The notes under the pieces were generated by a model that made no database searches, was not told the DNA's origin, and worked only from the letters and a program-made list of their open reading frames with translations. A stretch of DNA of 64,000 nucleotides from Promethearchaeota archaeon (GTDB taxonomy: Archaea; Asgardarchaeota; Thorarchaeia; Thorarchaeales; Thorarchaeaceae), in contig WJMJ01000078.1 of the NCBI GenBank assembly GCA_014728035.1, positions 64,001 through 128,000 on the forward strand. The letters are read 5' to 3'. This document shows, one piece after another, positions 1 through 64,000 of this stretch (positions are counted from its first letter, which is position 1; the number at the start of each line of letters is the position of its first letter). The translations under genes were made by a program, and so were the position numbers.

Positions 1-369
1 GATGTGCTGATGCTCGTAGATGACAAAAAGACGGTTTCAGTCATTGCAGATTCTATGTTCCAGCCAAATGAGAGAGTAGTAGAACTTCTGAAATGGGCAG
101 CTTCCAAAAAGATTGTCGATGTTCCAGTATCAGAAAGTGGAGGAAAGTCTTCAACTGGGAGTAGAATGGGACGATTTGTACAAGTACCACAGTTTGAGGG
201 AGATATGTCCAAAGTCGATGATTCTGATAAAGCAATCATTCAACTCTGTGATGGTAGTCGAACACCTAAACAGATAGCTCAAGAGGTTGGGCTTCCTAAG
301 GCTAAAATCATCCAAGTAATTGCACGATATCGACGTCATGGACTGAAGATGATAGGTAAAACTATCTAA
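1..369 (+). CDS. 5'-truncated protein ending in two tandem winged-helix-like repeats
   Basis: Frame is open from the window start. Two similar segments (LVDDKKTVSVIA...LLKWAASKKIV and LCDGSRTPKQIA...IARYRRHGL) fit a wHTH pattern. Confidence 0.6.
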   Translation, partial: DVLMLVDDKKTVSVIADSMFQPNERVVELLKWAASKKIVDVPVSESGGKSSTGSRMGRFVQVPQFEGDMSKVDDSDKAIIQLCDGSRTPKQIAQEVGLPKAKIIQVIARYRRHGLKMIGKTI

Positions 370-393
370 TAGTACTGAAGAGGTTCAATAAAA

Positions 394-867
394 ATGGCAA
401 AAATTGAAAATCCAATACTAGTATCAATATATTCCCATATAGTCCAAGATATTCTTGCGGAAACATCCAGTATCGAAGAAGCTAATCAGCGTCTACGAGA
501 AATTGGACGTGGTTTAGGTTCTCAGATTTATTTGAATACAGAAATTGCAGACAAAACAAAGGACACAATAACAACCCGTGAAGATGTTTCAAAGATGATT
601 GAAACTGCATACAAGATTCTATTTGACAAAAAGCCAGATGACATCGATATGGAGAGTGCACGAGGCTCAGTTCGAATTACAGATGAGGAATGTATCTGGT
701 GTCAAGAAGTGAATCTAGAGGGAATGCGGGGTTTTGGGTACTGTGAAATTTTCAGTGGAATCATGGAATCACTACTAGAATTCAAAGGTGTTCAGGCTAA
801 AGTATTCCAAGAAATGTGTCATGCTACTGGATCTGATTATTGTACTTGGAATGTCAGGTTAACATAA
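394..867 (+). CDS. V4R-domain / TRAPP(Bet3)-like protein
   Basis: LREIGRGLG helix, CIWC, YCEIFSGIMESLL, C-terminal CHATGSDYC (V4R signature). Confidence 0.75.
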   Translation: MAKIENPILVSIYSHIVQDILAETSSIEEANQRLREIGRGLGSQIYLNTEIADKTKDTITTREDVSKMIETAYKILFDKKPDDIDMESARGSVRITDEECIWCQEVNLEGMRGFGYCEIFSGIMESLLEFKGVQAKVFQEMCHATGSDYCTWNVRLT

Positions 868-875
868 GCTTATGG

Positions 876-897
876 AGAGAGGAATTCCTCTCTTTTC
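876..897 (+). terminator. Hairpin plus T-tract
   Basis: AGAGAGG-AATT-CCTCTCT followed by T-rich sequence just after the stop. Confidence 0.55.
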
Positions 898-993
898 ATT
901 TCATTTTATAAATAGGAGCCAAAATCACTTTATCAGCAAAAAGCACTTAACACTGTCTTCCATTGTTTCCATGTTACGGAGTTGGTCTGAAGT

Positions 994-1542
994 ATGCCAA
1001 ATGATGATGAAGTAATCGAATGGTGGCAAGGCAGATTAAAAGAAAGAGAACTGATGCTTGCTTTCTTTTCAAAAACATGGAACAAATTAGGTAGTCGTAT
1101 CGCTGTTATGTTTCCTGAAAGAGTACGAGACCTTTACTACAGTGCTGGAAGACTTGCAGGGCTGGAAGCACAAAGGGAGTACTTCAAAGTAGGAAAACAA
1201 AAACCGCCTGGTGATTTCAAGGGAATCATTGAATTCATCAAGATGGCTCTTGGTACACTCATTGTTCCGTTTGGAGATGTAAAAATAGCTAAATTGTACA
1301 AACTTTGGTTGGATGAAGAAGCAATCATTGAGATTCGTGATAACCCTTATGCAGCGGGTATGGCAATGGAAGAACCATCATGTTATTTTCTGAAAGGATT
1401 TATTGAATCGGTTCTCGAATATTTGACGGACTACAATCGTTTAGAATATGAGAAGCTAGAGGTTGTAGAGGAAAATTGTATGTCTGCGGGTTCGGACCAT
1501 TGCTCATTTAAAATGAAACTGACTTACCCAGCCAAAGGTTAA
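994..1542 (+). CDS. V4R-domain protein
   Basis: NPYA...SCYFLKGFIESVL...EENCMSAGSDHCSF. Confidence 0.8.
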   Translation: MPNDDEVIEWWQGRLKERELMLAFFSKTWNKLGSRIAVMFPERVRDLYYSAGRLAGLEAQREYFKVGKQKPPGDFKGIIEFIKMALGTLIVPFGDVKIAKLYKLWLDEEAIIEIRDNPYAAGMAMEEPSCYFLKGFIESVLEYLTDYNRLEYEKLEVVEENCMSAGSDHCSFKMKLTYPAKG

Positions 1543-1549
1543 TTCATTA

Positions 1550-1571
1550 GGTGCGGAGATTACTCCGCGCC
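1550..1571. terminator. Hairpin between convergent genes
   Basis: GGTGCGGAG-ATTA-CTCCGCGCC. Confidence 0.45.
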
Positions 1572-1592
1572 ATTCTATTCAGTTTCTACTAC

Positions 1593-2696
1593 TTATTCTG
1601 AATACCTCTTCCAAAGATAGATTGATGATACTCCTATAGTTGACACAACTGATATGATTGGTAATCCTAGAAGAAAACTAGTAGATCCTATCAAGATGTG
1701 TTCCTGTACAGCTCGATAAGGTTCAAATTCTTCACGAATTCCAAATAGATTTCCAGAGAATGCATCAACATAAAATCGGATGTTTTCAATTTCTGACTCA
1801 AAATCCAGAACCCAAGACAGTCGCAGATGGTGGTTGCCGTCGGCATCCTCTACATCAGCTAGAGCTATTTTGGGAGTTTGAAGTGACAGGTTATTTTGTT
1901 CACTAGGAAACTCATAGATTGATAGTGCATTTGAAAGGGCTAGTTGTTGACCTACAACATGAGTTGTATCAATCGGATCTAATCCAATCCAATCGTAATG
2001 ATAATAAGAAATTCCATGAGTGAATGAGGAGGCTCTTACAATTATTGAAGAGGTTTCAATTTCAATGGGGCCGTTATACTCCTGAAAAACAAGAGAGTAA
2101 AAACGCCGACAGTCGTAGGGGAATCCCTCAATATATCGAGCCGTAAAAGGAATCTCAATGTTATAGTCAGTGAGAAACTCTGAAACTATTGTTTCAGCTT
2201 CCAACAAGGTGATATCCGTAGGATCATATTCGTGAAGGTATCTGCTTTCATATTCTATTACTTGACCTTCAATCGCATCAACAACTACATATGCCGTAAA
2301 ATCAACATGGTTGTACAGAATTTTCCAAGATGGGGGAATATCTACTTTGAGTATTGCCTGAATAGTCCAGTTAACAAAAGGTGGACCTACATCCTGTAAG
2401 AAATTAGTAGCTGTCGATAGTGCACTTTCATTATCTACAATAAAATCAAATGTTTGAAAATCACGAGTTACCAAGAAAGGTCTTTGTGATTCGATCTTGA
2501 ACGCATTAGGATAAATAGCAGAGTATCTAGTATCCGACGTGAAATTGGAAAAGGACGAGTCTGTAACAACCGTTCCTTCCAGATTTGAACTACTCATATC
2601 CCAACGACTTAGAGAATATCCAACGAGAGGTAAAGCAACTCCTCCAACTATTAGAAAAACCACAAGTAGAGGGAATAACTTACTTACAAACACCAA
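1593..2696 (-). CDS. Membrane-anchored extracellular protein, PepSY/YcdB-like repeats
   Basis: N-terminal signal/TM, C-terminal TM, two VDAxxG motifs (VVDAIEGQV, YVDAFSGNL). Confidence 0.55.
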   Translation of the reverse strand: MVFVSKLFPLLVVFLIVGGVALPLVGYSLSRWDMSSSNLEGTVVTDSSFSNFTSDTRYSAIYPNAFKIESQRPFLVTRDFQTFDFIVDNESALSTATNFLQDVGPPFVNWTIQAILKVDIPPSWKILYNHVDFTAYVVVDAIEGQVIEYESRYLHEYDPTDITLLEAETIVSEFLTDYNIEIPFTARYIEGFPYDCRRFYSLVFQEYNGPIEIETSSIIVRASSFTHGISYYHYDWIGLDPIDTTHVVGQQLALSNALSIYEFPSEQNNLSLQTPKIALADVEDADGNHHLRLSWVLDFESEIENIRFYVDAFSGNLFGIREEFEPYRAVQEHILIGSTSFLLGLPIISVVSTIGVSSIYLWKRYSE

Positions 2697-2698
2697 GA

Positions 2699-2732
2699 TT
2701 GTAACTCCAGTATTTTAGTTACAATTTGTAAC
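2699..2732. promoter_or_regulatory. Palindromic operator-like site between divergent genes
   Basis: Perfect GTTACAA-T-TTGTAAC at 2718-2732, plus an extra TTGTAAC half-site at 2699-2705. Confidence 0.45.
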
Positions 2733-2842
2733 AACGCTTATAGTTGTAATTATATGGCGATTTATAATTATGAATAGTACAAGTGTTGTTCAAACGCAAG
2801 TGCTTAATTAGGAAAATACCAAACTAATGGTGAGACAAGAGA

Positions 2843-3604
2843 ATGAAATCGACTAGATTGAGGAAGACGTTGATAGCTTCACTTCTGTTTGCATTGATGC
2901 TGGGATTTTCGGTATCTATGTTACTCCAATTGAGTACAGGAGAGGATTCAATACTGGTCAATCAAGTATCTTCTAGTAATAGCAGAAATCTAGCAGTACA
3001 CAATCTGACCGTTTCAACTGCTCCTTCCAATATGATTACATCAGTCCAGCTGGATAGTGACTTCAGTTCATTCTTTGGCACTGCCAGTTTAGTAACGTTA
3101 GCTCTTGGTACAGTATCTATTGATCGTAAGGAAGAAAGAAGTTCCACAAAATTACGAGACAGAATAATTAACGAAGTATCTCTAAGTCCGGGAATACACT
3201 TGAGAGGTTTGCACCGAGCTCTTGATTGTGCAATGGGAGCATTACAATACCATCTACGAAATCTTGAAGCAGAAGATATCATCCAATCATTCAAAGTTGG
3301 GAATTCGAAACATTTCTTCTTGAATGGATTTTCAGATGATAACAAGGTACTAGAACTCACTGCACTGCTTAGAAATCCAACGATGCAATTGATTGTATCA
3401 GAAACTGTAGAAAAGGGACGCACCACACAAGCACACTTAAGCAGAAGTTTAGACCTTGATAAGAGCCTGGTATCATATTATGTTTCTAGTTTAATCAAAG
3501 CAGATGTATTCGAGACCATCCGTGTCTTTGGTCGAGAAAAACCAGTTCGGGTTACCGAATGGGCACAATTGTCTATTGATTCACTTGGTCTGATAGTTCA
3601 ATAG
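2843..3604 (+). CDS. Membrane-associated double winged-helix transcriptional regulator (ArsR/MarR-like)
   Basis: N-terminal TM; PGIHLRGLHRAL...GALQYHLRNLE and a second HTH (TQAHLSRSLDLDKSLVSYYV). Confidence 0.75.
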   Translation: MKSTRLRKTLIASLLFALMLGFSVSMLLQLSTGEDSILVNQVSSSNSRNLAVHNLTVSTAPSNMITSVQLDSDFSSFFGTASLVTLALGTVSIDRKEERSSTKLRDRIINEVSLSPGIHLRGLHRALDCAMGALQYHLRNLEAEDIIQSFKVGNSKHFFLNGFSDDNKVLELTALLRNPTMQLIVSETVEKGRTTQAHLSRSLDLDKSLVSYYVSSLIKADVFETIRVFGREKPVRVTEWAQLSIDSLGLIVQ

Positions 3605-3720
3605 ATGTTCTAGTACATCTATTGTCAGACCTTCACCTTTATTTTTACAAATTCCGACTCGGATATAGTCTGATTGGCAGGTAAATATAGGGTTCAATCA
3701 GGTGAGAGCGAGGTGTCATT

Positions 3721-4470
3721 ATGTCTGACGATATGATTCTAGGTGCAGATGACTTTGATGAGTCAATGGATTTTGATGGATTAGATAAGGTAGAATTTTC
3801 TGTCAAAATGAAAGGGGTCTCCAGAAAGTATTTGCTAGGAAGTCGTGAAGTAATTGCTTTGAACCAAGTGGATTTGAAAATCAGATCTGGAGAATATGTT
3901 GTAGTATCTGGTCCATCAGGTTCTGGAAAAACTACGATGCTGAATATAATTGGATGTATAGACTATGCTACAGAAGGGCGGATTCATATTCTCGATGTGC
4001 CAATTGAAGATTATGATGAATCATTCAGAGCAACTTTCAGGCTTAATAACACTGGATTCATATTCCAGAGTTATAACTTAATCTCGACACTTACCGCTCT
4101 TGAAAATGTCATGTTCCCTATGCAGATTACAGACAAGCCAGAAGAAGAATTGGAACAAGATGCATCGGAATTACTGAAAAAGGTCGGTTTAGAAAACCGA
4201 TTGGACCACTTACCTTGGCAACTTAGTTCTGGAGAGCAGCAAAGAGTTGCAATAGCACGAGCAATAGCTAATGATCCAGCAATAATACTTGCAGATGAGC
4301 CTACAGCAAATCTCGACGAGGAGAGCGCTGAAATGGTCCGGCAAATTTTGGATTCTCTCAACAAATCTGGAAAGACAGTAATCGTCATGACGCATGATGA
4401 GAAGATAATCAACAACTCAGAAGTAAGACATCTGCTTATCCGGGACGGGAGCGTGATTTCTGATGACTAA
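3721..4470 (+). CDS. ABC transporter ATPase, LolD/MacB/FtsE family
   Basis: GPSGSGKT, LSSGEQQRVAIARA, ILADEPTANLD, H-loop. Confidence 0.93.
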   Translation: MSDDMILGADDFDESMDFDGLDKVEFSVKMKGVSRKYLLGSREVIALNQVDLKIRSGEYVVVSGPSGSGKTTMLNIIGCIDYATEGRIHILDVPIEDYDESFRATFRLNNTGFIFQSYNLISTLTALENVMFPMQITDKPEEELEQDASELLKKVGLENRLDHLPWQLSSGEQQRVAIARAIANDPAIILADEPTANLDEESAEMVRQILDSLNKSGKTVIVMTHDEKIINNSEVRHLLIRDGSVISDD

Positions 4471-6313
4471 GCAAGACTATGCATCTAAAGATCTTAGACG
4501 AAGACCATTTCGTAGTGCTTTGACCATATTCACAATGGCTAGTGTCATAGCAGCAACAACGTTTCTTTTCCTATTTGGGAGTGTACTTCTTGATATAACC
4601 GCCTTTGTGTCTTCAACAGGTCTCAATTCCTCCTTTGGTGTCTTCTTTGAAACATTCATTTGGGGCACTCTACTAATGGCAGTTGTTTTGGGAGGTGCAG
4701 TTGTTTCTTCCACCATATCTCTAGAGATGATCAGTAGAAGGAGAGATATTGGTCTAATGAAAGCAGTTGGAACATTGATGGATACTCTTTTCGACCATTT
4801 CATGGCACAAGCAGTGATATTGCTGCTTCTCAGCATTGTCATAGGACTGACAACCGGGCTATTATTGTATATTATTGGCATGATCTGGTTAGCAAATGTT
4901 ATCACCGGAGCTGAGTTCAGTTTTGTATTTCCATATCTGCAACTTGCAGCTATTGCTGGAATATACTTCTTTATGGGATTTTTTGCAGCACAAAAACCAA
5001 TTTATGAAACAGTAAACGAATCGCCTATTTCTGCTCTTAATCCGGAAATCGGTATGCGGGTCCGTCGTGTTGGATATCTTGATACATTCGGTCTTTCATT
5101 CAGATTAGCAACAAAAGCTACTGGAAGAAGAATTAAGGGGTCTCGAAGAACTATCCTCTCCTTGATGCTAAGTTTCTCTCTTGCATCATTACTTTGGATT
5201 GGAGGAGGGATTACGAGTACTACTACAAATGCATATGTTACCAGAGCAATGGGTAGCAACATAGTAGCAGTGGGAAACTCAAATCTACTCAACACATACT
5301 ACGATGCATACTCTCTCTCAGGCGAAAGAATTGAAGGGGCATATAATTTCACAGAGAGCCAATACATACTCCCAACTCCAATGTTCGCAGATCTGAATGA
5401 TATTGATGGTGTAGACATCGTAGAACAACGAATGATAGATTATCAGAGGATATACGAAGGACCTGCCATTATCTGGAATCCAACATTAGAACAATATGAA
5501 CGAATAGGGAAAGACCGAACCAATTCGTCACTGATTGTGGGAATAGATTGGGAACATACAATATCAGATTGGTATTTTGAAGGAAGTGAGATTGAAGATT
5601 CACAACAGGTTTGGATAGGCGGAGAGCTAGCTACTACGATGTATGAAGATCCACTAATTCAACGTCTAGGTGTAAAAGGCGCTTCGATGGAGATTGCAGG
5701 CATCGCATTCGATATTCTAAACGGAGGAATGCTTGCTATGTTGCCACTAGATACCATGCAAGACCTTTGGGGTGTATCGGGTTCAAACCTCGCATTAGTC
5801 CAAATAGAAGACTATTCTGCATCCGTAATTGAAGAGATCGAGATGGTTGCGAATTCCTATGGTTTCAGCATTACTTTACAACAGAATATTCTTGACGAAA
5901 ACCTTAGAGCAATAAACCTTGTATGGAACCTTTTGCAGCCGCTACCTCTGATTGCACTAGTCAGTGCCTTTGCAAGCTTGGCAAACTACCTATTAGTATC
6001 GGTATTTGGACGATTCGACGACTATGTGATTATGAGAGCAATCGGTGCTAAACCGAAGTTCATTGCTAAAACAATGATTGCTGAAGGTTTAGATATAGGA
6101 CTTAAAGCAGGATTACCAGGTGTGCTTGCATCTGTGTTTTTCAGCGTGTTTCTATTGGTTCCAGAAGCAGCTGTACCGTCTACTCTGTTCTTACCATTAT
6201 CGATAGTGACCATGCTGATCAGTCTTGTAGTCATAGTCAGTCTGGCTGCAGTTCCAGTCTATTTCATGTTCTCGCGAAGAAACGATCTGAAAGTATCAGA
6301 ATTCTTTGTATAG
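4463..6313 (+). CDS. FtsX/MacB-family ABC permease (duplicated)
   Basis: Two FtsX-type modules (RRRDIGLMKAVG; DYVIMRAIGA), multiple TMs, overlaps the ATPase stop. Confidence 0.85.
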   Translation: MTKQDYASKDLRRRPFRSALTIFTMASVIAATTFLFLFGSVLLDITAFVSSTGLNSSFGVFFETFIWGTLLMAVVLGGAVVSSTISLEMISRRRDIGLMKAVGTLMDTLFDHFMAQAVILLLLSIVIGLTTGLLLYIIGMIWLANVITGAEFSFVFPYLQLAAIAGIYFFMGFFAAQKPIYETVNESPISALNPEIGMRVRRVGYLDTFGLSFRLATKATGRRIKGSRRTILSLMLSFSLASLLWIGGGITSTTTNAYVTRAMGSNIVAVGNSNLLNTYYDAYSLSGERIEGAYNFTESQYILPTPMFADLNDIDGVDIVEQRMIDYQRIYEGPAIIWNPTLEQYERIGKDRTNSSLIVGIDWEHTISDWYFEGSEIEDSQQVWIGGELATTMYEDPLIQRLGVKGASMEIAGIAFDILNGGMLAMLPLDTMQDLWGVSGSNLALVQIEDYSASVIEEIEMVANSYGFSITLQQNILDENLRAINLVWNLLQPLPLIALVSAFASLANYLLVSVFGRFDDYVIMRAIGAKPKFIAKTMIAEGLDIGLKAGLPGVLASVFFSVFLLVPEAAVPSTLFLPLSIVTMLISLVVIVSLAAVPVYFMFSRRNDLKVSEFFV

Positions 6314-6358
6314 ATAGTTTCATTAGAGAAATCATAGGCGGACCAGTGAGGTTTGCCT

Positions 6359-8026
6359 ATGTCAAATGAAATACAAGAAGACGAGTTCAATATACACTGG
6401 ATTCGTGATGTAGTAGATGAAGTATTAGCACGTGATGTGGATGAGTATGTGCTTTCCACAGGTAAGAGTCCTAGTGGAAGTATCCATATCGGATTTGTAA
6501 GAGAACTCATAACATCAAATGTCATCAAACGAGAACTCAAAGACCTAGGCAAAAAGGCTCGTTCGTTATTTGTCGTAGATGACTATGACCCAGTACGGGC
6601 ATTTCCACCAAGCGTTTCTCTTTCATTAGATGAATGGGTCGGAATCCCCTATTGTGATGTGCCAGATGAGTTCGGATGCTGTGATAGTTTCGGGTCGCAT
6701 TGGGCAAACGAATTAATTGAAACATTTCCTGATTTTGGGCTTGACCCTGAAATCGTATGGACTAGTAAACTCTACCAGACTCCTGAGATGCGTGATGCAG
6801 TACGAATCTGTCTGAAGGAAACAGAAACATTACGTGAAATTATGATCAAGTATGTGGCTAGTGATTTCAACGACGCCCAGCGAACTAAATACATCAAAGC
6901 AATGGAGGATTGGTATCCTGCTTCAATCTTATGTCCAGAATGTGGTAAGTTTCAAGCTGGAGCAAAGGGATCTATAAAGCCCAACCGCGTTACAGGTTAC
7001 GATATAGAAACGGACCATGTCAGTTTCAAGTGTCCTGGTTGTGGGCACGAAGCCTCTGTTCCACTAGACAAAGTGAAAGTCAAATTGACTTGGCGGATTG
7101 ACTGGCCTACAAAATGGTATGTGCTAAATGTGACATGCGAACCAGCTGGAAAAGATCACTCGGTAAAAGGTGGTTCTTATGATACGGGACTTGAGGTTTC
7201 ACGTCGAGTCTTTGATTGGGCAGGCCCGGTCAAAGTACCTTATGAATGGGTCATGATTGGGGGCAGAGATATGGGAACATCAACGGGCATCGTCTTCAGT
7301 CCAAAAGTATGGACCGAGATTGCGCCACCCGAACTATATCGATTCCTTATGCTAAAGACAGACCTACAAAGAACAATCAATATTCAACCTGAACGTGTAC
7401 CAGATTTAGTTGACCAATACGATAGGTTTGAGAGGGTGTATTATGAGGTGGAAGAAACAACATCCGATGAGAAAGAATTAGCAAAACTACTGTATCCTCT
7501 TAGCGAATCAAATCCGGTGCGAAATGAGTATTTGCCAAAACTTCCATTCAAATTTGCAGTAACAATCTCACAACTAGAAGAAGTAATTGGAACAGAACCC
7601 GTTATAGCTAAATCAATCGAAGTAATGCATAAGCAATACGATATCGAGTCTGTTTCAGATGATATACTGGCACATATCAGAAAACGATTAGATAGAGCTT
7701 TAAAGTGGGTTACAAATTTCGGATCTAAAAGAGAAAAAATCGCAGTTCCAGTAGAAGTGCCTGAATCCATAATTTCGACTATAACAGATGATGACAGAAA
7801 ATTCCTTACACTTCTTTTAAAAACTCTCAGAAAATCTTCTCTGGAAGATGAAGAACTTCAGACGGAAATTTTCGAGTCAGCAAGAGAGGTTGGAATTAAG
7901 ACAAAAAGGGCATTTACTGTTCTGTATCGGATTTTGATTTCATCAAAGTCGGGACCACGTATTGGACCATTTCTAAATATGTTGGGTACTGATTGGGTAG
8001 CGAAACGTATTGAATCTGTACTCTGA
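6359..8026 (+). CDS. lysS: Lysyl-tRNA synthetase, class I
   Basis: SPSGSIHIG, KLTWRIDWP, EPAGKDH, GPRIG; zinc-ribbon CxxC motifs. Confidence 0.96.
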   Translation: MSNEIQEDEFNIHWIRDVVDEVLARDVDEYVLSTGKSPSGSIHIGFVRELITSNVIKRELKDLGKKARSLFVVDDYDPVRAFPPSVSLSLDEWVGIPYCDVPDEFGCCDSFGSHWANELIETFPDFGLDPEIVWTSKLYQTPEMRDAVRICLKETETLREIMIKYVASDFNDAQRTKYIKAMEDWYPASILCPECGKFQAGAKGSIKPNRVTGYDIETDHVSFKCPGCGHEASVPLDKVKVKLTWRIDWPTKWYVLNVTCEPAGKDHSVKGGSYDTGLEVSRRVFDWAGPVKVPYEWVMIGGRDMGTSTGIVFSPKVWTEIAPPELYRFLMLKTDLQRTINIQPERVPDLVDQYDRFERVYYEVEETTSDEKELAKLLYPLSESNPVRNEYLPKLPFKFAVTISQLEEVIGTEPVIAKSIEVMHKQYDIESVSDDILAHIRKRLDRALKWVTNFGSKREKIAVPVEVPESIISTITDDDRKFLTLLLKTLRKSSLEDEELQTEIFESAREVGIKTKRAFTVLYRILISSKSGPRIGPFLNMLGTDWVAKRIESVL

Positions 8027-8092
8027 GACCTCTCAACATGTTTATTAGAGGTTCGCAATTGCCGGACCTCAAACCATTATTTGGTGATACAG

Positions 8093-8824
8093 ATGCTTGG
8101 AAAACTGCGAGAAAGATACCAGAAGGTTATGATGCCTGTAGGGCGACTACTAGCGAAGACCGGAATAACTCCAAATATGATAACAGGTCTTACCGTTCTA
8201 GTTGCAATGATTAGTACCTATTTCTTTTACATGGGTGAGCTTCTAATCGGTCTTGCAGTGATGATCTTCACCGTCGTCATGGATATGTTTGATGGTGCTG
8301 TTGCAAGAGCTGCGAACTTAGCAAGTCCTTTTGGAGCCACTTTTGACCACACCTTGGACAGGTATGCAGAATTCCTATTCATGCTTGGCCTTATGCTTGG
8401 ACCTATCGGTTTGGTTTCAATTCCGTGGTGGCCTTATGCGACAGGCGATAAATTTGTTCATTGGTTCTGGGGATTTTTCACGCTATTTGGAATGATTATG
8501 GCAAGCTTTTCCAGAGCAAAAGCAGAGTCAGTGGGAGGTATGGATAACTGTGCGGTAGGTATTGCAGAACGTCAAGAAAAATTAATTCTAACAGTGATTG
8601 GCATTCTTCTGCTAGCATTACCTGCAACCAATATCTGGATGGATTTTCTTGCTTTCTTTCCTTCCGCCATTATGGACTTCTTCGTAGCTATTAAGATAAC
8701 TAACATTCTAACTTTTCTAACGGCAATTGTGGGTATACTCTCACACATCACAGTTGGTCAGCGATTAGCATATGCTAATCGAATAATTAGAGGGAGAAAT
8801 TTGGATGCAACATCCTCTGTATAA
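8093..8824 (+). CDS. CDP-alcohol phosphatidyltransferase (archaetidylinositol-phosphate synthase-like)
   Basis: TPN...DMFDGAVAR...FGATFDHTLDRYAE; RAKAES; GIAERQE; GGTGA SD before ATG 8093. Confidence 0.88.
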   Translation: MLGKLRERYQKVMMPVGRLLAKTGITPNMITGLTVLVAMISTYFFYMGELLIGLAVMIFTVVMDMFDGAVARAANLASPFGATFDHTLDRYAEFLFMLGLMLGPIGLVSIPWWPYATGDKFVHWFWGFFTLFGMIMASFSRAKAESVGGMDNCAVGIAERQEKLILTVIGILLLALPATNIWMDFLAFFPSAIMDFFVAIKITNILTFLTAIVGILSHITVGQRLAYANRIIRGRNLDATSSV

Positions 8825-9731
8825 TTTAGTGTCCATTGGCAATCCATTGTATGACCAAATATCAAATTCGGAATTGGACTTCAATTCTGATACTTTCAGT
8901 GGAGGTAGCATAACAGTCTGTCTAGTTGCAGACGCACTTGGTATCAGTAGATTGGTAATGATTGGATCCGTACCGAAAAAAGAACGATTCAAAATACTAT
9001 CAGCTATCGAACAAACACAGATTGAACATTTCTTGATGGAACCAGAAATAGATATTCCAGCAAAAGAAACAGTACAAGAAGACGCTTGTCAAGGACAAAT
9101 ATTGGGACCTCTTGGAAGGATACGAATCAGAGATATCCCTGAAGAATTTCTTTTATCAGAGGTAATCGTACTCAATCCCGTCTTACAGGAAATTGATATT
9201 GATTTAGTTGAGTGGGTTTCATCATCATCTGATGCACTCATCCTGATAGATATGCAAGGATTCCTTAGAAGGAGAAATAAAAGAGGATATGGAGTATATA
9301 CACCTCACTCCGAAGATATTCGTCAGCTCTTGAATTCCGTTGATTTGGCAAAGGCAAATCAAGTTGAAGCACAACTTATGACGGGAGAAGAAGATGCTTT
9401 TGTTGCAGTTGAAACAATGGTGGAATGGGGGGCAGAGATAGGAATAATCACAAGAGGTAATAGAGGTTGTATTATTTTTGATGGGAATGAGTTTCTCCAA
9501 ATACCTGCATTTGAAACAGATGTTGCTTGTTCACTAAGTGCGGGAGATATATTTCTTGGTGCTTTTGCTACACACCTCCTAGAAACAGACAATCTGCTGG
9601 ACTGTGGATTATTTGCTACAAGTACAACCAGCATTATTTTGGAAAAAGAGCCTCAATTGCCATTGTTTATTGACCGTTCAGAGATTCAAAAACGAATTGG
9701 TCTTCTTCAGGATGATGTCAAGATACTTTAG
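8805..9731 (+). CDS. PfkB/ribokinase-family kinase
   Basis: GG near N-terminus, IDMQG, KANQVEA, ITRGNRG, SAGDIF. Confidence 0.85.
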   Translation: MQHPLYNLVSIGNPLYDQISNSELDFNSDTFSGGSITVCLVADALGISRLVMIGSVPKKERFKILSAIEQTQIEHFLMEPEIDIPAKETVQEDACQGQILGPLGRIRIRDIPEEFLLSEVIVLNPVLQEIDIDLVEWVSSSSDALILIDMQGFLRRRNKRGYGVYTPHSEDIRQLLNSVDLAKANQVEAQLMTGEEDAFVAVETMVEWGAEIGIITRGNRGCIIFDGNEFLQIPAFETDVACSLSAGDIFLGAFATHLLETDNLLDCGLFATSTTSIILEKEPQLPLFIDRSEIQKRIGLLQDDVKIL

Positions 9732-10075
9732 ATCTCAGTAAGGTCAAAAACAGAATCCATGGTCTTTGAGAGAAATCGTTTTGCCTCTTTCATTGCAAGT
9801 CTGCCATCCTCGGTGATCTCGTAATATTTTCTAGGTGAGCCACTACGTTCTTCTCCTCTAATCAATCCATCTTTGACTAATCGATAAATAATTGCATAGC
9901 CACTGACCGTTGCGGGTGAAAAACCGAATCGTTTCGTAACAAGTTCTTTTATCTCATAACCATAATGGGGTCTTTCTTGAAGTAGACGGAGAATGTAAAT
10001 CCATAACATCTCTTTTGTCAGCTTTTTTACAAGACGATGCATTGCTTTTGGTAGTTCTTCAACATCCGATGTCAT
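9728..10075 (-). CDS. PadR-family transcriptional regulator
   Basis: ILRLL...HYGYEI...RKYYEITEDG. Confidence 0.92.
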   Translation of the reverse strand: MTSDVEELPKAMHRLVKKLTKEMLWIYILRLLQERPHYGYEIKELVTKRFGFSPATVSGYAIIYRLVKDGLIRGEERSGSPRKYYEITEDGRLAMKEAKRFLSKTMDSVFDLTEI

Positions 10076-10659
10076 TTACTAATTCTCCTTTCGAATTCTG
10101 AGATCACTGCAGCGACACAATGACTACTCAAGTAACTTGTTTCTCCCAGAGAAACTGATTCAACTCCAACGCTTTCGATTATCCTACTTGCGTTCTCATC
10201 AAAACCTATGTGGTCACCTAAGATAAAACTGTTCTGCGCATTCAATTGAAGATTCTCATTCGCCTTAAGTGGTTTGCCATCTTCTCTGAGTACCCATGTT
10301 TTACCAGAGGGGAGTGCAAAACGAGTAAGTACCTCTTCTAGTCCAATATCTATTCTCATTACATGTTCTACTACTTGTCCTTGTAAGACCCTCTGAATTT
10401 TTCTTGCCCAGGCAACTTCTCCTTTTGGTAAAACTGTAGGATTTTGAAAAACCAAACTTATGTCATTATGAAGAATGGCTATGACTTCTAATTCGAATCG
10501 TGGAAATGAAACTGGGCCCCAATCAAAACAAGCTGATAGAACTCTACATAGCAAATCTATTCGTTTTCCAGAACCAGGTAAATCCTTCAAGATGAATTTT
10601 CCGTCAGTGACGGTATTTGGGAGTAATTGGATAAATCTTAGTTTTGAGATGGTTGCCAT
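10072..10659 (-). CDS. trmY: tRNA (pseudouridine54-N1)-methyltransferase (SPOUT)
   Basis: LKDLPGSGKRIDLLCR, LREDG, FILGDHIG, VSLG...SHC. Confidence 0.88.
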   Translation of the reverse strand: MATISKLRFIQLLPNTVTDGKFILKDLPGSGKRIDLLCRVLSACFDWGPVSFPRFELEVIAILHNDISLVFQNPTVLPKGEVAWARKIQRVLQGQVVEHVMRIDIGLEEVLTRFALPSGKTWVLREDGKPLKANENLQLNAQNSFILGDHIGFDENASRIIESVGVESVSLGETSYLSSHCVAAVISEFERRISK

Positions 10660-10734
10660 TTGGAATACCAGCTAAATGTAATCCATATGTGCTACAAAGA
10701 TTTGCTGATCGAACATCTTGTGATTATTCACAGT

Positions 10735-11019
10735 CTATCTTCGTCGTCTTCCTCTTCTCTTAGAGGCTTCTCTGATCTGTACTTTTCCTGTGTGTACTGC
10801 ACAACTTACACAATAATACTGAGTCATCTTTCGAGTATGGATATAGCTACCTTGTGACCTCAGCTCTCTTGCAAGTTGAGGATCCACTACAGATACACGC
10901 TTTGTGTATTTCTTCGCCTTATCAGTAGGTACCATTCTACCGCATTTAGAACATTGTACTGACCCAGTTCGGCCGGATTTTCCTTTGCTTCTTCCGCCTG
11001 ATTTTCTCTTTTTACCCAA
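10735..11019 (-). CDS. rps26e: 30S ribosomal protein eS26
   Basis: KKRKSGGRSKG, CSKCGRMVPTDKA, YCVSCAVH. TTG start at 11019 chosen for its GGTGA SD. Confidence 0.96.
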   Translation of the reverse strand: MGKKRKSGGRSKGKSGRTGSVQCSKCGRMVPTDKAKKYTKRVSVVDPQLARELRSQGSYIHTRKMTQYYCVSCAVHTGKVQIREASKRRGRRRR

Positions 11020-11102
11020 ATTATTCACCATCAAGTATGGTTACTTGGAGCTTCTATGGGGAGGCCTTTTAATCTTGTTTATAGCACTGGCGACAAAGAA
11101 GC

Positions 11103-12185
11103 CTACTGCCAGTGTGGGCTTATCATTTCGTATACCCGGTTTAAGATATTGATGTTCTGAGTCACAAGCATTTCGTGTACTATTCTATCAAGTTGGTCTG
11201 GAAGAGGAGGACAAGCATCTCCAGCGAGACCTCGAATACTTGCTTCCACACAGAAACCAAGACCAAGTGGATTATAGCCACCTTCTAGTACCCAAAAGGA
11301 CCCTCTTGCACTTACTAAGTCAACTAAATCCCTTACAGTTCGACCTATTTTCCAAAATGTTCTCGAATCGATATCCATGTTTCCAACTGGGTCCGCCCAA
11401 TGTGAGTCATATCCTGCAGATACAGCAATTACATCAGGTCTGAAGTTCTCAATAGCAGGAACAACTACTCGATCAAACGCAGCTTCATATGAAATATCAG
11501 GGGACATATCAAGTAATGGAATGTTAATGTTTGTTCCAATACCTTCACCATAACCAATCTCCGAATAATGCCCAGTGCCATAGTTTTCAAAATCATATTC
11601 ATGAATTGAAATATATTGAACTCTTGGATTAGAATAGAATATCTCTGCAGTTCCATTTCCAAAGTGGTCATCAAAATCGATTATTGAAACCCTCTCAGCA
11701 CCTGCTTCAATGGCGGACTTCACTGCTATTGCTATGTTATTGAAAAAGCAAAGACCTGTTGGATTCGATGTTGAAGCATGATGACCTGGTGGTCTAAGAA
11801 GTGAATAAGCATGACTTGATGTCTCCTCCATAACCATTTTACTCGCTCTTAATGCCCCTCCTACAGCGTAAAGTCCTGCGCGATATACTTCTGCACTTGC
11901 AAAAGCAGATTCTCCAAGATGACCACTTCCCAAGTCACCATATAATTCGACTGTATCAAGAAGGTAGGGAGAATGAGCAAGAAGAATATCTTCTCGTTTT
12001 GCTTTTGGGGCATCAACTCTTGTCAACTCTCCAAGCAATCCAATACGATTTAGATGTTGCATAACCATCTGTGTTCTAAGAGGGGATTCAAATGCTTCAA
12101 GATGGGGTCTTGGAAAAGGTGCAACATGTTGATTAGGTCTTTTCTGTGAGATGAGTGCAATATCTTTGTAAGTCAAGTGAATCAT
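11103..12185 (-). CDS. Histone deacetylase-family Zn hydrolase
   Basis: RPPGHHA, GLCFFNN, DFDDHFGNGT, SAGYDSHWADP, LEGGY. Confidence 0.93.
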   Translation of the reverse strand: MIHLTYKDIALISQKRPNQHVAPFPRPHLEAFESPLRTQMVMQHLNRIGLLGELTRVDAPKAKREDILLAHSPYLLDTVELYGDLGSGHLGESAFASAEVYRAGLYAVGGALRASKMVMEETSSHAYSLLRPPGHHASTSNPTGLCFFNNIAIAVKSAIEAGAERVSIIDFDDHFGNGTAEIFYSNPRVQYISIHEYDFENYGTGHYSEIGYGEGIGTNINIPLLDMSPDISYEAAFDRVVVPAIENFRPDVIAVSAGYDSHWADPVGNMDIDSRTFWKIGRTVRDLVDLVSARGSFWVLEGGYNPLGLGFCVEASIRGLAGDACPPLPDQLDRIVHEMLVTQNINILNRVYEMISPHWQ

Positions 12186-13657
12186 TCCTGCAAATACACA
12201 TTATTTTCCTCGGGCTCGATAACAAAAGATTCTGCTGGCATAACATAATGATATAGTACTGTCTTAAGTTCTGCTGAAAGGACAGTAATATTTCTAGCCA
12301 ACTCTATATCATCAATTCCTTTTTTGGATAAAATCCAATGAGTGAATTCCTGCGCGTTGGTATGATTTCGCTTCTGAGAAACCCAAAGAAATCCCTCCCT
12401 CTCAAAAGCATCTGGATGTGCTGCTTTGAATCTTGCACAGGCATCTTCCAAATTCGTAGGTGGTCCTCTTCGTTCAAAGTAATCACTAATTTTGGGGTTT
12501 TCTACAACAATACCAAGTGCATATCTATTTTCTCTGAAATGAACCTCACAAAGAGTCGTTCCAAACCTTTCTTCACCCGTTTTTTCCTTTGTCAACCATC
12601 TTTGTGTAAGTTCAGCTAAGCTGTATAATTTATCACGAATAATCGTATAATGAGTATCCTTAATCTTTTCAAACTCGAAGGTGATAATATGGGATTTTAT
12701 CCAGCTGGGTAAAGGATTAGTAGGGATATCTGTATACAATATTTGACGAATGACGAAATCTTCTTCATCGTGTCGTATAGCATCCAGTAGTCGATTACTG
12801 GATATAACCATCCAACGATATGTTCGTGGAGAGAGGCTTGCTGCTGCGTTTCGGTTTGGGTCTGTGGGGTCTATAACAAAAAATAGGTCATCACTGAAAC
12901 GGGGAATTTTTTTCAATTCCTTTTTACTTCGGTTCAAGGGATCAATGGGATTATCAGACAGAGTACATATTGCATCCAAAGCTTGAGAAAAGGTTCTATT
13001 TTCTACAACTATGTTTTCAAGCACATATCCAGTAAACCCCATTCGTCCTACCGCACAGGTGTCCCCGTATGCATGACTAGCTTTTGAAAATGCCTTTAGT
13101 ATTCTGATATTCTCGCGGATTTTTTCATCGATATGTTCTAGCATATACTTTGTATGATGGTAGGTTCTATCAACTGCAGTAATTGGTCCGTCTGTAGCTA
13201 GTTCTTTGGGAGATAGGGCGAAGCAGGCTACTAAATCAACTTCAAGATTATTTAGCTTGAATGACAAGTATGGATGTTGTGCGTATGTCTTCTTAATATC
13301 CGACGCTCTGATAGTTTCAGCTGCTGGACGAAACCATTTATTCACGAGTTCATCAATAGTTTTACTTAGATTCCTATCAATATCTTCGTTTGGACTGTTC
13401 AGAATCTCCTCATAGTCCGATTTGACAAGCCCAATAAAGATATCAAGGTCCGCAGCTCCGCGTATTTGCGTCTGCTTTTTACCAGTAGACCCCTCAGCCT
13501 CAATAAATTCATAACTTACTCCGATCTCATTTCCTCTCTCTATCAGTGCGTTTCTCACTTTCTGAATCGTATCTTTTTGTGTTTGAATTTCTATTTCCGT
13601 AGGAGTGATTCGTTCAAGAACTATACCTCTAATTCTGTCAGGTAACAATTCAGTCAA
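12182..13657 (-). CDS. cca: CCA-adding enzyme, archaeal class I
   Basis: GS...DLDIF, YAQHPY, TAVDRTYHH, GFTGY, IDPTDPNRNAAA, GPP. Confidence 0.9.
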   Translation of the reverse strand: MTELLPDRIRGIVLERITPTEIEIQTQKDTIQKVRNALIERGNEIGVSYEFIEAEGSTGKKQTQIRGAADLDIFIGLVKSDYEEILNSPNEDIDRNLSKTIDELVNKWFRPAAETIRASDIKKTYAQHPYLSFKLNNLEVDLVACFALSPKELATDGPITAVDRTYHHTKYMLEHIDEKIRENIRILKAFSKASHAYGDTCAVGRMGFTGYVLENIVVENRTFSQALDAICTLSDNPIDPLNRSKKELKKIPRFSDDLFFVIDPTDPNRNAAASLSPRTYRWMVISSNRLLDAIRHDEEDFVIRQILYTDIPTNPLPSWIKSHIITFEFEKIKDTHYTIIRDKLYSLAELTQRWLTKEKTGEERFGTTLCEVHFRENRYALGIVVENPKISDYFERRGPPTNLEDACARFKAAHPDAFEREGFLWVSQKRNHTNAQEFTHWILSKKGIDDIELARNITVLSAELKTVLYHYVMPAESFVIEPEENNVYLQE

Positions 13658-13740
13658 GTGACAACCCTACTACTTCTGAAGTGTATATCGCTAAGAATCT
13701 TCTCCAAGATTTATTCCTCATGTTTAAAGGATAGTACATC

Positions 13741-14271
13741 TTGATTCTATTATCCGATTTCATTAGGTTGATTCATATGGTGGATATGGTAGCAATTGCA
13801 ATTACGATTCTAAAGCACAAAAATCAATATCTATTTCTAAAACGCCGGAAAGCACCCTATGAAAATCTCTGGAGTCTAGTTGGTGGAAAGGTGGATTTAG
13901 GGGAACATATAATGCAAGCTTCTATACGAGAAGCTATGGAAGAAACGGGAACAACACAGATTATCGATTATGAGTATCGAGGTCTCGTTTCTGAACGACT
14001 TGTTCAATCGGATGGAACATTGTTAGCACATTTCTTAATCTTTGTTGGATTTGCAAACATTCCCGATTTTCAAAAATCTCATAGAGAAGGAGAGCTGATG
14101 TTATTTACTGACCCAGAAATAGAGGCACGAGGAAACGAGTTTCTACCTTCTGATCTTCATATGTTCAAAACATTCAAAAATCCCAGACCCAAAACCTCTC
14201 TTTATGAGGCTGAGCTGATATTCGATGGTTCAAAGTACACATTGGAATATTACAGGAAGGCTGAACATTGA
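13741..14271 (+). CDS. NUDIX hydrolase (true start probably a few codons downstream)
   Basis: GGKVDLGEHIMQASIREAMEETG Nudix box. Confidence 0.9.
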   Translation: MILLSDFIRLIHMVDMVAIAITILKHKNQYLFLKRRKAPYENLWSLVGGKVDLGEHIMQASIREAMEETGTTQIIDYEYRGLVSERLVQSDGTLLAHFLIFVGFANIPDFQKSHREGELMLFTDPEIEARGNEFLPSDLHMFKTFKNPRPKTSLYEAELIFDGSKYTLEYYRKAEH

Positions 14272-15242
14272 ACATTGGTGACATTGAGATTGTCCCTATT
14301 GCTTCTGAAAGTATGGGAGTTCGTTCTTTTTGTACGAGAATCGGTACACCAGATTTGTCAATACTTCTAGATCCTTCAGCCGCTCTGTCAAAGCGATACC
14401 GTCTTGAACCGCATCCGCAAGAATACAGAATGCTTGAGTCTAAACTACAACAAATTTTTGTTGAAGCCCGTAGGGCGGACCTTATCTCTATATCGCATTA
14501 CCATTTCGACCACGTCCGCCCAGGATTCACTGATTTTCACTATATCTTCAGTTCAAGAGAAGAGCTACAAAGGATGTTAGAGGGAAAAGAGATATGGGCT
14601 AAAGACAGCCGTGAAAATATTAACCCCTCTCAACGAAGACGAGCATATTATTTTCAGAAAGATATTGAAGGCATTGTTCGAAAATTGAAATGGAGTGACA
14701 GCGAAAAGACCAAGTATGACAACACATCCATAGAATTCTCTCAGCCACTCCCACATGGACCGGAGAGAACTCCACTTGGTTTTGTTATCGCAACAACTAT
14801 CAAATATGACGACCATTCAGTTGTTTTTGCTCCAGATATCCAAGGCCCATGCTCTGAGAGTACTCTACAATACTTACAATCTCAAAAACCATCCGCAGTC
14901 ATTGTTGGGGGGCCTCCTACATATATATCGAGATTTCGAGACCACCATAGAGCATTAGCAAAGTCTGCTCTTCGAACATTGGCAAAATCCGTTTCAGTAG
15001 TAATCGTTGATCACCATCTTCTACGTGATAATGAGTGGAGGGATTGGTTAGTTCCTATAAGAGAAGCTGCTGAAATAGAGGGAAATACTGTGTATACAAT
15101 GGCTGAAGTTCTTGGAGAGAAGAACAGAAGTTTCGAGGCCGAGCGAATACAACTCTATGAAACAATACCTCCAAATGATGATTTCATGAATTGGTGTAAC
15201 GCTACTGATGAATACAAGAAAGCGAATAGGCCCCCAATTTGA
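14268..15242 (+). CDS. Metallo-beta-lactamase-fold hydrolase, UPF0282-like
   Basis: ESMGVRS, ISHYHFDH, PHG, DIQGP, DHHLLRD. Confidence 0.88.
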   Translation: MNIGDIEIVPIASESMGVRSFCTRIGTPDLSILLDPSAALSKRYRLEPHPQEYRMLESKLQQIFVEARRADLISISHYHFDHVRPGFTDFHYIFSSREELQRMLEGKEIWAKDSRENINPSQRRRAYYFQKDIEGIVRKLKWSDSEKTKYDNTSIEFSQPLPHGPERTPLGFVIATTIKYDDHSVVFAPDIQGPCSESTLQYLQSQKPSAVIVGGPPTYISRFRDHHRALAKSALRTLAKSVSVVIVDHHLLRDNEWRDWLVPIREAAEIEGNTVYTMAEVLGEKNRSFEAERIQLYETIPPNDDFMNWCNATDEYKKANRPPI

Positions 15243-15305
15243 TTTGGTGCTCATTAATTCTGATTAATTACATCAGAGATTTCTTTTTGGGCAAATAAAT
15301 TCAAT

Positions 15306-15584
15306 GTGTTTTTGAAGATGATATCAGGCAAATCTGGTTCCGAAATAGACATTGATGTGAGTATGATACAAGTACTGGTAGGTCCGCTTGGGACACGAGT
15401 ACTTGTATTGATTTCACAGGGCTGCGAAACCCCAGATGATATAGTACGATTCAGTTCCATCTCGTATGAATGCCTAGATGTAAAAATACCACTGCTACTC
15501 GGTTTGGAATTAGTAGAGGAGTTCGAGTCAACTTACAAGACTACATCTCGTGGAGAAGCATACATAGCTGCAATAACGGGTTGA
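15306..15584 (+). CDS. Small winged-helix-like protein
   Basis: LLLGLELV...YKTTSRG wing pattern; first of three co-oriented ORFs. Confidence 0.55.
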   Translation: MFLKMISGKSGSEIDIDVSMIQVLVGPLGTRVLVLISQGCETPDDIVRFSSISYECLDVKIPLLLGLELVEEFESTYKTTSRGEAYIAAITG

Positions 15585-15588
15585 GATT

Positions 15589-16017
15589 ATGAAACACCTT
15601 ACTGAATCAGTCATTTCATTGGTAGATTCTCAATCGATTGATATCAAAGGGATTGGTGACTTTACGGGTTTTACGGATCAACAAAAAGTGCTTGTTATTG
15701 GAACAAGAAGTGAATTTTTACGAGTCTATCGAGTCAAAGAATCAGAGGTGGTTCTACTTCGTGTAGCTCTTACTCTAGACGGATTTCGTACGTCTGCTAG
15801 ATCAATAATCGAAAAAATGAGAAATATTGATTTGCATCTCATTCACTCAACAGGTTTCTGTCCTCTTAGAGACTATTGTGTCTGGGAAGGATATTTTGAG
15901 ATATCTCTACGGGAAAAGATTGAAGTGTTCCATGCTTGGGTTCGTGAACAACCTTCTGTGATTGATATTGAACTTAAATACCTGACAAGTAACAAACAAG
16001 AAGACTGTGAGGAGTAA
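15589..16017 (+). CDS. Hypothetical protein
   Basis: 142-aa ORF coupled to its neighbours. Confidence 0.6.
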   Translation: MKHLTESVISLVDSQSIDIKGIGDFTGFTDQQKVLVIGTRSEFLRVYRVKESEVVLLRVALTLDGFRTSARSIIEKMRNIDLHLIHSTGFCPLRDYCVWEGYFEISLREKIEVFHAWVREQPSVIDIELKYLTSNKQEDCEE

Positions 16018-16573
16018 CTTGATGATGACCAAAGAAAGCAGTGCTACACGCAAGTTGATTGACCAATTCAAGAAAGCTTCTGAGGAGGCAGAGGATAGTC
16101 TTAAACTTGAAGAATACCAACAGGCAATGGCACTGTTCTTTGAGGCGAGTCAAGCAGCAGACGAGATGTGTGAACGCTTTATCACTCTTCTAATCAGAAC
16201 CGCGCCAAGCCCCTCTCATCGAATTCTTTTGGTAGAAGTACTCGCATGGAGATTACGGTACTACACGGCACAATATGATTACCATCTCTCAGTTGCACAG
16301 ACTCTCAGAGGCCTTCCTCGAGAGGAGTGGATTGCTCGTCTTGAAACAATTCTGGTGCTATCTCAGAGTCTAGTTACCAAACTCATTCCAATATTGAAAC
16401 AAGCTGACGATGTGAGCCTCAGAAGAAGAATTCAAAAAGTATTAGATGATTGGGTTACTGGTATTAGAAGTTTAGTGGAAAAACTCAGGTCATGGAGAAT
16501 GGCAAGCTCTCAGGCATCTAGAGTTTTGGAATGGGCATTAGATAATGATTTGGAAAATCTCGTGAAATTCTAA
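16007..16573 (+). CDS. Hypothetical all-helical protein
   Basis: 188-aa ORF with amphipathic helices; overlaps the previous stop. Confidence 0.65.
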   Translation: MRSNLMMTKESSATRKLIDQFKKASEEAEDSLKLEEYQQAMALFFEASQAADEMCERFITLLIRTAPSPSHRILLVEVLAWRLRYYTAQYDYHLSVAQTLRGLPREEWIARLETILVLSQSLVTKLIPILKQADDVSLRRRIQKVLDDWVTGIRSLVEKLRSWRMASSQASRVLEWALDNDLENLVKF

Positions 16574-16788
16574 CCTTTCTTCGCTTCACCTTCAATAAAG
16601 GCAGTAGCTACTTCAGTATCAGCTAATTGATAATGACTATCCACATAACAAACAAGATGGTGGTCTTCATGTTTGATAATTATTGGAACTGGAAACCTAG
16701 TTACCTTCTTCAGTGCTTCCGTGGGAACTTTCCAATATATCGTAGCCTTACAAACTGGACACTGTAACCATTTAAGTTCTTCAGTCAT
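16570..16788 (-). CDS. Small Zn-binding protein (CxxC...HxxH)
   Basis: CPVC and HEDHH...YVD; AGGTG SD upstream. Confidence 0.7.
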   Translation of the reverse strand: MTEELKWLQCPVCKATIYWKVPTEALKKVTRFPVPIIIKHEDHHLVCYVDSHYQLADTEVATAFIEGEAKKG

Positions 16789-16954
16789 CGGAAACACCTG
16801 TGTTATATATGAGCCCTACAAGATAACGGAGTCTACAATCGTACTTAAAACGGTTTTTACTATCAGTAGTCTCGGCTACTTGCTAGCCACGCTGTTTTAT
16901 TTGTAACAATTACCAATTTGAATGTTAATGGAATAGACTCCTAAATAAAATTGG

Positions 16955-17782
16955 TTATTCTAAGTCCATATCCCATGCACCAGGGTCATCTAGTTCTCTG
17001 CTCATGATTGGTCCTTTTCTGCGTGCGAGGTCCGATATATCATATCTATCTTGGTCCACCACAAGTTCTTCTGATACTTCATCATAATAAGCAGGGATAA
17101 GGCCCTGATACACGCATTGCTTGATAAGCTTGGTAACTCGATCCTTATCCATTCCGGTGCTCTCTGCAAGGCTTGCCATTGTGACTGCTGCTTCAGATTC
17201 CAAAGATGCCCTTACAAAACCAGCAAACATGAGTTTGAAATATTTCCTAATACGCTTTATCTCATCTCTATCAAGAACACGAACTATTGCGGCTTCAATA
17301 TAGCGGTCAGCCTCACCATAATGATATTCACTAAGCATCAATGCAAGATTGACCAATTCTTTTGCTTTTCCCCTCGTGGTTTCCACCGCAGCATGAATGA
17401 GCTGTCTAGCAAGCTCTATATCCCCTCCAAGTATTGAGAAGAACGCCCCGTCAACAAAACGATGCGGATCCTTTTCCTCCTCTGCTGCCAAAATGAACGC
17501 TTCAGCACCTATCTGACAGTCAATCTCGAATTTCTCATATTGACCCTGTTTAATCCATGCCATTCCTGCCTCAAGCATTGCCTCAGAGGCTCGTGCATAT
17601 TTCTGACATAGCATGCCATGCTCGTATGCGCGCTCAAAGGCATTTGCAGCCTTTGCAAAAGATTCCCACCGTTTCCAACATTCAGCAGCAGCTAAAAAGT
17701 ACATGAGAGCTTTGTCATTACACCCAGTAGAGGCATTCTTTTCTGCCTCCTCTTCTCGCTCTTTGCAGGTGTCTGTTCCCAT
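16955..17782 (-). CDS. TPR/SNAP-like helical repeat plus C-terminal PCI-like winged helix
   Basis: Ala-rich helical repeats, then VTMASLAESTGMDKDRVTKLIKQCVYQGLIPAYYDEVSEELVV. Confidence 0.65.
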   Translation of the reverse strand: MGTDTCKEREEEAEKNASTGCNDKALMYFLAAAECWKRWESFAKAANAFERAYEHGMLCQKYARASEAMLEAGMAWIKQGQYEKFEIDCQIGAEAFILAAEEEKDPHRFVDGAFFSILGGDIELARQLIHAAVETTRGKAKELVNLALMLSEYHYGEADRYIEAAIVRVLDRDEIKRIRKYFKLMFAGFVRASLESEAAVTMASLAESTGMDKDRVTKLIKQCVYQGLIPAYYDEVSEELVVDQDRYDISDLARRKGPIMSRELDDPGAWDMDLE

Positions 17783-18044
17783 TATACTTCATTGCCCCTT
17801 TGATGGTTATATCGAGCTGGGGACATCTACTTCTAAACCTTTCCAGCTAGTCCTTTTTCCATCAAAATCGTTCTCTTATTTCTTTATTCGCCCATCAGCT
17901 GTTCTCAATACCTGTGACCGGATAGGAATAAACTATTCCCTTATTCTACGGTTTATTGTGGATTGCTTCAGGTTCAAAAAAACTGAATTAAACAAAGTCA
18001 TAAAGAAAGAGGAGGGTATGAGCCTTCACTCATACCTTTGATTA

Positions 18045-18731
18045 TTATCTGTCCGAGGTTATTCTACCGTCTCGCATCCGTAAGGTGCGTTTGGCGTACT
18101 TTGCCAGCTCCTCGTTGTGGGTCACCAACACTACCGTCATGTTTCGCTCCTTGTTGATACGCTTGATGACCTTCATGATGGTATCGCCAGTCTTCGAGTC
18201 CAAGTTTCCCGTGGGCTCGTCACAGAAGAGGATCGGTGGGCTGTTCACCAGAGCTCTTGCAATTGCCACTCTCTGTTGTTCTCCTCCAGATAGCTGGCGG
18301 GGGAAATGGTCCTTCCGCTCCAACATATCAACTTCTCTGAGGACTTCGAGGGCCATGGCTTGCTGTTTGTCTTTTTTGAGTTCGTCGGAGGGCCAGAGAA
18401 CTGCCTCGATATTTTCGAAGGCGGTGAGGTCCTCGATGAGGAGGAAAGACTGGAAAACAAAGCCAATTTTCTGGGCACGGACTTTGGGGAGGTCGCGTTC
18501 GCTGATGAGGGTGACATCTACACCATCGAGCAAGACCCGTCCGGAGGTGGGCTGTTCAAGGCCTGCCATGACGTGAAGGAGTGTAGATTTACCGCACCCG
18601 GAGGGGCCGAGAACGGAAACGAACTCACCAGGAAAGATCTCAATGTCAACATCTTTTAGGGCGGCAACAGTCTTTTTCCCGCGGCCATATTCTTTGTTTA
18701 CTTCTTGAACTTGAATGATAGGATTCGCCAT
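18045..18731 (-). CDS. ABC transporter ATPase, LolD/FtsE family
   Basis: GPSGCGKST, LSGGEQQRVAIARAL, DEPTGNLD. Confidence 0.94.
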   Translation of the reverse strand: MANPIIQVQEVNKEYGRGKKTVAALKDVDIEIFPGEFVSVLGPSGCGKSTLLHVMAGLEQPTSGRVLLDGVDVTLISERDLPKVRAQKIGFVFQSFLLIEDLTAFENIEAVLWPSDELKKDKQQAMALEVLREVDMLERKDHFPRQLSGGEQQRVAIARALVNSPPILFCDEPTGNLDSKTGDTIMKVIKRINKERNMTVVLVTHNEELAKYAKRTLRMRDGRITSDR

Positions 18732-18733
18732 TT

Positions 18734-19276
18734 TTATTCCTCCCTTAGAGCTCTCATTGGTGGTATTCGCATCGCCCTAAGTTGTGCAAAGATAAGTCCA
18801 GGAATCTGGAGTAACACGACGTAGAACAGTGACGTGAACATAGCAGCTGCATCTAATGCGATAATATCATGCACCCAATAAAGAGGTGATGAGGTTGATG
18901 CGTCAAAATACGCAATAAGTCCTAGAATTTCAACACTGATCTGGAACACAACTAGAAATGCACTTAATGCAACTAGGACAACTTCTCCAACTAGCAACAA
19001 CAGAATGTCAGAGTTATTCCATGAAACACATTTGAGTATAGCAATGTCCTTCCTTCGGAACTGAGATATCAAGATTGCATAGAGTGTGGCAACAATGAAT
19101 GCCATTAGGAGCCAAGGCAGCTCTCCGTACTGAGACGCTCCTGGAAGCTCGATTACACCCTGCAGTCCCTTAGCCACTAATACAATAAGAATCGCATAAA
19201 TGATGATAAATGCGACCACTCGTTTAGTGGCCCGAAAGGCGAATTTTATACTTTTTGTCAGAATTCGAAAATTCAA
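18734..19276 (-). CDS. Minimal FtsX-like permease (about 4 TM, no large external domain)
   Basis: RRKDIAILKCV and C-terminal AMRIPPMRALREE FtsX/MacB signatures. Confidence 0.78.
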   Translation of the reverse strand: MNFRILTKSIKFAFRATKRVVAFIIIYAILIVLVAKGLQGVIELPGASQYGELPWLLMAFIVATLYAILISQFRRKDIAILKCVSWNNSDILLLLVGEVVLVALSAFLVVFQISVEILGLIAYFDASTSSPLYWVHDIIALDAAAMFTSLFYVVLLQIPGLIFAQLRAMRIPPMRALREE

Positions 19277-19369
19277 ATTATAAGACCTCCAATAAGGTTG
19301 GCGTGTCGATAGTATTCACAAAGAGGGATACCTAATGTGCTTTTTGGCTACACATTTTTTATGTGATTT

Positions 19370-19561
19370 TTACTCAACGACTTTTACATCTACCTCTGAG
19401 AGTATTGCTGGCCCTCCTTGATCAGGCCACAATTCTTTTCTTAGAAGGTCGCGAACGGCAACACGGATTGCTTCGCTTCTAGAGGGGTACATTCCCTTCT
19501 CCACTAATTTATCGAGTCCATTAACATAGAGCTCGCTCATCTTGACTGTTACTAGTTGCAT
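19370..19561 (-). CDS. Ribbon-helix-helix regulator (CopG/CdrS-like)
   Basis: MQLVTVKM...LVEKGMYPSRSEAIRVAVRDLL. Confidence 0.88.
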   Translation of the reverse strand: MQLVTVKMSELYVNGLDKLVEKGMYPSRSEAIRVAVRDLLRKELWPDQGGPAILSEVDVKVVE

Positions 19562-19813
19562 TCATTGTCCTCCCGACTATTGCGAATCGAGTTGGGCGAA
19601 ATATAACAGCTTCGGAATAAGTAGAAGTAAGAGCGATTTACGCGCCAATGTTTCGGGGGATTCATCAGTGCTTTTTGAAATAGGTCCGTTGCGAAAAAGG
19701 CTATATAATGTCATTATACATTCAATTCTAAGTCATGAACCATATCGGTCTAGATACTACCGACAATTCACTCTGTTCAAGACGTAACAAATGACCCAAG
19801 GCGGAGATAGACT

Positions 19814-20350
19814 ATGACTGAAGGCTTTGATTATATGCGGAAGGTTGTGATGATAGGAGCAGGTGGTAGTGGAAAGACCGCACTGGTGAACAGATTTCTG
19901 ACCCAGAAGTTCTCCGAGCAGTATATCGTTACGATTGGATCTCAGTTCGCAGTAAAAACTGTTGAAGTTCCTCAAAATGAACAGTCGGTAAAAGTGAAAT
20001 TATTGGTCTGGGACCTTGCGGGCCAGGAACGTTTTGACTTTATCCGTACAAGCTATTATCGTGGGTCAAAGGGAGCCCTGTTGGTATTCGATGTGACGAG
20101 AAAGAGTACATATATGGAACTACCTAAATGGATTGAAGAAACTGAGAAGGCACTAAATGAACGGATTCCAATCGTACTTCTTGCTAATAAAGTAGACCTC
20201 GTTGAGGATCGTGTCATCACTACTGAGATGGGCGAAAAGTTCGTTGAAGAGAATAATCTTGAAGGGTATCTCGAAACCAGTGCACTTACAGGTCAAAATG
20301 TTGAAGAAGCTTTCAAAATTCTCGCTCGGAAAAGTATCCAGAAGAAGTAA
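19814..20350 (+). CDS. Rab-like small GTPase
   Basis: GAGGSGKT, YIVTIG, WDLAGQERF, YYRG, NKVD, ETSAL. Confidence 0.92.
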   Translation: MTEGFDYMRKVVMIGAGGSGKTALVNRFLTQKFSEQYIVTIGSQFAVKTVEVPQNEQSVKVKLLVWDLAGQERFDFIRTSYYRGSKGALLVFDVTRKSTYMELPKWIEETEKALNERIPIVLLANKVDLVEDRVITTEMGEKFVEENNLEGYLETSALTGQNVEEAFKILARKSIQKK

Positions 20351-20425
20351 ATTGGCGGAAATAGCTAGACATAATTATACTATCCTATGCTTTTTCATCT
20401 AGAAACGGCACTGGATGAACATATC

Positions 20426-21559
20426 ATGCCCGATTCAAAGTTGAATATTGATTTTCTAGAAAAACTGTGTAATGCTTTCGGCCCTAGTGGTTTCGAACGT
20501 GAAGCACAGAAAGTTGCGTTCGATTATGGTAAAGAGTTTGCAGAGGACATTGAATATGACCGGATGGGTTCCGTTGTATTCAAGCATGGGTCAAAAGGTC
20601 CAAAAATCATGCTTGCTGGTCATATTGATGAAATCGGATTTGTTATCACTGAGATAACAAAGAAAGGTTTCCTCAAGTTTCATCAGCTGGGTGGTTGGTG
20701 GGATCAGACTCTTCTAACTCAAGAGGTTCTCATTCATCCCTCTCAAGGAGATGACGAGATAATTGGAATCATTGGTGCACCTCCACCACATATCCTCAGC
20801 CCGGAGGCTCGCAGCAAGGTGGTTACCAAAGATAAGATGTACATCGATATTGGAGCTTCTTCTGAGAAAGAGGTCAAAGATCTTGGTATTAGAGTTGGTG
20901 ACCCTGCAGTTCCTTATGCATTCTTCAGAACCATGGAGCGAATTCGAGAAGAGAAAAAGGAAGACTCTGACGAGAAGGAAACTCGTAAAGTGACCCTCGC
21001 AGCAGCAAAGGCATTCGATGATCGAATAGGCGTTTTCATTGGCCTTGAAGTACTTCGACGGTTATCAGAAGATAAGATTGAACACCCGAATACACTCTAT
21101 ATGGTCTCAACAACTCAGGAAGAGGTTGGATTGCGAGGAGCCAGAACGTCTGCACAGATGATTCAACCAGACATTGGTTTCTCTCTAGATGTTGACATTT
21201 CTGGTGACGTACCTGGCGCGGAAGGTATTGTTCAAAAAATGGGCAAAGGAGTGTCCATCTCAGCAGGAGACGGTTCTATGATTCCAAATCCAAAATTCCG
21301 TCAATTTGTTACAGAAGTAGCTGAGGAGATTGGTGTTCGTCATCAACCTGCATTTCTTAAATCTGGAGGTACAGATGCTGGAATCATACACATAACAGGA
21401 ATGGGGGCTCCCTCATTGTTCTTGGGCATTCCAACTCGTCACATTCATTCACATCATGCCTTACTTGATCTGTCTGATGTAGAGAATGCAATCACACTGC
21501 TTGTCGAAGTAATCAAACGACTCGATAAGAAGACAGTTGATAGCTTCACCAAGTTGTAA
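20426..21559 (+). CDS. M42 (TET) aminopeptidase
   Basis: GHIDEIG, KAFDDR, QEEVGLRGA, GGTDAG, HIHS. Confidence 0.93.
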   Translation: MPDSKLNIDFLEKLCNAFGPSGFEREAQKVAFDYGKEFAEDIEYDRMGSVVFKHGSKGPKIMLAGHIDEIGFVITEITKKGFLKFHQLGGWWDQTLLTQEVLIHPSQGDDEIIGIIGAPPPHILSPEARSKVVTKDKMYIDIGASSEKEVKDLGIRVGDPAVPYAFFRTMERIREEKKEDSDEKETRKVTLAAAKAFDDRIGVFIGLEVLRRLSEDKIEHPNTLYMVSTTQEEVGLRGARTSAQMIQPDIGFSLDVDISGDVPGAEGIVQKMGKGVSISAGDGSMIPNPKFRQFVTEVAEEIGVRHQPAFLKSGGTDAGIIHITGMGAPSLFLGIPTRHIHSHHALLDLSDVENAITLLVEVIKRLDKKTVDSFTKL

Positions 21560-21574
21560 AAAAAGAAATAGAAA

Positions 21575-21618
21575 GTCAGTGTAAAGACACTGACAAAAAA
21601 GCTGGTCACTTCAGTGAC
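21575..21618. terminator. Twin hairpins between convergent genes
   Basis: GTCAGTGT-AAAG-ACACTGAC flanked by A-tracts, and GTCACT-TC-AGTGAC. Confidence 0.55.
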
Positions 21619-22706
21619 TAGCGTTCTCTTTTTCCTTCAATAAATTCATCTACACGTTTTCTTGCTTCAAAATCATCAATTTGATATCTAGGATGTTTGA
21701 AACTGTAAGAGCTGATACTAGATAGTTCTCCACCAATTCCACGGTCTAACGCAATCTTAACAGCACGAATGACATCAATAATAACACCAGCACTGTTTGG
21801 TGAGTCTTGTACCGAGAGTTTAAGATCAAGGTCTAAAGGTAGGTCTCCAAAAGCTCTCGAACGCATGCTAATGTAGCATACTTTGTTGTCTTCGAGGAAT
21901 GGTACGTAATCGCTTGGACCAATCTTAGTGGGTAATTCGTACTCTACGCAGCTTGTGACCGCTTCGGTCTTACTGACTCTCTTTGAGGCTAGTCTGTCTT
22001 CAACCTGCATATTTTCAAAATCTGTGTTTCCACCGATATTCAACTGGTACGTGTTCTTCAGAATAAGACCTCGTTTATCAAAAAGTTGTGCTAATACACG
22101 ATGCAGAATAGTTGCACCTAGTTGACTCTTAATGTCATCACCAGCACAAGGTATGCCTTTTTCGACAAAACCCTTTGCGATTGGATCGTCGGGATTTGAA
22201 ACAATGAACTCTGGAATTGCATTTATGAAACCAATACCTGCATCTAATGCTGCTTGTGCATACATTCTCGACCCATCCGCACTACCAACTGGTAGATAAC
22301 TGACCAACACATCTGCGTCGACTTTTTTGAGTTCTTCAGCAACATCAACTGGTTCAATTTCACTTTCATCATATGCGAAAAATGACTCACGCATATGTGG
22401 TGCCACTCCATCCGATATGGGTCCTGGAAGAACTTTCACCCCAGTTTTTGGAACATCTGGAGCAAATCTCTCGCAACAGTTTGGTTCCTCCCAGATTGCA
22501 TCCGCAATGTCTAATCCAATCTTTCGTGAGTTTGCCTCAAAAGCAGCGACAAATTTCAAATCTTTAGGGAAATATCCGCCAAAATCGACGTGCATGAGGC
22601 CTGGAATCTCCTCATTTGCTTTGGCATCTCGATAGTAGTGTACACCTTGAATTAGCGCAGAGGCGCAGTTTCCAAGTCCTGCTATTGCAACGCGAACTTC
22701 ACTCAT
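21618..22706 (-). CDS. ino1: myo-inositol-1-phosphate synthase
   Basis: GLGNCASAL, GDDIKSQLGAT, YQLNIGGNTDF, DSPNSAG. Confidence 0.95.
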   Translation of the reverse strand: MSEVRVAIAGLGNCASALIQGVHYYRDAKANEEIPGLMHVDFGGYFPKDLKFVAAFEANSRKIGLDIADAIWEEPNCCERFAPDVPKTGVKVLPGPISDGVAPHMRESFFAYDESEIEPVDVAEELKKVDADVLVSYLPVGSADGSRMYAQAALDAGIGFINAIPEFIVSNPDDPIAKGFVEKGIPCAGDDIKSQLGATILHRVLAQLFDKRGLILKNTYQLNIGGNTDFENMQVEDRLASKRVSKTEAVTSCVEYELPTKIGPSDYVPFLEDNKVCYISMRSRAFGDLPLDLDLKLSVQDSPNSAGVIIDVIRAVKIALDRGIGGELSSISSYSFKHPRYQIDDFEARKRVDEFIEGKRER

Positions 22707-22781
22707 AATTATGTCACCTTACTAAGGTATTCTTTGGCCATAGAATAGTCAGTCCTTTTAAGATTATCGAGGTGGATGTTT

Positions 22782-23594
22782 CTATTCATCAAGATCGTTT
22801 TCAGATTCAGCAGCATATTTCATATACAACACTTTTTTTGCCCCAGCCACTGTCTTTGGTCCTATACCTGAAATCTGCGTCCAATCATCAAGACGAGTAA
22901 TAGCTTCGTAAGGAGAACCAAATTTTTCAAGTATGGACTTTGCTCGGACTACGTTTACGCTAGGAAGTCCAGCAATGAAAAATTCCTGTTCATCAGCCAT
23001 GGAGTCCAATCCTTTTCTGGTTCTAATTGTAGGTAACCTTTTTCCTTTAGTTTCACGTTTCTCTTCGTCACCTATAAGAACCCCATAAAGCAAGCCAGCA
23101 GAATGTAATGCATTGAACCCCTTGATGATTTCAATCCCTTTTTCTTCAATACTTTCAATGAGAGCATCGAGAGCCGATGGATGGATATAGCTTGCACGTT
23201 CCATAGTAACATAGAATGGTTTCCCTTTGGTCTTGTTCGATTTGAATGGGATATACACACAGCCCTTCATAGGATCTCTACGAATAGCCAGAATATTTTC
23301 AATCAACAGGTACGGATTTTCATATTGAAGTAAAGCATCCATCTGTTTTGTTAGTCGCGGCACCCCTGATTTACTTCCTTTTAGTGTACTGACAAGATCA
23401 TTGACCGTTTTTCTCTCAATGGCAATTCCTTCCATTCCCAACACATCTCCAATTGGGATTTTTTCGATGGTGAAAGGAATATCTTCCTTCTTGAGCATCT
23501 CCATGAGCAACTTAACAGAGTTCATTCTTTTGCCGCTTGTTTCATGTACATCTATTACAATCTGCGGAACATTACCAAAAAGGTCCATCTGCAT
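22782..23594 (-). CDS. xpf: XPF/ERCC4 nuclease, short form with HhH2
   Basis: IDVHE, GD, IERKT..DL, C-terminal HhH (GLP.V, ISGIG). Confidence 0.85.
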   Translation of the reverse strand: MQMDLFGNVPQIVIDVHETSGKRMNSVKLLMEMLKKEDIPFTIEKIPIGDVLGMEGIAIERKTVNDLVSTLKGSKSGVPRLTKQMDALLQYENPYLLIENILAIRRDPMKGCVYIPFKSNKTKGKPFYVTMERASYIHPSALDALIESIEEKGIEIIKGFNALHSAGLLYGVLIGDEEKRETKGKRLPTIRTRKGLDSMADEQEFFIAGLPSVNVVRAKSILEKFGSPYEAITRLDDWTQISGIGPKTVAGAKKVLYMKYAAESENDLDE

Positions 23595-23596
23595 TG

Positions 23597-24232
23597 CTAA
23601 TCCTCATTAAAGAGTGTCATTACTGCTGCCATAGAGATTTCTCGTGCTAGATTAGCCTCATCACTAGAACCAATTACTATGACATCTCCATTTTCCGGTC
23701 TAAGACTCTCTCGAATTAGCAGTGCTTCAGCTTCATACTCAAGTACAACTTTGAAATCATCAGGAGGCATCACCAACAGCCCATCATTGAAAAGCAGAGT
23801 TGTTGCTCCTGCTTTGCCATATCCGCCTTGGATTATCGCTTCATCCCGTTGTCGGATTCCATCAGTAACTTGACCTGCCTTTCCTTTCACTATGTTCGCA
23901 TATGCCTTTTCAAGTACTACAAGATTAGGAATTTCCAAGAATAGTCCAAAAGGGACATCACTCACAATAGCATCGAATAGTTTCTGACCGGACTCGGTTA
24001 GTTTCTGACCCTGTTTGCCCTCAGCAGTGATATAGTCACTTTCTGAGAGTCTTTTGAGAAGTGTTCTTGCACTGCCTTCACCTATTGACAGATTGCTGCA
24101 TAGTTCATATCTTCCAAGTGGTTGCTGACGGCCAATCATTATCAAAGCAACTGCTACATGGTACGGACGGAAAGATGGTGCCACACGTCCATCAGCAGGT
24201 TCTGCAATATTGTTGATCTCGTGAATCCACAA
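23597..24232 (-). CDS. wHTH plus DUF4443-like protein
   Basis: LGRYELCSNLSIGEGSARTLL; GIRQRDEAI...GATT. Confidence 0.75.
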   Translation of the reverse strand: MWIHEINNIAEPADGRVAPSFRPYHVAVALIMIGRQQPLGRYELCSNLSIGEGSARTLLKRLSESDYITAEGKQGQKLTESGQKLFDAIVSDVPFGLFLEIPNLVVLEKAYANIVKGKAGQVTDGIRQRDEAIIQGGYGKAGATTLLFNDGLLVMPPDDFKVVLEYEAEALLIRESLRPENGDVIVIGSSDEANLAREISMAAVMTLFNED

Positions 24233-24250
24233 TGTGTTTACACTCCAATT

Positions 24251-24859
24251 TTATTTTCTCTCCTCTGCTTTTGATTCTTCGCAATCACAGTCTGGTAGGT
24301 CTTTCGAATCAAACCAAATATAATCACTCATTTGCTCTCTTATTGTTTCGTCAACTATGGGAACTCCCAAGGCAAAAATTACTGTATTTGACATAACATG
24401 AACCATCATGAAGAATAGACCTGTCAGAAGTGTGACGTGATATGGAATAGAAAAGGCATATGCATAGCCTGCATTTGTAATGAGGTCGAAAAGCATTGTT
24501 AACAAAGCACCACTTACTCCTAATTCGATCACTCTTACTCTTCGCGACGTTCTCGCGGTTATATTTCGACCAAGTATTGATCCAGACATTGAAATAAACA
24601 TCCAAGCTACAACTTGAGAAAACCAAATCGGGGGAATAAATGCACCCCACGGATTGATACTGCCATATATTATAGACATGATAATAGTACTCCAAGCTGC
24701 CATTTGGAATCCAAATAGATATGCAGTTATGAAGAGGATTACAGTTCCAAATTCTACATTGGGAATACCCACTAATGTATAATTTCCAACAATTGCCAAT
24801 GCGGTCATTATTGAAGCAATGGAGACCCACCTACTACGAGACAAATTCTCTTTCTTCAT
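24251..24859 (-). CDS. ECF transporter S component (CbrT-like, possibly cobalamin)
   Basis: IPNVE motif, about 6 TMs, HVMSN; linked to a DUF4430-like gene. Confidence 0.75.
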   Translation of the reverse strand: MKKENLSRSRWVSIASIMTALAIVGNYTLVGIPNVEFGTVILFITAYLFGFQMAAWSTIIMSIIYGSINPWGAFIPPIWFSQVVAWMFISMSGSILGRNITARTSRRVRVIELGVSGALLTMLFDLITNAGYAYAFSIPYHVTLLTGLFFMMVHVMSNTVIFALGVPIVDETIREQMSDYIWFDSKDLPDCDCEESKAEERK

Positions 24860-24882
24860 ATGCAGGTCTCCATTCAAAACAC

Positions 24883-25617
24883 CTATTTCTTCTTGAATAG
24901 TGCTATAAAAGCTACGAGTGTTATAATTGCAATAGAAGTAATTCCTAGAACTACCAACATATTTGTAGTAGTAATGGAATGTAATTCAAATTCTAGGACA
25001 AATGGCGTACCAAACGAGTAGCTTGTTTTTGCATATACAAGAACTCCAGTTGTCAAGTCATATGACAATTCTGTTTCTTGTGGTTCTCCAAACGTGGGTT
25101 CATCTTGAACATAAGTAAAGGTGATACAATTGTATTCTTTTCCGGATACTTCTACAATTTCATAACTTGATGTCATTGTGCCATTCATGAAATTCCCTGG
25201 AATTCGTTCAGCAGAAGCATATGCACTCGAGTTGAGATTTGCGATGCTAGTCTCATCAGTTTCAATAATCAGACCAGGTAAGAAGGATTCTAATCCCCAC
25301 ACCCCCAAAACAAAATCTTTTGCGATAGCAGTATCATTTGCATCAAGAGATACATTTCCAATTGTTAGTCTACCTTGAACATCTTCATGTATTTGTTGAA
25401 TTGAAAATGTAATCAAACTGTTTGGTTCTGCAATCCATGCTGTTGTTCCAACCCAGAAGAGACCAAATGCCGTATCTGGGCTATCAATTAACCTCCATGC
25501 AATCTCAGGGCTGTTAATCAAATCCGGAGAGGGTATTCCATAGTGTTCATTTTGATATGCAGTTCCCGCGAGAATAACACTCGTGACAACAAGTAGTGTT
25601 AATAGTCTTGCATTCAT
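24883..25617 (-). CDS. Secreted membrane-anchored hypothetical protein
   Basis: Signal peptide, YDLTTGVLV, C-terminal TM plus KKK. Confidence 0.7.
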   Translation of the reverse strand: MNARLLTLLVVTSVILAGTAYQNEHYGIPSPDLINSPEIAWRLIDSPDTAFGLFWVGTTAWIAEPNSLITFSIQQIHEDVQGRLTIGNVSLDANDTAIAKDFVLGVWGLESFLPGLIIETDETSIANLNSSAYASAERIPGNFMNGTMTSSYEIVEVSGKEYNCITFTYVQDEPTFGEPQETELSYDLTTGVLVYAKTSYSFGTPFVLEFELHSITTTNMLVVLGITSIAIITLVAFIALFKKK

Positions 25618-26099
25618 TCTTTATACCTTCTTGAAATAATCAGTAAAAATCCCACCCCGATTGCGCCTATAACTACAATGCCAACAAGTAGAGATGGATC
25701 CGTGGAATCTGTTGTTGGAGCATTATAGGATACAAGCTTCCATTCAACTGTATCATAGTCATCAAGAATATACTTGTTAGCTGCTATGGATCCATATTCA
25801 CCATTAATCCAATATTGCCACCACTTTCCTTCTTGACTACTTTGTGAAACTCCATCAATTGCAGTTACAAATACAAGATTACCTTCCCATTCATACTCAA
25901 CTGGCAGAACAGATTCTGTTAGATTTAACACGGTATCTGAAGACAAGTCATTGAAAGTTCTAAGAGTCCCATTACCAAAATCGACCTGCAGTGTTATTCC
26001 CAATGCAGCTTGATTGTACTCGGATGCAGATATACTAGTAGAAACTGATGTCGGACATAGAAGTAAAACAACAACCAGTAGATGCAATATCTTTTTCAT
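25614..26099 (-). CDS. DUF4430 (transcobalamin C-terminal-like) surface protein
   Basis: VDFGNG, FVTAIDGV, WWQYWING, D.VEW; signal peptide and C-terminal TM. Confidence 0.82.
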   Translation of the reverse strand: MKKILHLLVVVLLLCPTSVSTSISASEYNQAALGITLQVDFGNGTLRTFNDLSSDTVLNLTESVLPVEYEWEGNLVFVTAIDGVSQSSQEGKWWQYWINGEYGSIAANKYILDDYDTVEWKLVSYNAPTTDSTDPSLLVGIVVIGAIGVGFLLIISRRYKE

Positions 26100-26324
26100 T
26101 GACGTATCTCCATAGGATAGGATAACCTGTCCTACAACAACCCCCTCTTAAATCTGACTAAAGACCTATTCTCAATTTACAAAATCCAGCTATGAACTGA
26201 AGAAGTACAGAAACCGCCCGCAACTCCATAGGAAGATAAGATTATTTCATTATTTAAAGTAGAAAATGAGTACTAGGTAGTAGATCCAGTTATTCTTCTT
26301 GAAACTGATTTGAACTGTAATCAA

Positions 26325-26493
26325 GACAGTGACATCTGATATCGTGAATCAGCTGGGCAGAGAACTCTGCAAGGGGACCTAGCCCGTAAATAGGGCTATT
26401 AGAACGAACGAACGCGGTTTGACGCAAGTCGCTAATCGCAGTTTGTTACATGGGAGGGGTGCCCAGACAATTAAACACGTCAGATGTCATGTC
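26325..26493 (+). ncRNA. Candidate structured ncRNA (element A), family unknown
   Basis: Nested stems TGACATCTGA/TCAGATGTCA, CTGGGCA/TGCCCAG, TAGCCC/GGGCTA, AACGAAC/GTTTGTT, GCGGTT/AATCGC, and GAC-GCAA-GTC. G-U pairs and a GNRA loop favour the + strand. Confidence 0.55.
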
Positions 26494-26661
26494 ATTAGCA
26501 AATTTCTTCAGTCCCCTGAAGTCCTCTCTCACATATATTATCCGTCACAGTTGCTTAAATATTGTTTGATGCGCGTTATTTCTGACTTCACACCTAAATA
26601 CACAATATCGCATACTAGAGATTCATCTAAGACTAACCGAAGGACTAATACGTAGATACCT

Positions 26662-27336
26662 ATGCATCAAAAAATCATTGGCGGGCGAACACTTGTGGCT
26701 CAAAGAGAAAAGAAATACCCAGGACACCTTTTTGTTTTAGAAGGAATAGATGGTGCTGGTAAGACTGAAGTCTGTCATCATGTAGCTGGGCATTTATTGG
26801 AAAAAGGACTAGACGTGATAATATTACGAGAGCCCACAGATGAAAGTAAATGGGGAAAAAGAATACGTCAAAAATCTCAGAGAGGTGAATTAACCCCCTC
26901 TGAAGAACTAGAACTATTCATCAGGGATAGAGACTGGAATATTCAAAATCGATTACTTCCCGCAATGGAGAAGGGACAAATTGTTCTCATGGATCGCTAC
27001 TTTTTTGCCACAGGAGCGTACCAAAGTACTAGCACAGGAATACATTGGTCTGAAATTCTAAAGCGAAATCGTGAAGAAATAAATGCACTCGAACCGGACA
27101 TAATCTTCATTCTTGATATACCAGCCGAACAAGGTCTCTGCCGAGTAATGGGAAGGGGTTGTGAAACAAACCAGCAATTTGAAAAACTGGATCGGCTTGT
27201 TCAAGTTCGCCAAAGGTATCTTGAAATGGCAGAAAGAGATACAGGCAACTATTTTCTTATTGATGCCACACTGCCATTGGAGAAAGTAGTGGATTCAGTT
27301 CAAAATGTCATTCTTTCATTTATAAATATTCAATAA
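26662..27336 (+). CDS. tmk: Thymidylate kinase (start possibly GTG 26695)
   Basis: EGIDGAGKT, REP, MDRY, AYQ, PD..FILD. Confidence 0.94.
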   Translation: MHQKIIGGRTLVAQREKKYPGHLFVLEGIDGAGKTEVCHHVAGHLLEKGLDVIILREPTDESKWGKRIRQKSQRGELTPSEELELFIRDRDWNIQNRLLPAMEKGQIVLMDRYFFATGAYQSTSTGIHWSEILKRNREEINALEPDIIFILDIPAEQGLCRVMGRGCETNQQFEKLDRLVQVRQRYLEMAERDTGNYFLIDATLPLEKVVDSVQNVILSFINIQ

Positions 27337-27464
27337 TTTTAGGGATATTAAAAAATCCGCGGAAAGTATAGTGACAAGCTTTTTTAGTAACTCGGCAAAC
27401 ATCGCTATAGAATAGGTTGTACTTTCGTACAAGTTCAACTGAAGGGACCTGGAGAAAAACAAGA

Positions 27465-28604
27465 ATGCCTGTTGCATTAGTGCTTATCGATTGGGATTCA
27501 AAAGTCGGAGCTGTATTGAAGGCAAAGGTTCCCGCTGATTTTGCAGACTATTACAGGGAAGACCTCAACACGGAAATTATGAGAATTTTCACTTCACACG
27601 CTATGGGTGATGCAACTGCAGGATTTTCATCATTGAGTGTTAGAATCGGTGGAGAAGAATACGCTGTTGCCTCGTACTATACCGGAATTGTTAGAGAAGA
27701 AGAGCAATATTGTATCTCATTGATGTTAAACACTTCAGAAGATCCAAAATCCTATGAGGCTGCTATTACATCAATAGTGTCTCATCTCACAAATTCAGTT
27801 GCAACAATGACTGATAGTGAAGTACAAGAAGAACTTGAGAACACTTACAGACGAATCATTCGTCTTGCTGGAATGACTGACGAATCCCGTCTGGCAAGGC
27901 TGTTCGCTGATGAATTAGCAAGAGCTGTATTTCCAAAATTATGGAAGGGCGGCATCTCAAAGGAGGACTTGGAAGAATGGCTAAAGATGGTCACTGGACT
28001 TCCAAGTGTTAGTGTAGATTCTATACTTGCACCCTTTGAAGAACTTGGTCTCGTAAAAACCGAATGGGTTGATGAGATTGGTCGTACTTGTGTATTCATG
28101 ATTAAAGACCTTGAAGTATTCAGGGCACCTCCATTACTTGCCATGGAAGCAGCAGGTAAAGTTCTAGACCCAGAATTATCTGCAGAGTATAAGATGGAAG
28201 TACTGGAATTTCTACGGGAATGGAAGAAGACGCCTGAAGATACCGTATCCATAGCTGAGATTCTAGCAGATCCAGATTGTTATGACACTTTGAGTGAACT
28301 GAGAAGACGACCTCAGAACATGGTAGAATTAGAAGCAACTTTGGGAATTCCACCAAAAGAGCTAAAAGAGGCAGTTCAGACTTTGAAAAAATACAGAGTT
28401 GTTTCTGAACGTAGAAGAGAAGATGCATCAGGTGAAACAGACAAATGGATTTTCCTTCTAAACGACATTCGAGTTCGTTTGTTCTTCCCAGAATATTTCT
28501 TAGCTTCTCTACCACAAGATCTGGAAGAAAACCCGGAAGATACCAAACTTAGAGAACTAATTCATCACCATCTACGACTTCTTCGAGATAATTTCCCAAG
28601 ATAA
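27465..28604 (+). CDS. Longin/uDENN-like N-terminal domain plus tandem winged helices (NPRL2/DENN-like)
   Basis: MPVALVLIDWDSKVGAVLKAKVP opening; two wHTH-like segments in the C-terminal half. Confidence 0.6.
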   Translation: MPVALVLIDWDSKVGAVLKAKVPADFADYYREDLNTEIMRIFTSHAMGDATAGFSSLSVRIGGEEYAVASYYTGIVREEEQYCISLMLNTSEDPKSYEAAITSIVSHLTNSVATMTDSEVQEELENTYRRIIRLAGMTDESRLARLFADELARAVFPKLWKGGISKEDLEEWLKMVTGLPSVSVDSILAPFEELGLVKTEWVDEIGRTCVFMIKDLEVFRAPPLLAMEAAGKVLDPELSAEYKMEVLEFLREWKKTPEDTVSIAEILADPDCYDTLSELRRRPQNMVELEATLGIPPKELKEAVQTLKKYRVVSERRREDASGETDKWIFLLNDIRVRLFFPEYFLASLPQDLEENPEDTKLRELIHHHLRLLRDNFPR

Positions 28605-28825
28605 ACAAAGAGGCCGTTCTAATTATGGATGGCCTGTTCGTATTTTCTCGCAACAGCGGAATATACAGAGTTAATTTGCGGATTTCTCATATTGGTTAAC
28701 ATATTATTGTGATATTCGCATTACTATACTGTCTTTTTTCGGTATTCGCAGAGTTATGAGAGCCCCTTTCACTTCAAAGACACTAGAAAGCTTCTTATGC
28801 GGAAAAGTACACACTGTAATTGCCT

Positions 28826-29083
28826 TCGAGTACCCGATACTCGTGTACGGCCCCGTCTTGAACTCGCATTCACAACATTAACGGTCCCAAGAAACGAGTT
28901 CTAGCATTGGTCCCAAATAATGCAGGTCCCCCTTGCAAATACTTGCGCATAATATGTGTTTTCCGTACACGGTGAACGGGTTTCCGGACGCGGATGGTTC
29001 GCATCTGCGAGCCAATCCGGTCCCATTTGGATGAATAATCAGGATTGCTCGATACGCATTCGTTCTCGGGCCCATTGGGCCCA
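28826..29083 (-). ncRNA. Candidate structured ncRNA (element B), related to element A
   Basis: Stems CGTGTACGG/CCGTACACG, GAACTCG/CGAGTTC, GCATT/AATGC, CGCGGATG/CATCTGCG; six GG(T/G)CCC motifs; junction motifs shared with element A. Strand uncertain. Confidence 0.45.
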
Positions 29084-29104
29084 TTTCTCTTTTCAAAGAA
29101 TAAG

Positions 29105-29506
29105 TTAGGGAGAATCGAAGCTGAAACCATCTCCAAAGAATTGAGTATTGATTAGATCATTTTCTTCTTCGGTAAGCAGCTCTACCATATCAATTGCCAT
29201 GTTTGCCTCCTGTCTGAATCCAAGAATCTCATATATCCAAACAAGTTTCAACCAAGCCTCTCGGATATTTTCATCTATTTCCACAGATGTCAATAAGGCG
29301 TCTTCTGCTGCTTCGAGTTCACCTTCTTCTAGCAAGTGCTTTCCAAATTCGTACCAAATGTATGCAAATTCTGGAGACTGTCGAGTCATTTGCACAAATG
29401 CATCTTGATCGTTAATTGAATGGGGTTCGTTCAATTTCTGTGTACGTGGAACGAATGGGGAAAATTCATCTTCAAATCCAATTGGTTTTTGTCTAGCTTT
29501 ACTCAT
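29105..29506 (-). CDS. Small TPR protein
   Basis: IWYEFGKHLLEEGELEAAEDAL; AWLKLVWIYEILG. Confidence 0.7.
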   Translation of the reverse strand: MSKARQKPIGFEDEFSPFVPRTQKLNEPHSINDQDAFVQMTRQSPEFAYIWYEFGKHLLEEGELEAAEDALLTSVEIDENIREAWLKLVWIYEILGFRQEANMAIDMVELLTEEENDLINTQFFGDGFSFDSP

Positions 29507-29737
29507 AGTGAAGCATCCGAATATATCGAGGTTTAAAGACAATTATCAATTGGCCTTTAATCAAAAAACATATCTCCTTTGTTAGATTTACATCTATGGT
29601 ACAATGGGGACTCCACGAAAGTATAGGAGAAATATAAAGTTCCAGAAACAACAAAAGACGACCTATAGAGCATATTTGATATCAAGTTTGCCAAATCATT
29701 ACACTTTTTGGTTATGAAATAGTTATTACGGGCTTAA

Positions 29738-30370
29738 ATGGGGATATTGAAATCGTATGATATGAAAACTTCCTGTCTCCGAGTGATAAGAAATCAGAGT
29801 GATAATTGGGAGTATTCCCGGCCTTATGCAAATGCCTCAACTGGGAAGTTATACGAATCTGCTTCAAACCAATCATTACAGTTATCATTACGAGAAGTAG
29901 TTTTGTATGAGTTAGCCCTCAGACAGGACGAGCGAGTCATGGATATATGTGAAAAGCTATTTGACTCTGCAGATATAGATGAGTGGCTATTGGGTCTGCG
30001 TATTTTGTCTGTAATAGGAACAGAACCAGCAATGGACCGATTGGTCCAAATCTATACGGATGCAGATGTTCACGGACGAAAGCTGGCGCTAGATATCATA
30101 GCTTCAAGTGTGTCTGCTGACTTTGCTCAACCCTTTAGCATAATGGTAAGAGAATTTATTGGTTCTGAATCAATTGACGTTTCAACATGGACTTCGGTGG
30201 CAATAGCTACTCTTTACCATGTATGCAAGAGAAAAGGAATCAACGTGGAATTCTTAGGAGACCCAAACTTTCGCCCATCCATTACAGGTTTTGAAGTGAG
30301 CTCAACAAAAGAACAGTCTACTGATCGATTAAAGAAAACACGATTGGTGGCAATTTCAAAAGAGAACTAA
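29738..30370 (+). CDS. HEAT-repeat-like hypothetical protein (start uncertain)
   Basis: LSVIGTEPAMDRLV HEAT-like segment. Confidence 0.55.
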   Translation: MGILKSYDMKTSCLRVIRNQSDNWEYSRPYANASTGKLYESASNQSLQLSLREVVLYELALRQDERVMDICEKLFDSADIDEWLLGLRILSVIGTEPAMDRLVQIYTDADVHGRKLALDIIASSVSADFAQPFSIMVREFIGSESIDVSTWTSVAIATLYHVCKRKGINVEFLGDPNFRPSITGFEVSSTKEQSTDRLKKTRLVAISKEN

Positions 30371-31311
30371 TTCTCTAACAGATCCAACTCATATCGAATG
30401 CGTCTGTATCGCTCAGTATATCCTAGTTTAAGATATAGCTGACGAGCAGCTTCTTCATCATCAATTACTACAAGGTCAGAACGGGAATACCCTTTCGTTT
30501 TTGCTCTATTCAGCAATTCCAGCAAAATAGCAAGACCATAGCCTTTTCGACGATGAGTTCCCTTTGTGCCAACACCATCAATAATCAGACGGGCATCATC
30601 TTTTGTTGAAGATGCCAACTTGGTACCTAATACATATACAACAGGTTTACCATCAACGTAGCCAAAAAGTGCAAAGTCCGAAACAAATCGATCTGATGTA
30701 CTAAATTTCATTAGTGTTTCAGATGTTACAGGGTTGTATCCAATTTTATCACTAAATATCTCATTTTGAAGATCAGCCCATATTGAGCCATCTTCAGAGG
30801 GATGAATTTCGCGAATAGTCAATTCCGGGGGTGTTGCTCTTACTGGTATTGCACCAATATCAAAGTTGGACATCTTAATCCAGGCCTTGACTGGTTCCAT
30901 ACCTCGTTTCTCTGCAAATTCTATTGCAGAAGGCCTGAAATCCGGGATATAGCTCACGACTTTCTGTGCTCTTTGGGATTTTGCTTTTCTAATGAGCTCA
31001 TTAAAGATAGTGGACCCCACACCTAGTTTTCTAAAATCCGGATGCACTTTCAGTGCTATGCGAGAAACTGGCGATTCCTGTTCAATTGATTTGAATACCG
31101 TGCCATATCCTACATAACCAGCTCCTGATATTCGTACTAGAATGACATTGTCTTCAACATCTACTCCGGGAGTTTGGTATCCAGCTCGATAGTATTCGCC
31201 ATCAAGATCTACGTGATCAGGATTATCTCTGGAACTCACAGCATTGTATATTCGAGCTATTTCGTCACAATGGTCAAGTTTTCCAGGTTCAATACTGATA
31301 TCTGAATTCAA
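30367..31311 (-). CDS. Tandem GNAT acetyltransferase (MshD-like architecture)
   Basis: VHPDFRKLGVG and HRRKGYG acetyl-CoA motifs; ARQLYLKLGY. Confidence 0.9.
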   Translation of the reverse strand: MNSDISIEPGKLDHCDEIARIYNAVSSRDNPDHVDLDGEYYRAGYQTPGVDVEDNVILVRISGAGYVGYGTVFKSIEQESPVSRIALKVHPDFRKLGVGSTIFNELIRKAKSQRAQKVVSYIPDFRPSAIEFAEKRGMEPVKAWIKMSNFDIGAIPVRATPPELTIREIHPSEDGSIWADLQNEIFSDKIGYNPVTSETLMKFSTSDRFVSDFALFGYVDGKPVVYVLGTKLASSTKDDARLIIDGVGTKGTHRRKGYGLAILLELLNRAKTKGYSRSDLVVIDDEEAARQLYLKLGYTERYRRIRYELDLLEN

Positions 31312-31431
31312 TAATATCCCTCACAATTACATTTTATAGTACAGTAGATATAAACCACCCATATATCTTGTATAATTGTATTAGGTCATCTATACATATA
31401 ATGATTGATTCAATTGTAGCAAAATAATCTG

Positions 31432-32928
31432 GTGAATATCAACTTGATTCACAATACATTCCTCATCAAAATCTCAGGCAAAGTTTTAGCTACGGCACAA
31501 TACTGGCCAATAGAAGTGTCACAATCAGAGATTGAAGAATTTATTTCTACTAGAGAGGAAATCAAGGATGCCTCAGGTAGTGAGTTCATGAATATCCCTC
31601 TAAACATTCATGACCACAAAATGATGGCACTAGAAGTTGAGTCAGACTTGTTATTGCTTATGGTAGGAGATCATGGTGAGGATGACCGAGCTCTTAGTGA
31701 AAAACTCAAGAAAGGTGCAAGAATTTTACAGAAATATTCTGAGTCAAACGGTTCCGGTAAAATGATTCAGAATTTTGAGAGCATAATTGAATCGTCGGTT
31801 ACGACAAAACTGAAAATAGCACTAGTAGGCGAGGGCGGTGTTGGAAAAACCACTACATTACATCTCTTACTTGGAGATACACCCCCAACACAATATGTTC
31901 CCACCATTGCCTTGAATTTGGAAACGGTTGAAAATATTAGATTTGGGAACTATAGCCTAGTACTCTGGGATTTTGCTGGGCAAGAACGTTTCAGAAATCT
32001 CTGGAAGTTTTATTTCCATGGTGCTGATGTGATTTTTCTAGTCTGTGATTCTTCTTTGCGAAACGTAATTGTAAGCAAAGACATTATGAAACTCATTCGT
32101 AGAGATGCACCAAAAGTGCCACTATTTGTCATTGCCAATAAACAAGACAAACCAAATGCAATGCGTCCTGAAGTCATACAGAAAATCCTTGGCGTACCAA
32201 CATATCCAATGGTAGCAGTGGACAAGAGTCGTCGTGATGAGATGCTCCGAATTCTGATGAATGCCGCTGCACAATATGTAGGAGTTACTCTTCCGGACCT
32301 TCCAGCAACTGAGATTCTCAGATTTACTGACGAATTGTCAGAAGAGATTGCTCAGCTCGAAGGAATAGACGACTTACATGAAGAAGAAACCTCAGATGAA
32401 GAGGAATTGGAAGATGAAGATGAATATGAAATAGTTGAGGTTCTCGTTGATGAAGATGGACATATTATAGATGAAGAAGATATGGACGATGGCGAATACG
32501 AGATTGTTGAAGAATATATTGAGGAAACTGATGGAGAATATGTGGCCGAAGCAGATGAAGAAACTAAAAAGGATCCGCTCAAAACAATATCTGAAGCACT
32601 AGAAGCTGATGAGGATTTTGAATCAGAGATTGAAATGGTTTCTGAAGAAGAAATTGAAGAGAGTCTTAAGGCACTAAAGAGTGACGAGGTCGGGGACATC
32701 TCCACTGAACAACATCCTAGTGAAACCATATCCACAGGTACTATCAGAGAGTTAGAGCAAATTCTTGGAGTAATGGAACCTGTACGTTTGACAGAAAATG
32801 AATCACCAGATGATGAAGTAGAAAGACCACTTTCCATAACAAAACAGACAATTTCCGACTTGGAACAAATTCTTGGAAAAATGGAACCGGTCAATCTGCA
32901 TAATGAAGATGACGAAGATTCAGAGTAG
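31432..32928 (+). CDS. Arf-like GTPase with N-terminal longin/roadblock-like domain and long acidic repeat tail
   Basis: GEGGVGKTT, YVPTI, WDFAGQERFRNLWKFYF, NKQD; D/E-rich C-terminal 200 aa. Confidence 0.85.
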   Translation: MNINLIHNTFLIKISGKVLATAQYWPIEVSQSEIEEFISTREEIKDASGSEFMNIPLNIHDHKMMALEVESDLLLLMVGDHGEDDRALSEKLKKGARILQKYSESNGSGKMIQNFESIIESSVTTKLKIALVGEGGVGKTTTLHLLLGDTPPTQYVPTIALNLETVENIRFGNYSLVLWDFAGQERFRNLWKFYFHGADVIFLVCDSSLRNVIVSKDIMKLIRRDAPKVPLFVIANKQDKPNAMRPEVIQKILGVPTYPMVAVDKSRRDEMLRILMNAAAQYVGVTLPDLPATEILRFTDELSEEIAQLEGIDDLHEEETSDEEELEDEDEYEIVEVLVDEDGHIIDEEDMDDGEYEIVEEYIEETDGEYVAEADEETKKDPLKTISEALEADEDFESEIEMVSEEEIEESLKALKSDEVGDISTEQHPSETISTGTIRELEQILGVMEPVRLTENESPDDEVERPLSITKQTISDLEQILGKMEPVNLHNEDDEDSE

Positions 32929-32994
32929 TTTGTAATCTGCCTCACTCGGAAGCTTGATTTGCTATAAGCAATTTTCATTTCCTGTGGTTATCTC

Positions 32995-33354
32995 GTGAAA
33001 ATAGAAGATGTCGAACCTGACAAAAGCGTACCTGAACTGATTGTCCGAGTTATTTCAGTAGCTCCTCCGCGAATCATCACAACACGTGGTGGAAGGAAAA
33101 CACAGTTAACTGAGGTATTAGTAGCTGATGAAACAAAAAGAGTTGTGCTTTCCCTTTGGGGTTTTGGAAAGGCGTCTGACTTATCTGCTGGAAAAATAAT
33201 AAAAATTACCAATGGATGGGCGAAAGAATGGAAAGGTAAACTTCAACTTTCTCTTGGACGTTCTGGAAAATTCGAAGAGGTAGATGACGATGAAACTCTT
33301 CCGAGTTTAAACGAACTAATGTCTATTCCCAGTAAAGTTTCTTCAGAGGAATAA
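32995..33354 (+). CDS. ssb: Single-OB-fold ssDNA-binding protein (crenarchaeal SSB-like)
   Basis: VADET...LSLWG...IKITNGWAKEWKGKLQLSLGR. Confidence 0.85.
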   Translation: MKIEDVEPDKSVPELIVRVISVAPPRIITTRGGRKTQLTEVLVADETKRVVLSLWGFGKASDLSAGKIIKITNGWAKEWKGKLQLSLGRSGKFEEVDDDETLPSLNELMSIPSKVSSEE

Positions 33355-33382
33355 CCACAATTCCAAGGAGGTTGTTTGATCG

Positions 33383-33871
33383 GTGCAGATTTATCTCTCT
33401 GGCCCAATCATTCACAAACATCTTAGACGTGATGAGTTCTACAAAAAAGTTACAGAAAGTCTTGAAATGCAAGGACATGGTGTCTTCACACCACAATTCA
33501 TGCCTCCAACAGATGCAAGAGCAATCTATGAGCGAGACTTTCAATGGGTCATGGAAAGTGATTTGATTCTTGCCGAGGTCTCAAAACCGTCTTTGGGAGT
33601 GGGTATGGAACTCATGCTTGCAGTTCTTGAGAAAAAACCAGTACTTGCCTTTTATGAAGGGAATATCAAAATGCTTTCAAAAATGGTTCGAGGTGCAGAT
33701 GGTATCACTGTAATTGAGTATTCTAATACTGATGAAGTAATTGAATTCATTACGCAACATGATTTTGAATCAATGGTCTTAAAGAAATGTTCAAAGTGCC
33801 AATCATGGATACTAGAAAAAAGAGATAACTCGTTCCTTTGTATTCTCTGTGACACAGAAGTACCGGTGTGA
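33383..33871 (+). CDS. Nucleoside 2-deoxyribosyltransferase/DNPH1-like protein with C-terminal Zn ribbon
   Basis: IYLSGPI, IYERD, PSLGVGME, LSKMVRG; CxxC...CxxC. Confidence 0.82.
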   Translation: MQIYLSGPIIHKHLRRDEFYKKVTESLEMQGHGVFTPQFMPPTDARAIYERDFQWVMESDLILAEVSKPSLGVGMELMLAVLEKKPVLAFYEGNIKMLSKMVRGADGITVIEYSNTDEVIEFITQHDFESMVLKKCSKCQSWILEKRDNSFLCILCDTEVPV

Positions 33872-34819
33872 TTGATGGCTGAATCATATCTCCCAGAGGA
33901 TATCAATAGGTTTCAAATTATACTACTTCTAATTCTATCTGTTTCGATGGTTTCTAGTGCCAGTATTCTAATCCGGTTCAGCACGTCTAACCCATTGGTT
34001 ATCGTATTTTGGCGCACATTATTTGGGGGTGTTCTTATGGCAAGTGCGGGTTTGGCGCGAAATGACTTTAGAAAGAGTTATCCCATAGTCAGAAAAAGAT
34101 GGAAATGGCTGTTAGTAATTGGAGTGATTCTATCACTTCATTTTTCATTTTGGTTCACATCTCTGTTTCTAACAACAGTTGCTGCAAGTGTGGTGCTTGT
34201 AAATACATCACCTATTTTTACTGCCATACTCTCCACATTGGTTCTAAAAGAAGCACTAGGGACACGGTCATGGATTGGCGTAATAACTGCTGTAATTGGA
34301 TCAATTATCTTAGCTTTTACGGATCTAAATATAATAGGGATTGACGCATTATTTGGAGATATTCTAGCCTTGTTAGCGGGATTATTTCTTGCGTTATATT
34401 TCATTGGTGGCCGGAAATATGCCAAGGGATTACCAATCACTGTTTATACCTCAATAATATATTTCACAGCCGCCCTTGTGACCCTTGCAATATGTGTTTT
34501 TAATGGAGTAAATGTGCTAGTATTGGAATTTTCAGAATATCTGATATTCATCGCATTGGCAATATTCCCAACAGCATTAGGCCATTCAGTAAACAATTAT
34601 TTGCTTACATTAGTTCCAGCATATGTTGTATCATCCGCGGTACTTGGGGAACCAATCGGAGCTACTATTCTCGCCGCGGTTTTCCTTGGGGAAATACCTT
34701 CAACTGTAACGTTCATCGGATTTGGAATTATTCTGTTAGGTATTGCCCTGGTTCTGGTGGACATAGCCGCCAGAACACGAGGAAACAAATCATCCCTTGA
34801 TAACACCGATAGGTCTTAG
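33872..34819 (+). CDS. DMT/EamA-family transporter
   Basis: About 10 TMs; TSPIF...KE; EPIGA...GE. Confidence 0.9.
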   Translation: MMAESYLPEDINRFQIILLLILSVSMVSSASILIRFSTSNPLVIVFWRTLFGGVLMASAGLARNDFRKSYPIVRKRWKWLLVIGVILSLHFSFWFTSLFLTTVAASVVLVNTSPIFTAILSTLVLKEALGTRSWIGVITAVIGSIILAFTDLNIIGIDALFGDILALLAGLFLALYFIGGRKYAKGLPITVYTSIIYFTAALVTLAICVFNGVNVLVLEFSEYLIFIALAIFPTALGHSVNNYLLTLVPAYVVSSAVLGEPIGATILAAVFLGEIPSTVTFIGFGIILLGIALVLVDIAARTRGNKSSLDNTDRS

Positions 34820-36241
34820 TCGAACTGCAGTCGTTGCAATACCAAGGGCATCAGAAACTTTTACAACTTCATCAACATCCTTGTAAGCTCCTGGGGCTTC
34901 TTCAGCAATCACAACAGCTTTTGTGGATTTGACGATAATGCCATCACTTGCAAGGTCTTTTTGAACATCTTTGCCATAGAATTGTTTCTTAGCTCTTGTC
35001 CTACTCATGAGTCGTCCTGCTCCATGTGCTGTTGAACCAAATGTTAATTCCATACCTCTTGGGTTTCCAACCAATATGTAGGAGGCAGTACCCATTGTGC
35101 CAGGAATTAAAACGGGTTGTCCTATTTTCTTGTAAGCTGAAGGAGTTTCAGGATGTCCAGCTGGAAATGCACGGGTTGCACCTTTTCGATGGACAACTAC
35201 CTTGGTCTTTTTCCCTTCAATATCGTGTTCTTCGACCTTGCCCATATTGTGAGCAACATCATAAATCAGCTTCATATCGAGGTCTTCAGGAGATGAACCC
35301 ATAACTTTGGAAATTGCTTCTCTTGTCCAGTGCATCATAGTCTGTCTATTTGCCCAAGCATAATTAGCAGCTGCACTCATCGCAGCAAGGTAATCTTGTC
35401 CTTCTGAGGATGTGGTTGGAGCACTACATAACTCTCGTTCTGGAACCTGTATGTTATACTTTCTCATGGCTTTAGTCATAATCTTGATATAATCACTACA
35501 GACTTGGTGGCCTAGACCTCTTGAGCCACTATGAATCATAACAGTGACCTGACCCTCTCGTGTGATACCCATAGCTTTTGCTGCTGCTTCATCGTAAATC
35601 TTATCGACCAGTTGAAGCTCTAGAAAATGATTGCCCGACCCAAGGGTGCCTACCTGACTCATACCTCGTTTCTTTGCATGCTCAGATATTTTCGATGCGT
35701 CTGCAATCTCTAAGTTTCCTCGCCCTTCTGTATGATCAAGGTCTTCATCCCAACCATAACCATTTTCCACAGCCCATTTCGCCCCATTATTCAGAACATC
35801 TTCCACACCACGAAATCCTTGGAGACTGATTTTCCCAGAACGTCCGACACCTGTGGGTACATCGTTAAAGAGTCGATCGATTAATTCTCGTATTTTTGGC
35901 CGTACATCGGATTCGTCCATATTTGTTCGCAAAACACGAACTCCACAATTTATGTCATAGCCAACTCCACCAGGAGATATCACACCCGTTTCGTAATCAA
36001 GAGCTGCTACTCCACCAATTGGAAATCCATATCCTTGATGACCATCAGGTAGAACAATGCTGTGGGAATAGATGCCTGGAAGACATGCAACATTGGTTCC
36101 CTGTGTAAAGGTCTTATCTTGCTTCATTTTGCTAACTAGTGCGGCTGAAGCATGAACATGAACAGGTACATTCATGCATTTTTTAGTTCCTTTTGGAATC
36201 TCATAGATGTTTTCAGCTATCTTTTTGATTTCCACTATCAA
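34790..36241 (-). CDS. rtcB: RNA-splicing ligase RtcB
   Basis: PDGHQGYGFPIGG, GYDINCG, GTLGSGNHFLE, HSGSRG, HRKGAT, HGAGR. Confidence 0.97.
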   Translation of the reverse strand: MIVEIKKIAENIYEIPKGTKKCMNVPVHVHASAALVSKMKQDKTFTQGTNVACLPGIYSHSIVLPDGHQGYGFPIGGVAALDYETGVISPGGVGYDINCGVRVLRTNMDESDVRPKIRELIDRLFNDVPTGVGRSGKISLQGFRGVEDVLNNGAKWAVENGYGWDEDLDHTEGRGNLEIADASKISEHAKKRGMSQVGTLGSGNHFLELQLVDKIYDEAAAKAMGITREGQVTVMIHSGSRGLGHQVCSDYIKIMTKAMRKYNIQVPERELCSAPTTSSEGQDYLAAMSAAANYAWANRQTMMHWTREAISKVMGSSPEDLDMKLIYDVAHNMGKVEEHDIEGKKTKVVVHRKGATRAFPAGHPETPSAYKKIGQPVLIPGTMGTASYILVGNPRGMELTFGSTAHGAGRLMSRTRAKKQFYGKDVQKDLASDGIIVKSTKAVVIAEEAPGAYKDVDEVVKVSDALGIATTAVRLRPIGVIKG

Positions 36242-36385
36242 TCAATCCTCTATCTGAAAGATACATCTCGCCACTTCTGCTATAAGGCTTGTGACAGGAC
36301 TACTAAAACTGAGGACTTATTTTGAATATTGAACCACAATCTACTGGGACAATCGTCCACAGTAAATAGGAGGTAGAATGACCTA

Positions 36386-37420
36386 GTGCCTAAACCTCGG
36401 CTAACAACAATGGTAACTTCGCACGGATGAAGCTGTAAGGTCAAACAGGATGATCTAACAAGATTACTTCAACAAGCTGGATTGCTTCCAGAAGATAAGA
36501 CCTGTTCGGATCAAGTTGGAGATGATGCAGTCGCTCAGATCTTGAGTGATAATATTGCGGTAGTAGAGAATGTAGATGTCTTCACACCGATTCACGACGA
36601 CCCATATATCCAAGGTGAAATCGTTGCATGCAATGCCTCCAATGATGTATTCGCTATGGGTGTAACCACATTGGTTTCTCTTCAAGCCTTTCTAGCTTAT
36701 CCAAAGAGTATGGATGAAGAGGTGATTGTAGATGTGCTTCGTGGAATGAATGACTTCATGGAACGCCTGAATTCCAAAGTAACTGGTGGACAGACTATAA
36801 AGAATCCATGTCCAGTTTTTGGCGGTGTATGTTTAGGTGTTATACATCCAAAGGACATCATCTATTCAAAAGGAGCCCGTCATGGAGATATCATCCTCCT
36901 AACAAAACCTCTTGGAATTCAACCCGCAATGAGGTCATATCGTGACCTTCAAGATGAGAAGAGAACTAATCTTCTTGCGGAATTCGACGAAGAGGAGTTA
37001 TGCAAAATGCAGGAAACTGCTGTAAAAATTATGACTCAAAGCAATCTCGAAGTTGCTCGGGTTATGAGAAGCATTGGTGTTCATGCTGCGACAGATGTCA
37101 CTGGATTCGGTGTTTTGGGCCATGCCCAAAATGTCGCAACTCTCAGCGAAGTCCAAATAGAAATCGAAAGTTTGCCTGTTATCAAAGGAACCTTGGAACT
37201 CGCAGAATTCTTTGGACACAAACTTGCAGCAGGATTAGGTGCAGAAACAGCGGGAGGAATGCTGGTATTCTTACATCCTGAAAAAGTCGATGCATTTCGA
37301 TACGAGTTGCGTGAGTTTGGATTACCTTGTTGGCCTATTGGACACGTAACAAAAGATTCCGATGCACCTTCAGCTTCGTTGGCTGAAGGTATAGAGTTCA
37401 TAGAGACCGATTTCCCGTGA
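36386..37420 (+). CDS. selD: Selenophosphate synthetase, selenoprotein (Sec at UGA 36428-36430)
   Basis: In-frame upstream extension MPKPRLTTMVTSHG-UGA-SCKVK after a GGAGG SD; DDA, D.F.P, DVTGFG..GH, ETAGG. Confidence 0.93.
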
Positions 37421-37480
37421 ACATCACTTGAAACCTAAAGGGGAAGTGAGTGAGGATAGCCGAAGCAATCGGACGGTCTC
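37403..37480 (+). promoter_or_regulatory. Eukaryote-like SECIS element overlapping the selD stop codon
   Basis: GUGAA (37417-21) / UGAG (37451-54) core, helix ACATCACTT/AAGTGAGT, apical AAA plus mini-stem, outer helix GAGACCG/CGGTCTC. Confidence 0.75.
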
Positions 37481-37509
37481 ACTATTTTTTTCAATAGAAA
37501 ACACTGATA

Positions 37510-37674
37510 TCATTCTAAAAGATGATTGAGGCGATCAAAGATTTCTGTAATACCCTCTAGACTCTCCAAATCAATCTCGGGGTCCATAAACTTTCGTATT
37601 TCGATAAGCTCGTCGACGTTCTCTTCATGAAACAGCCAGAATTCTTGTTGGATTTGCTCTTTTGCTTTTGACAT
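37510..37674 (-). CDS. 54-aa acidic helical microprotein (below ORF-track cutoff)
   Basis: MSKAKEQIQQEFWLFHEENVDELIEIRKFMDPEIDLESLEGITEIFDRLNHLLE; fills the intergenic gap. Confidence 0.6.
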   Translation of the reverse strand: MSKAKEQIQQEFWLFHEENVDELIEIRKFMDPEIDLESLEGITEIFDRLNHLLE

Positions 37675-37710
37675 GACAAGTTCACTTCGTTTATATTATC
37701 TATCTAATAA

Positions 37711-37764
37711 TTCGTTATTTGTCGATATAACTTCTTTGGAGAATGTTGGTTCGTTATTTGTCGA
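37711..37764. repeat. Two identical 15-bp direct repeats in a divergent promoter region
   Basis: TTCGTTATTTGTCGA at 37711-37725 and 37750-37764. Confidence 0.8.
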
Positions 37765-37866
37765 ATTTTTACCGTTTTGGGTCTGCTTACCTTAGGTTTA
37801 ATACGATAAACATTAAATCACCATATCGTATAGAGAAATCAATACCTTCAGTGTAGGTGAAAGAAC

Positions 37867-38568
37867 ATGAAGATAGTCGTCACTGGGCCATACGAAGCTG
37901 GAAAGAGCAAAATGATTCACACCATAACAGACGGTGCGTGTATCAATATTGAACGAAGAGGAACTACTATTGCAATGGATCACGGTCTTGCTAACGTAGA
38001 TGGCATGAGTGTCTTTATGTTTGGTACTCCTGGACTTTTGCGGTTTCGTACAATGCGAAAAATACTAAGCTCGGGTGCAGATGGTATCATTTTTGTAGTA
38101 GACTCCGTGGACCCAGAGGCTGATGCTCGTGCACGTCTCTTTTTCCGTGAGATTGCCTTTTTCCTTCCAGGTGTTCCTTGTATTGTTGCTGCAAACAAGC
38201 AAGATGCTGAAGGTGCAAGACATGTCGATGAACTCCGAAAACGGATGAGTTTTCTAGCGGGTGTGCCTGTAATACCCTGTTCTGCAGAAACAGGTGAAAA
38301 TGTTGATCGTCTGTTACGAACATTGCTCTATCTAACAATGATGCAATGGAGTTCTGTATTTTCGAAATTTGCAGAATATAGTGGAAATGAACAAGGGCTT
38401 AGTAAGCTTATGGATGACCTTAGTCTGCCCAGAGACCAAGCTGTAGGTTATCTAAGACGTTTTGAACTTAGAAAATTGCTAGAAGTTGCCGTTGGAGATG
38501 AGAGCTTTCATGTCAAAAAGGAAATTCATCCCATATTGGAGAACCCAGTTCTTATTATGCGCCGCTAA
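37867..38568 (+). CDS. MglA/CvnD-like small GTPase with C-terminal winged helix
   Basis: GPYEAGKS, TTIAMDHG, FGTPGLLRF, NKQD, CSA; C-terminal HTH-like segment. Confidence 0.85.
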   Translation: MKIVVTGPYEAGKSKMIHTITDGACINIERRGTTIAMDHGLANVDGMSVFMFGTPGLLRFRTMRKILSSGADGIIFVVDSVDPEADARARLFFREIAFFLPGVPCIVAANKQDAEGARHVDELRKRMSFLAGVPVIPCSAETGENVDRLLRTLLYLTMMQWSSVFSKFAEYSGNEQGLSKLMDDLSLPRDQAVGYLRRFELRKLLEVAVGDESFHVKKEIHPILENPVLIMRR

Positions 38569-38636
38569 TGTGCAGTCAGAAGGATTCAAAAGTAATATCG
38601 CAGCGCGTACAATTCAGAGTATGAGAGGTTATCCTC

Positions 38637-39491
38637 ATGAGTGATAATGAAATCGATTTAGACCCAACGGAACTTATGGAACAAGGTGAGGCTGCTTTTG
38701 AAGCCGGAGAGAAAGATATCGCCGCTAAAATCTTCAATACAGCCGGAAATGTCTATATGTCACTCGCTGAATTTGAGGGTGCCTTAGAATGTTTCGAGCG
38801 TTCTGTTGAGATTTTCAAGGAACTAGATGATGAAACGGGTATTAGCGACACCCTCTACAATCTTGGAGTAGCTCAAATAAATTTGGAACAATGGGATGAA
38901 GCTATTCTAACTTGTGAAAAAACCATGGAGAAGTTTGAAGCAGTAGATAATGAAGAAGGGACTGCAGATGCAATGTACGCTCTAGCTCTCGCTTATCACG
39001 GAAAAGGAAAAACCGACACTGCTATGGACTATTTCAAAAAAGCTCAACGTGCATACAAGAAACTTGGTAATGAACAGGGTGTTGTAAGTATCATTATGGA
39101 TATTGGGAATGTTGAAGCTGAACAAGAGAATTGGGCACAAGCCACTAAAACATTCAAAAAAGCACTCAAAATATATCAAGAACTTGATGATAAAGCTGGA
39201 ACAGCAGATGCGCTTTCACTTCTGGGAGATATTGCGGAAATTCAGGGAAAACAAAAGCAAGCTGCTGAATATTTCACCGAAGCTTCTGAGTGCTATCTTG
39301 AAGCAGAAATATACGATATTGCAAGAGAGGTATTCGAAAGAGCTGAACAGAAGCTTTGGGATATACCAAAGGCAACCAGACGTAGATTACGCAAGGTATT
39401 GGATAAAATATACGACAGGCTTCCAGAAGAGGAAGATGATGACGACGACGATGACGAAGATTTTGACGAAGATCTGCTAGAATTTCAGTAA
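38637..39491 (+). CDS. TPR (SNAP-like) protein with acidic tail
   Basis: Repeats of about 40 aa with LG..Y/A..F.KA pattern; poly-D tail. Confidence 0.88.
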   Translation: MSDNEIDLDPTELMEQGEAAFEAGEKDIAAKIFNTAGNVYMSLAEFEGALECFERSVEIFKELDDETGISDTLYNLGVAQINLEQWDEAILTCEKTMEKFEAVDNEEGTADAMYALALAYHGKGKTDTAMDYFKKAQRAYKKLGNEQGVVSIIMDIGNVEAEQENWAQATKTFKKALKIYQELDDKAGTADALSLLGDIAEIQGKQKQAAEYFTEASECYLEAEIYDIAREVFERAEQKLWDIPKATRRRLRKVLDKIYDRLPEEEDDDDDDDEDFDEDLLEFQ

Positions 39492-39688
39492 AAGTAGTCT
39501 TTCATGGTGGGAGAGGGGAGAGCTTTTCACTACTTGGGCTACACATTTTCAAAATAGGTTTTGCATCTACTAATTACTTCCATATACAATAGGATAAAAT
39601 GGATTAATGCGAAATCACTCATGATATTCAACCTCAATCCAGCAAAACCATATTTAGAAGGATGAACATCAAGTCAGTGGAGTGAATA

Positions 39689-42600
39689 TTGTTGTCTGAA
39701 TGGACGCCAAAACTCAAAACTATTCTTTTAATTTCATTACTATTGCTGCCTACATTGGTTTCTATATTGCCATCAGAAGGGGTTTTTCTAGAAAATATAG
39801 ATGGAAGGAATAACTTTCAGGGAGCAAATTCACCTGAAAATGCAATACCTCTTAGAAAAGCGACATTTGTTAATCCAGATCCGGAATCTTTAATGGACGA
39901 GTTTGCTTATATCGCAGCTATCCCAACAGCAGTATTTACACATTCAAACCAACAATACATCTCTCCCTTGATTTATTCAACGCTTGTGGATAGCGATAAA
40001 TGGATGACTGAAGACTGGGCAGAGTATCTAAATATAGATGGAGGAGCTACTCAGGCAACAGTCATTGGTGACTATTCTGAATCAGAAATTCTTGCTATCC
40101 AGAAGCAAATTGGAACTCCTATTTTTCCAAGAATAACAGGATCCACCTCTGCTGAAATTGCTGCACTGTTAGCAGTTAACGATTGGCGGAGCTCATCTAC
40201 CGCAGTATTCGCAGTTGTTGAAGATACATTTGAAGAGATTGAAATCACAGAAGGTTCCGCTACATATGAGTTTTCAAATAACCCTACAACAACAACAACG
40301 CATGACGTTTCTATATCCTCTAATGACCCTGTAGAGATGACTTTTACACCAAGCTCTTCAGCAGGTTGGTTAGAAGGTTCTTTTGATTGGACATCAAGCA
40401 ATGCATATTTCACTCATCTGCTTGAAGATGCAAACGGTATGATTATTGATTATTCAACTCAAGAACATATGTATCGGAGTAGATTTAGTACATATGTAAC
40501 GAATCCAGTGCCACTTCACTTTTGGGTGCCTAAAACAGAAGATGGATCTTGGACAATGACATTCAATCCATATTCGGTTACCAGTCCATTAACCGTAACA
40601 GGAGAAATTAAACATCATCCGGGATTTACTCAGACAATCACGGTACCAGATAATGCAAAATGGCTTAATATCACAATGGACTGGAATAACGCAGCTACAG
40701 ATCTGAATATGGCATTATTAGATCCAAATGGGAGAATAGCATCTTGGGCTCCAAGTGGTAGCATTCTCTCTGGACCGAGTGTGGAAAAAGCAGAGATTTC
40801 ATATCCAATGCCAGGTCAATGGACAATTATTGGATCTTGGATGGATGCAAATGAAGAGAACAACGGAGTTAACCTCTCATGGAGCTTGGCCACTATTGAT
40901 CCGGATATCCAAGGACATATGGAGTCAGCAGCAAATGCGGCAGTTGTAGCTTCACTTCTTAATTGTCCATTACTCTATGTAACCGAATCGGATATTCCAG
41001 AGGTCACTCAGTGGGCGATGGATCGTCTTGGAGTTAGTACCAGTATTTTGGTAGATCCAGCTAATGTTCATTCATTGGGCCTTGAAACTGCACTTAGTGC
41101 TGATACTTTCTTGTCAGCATGGAGTTCTTACACGGTGGTAAGTAACCAAATTTCAATGCTATCACAAGAAACGGATGTAGTGGTAAGTATACCACTAGGC
41201 GATGGGAATGAGCTATTTGCCACTGCAGCTTTTTCAGCTGCAGCACACGGTGCACCAATATTCTCTTTGTGCGGTGACGACAACGAGCTCCCTACAAGAG
41301 CGGAAGAAACTTGGGCACCATATCTCATCGGTCCAAATATTGAGATATACATAACAGACCGGTATTCCACAAGGACCGAAAATGGATGGTATGATGATAG
41401 AATTCCCAACATATATTCTATGCGCGAATCTGCAAGTAGTTTTGAAACATTTCTATCAGACAGAGGAGCATATAACGATACGACAAGTCAGTCAGTCATC
41501 ATAGTTGCACCTACTGATATCCTTCATGTTAGTTTTGACCGATCACTTCACAGTCATTTCGTTCCTGGTCGTATTCCAGGCACAACACAAACAACAGCAT
41601 CTGTAATGATAAACAAAGGACTGTTGCACAGATTTCTATTTTCTACAGCTGAGAATGCTGATACAAGCCTTTTGACAATGTATGCATATACAAATGGAGG
41701 AGCTGCACGAGATAATTTCGATGTGAGTAGAGCTCTGTTTCAAATTGAGGAGTCACAAACATTCCTGGAATCAATGGGATTCACAGTAGGGTTACATGTT
41801 GGTGTCGAAGAGGTCAACTCAATGATTGATTCGCAAATTGGTCTATGGTCAATCAGTACCCACGGAACTCTAACATTATATCCAACAGATCCACCCGAAA
41901 GACCAAGTGGACCGGGTATCTTCTCTTTACGAAATGAAGATGCGACATGGGGTTTTGAAGAATCCTTATCCAATAGAGAAGCAAATGGAGATGGTCTAGT
42001 TAATCCAGTTGCATTCCAAAACGAGTATAGTCATCATACTACTCGAAGCACCGAGGATTTAGAACAAGTGATAGAAAATATTGGATCACCAATTGTGTTC
42101 TTGACGGCATGTCTTCTTGGTGGAACACAACTACCTTTGACACTCATGGAACATGGAGCTGTAGCAGTAACAGCAGCACCAAGAACAGTATACTTCAATC
42201 CTGCATGTTATCTGTCAGTACTAATGACCGAAAAACTCGCTGAAGGAAACTCAACCGGTTTTGCGTTATCCGAAGGACTCAGGCATTCTTCAGTAGACTA
42301 TACCGATCCTTTGGGATATGAACCAGTCGATTATGCCAATCAACAGATTCTCTTTGGAGATCCAGAAGTACATCTCTATACAACGGACGATTTTCCCCAT
42401 GTAACATCAATTGATGGATACACAACAAACTTTGGAAATCATCGGCCAGGGAATGGAGTGCCAGCCGTAGCTGCACTTGGTGAAACATCATATCTTCCAG
42501 ATACATTAGAGGTTCTTAATGTTGAATACCTTTACTACCAAGTATCAAACATGAGTGAATTTATCAGACTGCTTCAGCTTTCTCGCGTGACCGTGGTCGA

Positions 42601-43513
42601 GCCTGGAGCTTATGGAACTCTAGAATCAGATTTGAACGCAAACAGTGTTCTTCTGGACTCTTACGTTCGTGGAGGTGGCACCTTTGTTGCTCTAGGTCTC
42701 ACGGATAACACTAGTTGGATTCCTTGGCCGCTCTCATACGATTCAAGTTCATCTAGTTCATCCATTTCAATAGATGATGCTGGACATCCTCTTGTATCGC
42801 TACCCAACGTATTAGGGTCGTCAGTAGATACAATTGGGCATTTCAGTTCCGTTTGGAGTAACCTTTCTGTTATTGCAACCAGTAGCAATCAACCAGTAAT
42901 TATTGGCGGTGTTATTGGAGCAGGAAAACTTGCGTTCACTACAACACATCCAGAAGGAGAAGAGAGAAACAAGACAATAAATAACATTGTAGAATGGTAC
43001 CTAAAACCATCAATCATTGTAGATTCAGTAAGCTTGAGTCAGTACATCATTTGGGAGGGTGATACTGTCACTATCCATGTTTCCCTATCAGATAGAAGTG
43101 GAACTCCAGTTAGCGATGTGGATCTCAGGGCCTGGGTGAATTATACTGCAGTTGATGTGATAGAGATAGGAACAGGTCTCTATGATATTTTCCTTGACCG
43201 GTCCTGGACTAATGGTCGTATAGGAAAACTCGACTTGCAATTGAGAGGTGTGAAAACTGGTTATGATACCTTATCTGTCGTATTCACCGAGTACGTTTTT
43301 ATTAGGCAATTCCCATGGATTCCGATTCTTCTTGTGGGAGGTACTTTTGCAGCCGTGGTTATTGGATATTTCTACATGAGATATCGTAGGGGAGAAGATC
43401 TGATTCCACGAAGAGGAAGTAAAGACAAATACAAAGGCCCAACTCCAGAGGAGAAAAAGAAACAACGGGAAGAAGATGAAAAATTCGACCCCAAGGAATT
43501 CTTTGGTGTATAG
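39689..43513 (+). CDS. Large membrane-anchored surface protein with CWB2-like repeats and C25/gingipain-like peptidase domain
   Basis: Signal peptide; RITGSTSAEIA, AAVVASLLNCPLLYV; STHGT...TACL...ILFGDP; C-terminal TM. Confidence 0.6.
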   Translation: MLSEWTPKLKTILLISLLLLPTLVSILPSEGVFLENIDGRNNFQGANSPENAIPLRKATFVNPDPESLMDEFAYIAAIPTAVFTHSNQQYISPLIYSTLVDSDKWMTEDWAEYLNIDGGATQATVIGDYSESEILAIQKQIGTPIFPRITGSTSAEIAALLAVNDWRSSSTAVFAVVEDTFEEIEITEGSATYEFSNNPTTTTTHDVSISSNDPVEMTFTPSSSAGWLEGSFDWTSSNAYFTHLLEDANGMIIDYSTQEHMYRSRFSTYVTNPVPLHFWVPKTEDGSWTMTFNPYSVTSPLTVTGEIKHHPGFTQTITVPDNAKWLNITMDWNNAATDLNMALLDPNGRIASWAPSGSILSGPSVEKAEISYPMPGQWTIIGSWMDANEENNGVNLSWSLATIDPDIQGHMESAANAAVVASLLNCPLLYVTESDIPEVTQWAMDRLGVSTSILVDPANVHSLGLETALSADTFLSAWSSYTVVSNQISMLSQETDVVVSIPLGDGNELFATAAFSAAAHGAPIFSLCGDDNELPTRAEETWAPYLIGPNIEIYITDRYSTRTENGWYDDRIPNIYSMRESASSFETFLSDRGAYNDTTSQSVIIVAPTDILHVSFDRSLHSHFVPGRIPGTTQTTASVMINKGLLHRFLFSTAENADTSLLTMYAYTNGGAARDNFDVSRALFQIEESQTFLESMGFTVGLHVGVEEVNSMIDSQIGLWSISTHGTLTLYPTDPPERPSGPGIFSLRNEDATWGFEESLSNREANGDGLVNPVAFQNEYSHHTTRSTEDLEQVIENIGSPIVFLTACLLGGTQLPLTLMEHGAVAVTAAPRTVYFNPACYLSVLMTEKLAEGNSTGFALSEGLRHSSVDYTDPLGYEPVDYANQQILFGDPEVHLYTTDDFPHVTSIDGYTTNFGNHRPGNGVPAVAALGETSYLPDTLEVLNVEYLYYQVSNMSEFIRLLQLSRVTVVEPGAYGTLESDLNANSVLLDSYVRGGGTFVALGLTDNTSWIPWPLSYDSSSSSSSISIDDAGHPLVSLPNVLGSSVDTIGHFSSVWSNLSVIATSSNQPVIIGGVIGAGKLAFTTTHPEGEERNKTINNIVEWYLKPSIIVDSVSLSQYIIWEGDTVTIHVSLSDRSGTPVSDVDLRAWVNYTAVDVIEIGTGLYDIFLDRSWTNGRIGKLDLQLRGVKTGYDTLSVVFTEYVFIRQFPWIPILLVGGTFAAVVIGYFYMRYRRGEDLIPRRGSKDKYKGPTPEEKKKQREEDEKFDPKEFFGV

Positions 43514-43612
43514 AATGCGCAATTGGTGTGCATCTTTCACCTATAATACGGCAACATTTTAATGATAAGTTTAGCGATTTACCATTGTTCTGATTGACCA
43601 GAGGCTTCAATT

Positions 43613-43975
43613 ATGACCAGTCGGGTAGATAAAATCAATAAAATCATCAGGGACTTCGAAACTGTACCAGGAGTGGAGGGAGCTGCTCTGGTGTCATTGG
43701 ATGGCTTGATGATATCCTCCGCACTTCCAGAAAGTGAACAAGAAAGGGTTGCAGCAATTAGTGCAGCTATGCTAACTTTGGGAGATAAAGCAACAGGGGA
43801 ATTGGATCGTGGAAACCTTGAACAGGTATACGTCAAGGGAGATAGAGGATACACACTGCTAACTTCTGTAGGAGAAACTGCACTGTTGCTTGTTCTAGCA
43901 AAGGTTGATGCACAACTAGGTTTGATATTTATGGATATGAAGAGGATGGCTGAAACCTTACTAGATGTTCTCTAA
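43613..43975 (+). CDS. Roadblock/LC7 (MglB-like) protein
   Basis: AALVSLDGLMISS...ERVAAISAA...LGLIF. Confidence 0.93.
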   Translation: MTSRVDKINKIIRDFETVPGVEGAALVSLDGLMISSALPESEQERVAAISAAMLTLGDKATGELDRGNLEQVYVKGDRGYTLLTSVGETALLLVLAKVDAQLGLIFMDMKRMAETLLDVL

Positions 43976-43978
43976 TTA

Positions 43979-45220
43979 TCATTTAGTGAACCATCTTCGG
44001 ACTATCTCATCAATAATTGTCCTAGCAACATCTCTCTTTGATACAAGTTCAGTCTTTACCAAATCATCAGGGCCTACTATAAGAACTTGGTTTGTATCAG
44101 TTCCAAATGCAACACCTTTTCGCATTGCATCATTTGCCACCACTAGATTGCAAATCCCAGCTTCTATTTTCTTTCTTGCTCTTTTTTCTAGTTCTTCATC
44201 AGAAACACCAGATTCGACCTTGAATCCGACAATATACAAATCAGAATTCTGTTTTCGAGCTTCTTCTATTATCTTCTTTGTGGGTTCGAACTCGATTGAT
44301 AAGGATTGCTTACCAGACGACATTTTACTATCTACTTTGGTTTTTGGCACATAGTCTAGCACAGCCGCTGCAGACACGAATACATCTACAGCACGTTTCT
44401 CAAGTTCATGTAATACGGTCTCCATCATTTCATCAGTAGTATCCACATGAAGTACTTCAGCATTCTCAGGAGCTTTTTCAGATGTCGGACCTAAAATAAG
44501 AGTGGCAGTTCCACCCCGAGAGAGAATCTCTCTAGTTATAGCAATCCCCATCTTTCCAGTCGAAGGGTTTGTTATGAATCGTACACGGTCAAGCCAGCCT
44601 CTTGTTGGGCCAGCTGTAATGATAAAATGCTTATTCTTCAAATCTTGTGCCCCAAGAATACTAATCACATATTCAACTATGTTAGAAACCGAGGGGATTT
44701 TTGCCTTGGCTTCTTCCATACGAGGACTAATTACATGGACATCCATTCTTTTCAGTCGTGCAATATTTTCAATCACCGCGGGATGGTCATACATGGATTG
44801 ATGCATTGCAGGAACAACAATTACAGGAATTTTCGCACCGATTCCAGAAGATACAGTAGTCGTTACTGGAGTGTCGTCAATACCATTTGCTATTTTTCCA
44901 ATAGTATTTGCTGTCGATGGTGCTATCAAAATAAGGTCAACGTGCTCGTTATGTTTTCCAGCAAGAGTGACGTGTTCAATTTGTCCTGTAAGTTCTGTAA
45001 CAACAGGATTTCCAGTAGCCCATTCCATCAGGTGGGGATGAATTATTTTCTGTCCCGCTTCACTCATGACTGTATGAACTTCAGCACCGTGACGCATCAA
45101 CGTTCTGGAGAGTGCAACACATTCAACAGCTGCAACACTTCCTGTAATACATAATGCTATTTTTTTCCCTTCAAGTAAAGAACTCAATGTACCTTTGATC
45201 AGTTTCGATGTATGCTGCAT
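43979..45220 (-). CDS. coaBC: Phosphopantothenoylcysteine decarboxylase/synthetase
   Basis: GSVAA, APSTANT, PAMH, TAGPT, NPSTGKMG, GFK.E, VAND. Confidence 0.96.
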   Translation of the reverse strand: MQHTSKLIKGTLSSLLEGKKIALCITGSVAAVECVALSRTLMRHGAEVHTVMSEAGQKIIHPHLMEWATGNPVVTELTGQIEHVTLAGKHNEHVDLILIAPSTANTIGKIANGIDDTPVTTTVSSGIGAKIPVIVVPAMHQSMYDHPAVIENIARLKRMDVHVISPRMEEAKAKIPSVSNIVEYVISILGAQDLKNKHFIITAGPTRGWLDRVRFITNPSTGKMGIAITREILSRGGTATLILGPTSEKAPENAEVLHVDTTDEMMETVLHELEKRAVDVFVSAAAVLDYVPKTKVDSKMSSGKQSLSIEFEPTKKIIEEARKQNSDLYIVGFKVESGVSDEELEKRARKKIEAGICNLVVANDAMRKGVAFGTDTNQVLIVGPDDLVKTELVSKRDVARTIIDEIVRRWFTK

Positions 45221-45531
45221 TTATGTCACTCTCATAATCTTGTTGGAAATTGCTCCTGATAACTTAATCCGATAGCAGTATTATGAACGTTTCAGCTCTT
45301 TTTTCCTATTTAACCTTTGAAATGCATCAAAAAAATCAACATGGTTGTATAATTTGTAAGATAGGTGAGCAAAGAATATATGAGCTATTTCCTCAATGGC
45401 AGATTGTTGATGGTTCTTCTTGTAGGAAGGTACCATTAACAGCACGCTATCAATGGATGCGGGCACGGGAGATACATCTGTGTCAGTAAAGCAGTGAATC
45501 TCATAAAAGAAATTCAGCAGGTGCGGAATAC

Positions 45532-46371
45532 TTGGCGAACTCTTCTCATGATTTGGAAACGATTCTTAGCAGATTCGAACCAGAAAAAAGAGCTCGTTAC
45601 CAAGCTTATGAAAAAGTTGTATCATCTTTTGGCTCACCAACTCAATCCCTTTTTGTGTTAGATAATGATAACGAAGCTGACACATTTCGAAGAGATTTTG
45701 ACGAGTATCTAAAGGTGACTGGAAAAGTCGAGGAAACTCGGAAGGATGCTCCATATTACGTAGTTCGGATAGGATATGATGGAGACATGCTAGATGATAT
45801 GTTTCGCCTTGCAGTGTCCAGCGAATCAGAGCACTTCAATCCTGCAAAACTCGATGCCAGTATGCTATATTCCAAACAATCAATCTTTCAACATCTCTAC
45901 AACAGCATAACTCAGGATAAATTCATCATCTTTCATATCACAGAGTTTCCATTAGCATATTATTTCGAAACTGCTGTGGTTGTGGACGTTGAGGAACTAT
46001 CGGACATTATGGATCCAACTGTTCATGATGCTACAATCGAAAGATATCTGAATGATTTACGCCAACAGGGTTCTGAAGAGCATCGAAAAACTTACAGTTT
46101 CTTTTATCGGATAAGCACTTCACTACTCATGGAACTATCTAATGTCTTTCTTGTCGTTCCTACAGCTGGTATGAATCGTCATATGGTAGTAACAAGTTGG
46201 AGAACACAGACTCTGCTACTCGGTTTCAGTCCTTTAACATGGTCTTCTGGAAGTTTTCGTGTATATGATCTCAGTGGGAGGGACATCGATGCGAGATGGG
46301 CATATCCTGCCCCACCTGCAGAATACCCATCTGAGAAGCAGTATGTCAGTCTGGTGCCACTCAGAAAATAA
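45532..46371 (+). CDS. Hypothetical protein
   Basis: 279-aa ORF with typical codon usage; no recognisable motif. Confidence 0.65.
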   Translation: MANSSHDLETILSRFEPEKRARYQAYEKVVSSFGSPTQSLFVLDNDNEADTFRRDFDEYLKVTGKVEETRKDAPYYVVRIGYDGDMLDDMFRLAVSSESEHFNPAKLDASMLYSKQSIFQHLYNSITQDKFIIFHITEFPLAYYFETAVVVDVEELSDIMDPTVHDATIERYLNDLRQQGSEEHRKTYSFFYRISTSLLMELSNVFLVVPTAGMNRHMVVTSWRTQTLLLGFSPLTWSSGSFRVYDLSGRDIDARWAYPAPPAEYPSEKQYVSLVPLRK

Positions 46372-46427
46372 TCACACATATTCTTCAATATCTTCATGTT
46401 GCGAACTAATCTGAAGACTTACTATTT

Positions 46428-46456
46428 TAATGGTAATATACCATTACATACCATTA
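46428..46456. promoter_or_regulatory. Palindromic site upstream of the pok-pps-panE operon
   Basis: TAATGGTA-ATA-TACCATTA plus a third TACCATTA half-site. Confidence 0.5.
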
Positions 46457-46519
46457 AATTGTATTTCACCCAAGGATTACTATATTAATGCCTCCGGATA
46501 GGAAGAAATAGACAACACC

Positions 46520-47437
46520 TTGAAACTCCAAAGAAGACATGCAAAAGCGTTCGTACCTGGACACATAACTGGTTTGTTCAGGATTCACGATAATTTCGCG
46601 GATCCTCTTCAACGGGGTTCAACTGGTGCGGGGTTCTCAGTTAAACTAGGAACTATCACAAGTATAGAGGTGATTGAGAGCCCAGCATCCATGATAGTAG
46701 TAGACTATAATGATATTCAGATAGAAGGTCCTGTTACTAGGACGGTGACACAAAATATGCTTGATGATATTGGTGAATCTTACAAAATTCATGTGAAACA
46801 CCAATCAGGCCTTCCTATCGGTGTTGGTTTTGGTGCCTCAGGAGCTGGAGCACTTGGCACTGCGTTTGCACTCGGTTCTATCTTCTCTGATAAATATGAT
46901 AATCAAACACTCGCTCAAATCGCACATCTTGCTGAAGTTGAAAATCATAGTGGACTTGGAGATGTTATAGCACAAACAGTTGGAGGTTTTGAACTTCGAA
47001 CTCATCCCGGCGCTCCGGGTATTGGAAAAATTGTAAACATACCAACAAGTTCTGATTTTAGTGTAGTATTAGCAGGTGGAACTGGTCTTGATACCAGTAA
47101 AATATTGACTAATTCAGACCAAAGGGACAAGATAAATCGCGTTGGAGAAAACCTAGTAAAGAAAATAATAGACTCACCAAAATTGGATACGTTTATCCAG
47201 TGTTCACAAGAGTTTGCATTCTCCACAGATTTGGCAAACAAAAGAATACGACAAGCGCTTCAGCATCTTGAAGAATCAGGATTTGAAAAGTCCGGAATGG
47301 TTATGCTTGGAAATTCGGTATTCTGTTTTTGTACGAAGAAGCAAACTGATGAGGTTAGTAAAATTCTGAGTCGTCATTGGAATGCAAATGAGATATTCGT
47401 AACGGGTATAGATCAGATTGGTGGGAGAGTGCTATAA
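46520..47437 (+). CDS. pok: Pantoate kinase (GHMP family)
   Basis: AFVPGHITGLF, GSTGAG, PIGVGFGASGA, SGLGDV, PGAPG. Confidence 0.92.
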   Translation: MKLQRRHAKAFVPGHITGLFRIHDNFADPLQRGSTGAGFSVKLGTITSIEVIESPASMIVVDYNDIQIEGPVTRTVTQNMLDDIGESYKIHVKHQSGLPIGVGFGASGAGALGTAFALGSIFSDKYDNQTLAQIAHLAEVENHSGLGDVIAQTVGGFELRTHPGAPGIGKIVNIPTSSDFSVVLAGGTGLDTSKILTNSDQRDKINRVGENLVKKIIDSPKLDTFIQCSQEFAFSTDLANKRIRQALQHLEESGFEKSGMVMLGNSVFCFCTKKQTDEVSKILSRHWNANEIFVTGIDQIGGRVL

Positions 47438-48255
47438 TGGGCCTTATAGAAATTCCAGACGACCATCCACGAAAAGTGTCCCTTGAAACACGGGAAACTA
47501 TTATAGAAGGACACCAAAAACACATTGTTGCAACTGCGGGGCTTCTCGCTCATGGACGTGGAGAAGCTTTTGATTATCTAATTGGAGAAAGAACAACGCA
47601 GCAAGCGAAAGAAGCGATTCAAGCAGCAGTTGCTGAGATTTTACTCGCAGACCATCCGGTAATAAGCGTTAATGGAAATGTATGCTCGCTTGTTCCGAGG
47701 GAGCTTGTTCAATTTTCGGAGTTGACTAAAGCCCCTCTTGAGATTAACCTGTTTTATTATAGAAAGGAACGAGAGGATGCAATACTGAAAGCGCTTCTTG
47801 ATGCAGGTGCAAAGGAAATCCTTGGTACTCATGACAGACCATCCGAAACAATTCCAGAACTAAGCAGTAATCGCAGAAAAGTAGATTCTGACGGAATTGC
47901 AATAGCTGATGTTGTTATTGTCCCATTGGAAGATGGAGATAGAACTGAGGCACTACGAGCAGTCGGAAAACGAGTGATAACAGTCGATTTGAATCCTATG
48001 AGTCGAACATCGGTATTTTCCAATGTGACGATTGTTGATAACATCATCAGAGCAATGCCACTCATGGTTGAAACTGCAAAACGATTTCGTAGCCTAAGTG
48101 AAGCTCAACTTATCGAAATTGTTGACAAATTCGATAATGGGAGAAATTTGGATGCTTCTCTCCAGATTATGATTGAACATCTACAGACTGAAGCTAAAGC
48201 AGCTTTACAAAGAAAGCCAAGAACAGTTAAGGAATTGAAGGAGGCAGACCAATGA
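47437..48255 (+). CDS. pps: 4-phosphopantoate--beta-alanine ligase
   Basis: IPDDHPR, AHGRGEAFDYL, SVNGN, PLEDGDR, DLNPMSRT. Confidence 0.95.
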   Translation: MGLIEIPDDHPRKVSLETRETIIEGHQKHIVATAGLLAHGRGEAFDYLIGERTTQQAKEAIQAAVAEILLADHPVISVNGNVCSLVPRELVQFSELTKAPLEINLFYYRKEREDAILKALLDAGAKEILGTHDRPSETIPELSSNRRKVDSDGIAIADVVIVPLEDGDRTEALRAVGKRVITVDLNPMSRTSVFSNVTIVDNIIRAMPLMVETAKRFRSLSEAQLIEIVDKFDNGRNLDASLQIMIEHLQTEAKAALQRKPRTVKELKEADQ

Positions 48256-49238
48256 AGATTGTAGTGATGGGTTCAGGAGCTATAGGAAGTTTGTACGGGG
48301 GAATTCTATCGCAAAATAGGAATAACGAAGTTACTCTTGTGGGAAGGAAAGCACATATCGATGCAATCTCATCTCAGGGATTAACACTCACTGGTGTGAT
48401 GGGAAATCATGTTGTATATCCAGAAACCACCACCGACCCAAAAACGATTCGTGAAGCAGATTTGGTTCTTATTACAACAAAAACATACGATACACTTACT
48501 GCGGCAAAACGTATACGTCATTTAGTCGACCAAGGTGCCCATGTAATGGTCCTCCAAAACGGTATTGGTACTGAAAAAGAATTGGCAGAATATCTGGATA
48601 CAGAACGAATAATTCGTGCTACTTCATGTATGGGAGCATTAAGAACTGGACCTGGAAAAATTCAAGTCACTGGTACTGGAATCACTGAAATCGGTTCACA
48701 TTTTCCTTCAACCTATCAGATAATATATCAAATTGCTGAAATGCTTCAATCGGTTGGATTTGAAGTCAAGATATCTAAGAATATTGAAGGTGTGGTCTGG
48801 ACAAAAACACTGGTTAATTGTGGAATTAATCCTGTTGGAGCTCTTACTGGATTAACAAATGGAGAAGTATACGACAATCAAAATCTTAGAGGTCTAATTG
48901 TTCAGCTGGTTGAAGAGGCGGTTCTCGTTGTGAAAGCTCTTAATATTCAACTAACAACGGATGATCCCGTACGTTATGCACTTGGTACCGCAAAAGCAAC
49001 AAGCAGCAATATCAATTCAATGCTGCAAGATATCCGTGCTGGTAAGACTACTGAAATTGATTCAATCACTGGTAAAATCATCGAGTTTGCCAAAGAGCTT
49101 GGAATACCTACGCCAGCAAGTGAAACAGTCTATGCTCTTGTAAAAGCATTAGAAGCCAAATGCCTTGCAGACTCGAAATACTGTGAAGATTCGATACTTG
49201 ATGCTGACAAACTCATGGAAGCAATATCTATACCTTAA
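48252..49238 (+). CDS. panE: 2-dehydropantoate 2-reductase
   Basis: GSGAIG, LQNGIG, WTKTLVN, SMLQD...TEID. Confidence 0.93.
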   Translation: MKIVVMGSGAIGSLYGGILSQNRNNEVTLVGRKAHIDAISSQGLTLTGVMGNHVVYPETTTDPKTIREADLVLITTKTYDTLTAAKRIRHLVDQGAHVMVLQNGIGTEKELAEYLDTERIIRATSCMGALRTGPGKIQVTGTGITEIGSHFPSTYQIIYQIAEMLQSVGFEVKISKNIEGVVWTKTLVNCGINPVGALTGLTNGEVYDNQNLRGLIVQLVEEAVLVVKALNIQLTTDDPVRYALGTAKATSSNINSMLQDIRAGKTTEIDSITGKIIEFAKELGIPTPASETVYALVKALEAKCLADSKYCEDSILDADKLMEAISIP

Positions 49239-49908
49239 ACCAAGACTTCGCCATTTGATATGAGGCAATTGCGGATTTCTTCCCATTATGTTTTAATGGA
49301 TTCATATGACCAGGTAGTGCAATATCAAAATCCAAAGAGGTAATTCTCTCAAGCGATTTTACCAGTGTTTTCCCATCACCTCCCGGAAAATCAACACGGC
49401 CAAAGCTACCACCAGGAAACATTGTGTCACCAGTAAATAGGATTGGAGTATCTTGTACTTTGAGACAAATCGAACCAGTTGAATGCCCAGGAGTGTGGTA
49501 CACTCTAAGTTTAATCGTTCCCAAGTCTAATATTGACCCCTCTTCCAGTATGCCCTTTATGGTGATGGGTGGGAAATCATGTCCAAAATTCTGAGACAAA
49601 GTACCACTAGTATCTCCATTGTTTATTCTATCAGCTTCTGCTTTATGAAGATGAATTGTGACCTCTGATTCGTCTAATATTGGTAAAACCCCTCCAATAT
49701 GATCGATATGTGAATGAGTAAGAACGATATCAGTAATATCCTTCAGTTCGATACCAACAGCATTCAAATCTCGTTTCAATCTGCCGTGATTCATACCAGT
49801 TCCTGCATCGATTAGTACAATATGATCTTCATGTTTGATTAGCCCAATATTGGAGTCAAAGGTGTTAGATGTTCTAAAATAGATGTTCTCAGTGATACTG
49901 TCAAACAA
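49228..49908 (-). CDS. MBL-fold hydrolase (glyoxalase II-like)
   Basis: THSHIDHIGG, HTPGH, GD, PGH. Confidence 0.9.
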   Translation of the reverse strand: MFDSITENIYFRTSNTFDSNIGLIKHEDHIVLIDAGTGMNHGRLKRDLNAVGIELKDITDIVLTHSHIDHIGGVLPILDESEVTIHLHKAEADRINNGDTSGTLSQNFGHDFPPITIKGILEEGSILDLGTIKLRVYHTPGHSTGSICLKVQDTPILFTGDTMFPGGSFGRVDFPGGDGKTLVKSLERITSLDFDIALPGHMNPLKHNGKKSAIASYQMAKSWFKV

Positions 49909-49910
49909 TA

Positions 49911-51047
49911 TTAATCGCCTCCCGTTTCCAGTTTTTCTATCAATCGGTCTATATCGTCAAAAGAGTTGTAAAAGTGTGGAGAAACTCTAAGTCTTCCATT
50001 TCGAACAGAACAATGAATACCATCCTTATGTAAATCCTTTTGCAAATCATCTGCACCATGTGGTGCACAAGAAACGATTGCAGATCGATTCTTTTCTGGA
50101 AAATCATAGAATGGAATGGATTCTTCTTCTAATCTCTTACGTAGATAGTCAGCGATAGAAATTGCTGCGTGTTCACGAGTTTCACCGGGTATGCTCAATA
50201 AAACTCTGAGTGACTCGTGGAAGCCAACATAGGCAGCCATAGCTGGAGACCCAACAATGAATCTTGTTGCATCTGGCATTAGTTCTCGTTCGTGGTAGTG
50301 AAATTCCCAGAGATTCTTTACACCCCACCATCCAAGGTAGCGTGGTTTAACTTGTTCAAGTATTTCTTCTTTGATATAAACAAATCCAGACCCAATAGGC
50401 CCGATTAACCATTTTGCGGATTGAGCGGCTGCAAAGTCTACATCCGATAAGACCAAGTCAGTATCCACACATCCAGCAGCTTGAATTATATCTGAAACTA
50501 AGAAAGCATTGCTTTCATGAACTATTTTTGCAAGACCAGACAAATCAATCCTATACCCTGAGGCAAATTGAACCTGACTGACTGATACAACTCGGGTATG
50601 TTTGTCAATTTTTTCAGCAAATCTTTCAATTGGAACTGCACCATTAACAGATTTCACAACTCGTAGTTCAACATCATATAGCTTCGAAATGTTTTGCCAT
50701 GGAACGTAATTAGCAGGAAATTCCAAGTCACATATTACAATGTTTGACCCCTCAGGATATGAAATCCCATGTCCAAAGGCATTGATTCCTTCAGAGGTGT
50801 TAGGGACGAAACCGTATTGCTTGTAATGACCACCCAACAAGTTAGCAAGATGCTCGCGAGTGCTTTTGAGTAATGCAAGGGTTTCCTGAAAAGAACCAAT
50901 AGCTCTGATTTTGTTATCGAGGTATTCCTTCATTGCATCAATAGTGCTTTTTGGAGGGATTCCTGTTGACGCATTATTTAGATAGGTCATATCTTTCAAG
51001 GTGGGAAACTGGGAATTGATTAGTTCCTGATTGATTGTTCCAGACAT
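49911..51047 (-). CDS. PLP-dependent aminotransferase class V
   Basis: YLNNAS, DIIQ, KWLIGP, RVSPHFYN; lacks the SufS RxGHHC cysteine. Confidence 0.88.
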   Translation of the reverse strand: MSGTINQELINSQFPTLKDMTYLNNASTGIPPKSTIDAMKEYLDNKIRAIGSFQETLALLKSTREHLANLLGGHYKQYGFVPNTSEGINAFGHGISYPEGSNIVICDLEFPANYVPWQNISKLYDVELRVVKSVNGAVPIERFAEKIDKHTRVVSVSQVQFASGYRIDLSGLAKIVHESNAFLVSDIIQAAGCVDTDLVLSDVDFAAAQSAKWLIGPIGSGFVYIKEEILEQVKPRYLGWWGVKNLWEFHYHERELMPDATRFIVGSPAMAAYVGFHESLRVLLSIPGETREHAAISIADYLRKRLEEESIPFYDFPEKNRSAIVSCAPHGADDLQKDLHKDGIHCSVRNGRLRVSPHFYNSFDDIDRLIEKLETGGD

Positions 51048-51130
51048 AGGAAGTCTATGTAGCTTGGCTTCTGATAAAGCTCACTAAAGAACGTCCCCAA
51101 AGTTTAAGACTATCAACCGCACTATGTCGG

Positions 51131-51979
51131 TTGGAGAGAGGTTTGTCCCGAATCAAAAGATGGATCTCCCGACTTAGAGGTACCAGTGAAGAAGAGAACG
51201 AGATAGAGTCTACTGAAACCTCCTCGGAAGAACATAGAAAAGCCAAAACAACCGACAGTTCTAAGACAGTCAGTTCTATGAATCTCACACCACCTCCTAA
51301 TGGAACCTTAATCGCATCTGAGAAAGGAATGCTGATAGATCGTGAGGTTACAACTGAACTAGCTCAAAGGGCTCAAATCACTCGCCAACGGGTAGAAGAA
51401 ATTGTTCCGGGAAAAGCAATAAAACGTGATAAACAAGGGCGAGTTCACATTAAAATCGTGTTCTATGGCCCATCACTATCTGGAAAAACAACAGCTCTTA
51501 GATGGCTTTTTGCAAATGTGCGATCTTTATCAAAAGGAAAAATAGTTGAGATTGCGGATGAGCTAGGACGTACTACATTCTTTGATTTTGTGCCAATTGC
51601 AGCAAACGAGAAAATCGTATTTGATGTCTTTACTGTAGCTGGACAGAGACGTCATGCGCAAAGCAGAATCACAGTTCTTCGTGATGTGGATGGACTGATA
51701 TTTATGGCGGATAGTCAACCAGAGCAAATGAATGAAAATTTGGCTTCCATCCAAGAACTACGTATTGCCCTAGGAACAGATAGACTATCCACGATGCCCA
51801 TTGTAGTATCATTGAATAAAAGAGACCTTCCGAACGCTCTACCCATTGACTATATGGTAAGAATGCTTGACTTAGAAGGGTTACCTGTCTTTCCAACTAT
51901 TGCTACAGAAGGAAAGAATTTACTAAGAATGTTTCAACGTGTTTTGCGTGACGCATTGATTTTCAAGATAGGAATATGA
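51131..51979 (+). CDS. MglA-like GTPase with N-terminal extension
   Basis: KIVFYGPSLSGKTT, RTTFFDF, TVAGQ, NKRD. Confidence 0.9.
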   Translation: MERGLSRIKRWISRLRGTSEEENEIESTETSSEEHRKAKTTDSSKTVSSMNLTPPPNGTLIASEKGMLIDREVTTELAQRAQITRQRVEEIVPGKAIKRDKQGRVHIKIVFYGPSLSGKTTALRWLFANVRSLSKGKIVEIADELGRTTFFDFVPIAANEKIVFDVFTVAGQRRHAQSRITVLRDVDGLIFMADSQPEQMNENLASIQELRIALGTDRLSTMPIVVSLNKRDLPNALPIDYMVRMLDLEGLPVFPTIATEGKNLLRMFQRVLRDALIFKIGI

Positions 51980-51981
51980 AA

Positions 51982-52722
51982 TTACTCGTCCTTTTCAAGC
52001 AACGGCAATTTCCCTCGTTCAAGTTGTCCAACTAATTCCATCAATTCTTCAATGGCTTCTTCAATGATAATCCGACCCTTATCTGCACTTGCATCCAATG
52101 GATTCCCATAAATCGCATTTGGTAACAAATCTTCACGATATCTAGCAGAAACAATACGGTATTTGGTTTCCACACGACCTGCAACCATCTTCGCTTCATC
52201 AACTAAATCAGGTCTGACAAAAAGCATCTCAGAAGTTTCATCCTCAGCTGCATGACCTTCTGGAGTTGTGAGTACGACTTTTCTAGCTGTTTTGGCAAAG
52301 TCTATCCACCAGTTTACGATTATTACAGCATGTTCGCCTTCCGCGGTTGCTCTCTTTGCAGCTTGTTGCAGCAATGCAGCATTAGGACCGTGTCCATTCA
52401 AAGCAATGATGAAGCGAAATCCGTGATTGAAAACCGACTTCATCACATCATGATAGAGATGAACTAAGGTCTCGGGGGAAACTGATACTGTACCTGCAAA
52501 GGGGTCAAACGACCAGCTATCACCGTAAGGAATTGGAGGAAGCACTAATGCATTGGTTTCTTTTGCTATCTTTTCAGCTAGATAGTCTGGGAGAATTGTA
52601 TCGGTTCCAAGAGGAAGATGTTTTCCATGAGCTTCCAAAGCACCAGTAATTAATACCACAACTTCAGTTCTATTGGATGCATCAATAAAGTCAGGATGAG
52701 TCAGTTCTGTCCAGAGTGGCAT
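51982..52722 (-). CDS. Creatininase/creatinine amidohydrolase-family protein
   Basis: EAHGKHLPLGTD, NGHGPN, HA..ETS. Confidence 0.92.
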   Translation of the reverse strand: MPLWTELTHPDFIDASNRTEVVVLITGALEAHGKHLPLGTDTILPDYLAEKIAKETNALVLPPIPYGDSWSFDPFAGTVSVSPETLVHLYHDVMKSVFNHGFRFIIALNGHGPNAALLQQAAKRATAEGEHAVIIVNWWIDFAKTARKVVLTTPEGHAAEDETSEMLFVRPDLVDEAKMVAGRVETKYRIVSARYREDLLPNAIYGNPLDASADKGRIIIEEAIEELMELVGQLERGKLPLLEKDE

Positions 52723-52892
52723 ATCAATCTCAACTCTGTGGGGTTAGAAGTATTATATTAAATATTACATCTGACTCGAAAATTAGGATAACTTACCGAA
52801 AAGGTAATTAAACAAATATGTCGTCCAGCTAAATAACGCAAATAACATAGTCTATTTCGTATTATTTGCACTTTATACTTTATCAAATATGT

Positions 52893-53002
52893 AGCCCCGT
52901 GGTGTAGCGGTCCATCATGAGGGGTTCTGGAACCGCTGAGCTTCCAGTGCTCTTCGATAGGATCTCCCCTTGACCCAGGTTCGAGTCCTGGCGGGGCTAC
53001 CA
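52893..53002 (+). tRNA. tRNA-Gln(CUG) with 34-nt intron (52931-52964) at position 37/38, CCA encoded
   Basis: Acceptor AGCCCCG/CGGGGCT, anticodon stem AGGGG/CCCCT, CTG at 52927-29, T arm CCAGG-TTCGAGT-CCTGG; BHB central helix TTCT/AGGA with 3-nt bulges. Confidence 0.93.
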
Positions 53003-53326
53003 TTTTTCATCAATCTTTAGACTAAGATGAAATTCTCAATGAGCAGGAACTGCTTTCCAAAAATAGACGTTATCGTTTTTTTATACTCAATACAGGGTTT
53101 TTTATAGAAAACCTATAGATTTATAGGGAAGCCTTTCTACAACGTCATGGAGAAAAAAAACCGCATTATAGAAGTATATTTCTCTTTACGCTTGAATCTG
53201 TCCTTTCCCTCCCGGCGGCCAGACATAGCATAATATAATGCGGAATCTCCACATAATTTTCAAAATTTTACAAAAACAAGCATAAGTCTTGGGAATAAAA
53301 ATCCCCAAGACATTGAATTATTGAAT

Positions 53327-53689
53327 CTATAGAAGGTTCTCGATTTCCTTCTGGGCCCTGTCAACTTCAAATTCAATGAGACCGACTTTAGCATCTGGTG
53401 GTGCAGTTGCAATAAGAATAGTCTTGCCAATGTGTCGTACAATGACTAAGCTGTCTTCCCCATCAATTTCAATCGATTCCATATCTCCCGAATTCAGAAC
53501 TTTTCCAACTCGTGTTCCAATTGAAAGCATTGCTGCACCCATAGCAGCTACGGCTCGTTCATCAACATCAGAGTGCAATGATGCACAAATCAGTTGTCCC
53601 TTGTCAGTAACAAGAGCAGATCCGTTTACATCAGAACCTTGTTCTAAACCTCGTAGGATATCTGTTAAATCTTGTATCTTTTGGCTCAT
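53327..53689 (-). CDS. Roadblock/LC7 (MglB-like) protein
   Basis: SALVTDKGQLICASL...VAAMGAA...VGLI. Confidence 0.9.
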   Translation of the reverse strand: MSQKIQDLTDILRGLEQGSDVNGSALVTDKGQLICASLHSDVDERAVAAMGAAMLSIGTRVGKVLNSGDMESIEIDGEDSLVIVRHIGKTILIATAPPDAKVGLIEFEVDRAQKEIENLL

Positions 53690-53886
53690 TTTAATCCCCT
53701 TGCATTACTAGGACCTCTTCATATATTGAGAGGTTCACTGATTTGGATAACACTCATACTCTTTTAATCTAATTTCGAATGTCCTCAAGACAAGGGTGTC
53801 GATATTTTACATCGAGCATTAATTTACAGTCTTTACAACAACCTTCTTATCGGACAAACTATCTATTTTAATTGGAAGAATGAGAT

Positions 53887-54666
53887 ATGGAAACCGTTGA
53901 GAAAGGCTGGGATGAGTTCTGGGCCGAATTATTTAGAGTCAAACATCGCTCCACTATTCCAGGAATTCAACAATACGATAATCTTGTAGTGGATTTCTGT
54001 ATTGAAACGTTAAAGCTTCAAGAAGGCGATGAGATTCTGGATATCGCTTGTGGTGCTGGAGATCATAGTATCAAATTTGCCCAAAAAGGATTACAAGTTA
54101 CTGGATTTGACATTTCACAAACACTGATTGCCGTAGCAGACAAAAAAGCAAGTGATGCGGGAGTAGAAGTAAATCTCTTTCGTGGAGACATGAGAGAAAT
54201 TAATTTTGTTAAGCGCTTTAGCGGAGCAGTGATACTGAGCCACAGTTTTGGTTTCTTTAACCACGAGGAAAATCTTAGAGTTCTGGAGGGATCTTTCAAT
54301 GCGTTAATTGATGGTGGTCGTCTCCTGCTTGATTTAATGAATCCATATAATCTACCAAAATTCCAGAAAACCTGGTCAAAGATTGAAAACGGGTACCTTC
54401 TTAGCGAACCACATTCACTAGATGCTCCCTCTGGAGTGCTCAAGGGAAGACCTGCTTTATTCGTTGACAGCGAAAAGGCCCGTATTATTCTGATGGATCA
54501 AGATGCAATGTCCAACAACGATATCCGAATGTATACCGCTCTGGAAATTCGAGCCATGTTGGAAGATGTTGGGTTCAAACGAATCGAATTGTTTGGTCAG
54601 AATAAACTTCCAAAGATGCCCTATTCTGCAAATTGCGAACGAATGGTTGTTATTGCTGAGAAATAA
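53887..54666 (+). CDS. Class I SAM-dependent methyltransferase
   Basis: ILDIACGAG, GFDIS, GDMRE, SFGFF. Confidence 0.9.
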   Translation: METVEKGWDEFWAELFRVKHRSTIPGIQQYDNLVVDFCIETLKLQEGDEILDIACGAGDHSIKFAQKGLQVTGFDISQTLIAVADKKASDAGVEVNLFRGDMREINFVKRFSGAVILSHSFGFFNHEENLRVLEGSFNALIDGGRLLLDLMNPYNLPKFQKTWSKIENGYLLSEPHSLDAPSGVLKGRPALFVDSEKARIILMDQDAMSNNDIRMYTALEIRAMLEDVGFKRIELFGQNKLPKMPYSANCERMVVIAEK

Positions 54667-54681
54667 TATCAATTTGCCATA

Positions 54682-55353
54682 TCATTCAAGATGGGGCGGT
54701 AATTGAAGAGTTGTCTCAGGCCCTTGATAAACAGCAGCAATATGCATAATCGTATGACTTAGTATTGCTCCGAGTGGATTGAGACTTATGAGATAGGCTA
54801 TTGTGATAAGACTGTTTCCAATTAAAACGAATGCCATGCTCTTGTTGCGAAACTCTTGATATCCAATATGATACAAAAGAGTCGCGAATATGCTTGCAGC
54901 GAAACTAGTTACTAATGCAATAACTGTTCCCCACCATAAACTAGTAAATCCTACCATTTCGAAGCTTTTCCATATGATAACAACTGGAACAACATTCAGT
55001 ACTAGAGAGTCAATAATTCCATAGATTACACCGAACCAGAGAAGTTGTCCTATTAGTTTACTTCCAGTATTGGTTTGAGATTTTGGTTGATTTCGAACAG
55101 TTTTTACAAGAAATCCTCCAACAATTACTCCCACAACTATACCATATATCCAATTTTCAATAATCAAATTTAGAAAACTGATATTGTTTAGTGAGAAGAA
55201 GAAATATAGAAATACTGACATAATTAGGACATAAGGAATAAGAAAGTACTTTCTTTCAAGCTCTAGCTTGTTTGAAAATATGGCAGAAATGAATAGTCCT
55301 AGCAATCCTGTCAGTAGAATCCAAACTAATGAACCAATGAACACTTCAATCAT
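54682..55353 (-). CDS. Integral membrane protein (possibly CPBP/Abi-like)
   Basis: About 7 TMs; YH..Y and H...H motifs. Confidence 0.6.
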   Translation of the reverse strand: MIEVFIGSLVWILLTGLLGLFISAIFSNKLELERKYFLIPYVLIMSVFLYFFFSLNNISFLNLIIENWIYGIVVGVIVGGFLVKTVRNQPKSQTNTGSKLIGQLLWFGVIYGIIDSLVLNVVPVVIIWKSFEMVGFTSLWWGTVIALVTSFAASIFATLLYHIGYQEFRNKSMAFVLIGNSLITIAYLISLNPLGAILSHTIMHIAAVYQGPETTLQLPPHLE

Positions 55354-55487
55354 GATTATTGAAACCTGTTCTTATGCAATCTAAAGATGATTTTTCTGAC
55401 TAATAGACTTGAAGTTGTCGCAACACGTTTCTTGTCATTATATCCTATGACGATAATCTTTTAAGATTCCATTAGGGCTGTCGCGCA

Positions 55488-55561
55488 AGCCACTGGTATA
55501 GAAAACAGTGACCTCAGCTAGTTCTTTTCGGAACTATACGATTTCAAGTTGGGGTCAGGCT
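55488..55561 (+). promoter_or_regulatory. Structured 5' leader of the EF-2 paralog
   Basis: TGACCTCAGCT/AGTTGGGGTCA (two G-U pairs) enclosing TAGTTC/GAACTA; CACTG/CAGTG; downstream of a TTTTAAG box. Confidence 0.4.
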
Positions 55562-55577
55562 ATCATGATAAATATGG

Positions 55578-57800
55578 GTGAACAAAGTGGTAAAGATTAA
55601 AGATCCCGACGCGATCAAACGACTAATCAAATCTGATGATTATTCCCACAAGAGAATTGTATCAATTAGTGCACATATCGACCATGGAAAGACTACAACA
55701 TCGGACTATCTCATGCGTCGAGCAGGTCTTATGAGTGACGCTGCAGCTGGACAAGCTCTAATGACTGATAGTGATGAGGAAGAACAAGAGAGAGGTATAA
55801 CTATCTTTACTAGTGTCGTTCTTCTCAACTTCGAAGTTGATGACCAAGAATATCTGGTGCAACTATCAGACACTCCTGGACACCTTTCCTTCACTGGAGA
55901 AGTATCACGTGCATTGCGTGCTAGCGATGGAGCAGTTATCCTAGTAGATGCACTTGAAGGTGTAATGACTCAGACAGAAACGAATATCCGGCTAGCTGTA
56001 GGTGGAGAAGCTTGCAAACCAGTCCTATTCATCAACAAGGTTGACCGATTAATTAACGAATTGAAATTACCTCCTAAGAAGGTCTACGAACGAATTGACA
56101 TTATTATTGCCAAGGTAAACGAATTAATCAAAAAGGTAGCACCTGCTGAATTCGGTCCAGATTGGCGTGTCAGTTTCCAAGAAGGTACTGTTGCTATTGG
56201 AAGTGCAAAGACTGGCTGGGCTTTTACGATGAAAACTCTTGAAAAGAGAGGTATCAAACCACTTGTTGTCTTTGAGAAATATGATGAGGGTGATGAACGT
56301 TGGCTCCGTGAAAACCTGCCATTGGATGAAGCTCTCCTAGAAATGATTGTATACCATCTACCAAATCCAAAAGATGCACAGAAATACAAGATTCCAAGAA
56401 TCTGGACTGGAGACCTAGACAGCCCTGAAGGAAAAGCATTGCTATCCTGTGATAGAGATGGTCCTCTATTGGGAATGATTACAAAAATCTTTGTGGACCC
56501 AAAGAGTAAACGTCCTACTTTGATCGGTAGAGTATTTTCTGGAACGTTACGTTCAGGTCAAGAAATTCGATTAGTCGGAATGAAACAAAACGCTCGTGTA
56601 CGCCGACTTGGTGTTCAAGAGATAACAGATATTCTAGACATGGAAGAAATACCTGCAGGAAATCTGTTCTCGATTTTCGGATTCATGTGTCCATCAGGAG
56701 AATCGTTCACAGACCCCGACTCCGAAATGCAAGGATTTGAACAGATTGAGTATGTTAGCGAACCTGTCGTGAGTAGAAGCATTAAGCCAGTTGACCCACA
56801 GGATATTGCCAAGCTTGGTGAAGTGGTTTCAAAATGGATTATGGCAGATCCTACAGCACGATTTGTCCATGACAAGGAGTCTGGTGAATATCGACTTGAT
56901 GGAATCGATCCACTTCAGATTGAGATTCTTACAAAACGTGTACACGAACAGGTGAAGATTCATGTTTCTGAGCCGATTATTGTATACCGTGAGAAAATTC
57001 ATGAACGTGGTGACGAATTCCACACAAAGTCACCTAATGGTCACAACCGTCTACGACTATACATAGAACCACTTGATGAGAAAACTGTTGAGCTGATAAA
57101 GAAGAATAAGATCAAGGCTGAACAGAACGCTCGCGAACGTGCAAGAATACTTCGTGACGAAGCAGGCTGGGATGCAAAAGAAGCAAGAAAGATTCTTGAT
57201 ATCTATGAATCATGTATGCTTGTTGATGCTATGAGTGGAGTGCAGAGATTTGATAGAATCTACTCGTATCTCGAAACTACTTTCAGAGAGTTTGTTGATG
57301 AAGGACCACTCGCTCACGAACCAATTATGGGTGTAAAGGTCGTCTTGACTGATGCAACTGTTCACAGTGATCCTGCTCACACAGGATATAATGAAGTTGC
57401 TACCATGACTAGCGCTGGTCTCAATCTATCATTCTTAACAGCAAAACCACAGCTTTACGAACCAGTTCTCAATGCTGATATCAAGACCCCTACTGATACT
57501 CAAGGTCAGGTCATCAAAGTACTAACGGGTCATCGTGGCCAGATTGTAACCATTGAAGGCGAGGAGGATTCTGTAACCGTGAAAGGTACTCTTCCAACCG
57601 CTGAAACAATTGGTATTGCTGATGAGTTCCGAAGTGCAACAGCTGGAAGAAGCTTCTTTGGATACGAATTCCGTGGCTTTGAACCACTGCCCTCAAACAT
57701 GCAAGAACCCAAAGTGCTTGAAATTAGAGCACGGAAAGGTATGCCTGAGGAACTACCCAACCTTGGTTCTTGGAGCCGATGGGTATACAAACGAACCTAA
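55578..57800 (+). CDS. Elongation factor 2 family GTPase, probably the Asgard paralog aEF-2p (start may be GTG 55587)
   Basis: AHIDHGKTT, ERGITI, DTPGH, NKVD, KSPNGHN; diphthamide loop HSDPAHTG; no ribosomal-protein neighbours. Confidence 0.88.
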   Translation: MNKVVKIKDPDAIKRLIKSDDYSHKRIVSISAHIDHGKTTTSDYLMRRAGLMSDAAAGQALMTDSDEEEQERGITIFTSVVLLNFEVDDQEYLVQLSDTPGHLSFTGEVSRALRASDGAVILVDALEGVMTQTETNIRLAVGGEACKPVLFINKVDRLINELKLPPKKVYERIDIIIAKVNELIKKVAPAEFGPDWRVSFQEGTVAIGSAKTGWAFTMKTLEKRGIKPLVVFEKYDEGDERWLRENLPLDEALLEMIVYHLPNPKDAQKYKIPRIWTGDLDSPEGKALLSCDRDGPLLGMITKIFVDPKSKRPTLIGRVFSGTLRSGQEIRLVGMKQNARVRRLGVQEITDILDMEEIPAGNLFSIFGFMCPSGESFTDPDSEMQGFEQIEYVSEPVVSRSIKPVDPQDIAKLGEVVSKWIMADPTARFVHDKESGEYRLDGIDPLQIEILTKRVHEQVKIHVSEPIIVYREKIHERGDEFHTKSPNGHNRLRLYIEPLDEKTVELIKKNKIKAEQNARERARILRDEAGWDAKEARKILDIYESCMLVDAMSGVQRFDRIYSYLETTFREFVDEGPLAHEPIMGVKVVLTDATVHSDPAHTGYNEVATMTSAGLNLSFLTAKPQLYEPVLNADIKTPTDTQGQVIKVLTGHRGQIVTIEGEEDSVTVKGTLPTAETIGIADEFRSATAGRSFFGYEFRGFEPLPSNMQEPKVLEIRARKGMPEELPNLGSWSRWVYKRT

Positions 57801-57811
57801 AATGAATCAAT

Positions 57812-57836
57812 AAGTGACGGAATCCCGTCACTTTTT
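57812..57836 (+). terminator. Hairpin plus T-tract
   Basis: AAGTGACGG-AATC-CCGTCACTT-TTT. Confidence 0.65.
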
Positions 57837-57894
57837 CATTTCTTTTTCTCAAAGCAGTTATTTGCTAGTCTGATGTTATTTGTTATGAAATATT

Positions 57895-59217
57895 ATGCCA
57901 ATTGATGTCAAGACAGAATTGGAAACTCTCGTAGCCTTTGATACCACTAATGATTCCACCATTGGGAAGAAAGCAGATCCGGATTGTGCACGGTACATAA
58001 ATCAAAGACTATCCGAGTTTGGTTGCGAAACTGAATTATTGGAGTCAAAAGGATATCATACCGCATTTGGAATCAATGGGGATAGTGGACCGAAAATTCT
58101 CTTTTTAGCTCACTTTGATGTTGTACCTCCTGGAGAAGGCTGGAATAGCGATCCTTTCAAGCTTCATGTTGAGGAAGATAAGGCATATGGGAGGGGTACA
58201 TGTGATAACAAGGGAAATATTGTTTCCATGATATTATTGGCGGAAACACTACAAAAATCGCCTATTCCTGCGAGAGTTATGTTGGCAGCATCTGGTGATG
58301 AAGAAATTGGAGGGGCAAATGGGGCTGGATATCTGAAAGAATATTTGAAAAAGCACGATTTATTCCCGGATTATATTGTGATTGCAGATGGAATAAATCA
58401 AGTCATAATTCACCGGAGGAGGAATATTCTTCCAACCTACATCAAAGCACAATCCAAGCCTCTCAAAATTAAGGGCACTCCAGAAACTATCCGATTTAAA
58501 ACCGATATCTTTGGTAGCGAATCTCGCCACTCTGCTTATCAACGGCTGGGTGTTGACAGGCACGCTATGCTAGCTGCATCAAAATACCTTGACCTCAAGG
58601 GTTACACGAAGGTATGTGCAATCCGAGGGGGATTTGTGAAATCCAATGTTATTCCGGATTGGGTTGAACTTGATGTAGTTCATCCTGAGGAAAGCGGTGA
58701 ATTGATTGAGTATGACGCAAATCTCACTGGTCTAATTCACTCCTTATTGGCTATTACAGCAGCTCCTTATCACACCGAGCATTCTGATCTAGGTACTATT
58801 GTATCTCCAAATCTTGCAAGTCTAAAAGATGACACTTGGTCATTCTATCTTGACATCCGTGCAATGACCAATGATGGTGATGCTGTTCAAACTGCTTTTG
58901 AACGAGCTCTTGAAGGGAAGGTAGATGATGCATCTGTAAAGGTGCATACTGGAATCGGATTTGTTGACTCTCGTCCTGATTCTAAATTGATTCAGGCTGC
59001 AGAATGGGCTCTACAAAAAGAAAATATTCGATACAAACTCATAGAAGGATATGGTGCTTCAGACTCTCGCTATTTTGCTGGTCATGGCTCTGACCTTTTT
59101 GACTTTGGCCCACGAGGTGAAAACCTCCATGGACCAAATGAATGGGTATCTCTGAAGTCTCTCAGTGAAGATGCCAGATTCTTTTACACCCTTGTTGAAA
59201 GACTTAGCAGAGACTAA
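57895..59217 (+). CDS. M20/ArgE/DapE-family metallopeptidase
   Basis: AHFDVVP, GRGTCDNKG, DEEIGG, HGPNE. Confidence 0.9.
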   Translation: MPIDVKTELETLVAFDTTNDSTIGKKADPDCARYINQRLSEFGCETELLESKGYHTAFGINGDSGPKILFLAHFDVVPPGEGWNSDPFKLHVEEDKAYGRGTCDNKGNIVSMILLAETLQKSPIPARVMLAASGDEEIGGANGAGYLKEYLKKHDLFPDYIVIADGINQVIIHRRRNILPTYIKAQSKPLKIKGTPETIRFKTDIFGSESRHSAYQRLGVDRHAMLAASKYLDLKGYTKVCAIRGGFVKSNVIPDWVELDVVHPEESGELIEYDANLTGLIHSLLAITAAPYHTEHSDLGTIVSPNLASLKDDTWSFYLDIRAMTNDGDAVQTAFERALEGKVDDASVKVHTGIGFVDSRPDSKLIQAAEWALQKENIRYKLIEGYGASDSRYFAGHGSDLFDFGPRGENLHGPNEWVSLKSLSEDARFFYTLVERLSRD

Positions 59218-59230
59218 ACGGTAATACTAT

Positions 59231-62200
59231 CTATTTGGGAGTCATGCCGACCTTTATCTTCAGGTCGTCTATCTCCCACTCTTTAGCGTATTCGAAACTT
59301 TTCCATTTTGGTCTAGCTTTAGGTCCAACAAGTTTCAAACTATCAGCTCTGGTTTCATTAGCCAGATAATCTTCAAACATCTTTGCAAGTTCAAGAGATT
59401 CCATATCAGAGAATCGTACCGTTAGGTCTATCTCTTGCTCAACATTGAGATCCTGCTCTTTTCGCATTACCTGAATTCTTCGTGTTACATCTCTAATTAG
59501 GCCTTCAGCCTCGAGTTCTTTTGTACGGGAAACATCTACATACACTTTTCCAATCTTGCTCTCAGCTTGACTGAGATGGTCTGGAAGGGTTTCTTCGAAC
59601 TCAACATCTCCTGGAACTATCTCCAGTTTCTCTTTTCCGACTTTAACGAAAGCTTTTCCTGATTCAAGATCTTCTCGTAGTTTCTTGCCATCTGCTTTTT
59701 GTAGAGCTCCTACTAACGCCTTCATTTTGTCTTTGTATCGTGGACCTAATGTTTTGAAGTTCGGTTTTACCGTCAATTGAGTGAATTCAGCCATAACATC
59801 AGTCCGTTTCACCTCAAATTCACGAGTATTCAAATCATTCAGTAATAGATCAGTGAGACTCTCCGCACGTTTTGCTATCTCTTCGGAATCAGCAATGAAT
59901 ACAACTTTCGCTACAGGATGTCTGAGTTTGACGCCTCTCTTATTTCTTGCATGACTTGAAGCTGACCTAAGTTCTTCAAGAACCTCGAAAGTATCTTCAA
60001 TTTCTACGTCCAGAACATTCTTGTCCACTTCTGGCATATCTGTAAGGTTTATTGATTCTGGAAGCTCTTCTGAATACTTTGTCAGAAAGTCTTGATGGAG
60101 CTTTTCAGCTAAGAAAGGTGTAAAGATATTCATACATCTGAGAACTGTTTGGAGTACATAATACAGAACATCATAGGCCATCACTTTCTTTGGATTCTCG
60201 CTATCGAGCCATACACGTTTTTTGACAAGAGGTAGGTAGATTCTGCTAAGGTCTTCAGTTATGAATTCAAGTAGAACTCTGCCTGCGTGATGCCAGAGAT
60301 ACTTGTCCATATAATCATGGAATGCGGTTAGAACGCTCTGAACTCGTGATACTAACCACCTATCTTCTAGGTCTGCACCATCAAGGGCCTTTTTCATTCG
60401 CCTCTCATCAAATGTAAACTTGTCAAGCTCCATATACGTATCAGCAAAAAGCACTACATTCCATAGAATGTCCAACTTCTTTCGAGTAAGTGCAATCTCT
60501 CGCTTTACGTAATTCATCCTAGACCACGATGCAGACTTGGTAACTACGTGAATTCTGTAAGGGTCAGCACCAATCTCTTTAAACGCATCCTCCGCCCAAA
60601 CAACATTTCCACGCGATTTGCTCATTTTCCCTCCATCTTCATCAAGTACATGTTCCTGGCTCACACATGCTTGGTATGCGACAGAGCCATGCATGACAAC
60701 GGATGTGTATAATAGGCTGTAAAACCAGCCACGAGATTGGTCAACAGCTTCAGTGATGAAATCGTATGGAAAGACCTCTTCAAACAGTGTTGGGTCTTTA
60801 AGATAATGGACACTAGCTGTATGAGCCATTCCCGAATCTAACCAACAGTCAGTTACAAAAGGTTCTCTATGCATTTTTCCTCCACATGTACTGCATTTCA
60901 AAACCACCTCATCCACCCATGGGCGATGTAGCTCAAACTCATCCGGAAACTCTATTGCTTTTTCTTTTAGCTCATCTCGTGACCCGATAACGGTTTCTTC
61001 CTGACAGTCATCGCAAACCCAAACTGGTAATGGAGAGCCCCAGATCCGAGACCTCGATATACACCAATCATCAGCATTAGCAACCCAGTCTCCAAATCTT
61101 CCACTGCCGGCCCAATCCGGAGTCCAGTCTACTCTCTTGTTTTGTTTTACTAATTTTTCTCGCACACCTTCCATCTTCAAGAACCATTGAGTCTTATCTG
61201 CAAGATATATGAGAGGAGTATCACAACGCCAACAATGAGGATATTCGTGGTCAAGAGTTTCTTGATGCAATAGAAGTCCCTTCTCTTTCAATAGCTCGGG
61301 AACATCCTTGTTTGTATCGAATACATATTTTCCTTCAAATATAGGTACTTCATCAGTAAACCTACCCTTGTTTGTTACAGGTGCTAGAACTGGCACTTCA
61401 AATTCCTTTCCAACTTCAAAGTCGTCAGGACCAAATCCTGGTGCTGTATGAACAAGTCCGGTACCATCTTCAACAGTAACATGAGTTCCAGTTACTACTG
61501 CGTGCATATACATTTCGTCGTGTTCTTGATGAAATGGTACTTCCTCCTTGAATGGATGCTCATATTTCCATCCTAGCATCTTCTTTCCTTTGAGCTTTTC
61601 AACTACTTTGTAGTTTTCCACATTTGCTTTTTCCATGACCGTTTTCACAAGATCTTCTACTAACCACCAATATTCACCTTCAACCTCAACTTTGACATAG
61701 GTCATATCTGGATGAACCGAAACCATCTCATTGGAGATTAGTGTGAATGGAGTAGTAGTCCAGATGACCAAATACTCGTTGTCTTTTTCTTTACGTCTAA
61801 ACTTAACATAGATTGATGGGTCTCTCTTAGTCATGTAGCCTTGAGATACTTCATGTCCAGAAAGTGCTGTAACACATCTTGGACAAATCGGATTGACTCG
61901 ATAACCTCTACCAAGCAAGCCTTTTTCACTTGCCAATTTCAAGAAATACCAAACATGTTCAATGTAGTCGTCACGTCGAGTTTGGTAAGCAGTATCAAAG
62001 TCAAGCCAGAGACCTAATCGAACTGAGTCGTTTACCCATCGCTCAAGATAGAAGTCTACTAGATCTTTGCATTTCTCCACAAATTGATCCATTCCCATCT
62101 CTGATTCAATCTCGCCCTTTTCTGCAAGACCTTCTTTTTTCTCAACTTCTAGCTCAACTGGAAGTCCTTGCATATCCCAGCCACCTCGACGCCAGACATT

Positions 62201-62428
62201 GTATCCTTTCATGGTCATGTATCGGATTTGAACATCTTTCATAGCACGACCTCTTGCATGGCCAACATGCATGAAGCCGTTTGTTGTCGGTGGGCCTTCT
62301 AGAAAGTTCCAACGTGGACCGGACTCTCTAGACTCAACTGTCTTCCTAAATGTTTCATTTTTCTCCCAGTATTTGAGTATCTCTTCTTCAAGGGTTATTG
62401 GGTCATAGCGCTTTGCTAGGGGGCTCAT
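59231..62428 (-). CDS. ileS: Isoleucyl-tRNA synthetase (archaeal/eukaryotic type)
   Basis: GPPTTNG.MHVGH, WTTTP, DWCISRSRIWG, KMSKS. Confidence 0.97.
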   Translation of the reverse strand: MSPLAKRYDPITLEEEILKYWEKNETFRKTVESRESGPRWNFLEGPPTTNGFMHVGHARGRAMKDVQIRYMTMKGYNVWRRGGWDMQGLPVELEVEKKEGLAEKGEIESEMGMDQFVEKCKDLVDFYLERWVNDSVRLGLWLDFDTAYQTRRDDYIEHVWYFLKLASEKGLLGRGYRVNPICPRCVTALSGHEVSQGYMTKRDPSIYVKFRRKEKDNEYLVIWTTTPFTLISNEMVSVHPDMTYVKVEVEGEYWWLVEDLVKTVMEKANVENYKVVEKLKGKKMLGWKYEHPFKEEVPFHQEHDEMYMHAVVTGTHVTVEDGTGLVHTAPGFGPDDFEVGKEFEVPVLAPVTNKGRFTDEVPIFEGKYVFDTNKDVPELLKEKGLLLHQETLDHEYPHCWRCDTPLIYLADKTQWFLKMEGVREKLVKQNKRVDWTPDWAGSGRFGDWVANADDWCISRSRIWGSPLPVWVCDDCQEETVIGSRDELKEKAIEFPDEFELHRPWVDEVVLKCSTCGGKMHREPFVTDCWLDSGMAHTASVHYLKDPTLFEEVFPYDFITEAVDQSRGWFYSLLYTSVVMHGSVAYQACVSQEHVLDEDGGKMSKSRGNVVWAEDAFKEIGADPYRIHVVTKSASWSRMNYVKREIALTRKKLDILWNVVLFADTYMELDKFTFDERRMKKALDGADLEDRWLVSRVQSVLTAFHDYMDKYLWHHAGRVLLEFITEDLSRIYLPLVKKRVWLDSENPKKVMAYDVLYYVLQTVLRCMNIFTPFLAEKLHQDFLTKYSEELPESINLTDMPEVDKNVLDVEIEDTFEVLEELRSASSHARNKRGVKLRHPVAKVVFIADSEEIAKRAESLTDLLLNDLNTREFEVKRTDVMAEFTQLTVKPNFKTLGPRYKDKMKALVGALQKADGKKLREDLESGKAFVKVGKEKLEIVPGDVEFEETLPDHLSQAESKIGKVYVDVSRTKELEAEGLIRDVTRRIQVMRKEQDLNVEQEIDLTVRFSDMESLELAKMFEDYLANETRADSLKLVGPKARPKWKSFEYAKEWEIDDLKIKVGMTPK

Positions 62429-62701
62429 TATGGACTCCTCTTGTATTGATTGAGATTTGATTTGGAATCAATTCGAGCCCCGTTATAATTAGTTCGTAAT
62501 GGTGTAAACTCAAGATGGACTGAGATTTCAAAGAAGCCAATGCTGTTTAATTTGGCAATCCATCCTATTCACCTATAAGGGCTCTTTGTTGGAAATCCAA
62601 GATAGCTGTTAAAAATCTTAGGCTAACGACTATTGACCATTATCTGCATCTGGTCAAAACTTAATTGTATCAAGACAGAGGTTCATGTAGGATGACACAT
62701 T

Positions 62702-63373
62702 ATGAGCGGGTTTGAAGAAAAACCACTTGATAAACTGACAGATATAATCTATGGTGTACGTGCTCAGAACCTATTAGCTGTCTGGTCTGCTATCCGGAAA
62801 AAGATGGATGAAGAAGGAGCTGAAGCCGTAAAAGATGCCTTTACAACCTCTAAGAAGCGGTTTATAGAAGGACCCTTTGAAGAGCATCTTGAAGTTAGAT
62901 GGGGTATGGATCTATGTCCTCATTGCAATGATTCTAACAAAGAAACCAATGGAATTGCATATCCGCAACCTAATGGCGATGGTCTGGAATTCAATCAATG
63001 TTTGAATTGTCGTATTGGATTACTGTATACGATTCGTTCTGCTAAGGCAACATTAGACACCTATGCGATAGGATTAGGAGAAGCAGGGCAATTCAATGGC
63101 ATGACCATCTTCTGGGACGCCATTGTTCCTGATGAGATGGATGATTTACTTCCTCTATATGAAGTACATGAGGCTGGAAAATGGATTGGTACAATTTCCT
63201 TTAACGACCAGATGGAACCCTCCTTTCTTCCCTTTGAAGAAATGAAAGATGGTGTTCCGCGAGGAGCAAAAGCGCCCTGGACTACCGACATTCCAGAGGC
63301 TTTACAAGCAGCTATTGATGACTTCAAAGATGCAGCCAAGGATCAAATTGAGGTATCTCTGGCTATTAGGTAG
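62702..63373 (+). CDS. Hypothetical protein with CxxC...CxxC
   Basis: CPHC and CLNC; 223-aa ORF. Confidence 0.65.
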   Translation: MSGFEEKPLDKLTDIIYGVRAQNLLAVWSAIRKKMDEEGAEAVKDAFTTSKKRFIEGPFEEHLEVRWGMDLCPHCNDSNKETNGIAYPQPNGDGLEFNQCLNCRIGLLYTIRSAKATLDTYAIGLGEAGQFNGMTIFWDAIVPDEMDDLLPLYEVHEAGKWIGTISFNDQMEPSFLPFEEMKDGVPRGAKAPWTTDIPEALQAAIDDFKDAAKDQIEVSLAIR

Positions 63374-63390
63374 AAGTCAGTCTATGGTGA

Positions 63391-63708
63391 GTGCTTGTGG
63401 GAAAAGAAAAACTGGTTCGGGATAAGATACCTACCATTATTCAAGAAAAGGGATTGAATCCGAGGGTTCGCACAGCATCTCCCGATGAATTAGACAAGCT
63501 CCTCCGAGATAAGATTCTGGAAGAATCTCTAGAACTCCATGAGTCTGGTGACACACTTGAGATCGCTGATATACTTGAGGCCATCTATGCTCTATTGGAA
63601 CATAGAGAGATATCCAAGCAGCAAATCGAAATCATGCGAAAAAGAAAACATGATGAACGAGGTGGTTTTTCTGCCCATCTCGTTCTGGATCTTGAAGGTC
63701 TGGAATGA
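63391..63708 (+). CDS. MazG-like nucleoside-triphosphate pyrophosphohydrolase
   Basis: KLVRDKIP, EE..E, EIADILE, ERGGF. Confidence 0.88.
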   Translation: MLVGKEKLVRDKIPTIIQEKGLNPRVRTASPDELDKLLRDKILEESLELHESGDTLEIADILEAIYALLEHREISKQQIEIMRKRKHDERGGFSAHLVLDLEGLE

Positions 63709-63714
63709 CCGATA

Positions 63715-64000
63715 TTATATTGCAACAATAGTATTCCGAAGACTTGAATCTATTCGGTCTGTGTCCTCTAGTAGCTCTATCAATGCATCGATTGCATTAA
63801 TATCTAGATCCCTTCGTTCAGCCCCGTACTTTTCAGGAATTCCTTGAGTTGTTACTGCTGGGTATGTTCCATGAATTGTATCACCATTGTCTAGGAATAG
63901 AACCTCGTTTTCCTTTTCATCACGGATGCTTTTTACCAAGCCCGCAATTCTAGCATACCCTCCAGCTTCTCTGATTACAATTTCTTCACCATTCCAGAAA
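63715..64000 (-). pseudogene. 5'-nucleotidase/metallophosphoesterase, apparently internally deleted (5' end outside window)
   Basis: GGYARIA...LDNGDTIHGTYPAV runs directly into TTQGIPEKYG...stop; GNHE and later motifs are missing. Confidence 0.6.

Follow-up and report, generated by a model that had tools for sequence, protein, structure and literature searches.

We have found two families of structured RNAs, A and B, in intergenic gaps of a Thorarchaeota genome of 4.3 Mb, which we have compared with its Thorarchaeota relatives. Both are conserved and both have covarying stems. The most conserved unpaired parts of B, according to the alignment and the predicted pairing, are two or three C-rich GGUCCC motifs, and their complement is conserved in the leader of the adjacent gene. 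We suggest that B is a base-pairing small RNA of the RsaE/RoxS type, predicted to act on the mRNA of a longin-winged-helix protein, and that A is its sibling. The chances of this reading, which comes from comparing genomes, appear to us about even.

The window, i.e., the whole stretch of 64,000 nt analysed here, contains a group of genes coding for DUF4443 winged-helix, S-component-like, hypothetical and DUF4430 proteins, all on the minus strand, then a gap with A and the tmk gene on the plus strand. The plus-strand gene of the 379-aa longin protein comes next, followed by a gap with B and a TPR-like gene on the minus strand. The DUF4430 assignment has been confirmed. Homologous loci were gathered with the 379-aa gene as anchor, about 50 in all. 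In most relatives a longin-Arf GTPase gene is found directly after B, and in this genus TPR-like, HEAT-like and GNAT genes (29105-31311) lie between them. The region 3' of the longin stop codon (28611-28760) contains an imperfect, AT-rich rod and a hairpin resembling a terminator, and (T)GCGAA repeats recur at the matching region in relatives. The features of both RNAs and of the predicted target are shown in Table 1.

Table 1. Features of RNAs A and B and of the predicted target gene in the window.
Feature	Position	Strand	Remarks
RNA B, ~270 nt	28822..29092 (about 28822-29090)	+	model R1, 105 bits; covariation; fold z -3.8
Putative BRE/TATA-like promoter of B	28785..28799	+	equivalent box 5' of B in 44/47 genomes
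Closing stem of B, long	28840-28850 with 28963-28973	+	encloses multiloop (P2, variable P3); further hairpins on 3' side
Seed 1 of B, GGUCCC in P2 loop	28883..28888	+	nearly invariant (alignment A3); mostly unpaired (predicted)
Seed 2 of B, GGUCCC in P2/P3 junction	28909..28914	+	alignment, predicted pairing
Seed 3 of B, P3 hairpin; motif common to A and B	28923..28936	+	perfect 8-nt complement of 27444-27451
Probable terminator of B, GC hairpin and U-tract	29068..29092	+	U-tracts 3' of B in relatives too
RNA A, ~205 nt	26326..26530	-	model R3, 138 bits; 5' leader rich in G, then long closing rod and multiloop head
Core motif of A, GGUCCCCUUGCA	26368..26379	-	nearly invariant; sense identical to B seeds
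5' hairpin of A, GGGA loop	26506..26521	-	GGGGAC pairable with A core (8-11 bp) or B seeds
Putative BRE/TATA-like promoter of A	26553..26564	-	AT-rich box 30-45 nt 5' of G-rich motif, 5 genera
Predicted target gene, 379-aa longin + winged helices	27465..28604	+	GATOR1/NPRL2-like fold, residues 1-137
Predicted target site, GGGACC adjoining Shine-Dalgarno GGAG (27451-27454) on its 5' side	27444..27454	+	longin gene leader

A first-pass annotation had listed nine parts in one order, both in A read on the plus strand (26325-26493) and in 28842-28971 read as reverse complement, and had taken them for two functional RNAs of Asgard lineage. This order is indeed present, and homologs with covariation are found in relatives for both elements. 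The stems are real, except for a short hairpin of B, which is not a conserved helix in its family. Both elements lie where they had been placed, but the limits given were too short: A has an additional 5' hairpin, and B is considerably longer.

B is found downstream of the 379-aa gene in 47 genomes of 14 genera. Searching with model R1 detects a single copy in 24 of the 26 genomes of the family and gives no match in 124 Asgard genomes outside it. All ten pairs of the closing stem show two-sided changes, and none of 500 shuffles reaches the observed double-change counts; related sequences inflate this count, and slid controls are far lower. B stays in place where the neighbouring genes change. 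Beyond Thorarchaeota, a search with a strict pattern of B gave only archaeal matches, from Thorarchaeota wherever a name was given, and two looser patterns outside Thorarchaeota mostly gave chance matches. No viral copies of the elements were found.

B is almost certainly encoded on the plus strand. Strand-neutral helix counts favour G.U over A.C by 163:45 for this strand (111:31 and 52:14), UUCG loops are found 14:0, and a promoter-like box is present on the plus side in 44 of the 47 genomes, compared with 4 of 47 on the minus side. This box resembles the one upstream of the RNase P and SRP genes in the same genome. In some loci a convergent gene abuts the 3' end of B, so its promoter would have nothing else to drive. 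A comparison of the minimum free energies of the two strands showed no preference (24/47). B would therefore be a stand-alone, independently transcribed small RNA, with its own promoter-like box and a probable terminator; its 5' end has been placed from the promoter spacing.

The distribution of A is narrower: 22 of 101 genomes and 6 of 16 genera. Their scattered positions on the tree suggest that A was lost repeatedly. A metagenome scan gave five more copies, other matches being due to chance. Two-sided changes are present in 15 of 28 pairs, and 0 of 500 shuffles reach the observed double-change counts. A carries one seed in its head, and the GGGGA(C/U) of its leader is kept 134–173 nt 5' of the core in 19 of 22 genomes. 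An AT-rich promoter-like box is found at a fixed distance before the G-rich motif on the minus strand, also in 19 of 22 genomes. The wobble count of the alignment is 33:7 (G.U vs A.C) for the minus-strand fold, a fold which was itself predicted on that strand; the strand-neutral count is even. A is very probably encoded on the minus strand, and we infer both of its ends.

These strands are the opposite of those proposed at first, A plus and B minus. With such strands the RNAs would display GGGAC like the mRNA leader and might titrate a repressor protein, as CsrB does. In fact, the motifs of B on the minus strand are identical, and in the same sense, to the leader site, GCAA loops are found in A on the plus strand, and the even strand-neutral count would fit as well. 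This is nevertheless very improbable, given the wobble, UUCG loops, promoter and terminator of B and the promoter-like box and alignment wobble of A. On the likely strands the RNAs do not display GGGGACC junctions; they show C-rich GGUCCC instead.

The position of A suggests another explanation: It could be a riboswitch-like leader of the DUF4430/S-component-like/DUF4443 operon, possibly involved in vitamin uptake, with a switch between GGGGAC and the core, B being a separate RNA. A on the minus strand is upstream of the operon and in line with it wherever the context is seen, and alternative pairings of its core exist. However, the operon possesses a TATA box of its own and a palindromic operator, whether or not the genome contains A. 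In the window A ends about 170 nt before the operon promoter, with a U-rich tract in between. A is also kept in two genomes (G023 and G040) where the transporter genes are deleted, and the cobalamin riboswitch model gives no match. We consider this explanation unlikely, and we have found no support for the ribozyme or riboswitch role which had been suggested.

Several observations concern A and its surroundings. The palindromic operator (TAGG...CCTA, 17 bp, 26118-26134) lies over the start of the DUF4430 operon and is conserved throughout the family genomes seen. The genome has six further exact matches and several near ones, which suggest a regulon, for which the DUF4443 gene product is a candidate regulator; the palindrome resembles DtxR-type boxes. 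In loci L174, L176 and L290 (genomes G023, G040 and G008) the DUF4430, hypothetical and S-component genes are deleted, so that A, the operator and DUF4443 are now adjacent. In L188 (G009), near position 2700, the 3' half of A on the plus strand is broken by an apparent transposase-like insertion. A sister-family genome (G061) has an A-like remnant upstream of the longin gene (L187:2940-3020), recognized by eye, to which R3 gives no score; neither B nor the leader site is present at its longin locus.

A and B are probably paralogous, as had been proposed, and the main ground for this is one 12-nt motif. A motif of 12–13 nt common to both occurs nowhere else in the 4.3-Mb genome. The likeness in the pairwise alignment is limited to this motif: The score is 21, compared with a mean of 15.4 for shuffled sequences, but 53 of 2000 shuffles score as high, and the motif alone accounts for it. 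Model R1 does not find A. Model R3 misses the B of the window and finds B in genus g12 (E 0.006 and 0.009) and, with E 0.4, in g7. The g12 copies are its best non-self matches in 93 kb, in the same sense and with 16/17 identity over the core motif. If A is on the minus strand and B on the plus strand, the shared motif has one sense in both RNAs, C-rich. Since the full motif in B is independent of the presence of A across genomes, common descent is favoured over antisense pairing. No further paralogs were found in this genome; four weak model matches in other genomes were rejected, being in coding sequence or false.

Neither element belongs to a family we could recognize. Rfam 15 gives no match at the gathering threshold in the window and none at E<=10 over 25500-30000, and nothing at a meaningful score over the elements in ten homologous loci. 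The RsaE and RoxS models are also unmatched. Archaeal RNase P, SRP and 5S RNAs are all encoded on other contigs, in agreement with the early view that the elements are neither SRP nor RNase P. HDV-like and hairpin ribozymes, c-di-AMP and cobalamin riboswitches, T-box, tmRNA, attC and origin boxes were compared by eye and dropped.

A role of B as a guide or chaperone of rRNA, or as a ribozyme, has also been considered. B here has complements of 13, 12 and 10 nt to 23S (H82/83 and H38 regions) and 5S rRNA, and GGGGACC is present in most 16S rRNAs of the family. On the other hand, the 5S and H38 complements are confined to this genus and B does not follow the changes in 23S. No bias towards the own genus is seen for the 16S site (p 0.49), which this genus lacks. 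The invariant boxes of C/D or H/ACA RNAs are absent from the A and B alignments, as is a covarying rRNA complement, and ribozyme models are unmatched. Such a role is most unlikely. Apart from this, 16S genes in the family are often lengthened or split (L456, L461, L465, L466 and L210, 1640–2400 nt), with breaks near model positions 828 and 1344, which suggests rRNA introns.

We now return to B as a base-pairing RNA. Its predicted target gene starts at ATG 27465, according to conservation, Shine-Dalgarno sequence and promoter, whereas the list of open reading frames had TTG 27417. The AlphaFold model of the protein (pLDDT 94) matches a GATOR1 chain (VIA: Z 12.3, rmsd 2.5, 125 aligned) and a Loki longin (Z 12.6); the protein resembles eukaryotic regulators of GTPases. 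For longin GTPase-regulator modules, a relation to GATOR1/folliculin of eukaryotes has been described (PMC12290439).

GGGAC(C/U) is found beside the Shine-Dalgarno sequence in 35 of 47 leaders, from 11 of 14 genera (27444-27449 in the window). Its background frequency is 0.8%, and the leaders of six neighbouring genes contain it in 0–3 of 8–44 cases. The 16S tail is an ordinary anti-Shine-Dalgarno sequence, which excludes that the site is an extended Shine-Dalgarno. Duplexes between B and the leader are more stable within a genus than across genera (genus-level permutation, p 0.003–0.049 in seven windows), with the proviso that accessibility is not taken into account by RNAduplex, nor the tree between genera by the permutation. 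Control segments, 15 coding and 5 other, give p 0.07–0.87. A contiguous-helix version of the own-genus test is not significant (p 0.18). The seed variant AGUCCC is only found in a subclade of g6 and in g9, which are not sisters on the tree, and both have a GGGACU site.

Seed matches are short, only 6–9 bp, including the perfect 8-bp match of seed 3, and the GG of seeds 2 and 3 is partly paired in the computed fold. In g5, g12 and g13 the seeds of B are kept and the leader site is absent; a search of five genomes of this kind gave no shared substitute target. The conserved non-seed junctions of B (CCCCGUC, UUGCGCA and GGAUGCGG) are not accounted for by seed pairing.

In the mechanism we propose, B would have a rigid multibranch scaffold, whose loops and junctions present two or three GGUCCC seeds for pairing with GGGAC(C/U) beside the Shine-Dalgarno sequence in the mRNA of the longin-winged-helix protein; other mRNAs would probably be bound as well. 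Pairing would alter translation of the longin protein, most likely by blocking ribosome entry. The leader is often predicted to fold over its own Shine-Dalgarno, so activation is possible; repression is the default because of the position of the site, and folding does not decide between them. A may be a sibling of B, older or arisen by duplication, that shares its seed and has a G-rich 5' leader which would either fold back on the seed of A, as a switch, or soak up B, as a sponge. The complement of this G-rich region to the B seeds is present in all cases, with an unstable own-genus bias. The permutation for pairing of the A leader is likewise unstable (p 0.02–0.57), some controls being equally low. 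In genus g3 a C-to-U change in the A leader is matched in B by an AUCCCC motif. A three-part circuit is a tentative extension which may well be wrong: The level of a GATOR1/NPRL2-like longin protein, whose gene lies next to that of a longin-Arf GTPase, would be set by the family-wide B, and the duplicated A, with its self-masking or sponging G-rich leader, would tune it.

Persistence of B with intact seeds in genera without the leader site suggests a different explanation, in which A and B serve a putative protein with affinity for C-rich loops (KH- or Lsm-type) as scaffold or sponge, and something else binds the leader site. The repeated loop motifs, the many conserved non-seed junction bases of B, and its presence as a single copy in nearly all the family would agree with it. 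However, the exact complement in the neighbouring gene, the own-genus bias and the matched changes of seed and site are left without explanation. We regard it as a doubtful alternative to base pairing, although one to be taken into account.

Some known RNAs share features with A and B. RaiA and OLE are orphan stand-alone structured RNAs: They are single-copy, with their own promoter and conserved junction bases, and lineage-wide. B is similar in all these features, its promoter being a promoter-like box, but has no Rfam match and has a candidate base-pairing target. RsaE has unpaired UCCC seeds; RsaE/RoxS and the RNAIII loops are C-rich-motif sRNAs of Firmicutes (PMC2790875). B is also stand-alone, with several conserved unpaired UCCC-containing seeds in its predicted fold. 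Its predicted pairing is also with a G-rich stretch at a ribosome-binding site, a complement conserved in the leaders counted above and missing in three genera. Unlike RsaE/RoxS, B is archaeal, has a nested multibranch scaffold of about 270 nt and matches neither in sequence nor by model; its seed reads the hexamer beside the Shine-Dalgarno, not the Shine-Dalgarno itself, and its target is the adjacent gene. RosA of B. subtilis is a G-rich sponge sRNA and RsaI of S. aureus is dual (PMC8216469). The G-rich stretch of A complements C-rich seeds as in both of them, and like RsaI it has a C-rich stretch as well. In contrast to them, A is apparently related to its putative partner, and its G-rich leader may pair within A. 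In archaea, the intergenic sRNA162 of Methanosarcina mazei masks the site of ribosome binding on a target mRNA (PMC3510493). B is predicted to do the same, although sRNA162 uses one long single-stranded linker and B repeated short seeds, and sequence and lineage are unrelated.

Our literature search found no report of elements A or B. To our knowledge, almost nothing is known about regulatory RNAs of Asgard archaea beyond rRNA, tRNA and SECIS. Conservation across a whole family is rare among sRNAs. B has it, and offers a seed of 6–9 nt, a named predicted site and natural compensating variants. If our reading is correct, post-transcriptional control would be tied to the longin GTPase-regulator module related to GATOR1/folliculin. 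The circuit, if true, would be based on a new RNA fold and would give the first case in Asgard archaea of a eukaryotic-signature signalling module controlled at the RNA level. Should the target prove wrong, A and B still represent two new families of Rfam grade, with B as a marker of the family.

Two minor observations concern tRNA genes. In contig C26 (11286-25121), 13 clustered tRNA genes have phage-like leaders and anticodons that are also present elsewhere; the contig may correspond to a virus, a plasmid or a contaminant. In contig C51 (15308-15405), ARAGORN calls a tRNA with a CUA anticodon (Pyl-type).

Follow-up and report, generated by a model that had tools for sequence, protein, structure and literature searches.

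When a gene decodes one of its UGA codons as selenocysteine (Sec) and ends on another, the question arises of how the second one escapes recoding, above all when it lies inside the RNA structure that directs Sec insertion. This question was raised by a selD gene in a 64,000-nt stretch of DNA from a Promethearchaeota archaeon (the window; positions 64,001 to 128,000 of contig WJMJ01000078.1). A preliminary description of the sequence had proposed that the stop codon of selD is itself the UGA of a type II-like, eukaryote-type SECIS core, and this proposal was supported by 61 orthologs, by covariation and by a match with published elements (Huang, Xiao and Zhang, 2024). The 3′ end of the gene very probably carries a selD SECIS of the Asgard eukaryote-like type II class, in which the six final codons, stop included, are enclosed and which is melted at termination. 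Asgard SECIS elements are a proposed link between archaeal and eukaryotic Sec decoding, and the current picture of them is refined here, not changed.

The selD gene and the structure at its 3′ end

The gene was identified as selD from its AIRS and AIRS_C domains (Pfam) together with an in-frame TGA. This UGA is codon 15 of SelD and lies about 990 nt upstream of the SECIS element. A tRNA-Sec gene with the anticodon TCA was present in the same genome (C151:74129-74219). The use of Sec in selD was supported by this tRNA gene and by the catalytic codon, which is TGA in each of the orthologs. Upstream of selD, a divergent gene for an RtcB tRNA-splicing ligase occupied 34790-36241 on the minus strand (Pfam E 1.4e-177). 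Downstream, a 54-aa minus-strand ORF without a Pfam match (37510-37674) ended 19 nt past a T7 tract; hence, selD and this ORF converge across a very short spacer.

The features of the gene and of the element are given in Table 1. The SECIS starts 15 nt before the stop and overlaps the last six codons of selD including the stop. The C-terminal codons I-E-T-D-F-P and the stop codon supply the 5′ strand of the outer stem P1, the linker AUU, the canonical stem and the bulge. From the stop codon come the final base of the bulge and the two 5′ purines of the core, in which the tandem non-canonical pairs are G37419·A37453 and A37420·G37452. The preliminary description had placed the stop TGA in GTGAA (37417-21), facing TGAG (37451-54), and every coordinate and motif proved correct. 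The outer helix starting within the CDS and the side hairpin, which it had also named, were recovered base for base and are conserved.

Table 1. Features of selD and of the predicted SECIS element, in window coordinates.
Feature	Position	Strand	Basis and remarks
selD (selenophosphate synthetase) CDS	36386..37420	+	Frame read; Pfam AIRS and AIRS_C; GTG start (alternative ATG 36410), stop TGA
In-frame UGA for Sec, motif HG-U-SCK	36428..36430	+	TGA in all orthologs examined, within Thorarchaeota and in the other Asgard families
Whole predicted SECIS element, three-way junction	37403..37480	+	Leave-one-out covariance model, RNAalifold consensus, pair counts
Outer stem P1, 5′ arm GAGACCG	37403..37409	+	Within CDS, codons E-T-D; partner 37474-80
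Canonical stem of K-turn-like arm, 5′ strand UCC	37413..37415	+	In Phe-Pro codons; partner GGA 37454-56
3-nt bulge C-G-U	37416..37418	+	Sequence; last bulge base is first stop-codon base
Stop codon UGA	37418..37420	+	G37419 and A37420 form 5′ half of G·A/A·G core
Helix II, 5′ arm	37421..37429	+	A37423 bulged; 8 bp with 37444-51
GAAA bulge (37430-33), mini-stem CC/GG (37434-35 with 37440-41), UAAA loop	37430..37441	+	Alignment, pair counts
Helix II, 3′ arm	37444..37451	+	Partner of 37421-29
3′ core half G37452 A37453, then canonical-stem 3′ strand GGA	37452..37456	+	Alignment
Side hairpin P3: CCGA (37460-63), loop AGCAA, UCGG (37469-72)	37460..37472	+	Pair counts; on 3′ strand, between K-turn-like arm and P1
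Outer stem P1, 3′ arm CGGTCTC	37474..37480	+	Partner of 37403-09; pair counts
T7 tract	37485..37491	+	Sequence; likely archaeal transcription stop of selD; 4 nt past SECIS

At the sequence level, the arm above P1 is a simple K-turn set in a three-way junction. It has a UCC/GGA stem, the C-G-U bulge on one strand, the GA/GA pairs and helix II. Judged from the sequence and its covariation, this order of parts appears to be that of the simple K-turns bound by the L7Ae family (box C/D, ribosomal Kt-7), in which a canonical stem is followed by a one-sided bulge of 3 nt, tandem G·A/A·G pairs and a second helix. The selD arm differs from them in that its canonical stem has just 3 bp and opens into the three-way junction. 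A kinked geometry of the arm is therefore a prediction from its motifs, as is its recognition by a K-turn-binding protein.

Conservation and covariation in the Thorarchaeota family

The selD genes were gathered from 400 genomes of the phylum, and the 61 distinct orthologs from the family of the window (Thorarchaeota), in which selD identity was 60-76%, were all compared at their 3′ ends in a plain MAFFT alignment (A1). All 61 orthologs had the same layout, with the TGA stop 15 nt past a GAGACCG-like heptamer and all parts present. The structure of Table 1 had 90% of its cells paired in A1, as against 30-44% when the partners were slid. Double-sided changes occurred in 19 of the 25 pairs and were spread over several genera, and covariation was present in all five helices. 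The observed values were reached by none of 500 shuffles; because the orthologs are kin, these shuffle figures are not probabilities and overstate independence. Moreover, RNAalifold predicted P1, the canonical stem, helix II and the side hairpin when no structure was supplied. The window and its 60 orthologs together give a clean structure backed by covariation, with a K-turn-like arm, a three-way junction and a side hairpin.

The support was distributed over the parts of the element. P1 was paired in 99.8% of cells across the 61 sequences, and three of its pairs were doubly changed within the CDS, with variants such as GAGGCCG/CGGCCTC, GAGACTG/CAGTCTC and GAAACCG/CGGTTTC. The canonical stem was 98.9% paired and was replaced by UUC/GAA in one ortholog. 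All 8 aligned pairs of helix II were changed on both sides across the orthologs. The side hairpin P3 was 96.4% paired, with covariation in 5/5 pairs, and the mini-stem was 82% paired below an AAA that was almost invariant in A1. A variable core, or free use of TAA and TAG at this stop, had been named in the preliminary description as evidence against its proposal. The core 5′-GA...GA-3′ was kept in 59 of the 61 orthologs, the 3′ GA being replaced by AA in one and by UA in another, and GAGGA stood at the 3′ core and stem in most of them (a few variants, e.g., AAGGA and TAGGA). TGA was the stop codon in 61/61 family orthologs, as against about 29% of the long open frames in this genome.

The specificity of the element was evaluated via a leave-one-out covariance model of 60 orthologs from which the window was excluded. 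This model matched the window at 37400-37483 with 73.9 bits (E 3.6e-20), which was its sole match in 64 kb. The score and the single match indicate that the element is far more than chance. A model that included the window gave one strong match in the 4.3-Mb genome, at the selD site. The second-best match (C38:25999-26104; 19.6 bits, E 0.1) lay about 340 nt past a carboxyltransferase-like gene without a Sec codon and was taken as chance. A pattern scan of the window that allowed no bulge was discarded as a measure of specificity; it returned 5 matches without coding context and missed the real element, which has a bulged A. The euryarchaeal GAA_A pattern had no matches in 37388-38020 (-30 to +600 nt of the stop), with about 1 expected per 633 nt.

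Single-sequence folding of the window gave a z of -1.67, and the minimum-energy fold differed from the conserved structure. It contained a 7-bp helix, GUGAGG/UCUCAC, followed by a U-run. This fold was rejected as the structure of the element; its three outer pairs were unpaired in 30-54 of the 61 orthologs. A 4-bp GAGG/YCUC alternative can be drawn in all of them, and this, like the preference of the minimum-energy fold, speaks against the conserved structure. Such a hairpin before a U-run, together with the T7 tract 3′ of the element, would fit a reading in which the hairpins are a mere transcription terminator or an mRNA-stability structure with no link to Sec. The T-tract had been noticed in the preliminary description as following the element, and it does so in the window. 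It is not part of the conserved element, however, as a T5+ tract within 60 nt was present in only 12 of the 61 orthologs and absent in 49. The terminator-like helix was likewise not conserved, the strong match of the covariance model in the genome was selD alone, and the element bears the SECIS signature of an invariant [A/G]UGA...GA core combined with unpaired adenines and a mini-stem. A terminator or stability structure is hence scarcely credible as the explanation, and from the same signature we infer that the conserved fold functions as a SECIS.

The assignment to a class was explored against the survey of more than 400 Asgard genomes by Huang, Xiao and Zhang (2024; PMC11227280). Their type II elements have a core 5′-GA...[G/A]A-3′, and the window has G37419 A37420 and G37452 A37453. 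Their upper stem has 7-15 bp, in which up to 2 mismatches and one indel are allowed; here it has 8 bp and one bulged A. For the mini-stem (2-8 bp), the bulge (4-12 nt) and the apical loop (2-6 nt), the window values were 2 bp (CC/GG), 6 nt (GAAA plus GG) and 4 nt (UAAA), respectively. The element starts 15 nt before the stop, which falls between -30 and +600 nt relative to the end of a Sec-UGA gene. For the selD of Thorarchaeia in particular, the type II signature given by these authors consists of a GUGA_GA core, [U/A][A/G]AA and a lower stem G[A/U]G_C[U/A]C (PMC11227280). GUGA at 37417-20, UGAA(A) at 37429-33 and GAG...CUC at the outer end of P1 reproduce this signature. Rfam scans of 2 kb and of 116 nt found no SECIS family at E<=10, the eukaryotic SECIS (RF00031) included; they returned chance microRNA and CRISPR-repeat matches only, far under threshold. 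The elements of Lokiarchaeota do not match the eukaryotic Rfam SECIS model either (Mariotti 2016, PMC4989117).

The stop codon within the element and its position in other Asgard selD genes

An RNA-level constraint acts on the synonymous sites at the 3′ end of selD. The entropy at third codon positions was 1.5-1.9 bits at codons -24 to -9 of the orthologs, and at the paired third positions it was 0.46 bits (codon -5), 0.56 bits (codon -4) and 0.12 bits (codon -2). At codons -3 and -1, where the third position is unpaired, its entropy was more than 1 bit. Of the 61 orthologs, 34 had A before TGA, 26 had G and one had C. That is, the final Pro codon ended on A or G in 60/61, which yields the [A/G]UGA of the SECIS consensus. 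The protein sequence was affected as well. The other Asgard SelD proteins end on ..IEV and those of Thorarchaeota on ..IET[DE]FP, the ends being equivalent at T. E-T-[DE]-F-P, the five C-terminal residues of SelD in Thorarchaeota (37403-37417 in the window), appear to be imposed by the RNA structure. RNA structure can, in such a case, set the last residues of a protein.

The sequence past the stop codon bears on whether this UGA is itself partly read as Sec, which would produce some SelD with Sec at the C-terminal end, followed by a short tail. The stop is a UGA in a Sec-decoding organism, and the extension in the window comprises just six residues, U-T-S-L-E-T, before TAA at 37436-38, exactly as the preliminary description had read it. 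Across the 61 orthologs, however, no conserved readthrough product was found; the next in-frame stop lay 0-76 codons downstream, with no pattern. The sequence past the UGA evolves as paired RNA and not as codons. Furthermore, the SECIS cannot fold with its own core in the ribosomal A site, an argument also made for the Lokiarchaeota elements (Mariotti 2016, PMC4989117). A C-terminal Sec at this position is accordingly very improbable.

The position of the stop was then compared in 29 selD loci from other Asgard families. The Thorarchaeota covariance model recovered only 7 of these 29 loci and was set aside in favor of an anchored parse, which handled 24. The 29 loci shared an architecture of lower stem, [A/G]UGA, helix II, adenines, mini-stem, GA and side hairpin. 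The U of the core lay -3, 1, 3, 6, 9-15 or 23 nt past the stop in the 24 parsed loci, and their stop codons were TAA in 15, TGA in 5 and TAG in 4. With one exception, the element in the other families follows a freely chosen stop by 1-23 nt, and the Thorarchaeota state looks like the extreme of a sliding series in the distance between stop and core. The exception was a locus of another family (L058) with the Thorarchaeota arrangement. A second locus of that family (L099) did not have it, so the overlap arose more than once. The recurrence of the overlap in Asgard selD, for which the preliminary description had called, therefore holds for all 61 Thorarchaeota orthologs; outside this family it holds for L058 alone among the 24 parsed loci.

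The series suggests a route by which the overlap may have come about. The element abuts the gene in all Asgard selD, and the reading frame may have run into it until the invariant UGA of the core stopped the frame. Once in use as a stop, the core UGA would be locked in place by both functions. In this natural series the stop moves from a place shortly ahead of the element to one within its core, and the series shows how near to a SECIS a UGA can come while still acting as a stop.

The side hairpin was also followed outside the family. A matching P3 hairpin with a similar G-N-R-A-containing loop was present 3′ of the core in the parsed non-Thorarchaeota Asgard selD (24/29). The loops were G-N-R-A-like, namely AGCAA, CGCAA, CGCGA, UGUGA and UAGCA (window 37460-37472; L040-L059, L091-L099). 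A hairpin of this type occurred in the parsed selD of every Asgard family sampled and was absent from the SECIS of a VhuU-like gene in this genome. Short and G+C-rich, P3 loosely resembles the upper stem in the euryarchaeal SECIS. The selD of Methanococcales was sought for this comparison, and the scan gave bacteria, haloarchaea and other Asgard lineages only. It is a long shot that the Asgard selD SECIS forms a distinct three-way-junction class in which P3 docks a selD-specific factor, and in which the Thorarchaeota stop makes the element ribosome-gated and tunes SelD to translation flux or selenium.

A separate feature was seen inside the selD genes of two other Asgard families. An in-frame insertion of 30 nt (L046:389-418; L047:1251-1280, minus strand; L050:1212-1241, minus strand; L051:383-412) lies between ..NDVY and A[IM]GG.... 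It is TAA-ended and mostly forms a perfect hairpin of 8-10 bp, the arms of which covary between the families. When precisely these 30 nt are taken out, the conserved DVY-AMG junction is restored. At least 9 genomes had a single in-frame TAA in selD. The insertion could be a mini-intron or an mRNA bypass element.

Decoding of the two UGA codons and relation to known systems

The two UGA codons of selD would be told apart by the state of the element. The folded element, with a presumed K-turn-binding protein and the Sec-specific elongation factor, would lead to Sec at UGA 36428-30. A ribosome at the end of the gene would already have unwound P1 and the 5′ strand of the K-turn. The UGA at 37418-20 would then meet a release factor and not Sec-tRNA, and would be read as a stop. 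The element would refold after termination. It is reasonable, as the preliminary description proposed, that the stop UGA escapes recoding in this manner, since the terminating ribosome must melt its own SECIS. This had already been argued in print (Mariotti 2016, PMC4989117). Many Lokiarchaeota stop codons are UGA and lie near the SECIS, and this proximity was argued there to preclude recoding.

The same melting could also be regulatory, as the preliminary description suggested. Terminating ribosomes would melt the SECIS, strip its factors and throttle Sec insertion at codon 15, giving a homeostatic feedback on SelD. Melting is unavoidable by geometry, as P1 and the 5′ strand of the K-turn coincide with codons -5 to the stop. 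The overlap is fixed in 61/61 family members and had a separate origin in one genome of another family (L058), and SelD, the maker of the selenium donor, is itself required for Sec synthesis. Against such a feedback, almost all other Asgard selD elements start 1-23 nt past the stop, where P1 would be melted too; hence, the Thorarchaeota overlap adds little. Control specific to selD is also made unlikely by the hydrogenase-related VhuU-like gene of this genome, which has no role in Sec synthesis and has the same overlap. Bacterial SECIS elements are unwound by each passing ribosome and just form again. Like the selD element, they lie in translated sequence and must refold; they differ in that they lie immediately 3′ of the Sec UGA and are bound by SelB directly, without a K-turn. 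On balance, a regulatory role of the overlap is unlikely, and a SECIS that is melted at termination and then refolds is preferred.

The preliminary description presented the overlap as new, which it is not. Elements with a GUGA_GA core in Thorarchaeia selD and the overlap of stop codons with AUGA have both been published (PMC11227280, PMC4989117), and the element belongs to the published eukaryote-like type II class. Eukaryote-like SECIS elements had been reported from Lokiarchaeota, where those of SPS/selD have a type II-like form of their own (Mariotti 2016, PMC4989117). Huang, Xiao and Zhang (2024; PMC11227280) started their search 30 nt upstream of the gene ends because the UGA stops of Lokiarchaeia 'often overlap' AUGA, and they named selD as a likely bridge between archaeal and eukaryotic Sec decoding. 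A universal stop overlap in Thorarchaeia selD is not stated in the main text of Huang 2024 or in the text of Mariotti 2016. The reading as a 3-bp stem with a 3-nt bulge, and the side hairpin, were likewise not found in the main texts of these two papers. The additions made here are the fixation across the family, the K-turn reading, the three-way junction and the constraint on synonymous sites, which are useful but incremental.

Among the known systems, the eukaryotic type II SECIS (SECIS_1, RF00031) shares the [A/G]UGA...GA core, the unpaired adenines over helix II, the mini-stem and the ability to act from the 3′ end of the mRNA on a distant codon. Compared with it, the selD element has an extra side hairpin and a shorter helix II (8 bp), the shortness being as the preliminary description had remarked. 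Its 3′ strand has no unpaired bases between the core and the stem below. Moreover, the selD element overlaps the CDS, whereas the eukaryotic type II SECIS lies well inside the 3′ UTR. SBP2 was not detected in Lokiarchaeota. The euryarchaeal SECIS, which has a GAA_A bulge (Methanococcales, Methanopyrus), is similar in its 3′ location near the stop.

The closest published precedent for the arrangement is VhuU.1 of Lokiarchaeota, in which the AUGA motif doubles as the stop codon (Mariotti 2016, PMC4989117). The likeness consists in the core UGA serving as the stop and in the SECIS overlapping the CDS. The VhuU.1 element is of type I (9-bp stem, 11-nt loop), belongs to a hydrogenase gene and was reported as a single case, whereas the selD element is of type II and is fixed across a whole family. 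This precedent recurs in the present genome. A gene for a VhuU-like small selenoprotein was found at L109:2710-2862 (region 2710-2960; G000 contig C46, about 35308-35560), with the motif RCYDC-U-LSCGAH. Its Sec TGA (L109:2776-78) lies about 80 nt upstream of the SECIS core. The gene ends on GGA-TGA, which provides the AUGA (L109:2859-62) of a SECIS-like hairpin of type I; its 9-bp stem carries a loop that begins with GAAAG, and GA follows.

Follow-up and report, generated by a model that had tools for sequence, protein, structure and literature searches.

An Asgard-wide MglA-type GTPase with a predicted winged-helix fusion and apparent loss of the catalytic switch-II glutamine

Asgard archaea encode dozens of small GTPases together with Roadblock and longin proteins, and this repertoire figures centrally in thinking on how eukaryotic trafficking arose. 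In Ras and Arf, substitution of the switch-II glutamine by leucine abolishes hydrolysis. Some small GTPases, such as Rnd3/RhoE and RhoH, are naturally without this glutamine, and Gln-less small GTPases either stay bound to GTP constitutively or rely on a GAP to contribute the residue. Hardly any Asgard GTPase has been assigned a regulator or effector (PMC10933270).

The closest described relatives of the protein presented here are the MglA groups 2–5, or GTPGQ-type, GTPases which include archaeal group 4 and actinobacterial CvnD (Wuichet & Sogaard-Andersen 2014, PMC4316618). Their signature consists of G-T-P-G in the G3 motif combined with T-T in G2, the Arg finger being absent (PMC4316618). 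In Myxococcus xanthus, MglA has both an intrinsic Arg finger and the glutamine, and it cycles; its Roadblock partner MglB supplies no catalytic residue (PMC4316618). The engineered Q82L mutant of MglA binds GTP, does not hydrolyze the nucleotide and fails to respond to MglB (PMC2907295). MglA-GTP acts directly on two TPR proteins as its effectors, SgmX and Bd2492 (PMC7519303). A natural hydrophobic residue at the position of the catalytic glutamine is known from the HAS-GTPases (Era, FeoB, MnmE, YqeH and EngA) which hydrolyze GTP by other means despite it (bioRxiv 10.1101/2020.08.16.253419).

The gene described here lies in a 64,000-nucleotide stretch of DNA from a Thor-lineage archaeon, referred to as the window (Table 1). 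Its product may be considered in terms of a GTPase domain (aa. 1–160), a winged helix-turn-helix domain (approximately aa. 162–216) and short C-terminal helices (aa. 221–230). The amino terminus reads M-K-I-V-V, and a conserved GGTG-type ribosome-binding site is found immediately 5' of the ORF. The protein is of a known parent kind, the MglA groups 2–5 type GTPases; what is new is the fusion and a clade-wide loss of the catalytic glutamine. A limited literature search found no published description of the GTPase-winged-helix architecture.

Table 1. Features of the GTPase-winged-helix gene and its surroundings, in window coordinates
Feature	Position	Strand	Remarks
54-aa microprotein gene, divergently transcribed	37510..37674	-	ORF, conservation
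Two exact copies of TTCGTTATTTGTCGA	37711-25, 37750-64	.	divergent promoter region
GTPase-winged-helix gene	37867..38568	+	233 aa ORF
G1 P-loop GPYEAGKS	37885..37908	+	
G3/switch II F52-G53-T54-P55-G56-L57-L58-R59-F60	38020..38046	+	
Leu57 codon CTT, catalytic Gln position	38035-38037	+	
G4 NKQD, guanine specificity	38194..38205	+	
G5 S139-A140	38281..38286	+	
Winged helix-turn-helix domain (predicted)	38350..38514	+	AF2
Acidic TPR protein, 284 aa, pI 4.2	38637..39491	+	Pfam TPR_12 E 8.9e-32
1274-aa surface protein	39689..43513	+	N-terminal signal/TM, C-terminal TM helix
Roadblock/LC7 (MglB-like) protein, 120 aa	43613..43975	+	Pfam Robl_LC7 E 8e-21

The GTPase domain was identified by Pfam as Ras (38 bits, cut-off 21.6), Arf and MMR_HSR1, and by NCBIfam as TIGR00231 small_GTP (54.4 bits, cut-off 42.5), while aa. 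160–233 were covered by no family of either collection. A preliminary description of this DNA had stated that G1, G4 and G5 are intact. All three are present and, with the G2 threonine (T34), complete the nucleotide-binding hallmarks of the Ras superfamily. The DxxGQ form of G3 is absent from the protein, which reads G-T-P-G-L with both the Asp and the Gln replaced. As in the MglA groups 2–5, the G3 motif is an Asp-less G-T-P-G, R-F follows the catalytic position, and G2 presents threonines where an Arg finger might be expected (T33-T34; 84% and 100% conserved across the clade, respectively). Their full GTPGQ motif is absent, as GTPG is kept and Q is replaced in every member that bears the C-terminal domain. 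The fourth position of the P-loop is Glu (E10), with Asn found in some divergent members only. Because this position is not Asn, the window GTPase has no signature of the K+-loop type.

The AF2 model of the full-length protein (pLDDT = 92.9, pTM = 0.90) was most similar in structure to MglA bound to MglB (PDB: 3t1q_A, TMq 0.63, RMSD: 2.2 Å). The best sequence matches in the PDB were to Asgard ArfR (PDB: 8OUM, 8OUK), and both of these entries are engineered Q-to-L mutants (bioRxiv 10.1101/2024.02.28.582541). The ESM Atlas returned the protein's own cluster and generic GTPase clusters and nothing else.

The preliminary description had read switch II as F-G-T-P-G-L-L-R-F with a CTT codon for the leucine, which is correct, and had proposed an ortholog alignment to judge whether the leucine is a singleton or a sequencing error. 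The first search gave 117 homologs. The switch-II site is covered by 112 of them and every one has G-L, followed by a second Leu in L-L-R-F (105 sequences) or occurring as L-E-[HR]-F (seven sequences). Two further sequences from this search were exceptional, one having F-G-F-P-G-L and the other a deletion before the leucine. When alignments were followed down to 29% identity, Leu was found in 32 of 37 sequences, the remaining five having M, H, K, E or F, and Gln did not occur. All six leucine codons (CTC, CTT, CTA, CTG, TTA and TTG) are used at this site across the fetched loci, and therefore the residue is held by selection. Furthermore, one sequencing error would not be sufficient to produce CTT since a Gln codon is two base changes away. 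With 112 leucine-bearing homologs, six codons and this two-base distance, a singleton or sequencing error is ruled out.

A HMMER scan of 1.84 billion representatives identified 1348 relatives of the protein. Ranking directly after the members with a winged helix are mostly proteins with FGTPGQxRF, which fall into two groups: stand-alone proteins of approximately 170 aa, and longer ones of approximately 390 aa in which a KaiC-like domain is found N-terminally. A Roadblock domain is additionally present in one of the longer proteins. The wider family was said in the preliminary description to have FGTPG-Q-xRF typically, and this agrees with the presence of Gln in 88 of 150 representatives at 50% identity (motif scan) and in 98 of 144 aligned GTPase domains. 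In a tree calculated from 144 GTPase domains, the sequences that carry the C-terminal domain, 25 in number, formed one clade (support 0.946) into which only a fragment and a short protein on a long branch intruded; the latter (P0243) is a Gln-bearing representative. Every member with the C-terminal domain is non-Gln at the site, the residue being mostly L and rarely M, H, K, E or F. Since the winged-helix sequences form one clade and none has Gln, a single branch accounts both for the acquisition of the C-terminal domain and for the disappearance of Gln. From these alignments, the catalytic glutamine appears to have been replaced, mostly by leucine, ever since the winged-helix family arose. 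Compared to the Gln-bearing relatives, the positions L57, R64, G70, D72, F76 and S139 are invariant specifically in this clade. Longer fused forms, for example with TPR or Roadblock domains, were not found at E ≤ 1e-10, which is weak evidence that there are none.

The proteins constitute an Asgard-wide subfamily of MglA groups 2–5 type GTPases fused to a winged helix, usually present in single copy, as it is in this genome. In a sample of 301 Asgard genomes, 227 had a match at the threshold of E ≤ 1e-25 and approximately 200 at the full-length level (E ≤ 1e-59). Present in roughly two of every three genomes sampled, this is among the more widely conserved Asgard GTPases. A match was present in 73 of the 76 genomes of the window's own Thor family, and named members also come from the Odin, Hod, Frey, Wukong, Borr, Hel and Njord lineages. 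In three families (f13, f15 and f27), the best match was a short form without the C-terminal domain, two of these having Gln and one Leu. The family evolves slowly, given that the GTPase is 76–84% identical across Thor genera.

Family membership, leucine conservation, fold and synteny are observations, while what follows on nucleotide binding, slow hydrolysis and partner roles is predicted from them. The residue that was engineered in M. xanthus MglA as Q82L corresponds to the natural residue of the window GTPase, which has neither the glutamine nor the intrinsic Arg finger with which MglA cycles. From the conserved Q-to-L replacement, the lack of an Arg finger and the behavior of MglA Q82L, it is a reasonable inference that the protein would be a hydrolysis-poor switch or would have its catalysis supplied in trans. 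Because the P-loop, the G2 threonine, NKQD and S-A are intact, it should bind Mg-GTP. Intrinsic hydrolysis is predicted to be very slow since the protein lacks both the Gln and an Arg finger of its own. Like MglA Q82L, the GTPase would be refractory to a Roadblock GAP that merely repositions intrinsic residues. The result would be a long-lived GTP-bound switch controlled by exchange, or one that needs catalytic residues inserted by a partner, and the fused winged helix would serve as a built-in output or adaptor domain. Taken as a whole, the best reading, and one that is on balance probable, is a GTP-binding, hydrolysis-poor switch that is refractory to MglB-type GAPs and that in Thor has a TPR protein as its effector or adaptor. 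In such a protein, a counterpart of the classical 'constitutively active' Q-to-L mutation would be built in throughout the clade, with an output domain attached.

A natural hydrophobic substitution alone is no proof that hydrolysis has been lost. The main rival explanation is that the protein, like the HAS-GTPases with which it shares a hydrophobic residue at the glutamine position (L57), has normal or inducible hydrolysis by an alternative mechanism in cis, so that the leucine does not lock it with GTP. Candidates for such a mechanism are R64 or D72, a residue contributed by the winged helix, or nucleotide-dependent dimerization. Natural hydrophobic substitutions with retained activity have precedent (bioRxiv 10.1101/2020.08.16.253419; PMC2848588), and R64, G70 and D72 were fixed alongside the Q-to-L change. 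The pTM of 0.90 implies a fixed arrangement of the GTPase and winged-helix domains, and H, E, K or M are tolerated at the site in divergent members. However, the known HAS-GTPases belong to the TRAFAC class and are associated with the ribosome or tRNA, and many have a K+-loop and a P-loop Asn which are missing here (E10). In MglA, the nearest relative that has been studied, Q82L does abolish hydrolysis (PMC2907295). A cis mechanism of the HAS-GTPase type is regarded as unlikely.

The preliminary description had also noted an HTH-like C-terminal extension, and as a fold this was borne out by AF2, Foldseek and VIA-align. In the full-length AF2 model, helices at aa. 162–171, 177–185 and 189–201 are followed by a β-hairpin (aa. 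205–216). Since a Foldseek search with the full model was dominated by the GTPase domain, the C-terminal domain was also modeled alone (pLDDT = 79.9), giving a three-helix bundle with a β-hairpin wing. Among the Foldseek matches listed, all were DNA-binding domains of transcriptional regulators, mostly of the winged-helix kind (CggR, MepR, SarX, MarR, IclR and LysR-type; TMq 0.6–0.7, probability about 1). Among the VIA-align matches listed, MarR, PadR, DtxR and ArsR domains aligned over 71–78 residues with Z-scores of 8.6 to 7.0, the best being MarR (PDB: 5h3r) and AF1382 (both Z = 8.6 over 76–78 residues). The C-terminal 75 residues are thus modeled as a MarR-like winged helix, and this assignment of the fold is solid. 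By sequence profile, Pfam wHTH families were matched below threshold only (TFIIE_alpha in 5 of 21 members, HTH_45 in 3 of 21 and TrmB in 2 of 21).

DNA binding, which the preliminary description had put forward as a possibility, is not supported. Were the protein a GTP-dependent transcription regulator, the winged helix would bind DNA, for example the repeats at its own promoter, with an affinity set by the nucleotide state. The resemblance to the DNA-binding domains of MarR, CggR and DtxR is in keeping with this role, and wHTH regulators are known to accompany MglA group 3 systems (PMC4316618). The domain is not consistently basic, however: among family members its pI varies between 5.2 and 10.4, with a value of 6.9 for the window protein. 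Its conserved positions are mostly core hydrophobics with one Arg as the sole conserved basic residue. In addition, many archaeal and eukaryotic winged helices serve protein contacts.

The two exact 15-nt copies of TTCGTTATTTGTCGA upstream of the gene are 39 nt apart. Copy 1 is shared with related Thor genomes, where a TATA-like GATATA stands beside it and the divergent 54-aa gene starts about 50 nt away, whereas copy 2 is confined to the genus of the window. Enrichment was not observed for either the 8-mer core TTTGTCGA (3 occurrences in the window versus 2.5 expected) or the 15-mer with up to two mismatches (13 matches genome-wide versus 15 for a control). The only version of the motif to stand out is the exact 13-mer TCGACAAATAACG, which occurs four times in the genome, each time in a 5' region. 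A regulon governed by the repeat was considered and rejected, as the 8-mer and 15-mer are not enriched and a near-copy at position 6562 falls within an ORF. The element may be nothing more than a promoter for the 54-aa gene. From the charge of the domain and the behavior of the repeats, a role in transcription is judged to be very unlikely, the least probable of the explanations considered.

In the window, the gene order is the 54-aa gene on the opposite strand, the GTPase, the TPR protein, the 1274-aa protein and the Roadblock protein. The acidic TPR gene pointed out in the preliminary description is there, with tandem 34-residue repeats (TPR_2 and TPR_1 E about 1e-23, in addition to the match in Table 1) and a conserved poly-acidic tail of the FDEDLL type. 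Its orthologs have a pI of 4.1–4.4. Directly C-terminal to the TPR array is an invariant D-[IL]-P-K-A-T-R-R-R motif (aa. 242–250; P-K-A-T-R-R-R at 39366–39386). In each of the 30 Thor and f2 loci examined, and in eight further genomes, the GTPase gene is followed by the TPR gene. The locus is collinear in eight further genomes of seven genera, or in ten Thor-family genomes when that of the window and genome L002 are included, and an order-level relative (f2) has the collinear array without the 54-aa gene. Across the collinear Thor loci, the GTPase is 76–80% identical, the Roadblock protein 77–86%, the TPR protein 54–68% and the large surface protein 44–51%; the GTPase and Roadblock proteins are much more conserved than the other two.

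The pairing of GTPase and TPR proposed in the preliminary description is upheld for Thor f1 and f2 and, in a different form, for Odin f3 and family f21, but it does not extend to the family as a whole. In Odin f3 and f21, solenoid proteins of approximately 380 aa, orthologous to each other, are encoded directly upstream of the GTPase. Orthology between these solenoids and the Thor TPR protein was rejected, the similarity being at the level of the repeats (E 0.004). Elsewhere in Asgard archaea, the neighbors are genes for IleRS, 4-HFC-P synthase, AOR, PcrB, a glycosyltransferase or a Prok-RING zinc-finger protein. With a solenoid in Odin and f21 and unrelated neighbors in other lineages, the TPR pairing is recurrent yet lineage-specific. 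Since the neighbors outside Thor and Odin are of a housekeeping nature, the TPR/Roadblock module cannot explain the core function of the family.

The Roadblock gene lies about 5 kb downstream of the GTPase on the same strand and is collinear with it in Thor f1 and f2, but it is not adjacent to the GTPase in Odin or most other Asgard families. A search of the window Roadblock protein against the PDB matched 7f8m_A over the full length (E 1.3e-56), compared to E 4.5e-9 for CvnB5 (3leq), which identifies it by sequence as the ortholog of the crystallized chain. The 7F8M entry is probably the Thor-RB whose authors could not assign its GTPase partners (PMC10933270).

A further explanation for the missing glutamine is that a partner supplies the active site in trans with an Arg, Asn or Gln, as RapGAP does for Rap. 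The candidates would be the TPR protein with its invariant PKATRRR or a complex containing the Roadblock protein. The placement of the conserved RRR immediately after the TPR array would suit the first, and in all Thor genomes examined both genes are collinear with the GTPase. The Gln-less group 1 Rup GTPases of prokaryotes have been proposed to receive a glutamine in trans (PMC4316618). Like Rup and Rap, the window GTPase has lost the catalytic Gln and kept its nucleotide-binding motifs; unlike here, neither these nor Rnd3/RhoE and RhoH, all of unrelated subfamilies, are fused to a winged helix. On the other hand, most Asgard lineages keep the leucine without TPR and Roadblock neighbors, and Roadblock GAPs of the MglB type provide no catalytic residue (PMC4316618). 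Catalysis in trans is thus distinctly unlikely. If the family has indeed lost hydrolysis, or relies on a partner for it, it would amount to a natural experiment on Ras-like switching without a catalytic residue of its own.

For the preferred reading of a hydrolysis-poor switch, the Thor locus suggests that the acidic TPR protein is probably an effector or adaptor, as SgmX and Bd2492 are for MglA-GTP, and that the Roadblock dimer may be a regulator or scaffold. The 1274-aa protein has weak similarity to Peptidase_C25/PPC and, from its predicted topology, a charged cytoplasmic tail with a conserved C-terminal K-E-F-F-G-V. Conserved C-terminal peptides are frequent ligands of TPR domains, and by analogy the TPR protein may read this tail. 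The most extended proposal is a pan-Asgard, naturally GTP-locked switch with a winged-helix output that in Thor is wired through the TPR protein and Thor-RB to the KEFFGV tail. As a whole, this is doubtful. If true, it would be an archaeal transmembrane G-protein signaling module resembling a conservon or MglA/MglB/SgmX, and the missing GTPase partner of the crystallized Asgard Roadblock protein would be identified. The relevance would be mainly to Asgard cell biology, and the Thor locus provides a testable pairing of GTPase, TPR protein, Roadblock protein of solved structure and surface protein.

Set against the described systems, the family resembles the MglA groups 2–5 in its nearest relatives (FGTPGQxRF), its MglA-like structure and the Roadblock gene of the Thor locus. 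It differs in that the Gln is replaced clade-wide, a winged helix is fused, R64 and D72 are invariant, and the Roadblock gene is non-adjacent in most lineages. With MglA, MglB and SgmX of M. xanthus, the Thor locus shares the combination of a small GTPase, a Roadblock dimer and a TPR protein (PMC2907295, PMC7519303); in contrast, the Thor TPR protein is small, acidic and not homologous to SgmX beyond the repeats, and a giant surface protein and a microprotein are added. Like the actinobacterial conservon CvnA–D, the Thor locus is a conserved module in which a GTPase of the GTPGQ type is found together with Roadblock and membrane proteins and an HTH-like component. The conservon differs in having a histidine kinase, whereas no kinase domain was detected in the proteins of the Thor locus. 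Kinship of the C-terminal domain with DUF742/CvnC was not detected in a domain scan, and the genome had no DUF742 above the cut-off. Further differences from the conservon are a G4 motif of NKQD rather than NxFD, the fusion of the winged helix and the loss of Gln.

The divergent 54-aa ORF is conserved at the protein level in at least 18 of 30 Thor loci with the motif FWLFHD...RKFIDPE.DL. It matched no Pfam or NCBIfam family and nothing in 27 other Asgard loci outside of the Thor family. This pattern of conservation indicates a real, Thor-specific microprotein gene.

The exact 13-mer TCGACAAATAACG is present in four copies in this 4.3-Mb genome as compared to the ~0.1 expected, with all four copies situated in 5' or divergent intergenic regions. 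The sites found elsewhere in the genome are positioned 5' of an alpha/beta hydrolase gene and 5' of a GT2 glycosyltransferase gene. The 13-mer may act as an operator, or as part of a promoter, for some regulator.

At its C-terminal end (last ~45 residues), the surface protein of 1274 aa has a transmembrane helix followed by a charged cytoplasmic tail. The extreme C-terminus, K-E-F-F-G-V, is retained across the Thor genera and persists in degenerate form in the order-level relative (family f2). This terminal peptide is a candidate ligand for the adjoining TPR protein. The 54-aa ORF encodes a conserved, Thor-specific microprotein with the motif FWLFHD...RKFIDPE.DL...LNHLL, for which no family assignment was found.

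Coordinates of the locus features, relatives and neighboring genes (window positions unless a locus or contig is named)
Feature	Coordinates	Strand
TCGACAAATAACG, divergent region upstream of the GTPase	37711-37764	
TCGACAAATAACG, elsewhere in genome G000 (contig C10)	27067 and 30907 (locus L072 3068-3080 and 6908-6920)	
54-aa microprotein	37510-37674	-
Surface protein	39689-43513	
SelD-like protein	36482-37420	+
GTPase gene, 498 aa	31432-32928	+
GTPase within a 309-aa frame	about 51521-51958	+
Stand-alone relative (genome G029, family f15)	L066 7005-7520	
Prok-RING_1 / zinc-ribbon neighbors, Loki-like loci	L004 6794-8983; L059 7828-8994	
V4R/TRAPP-like genes, order-level relative	L008 3496-4633	

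Downstream of the GTPase orthologue, Loki-like lineages have a gene for a Prok-RING_1 / zinc-ribbon protein where a TPR protein might be expected from the Thor locus. Two V4R/TRAPP-like genes lie on the opposite strand immediately 5' of the GTPase locus in the order-level relative.

Among the nearest relatives that keep the Gln are fusion proteins of ~390 aa in which a KaiC-like ATPase domain is joined to a GTPGQ GTPase (P0137, P0150, P0133 and P0210); one of these, P0210 (527 aa), also bears a Roadblock domain at its C-terminus. The stand-alone relative (171 aa) presents the Leu form, G-L-N-R-F, without a winged-helix domain; either the winged helix was secondarily lost, or the Leu substitution is older than the fusion.

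The window holds two further multidomain small-GTPase genes, whose identity to the GTPase-winged-helix protein is no more than 29-32%; an orthologue of the 498-aa protein matches Arf/Ras/Roc. The SelD-like protein is of the AIRS/AIRS_C type and, as called, its ORF lacks the N-terminal active-site region.
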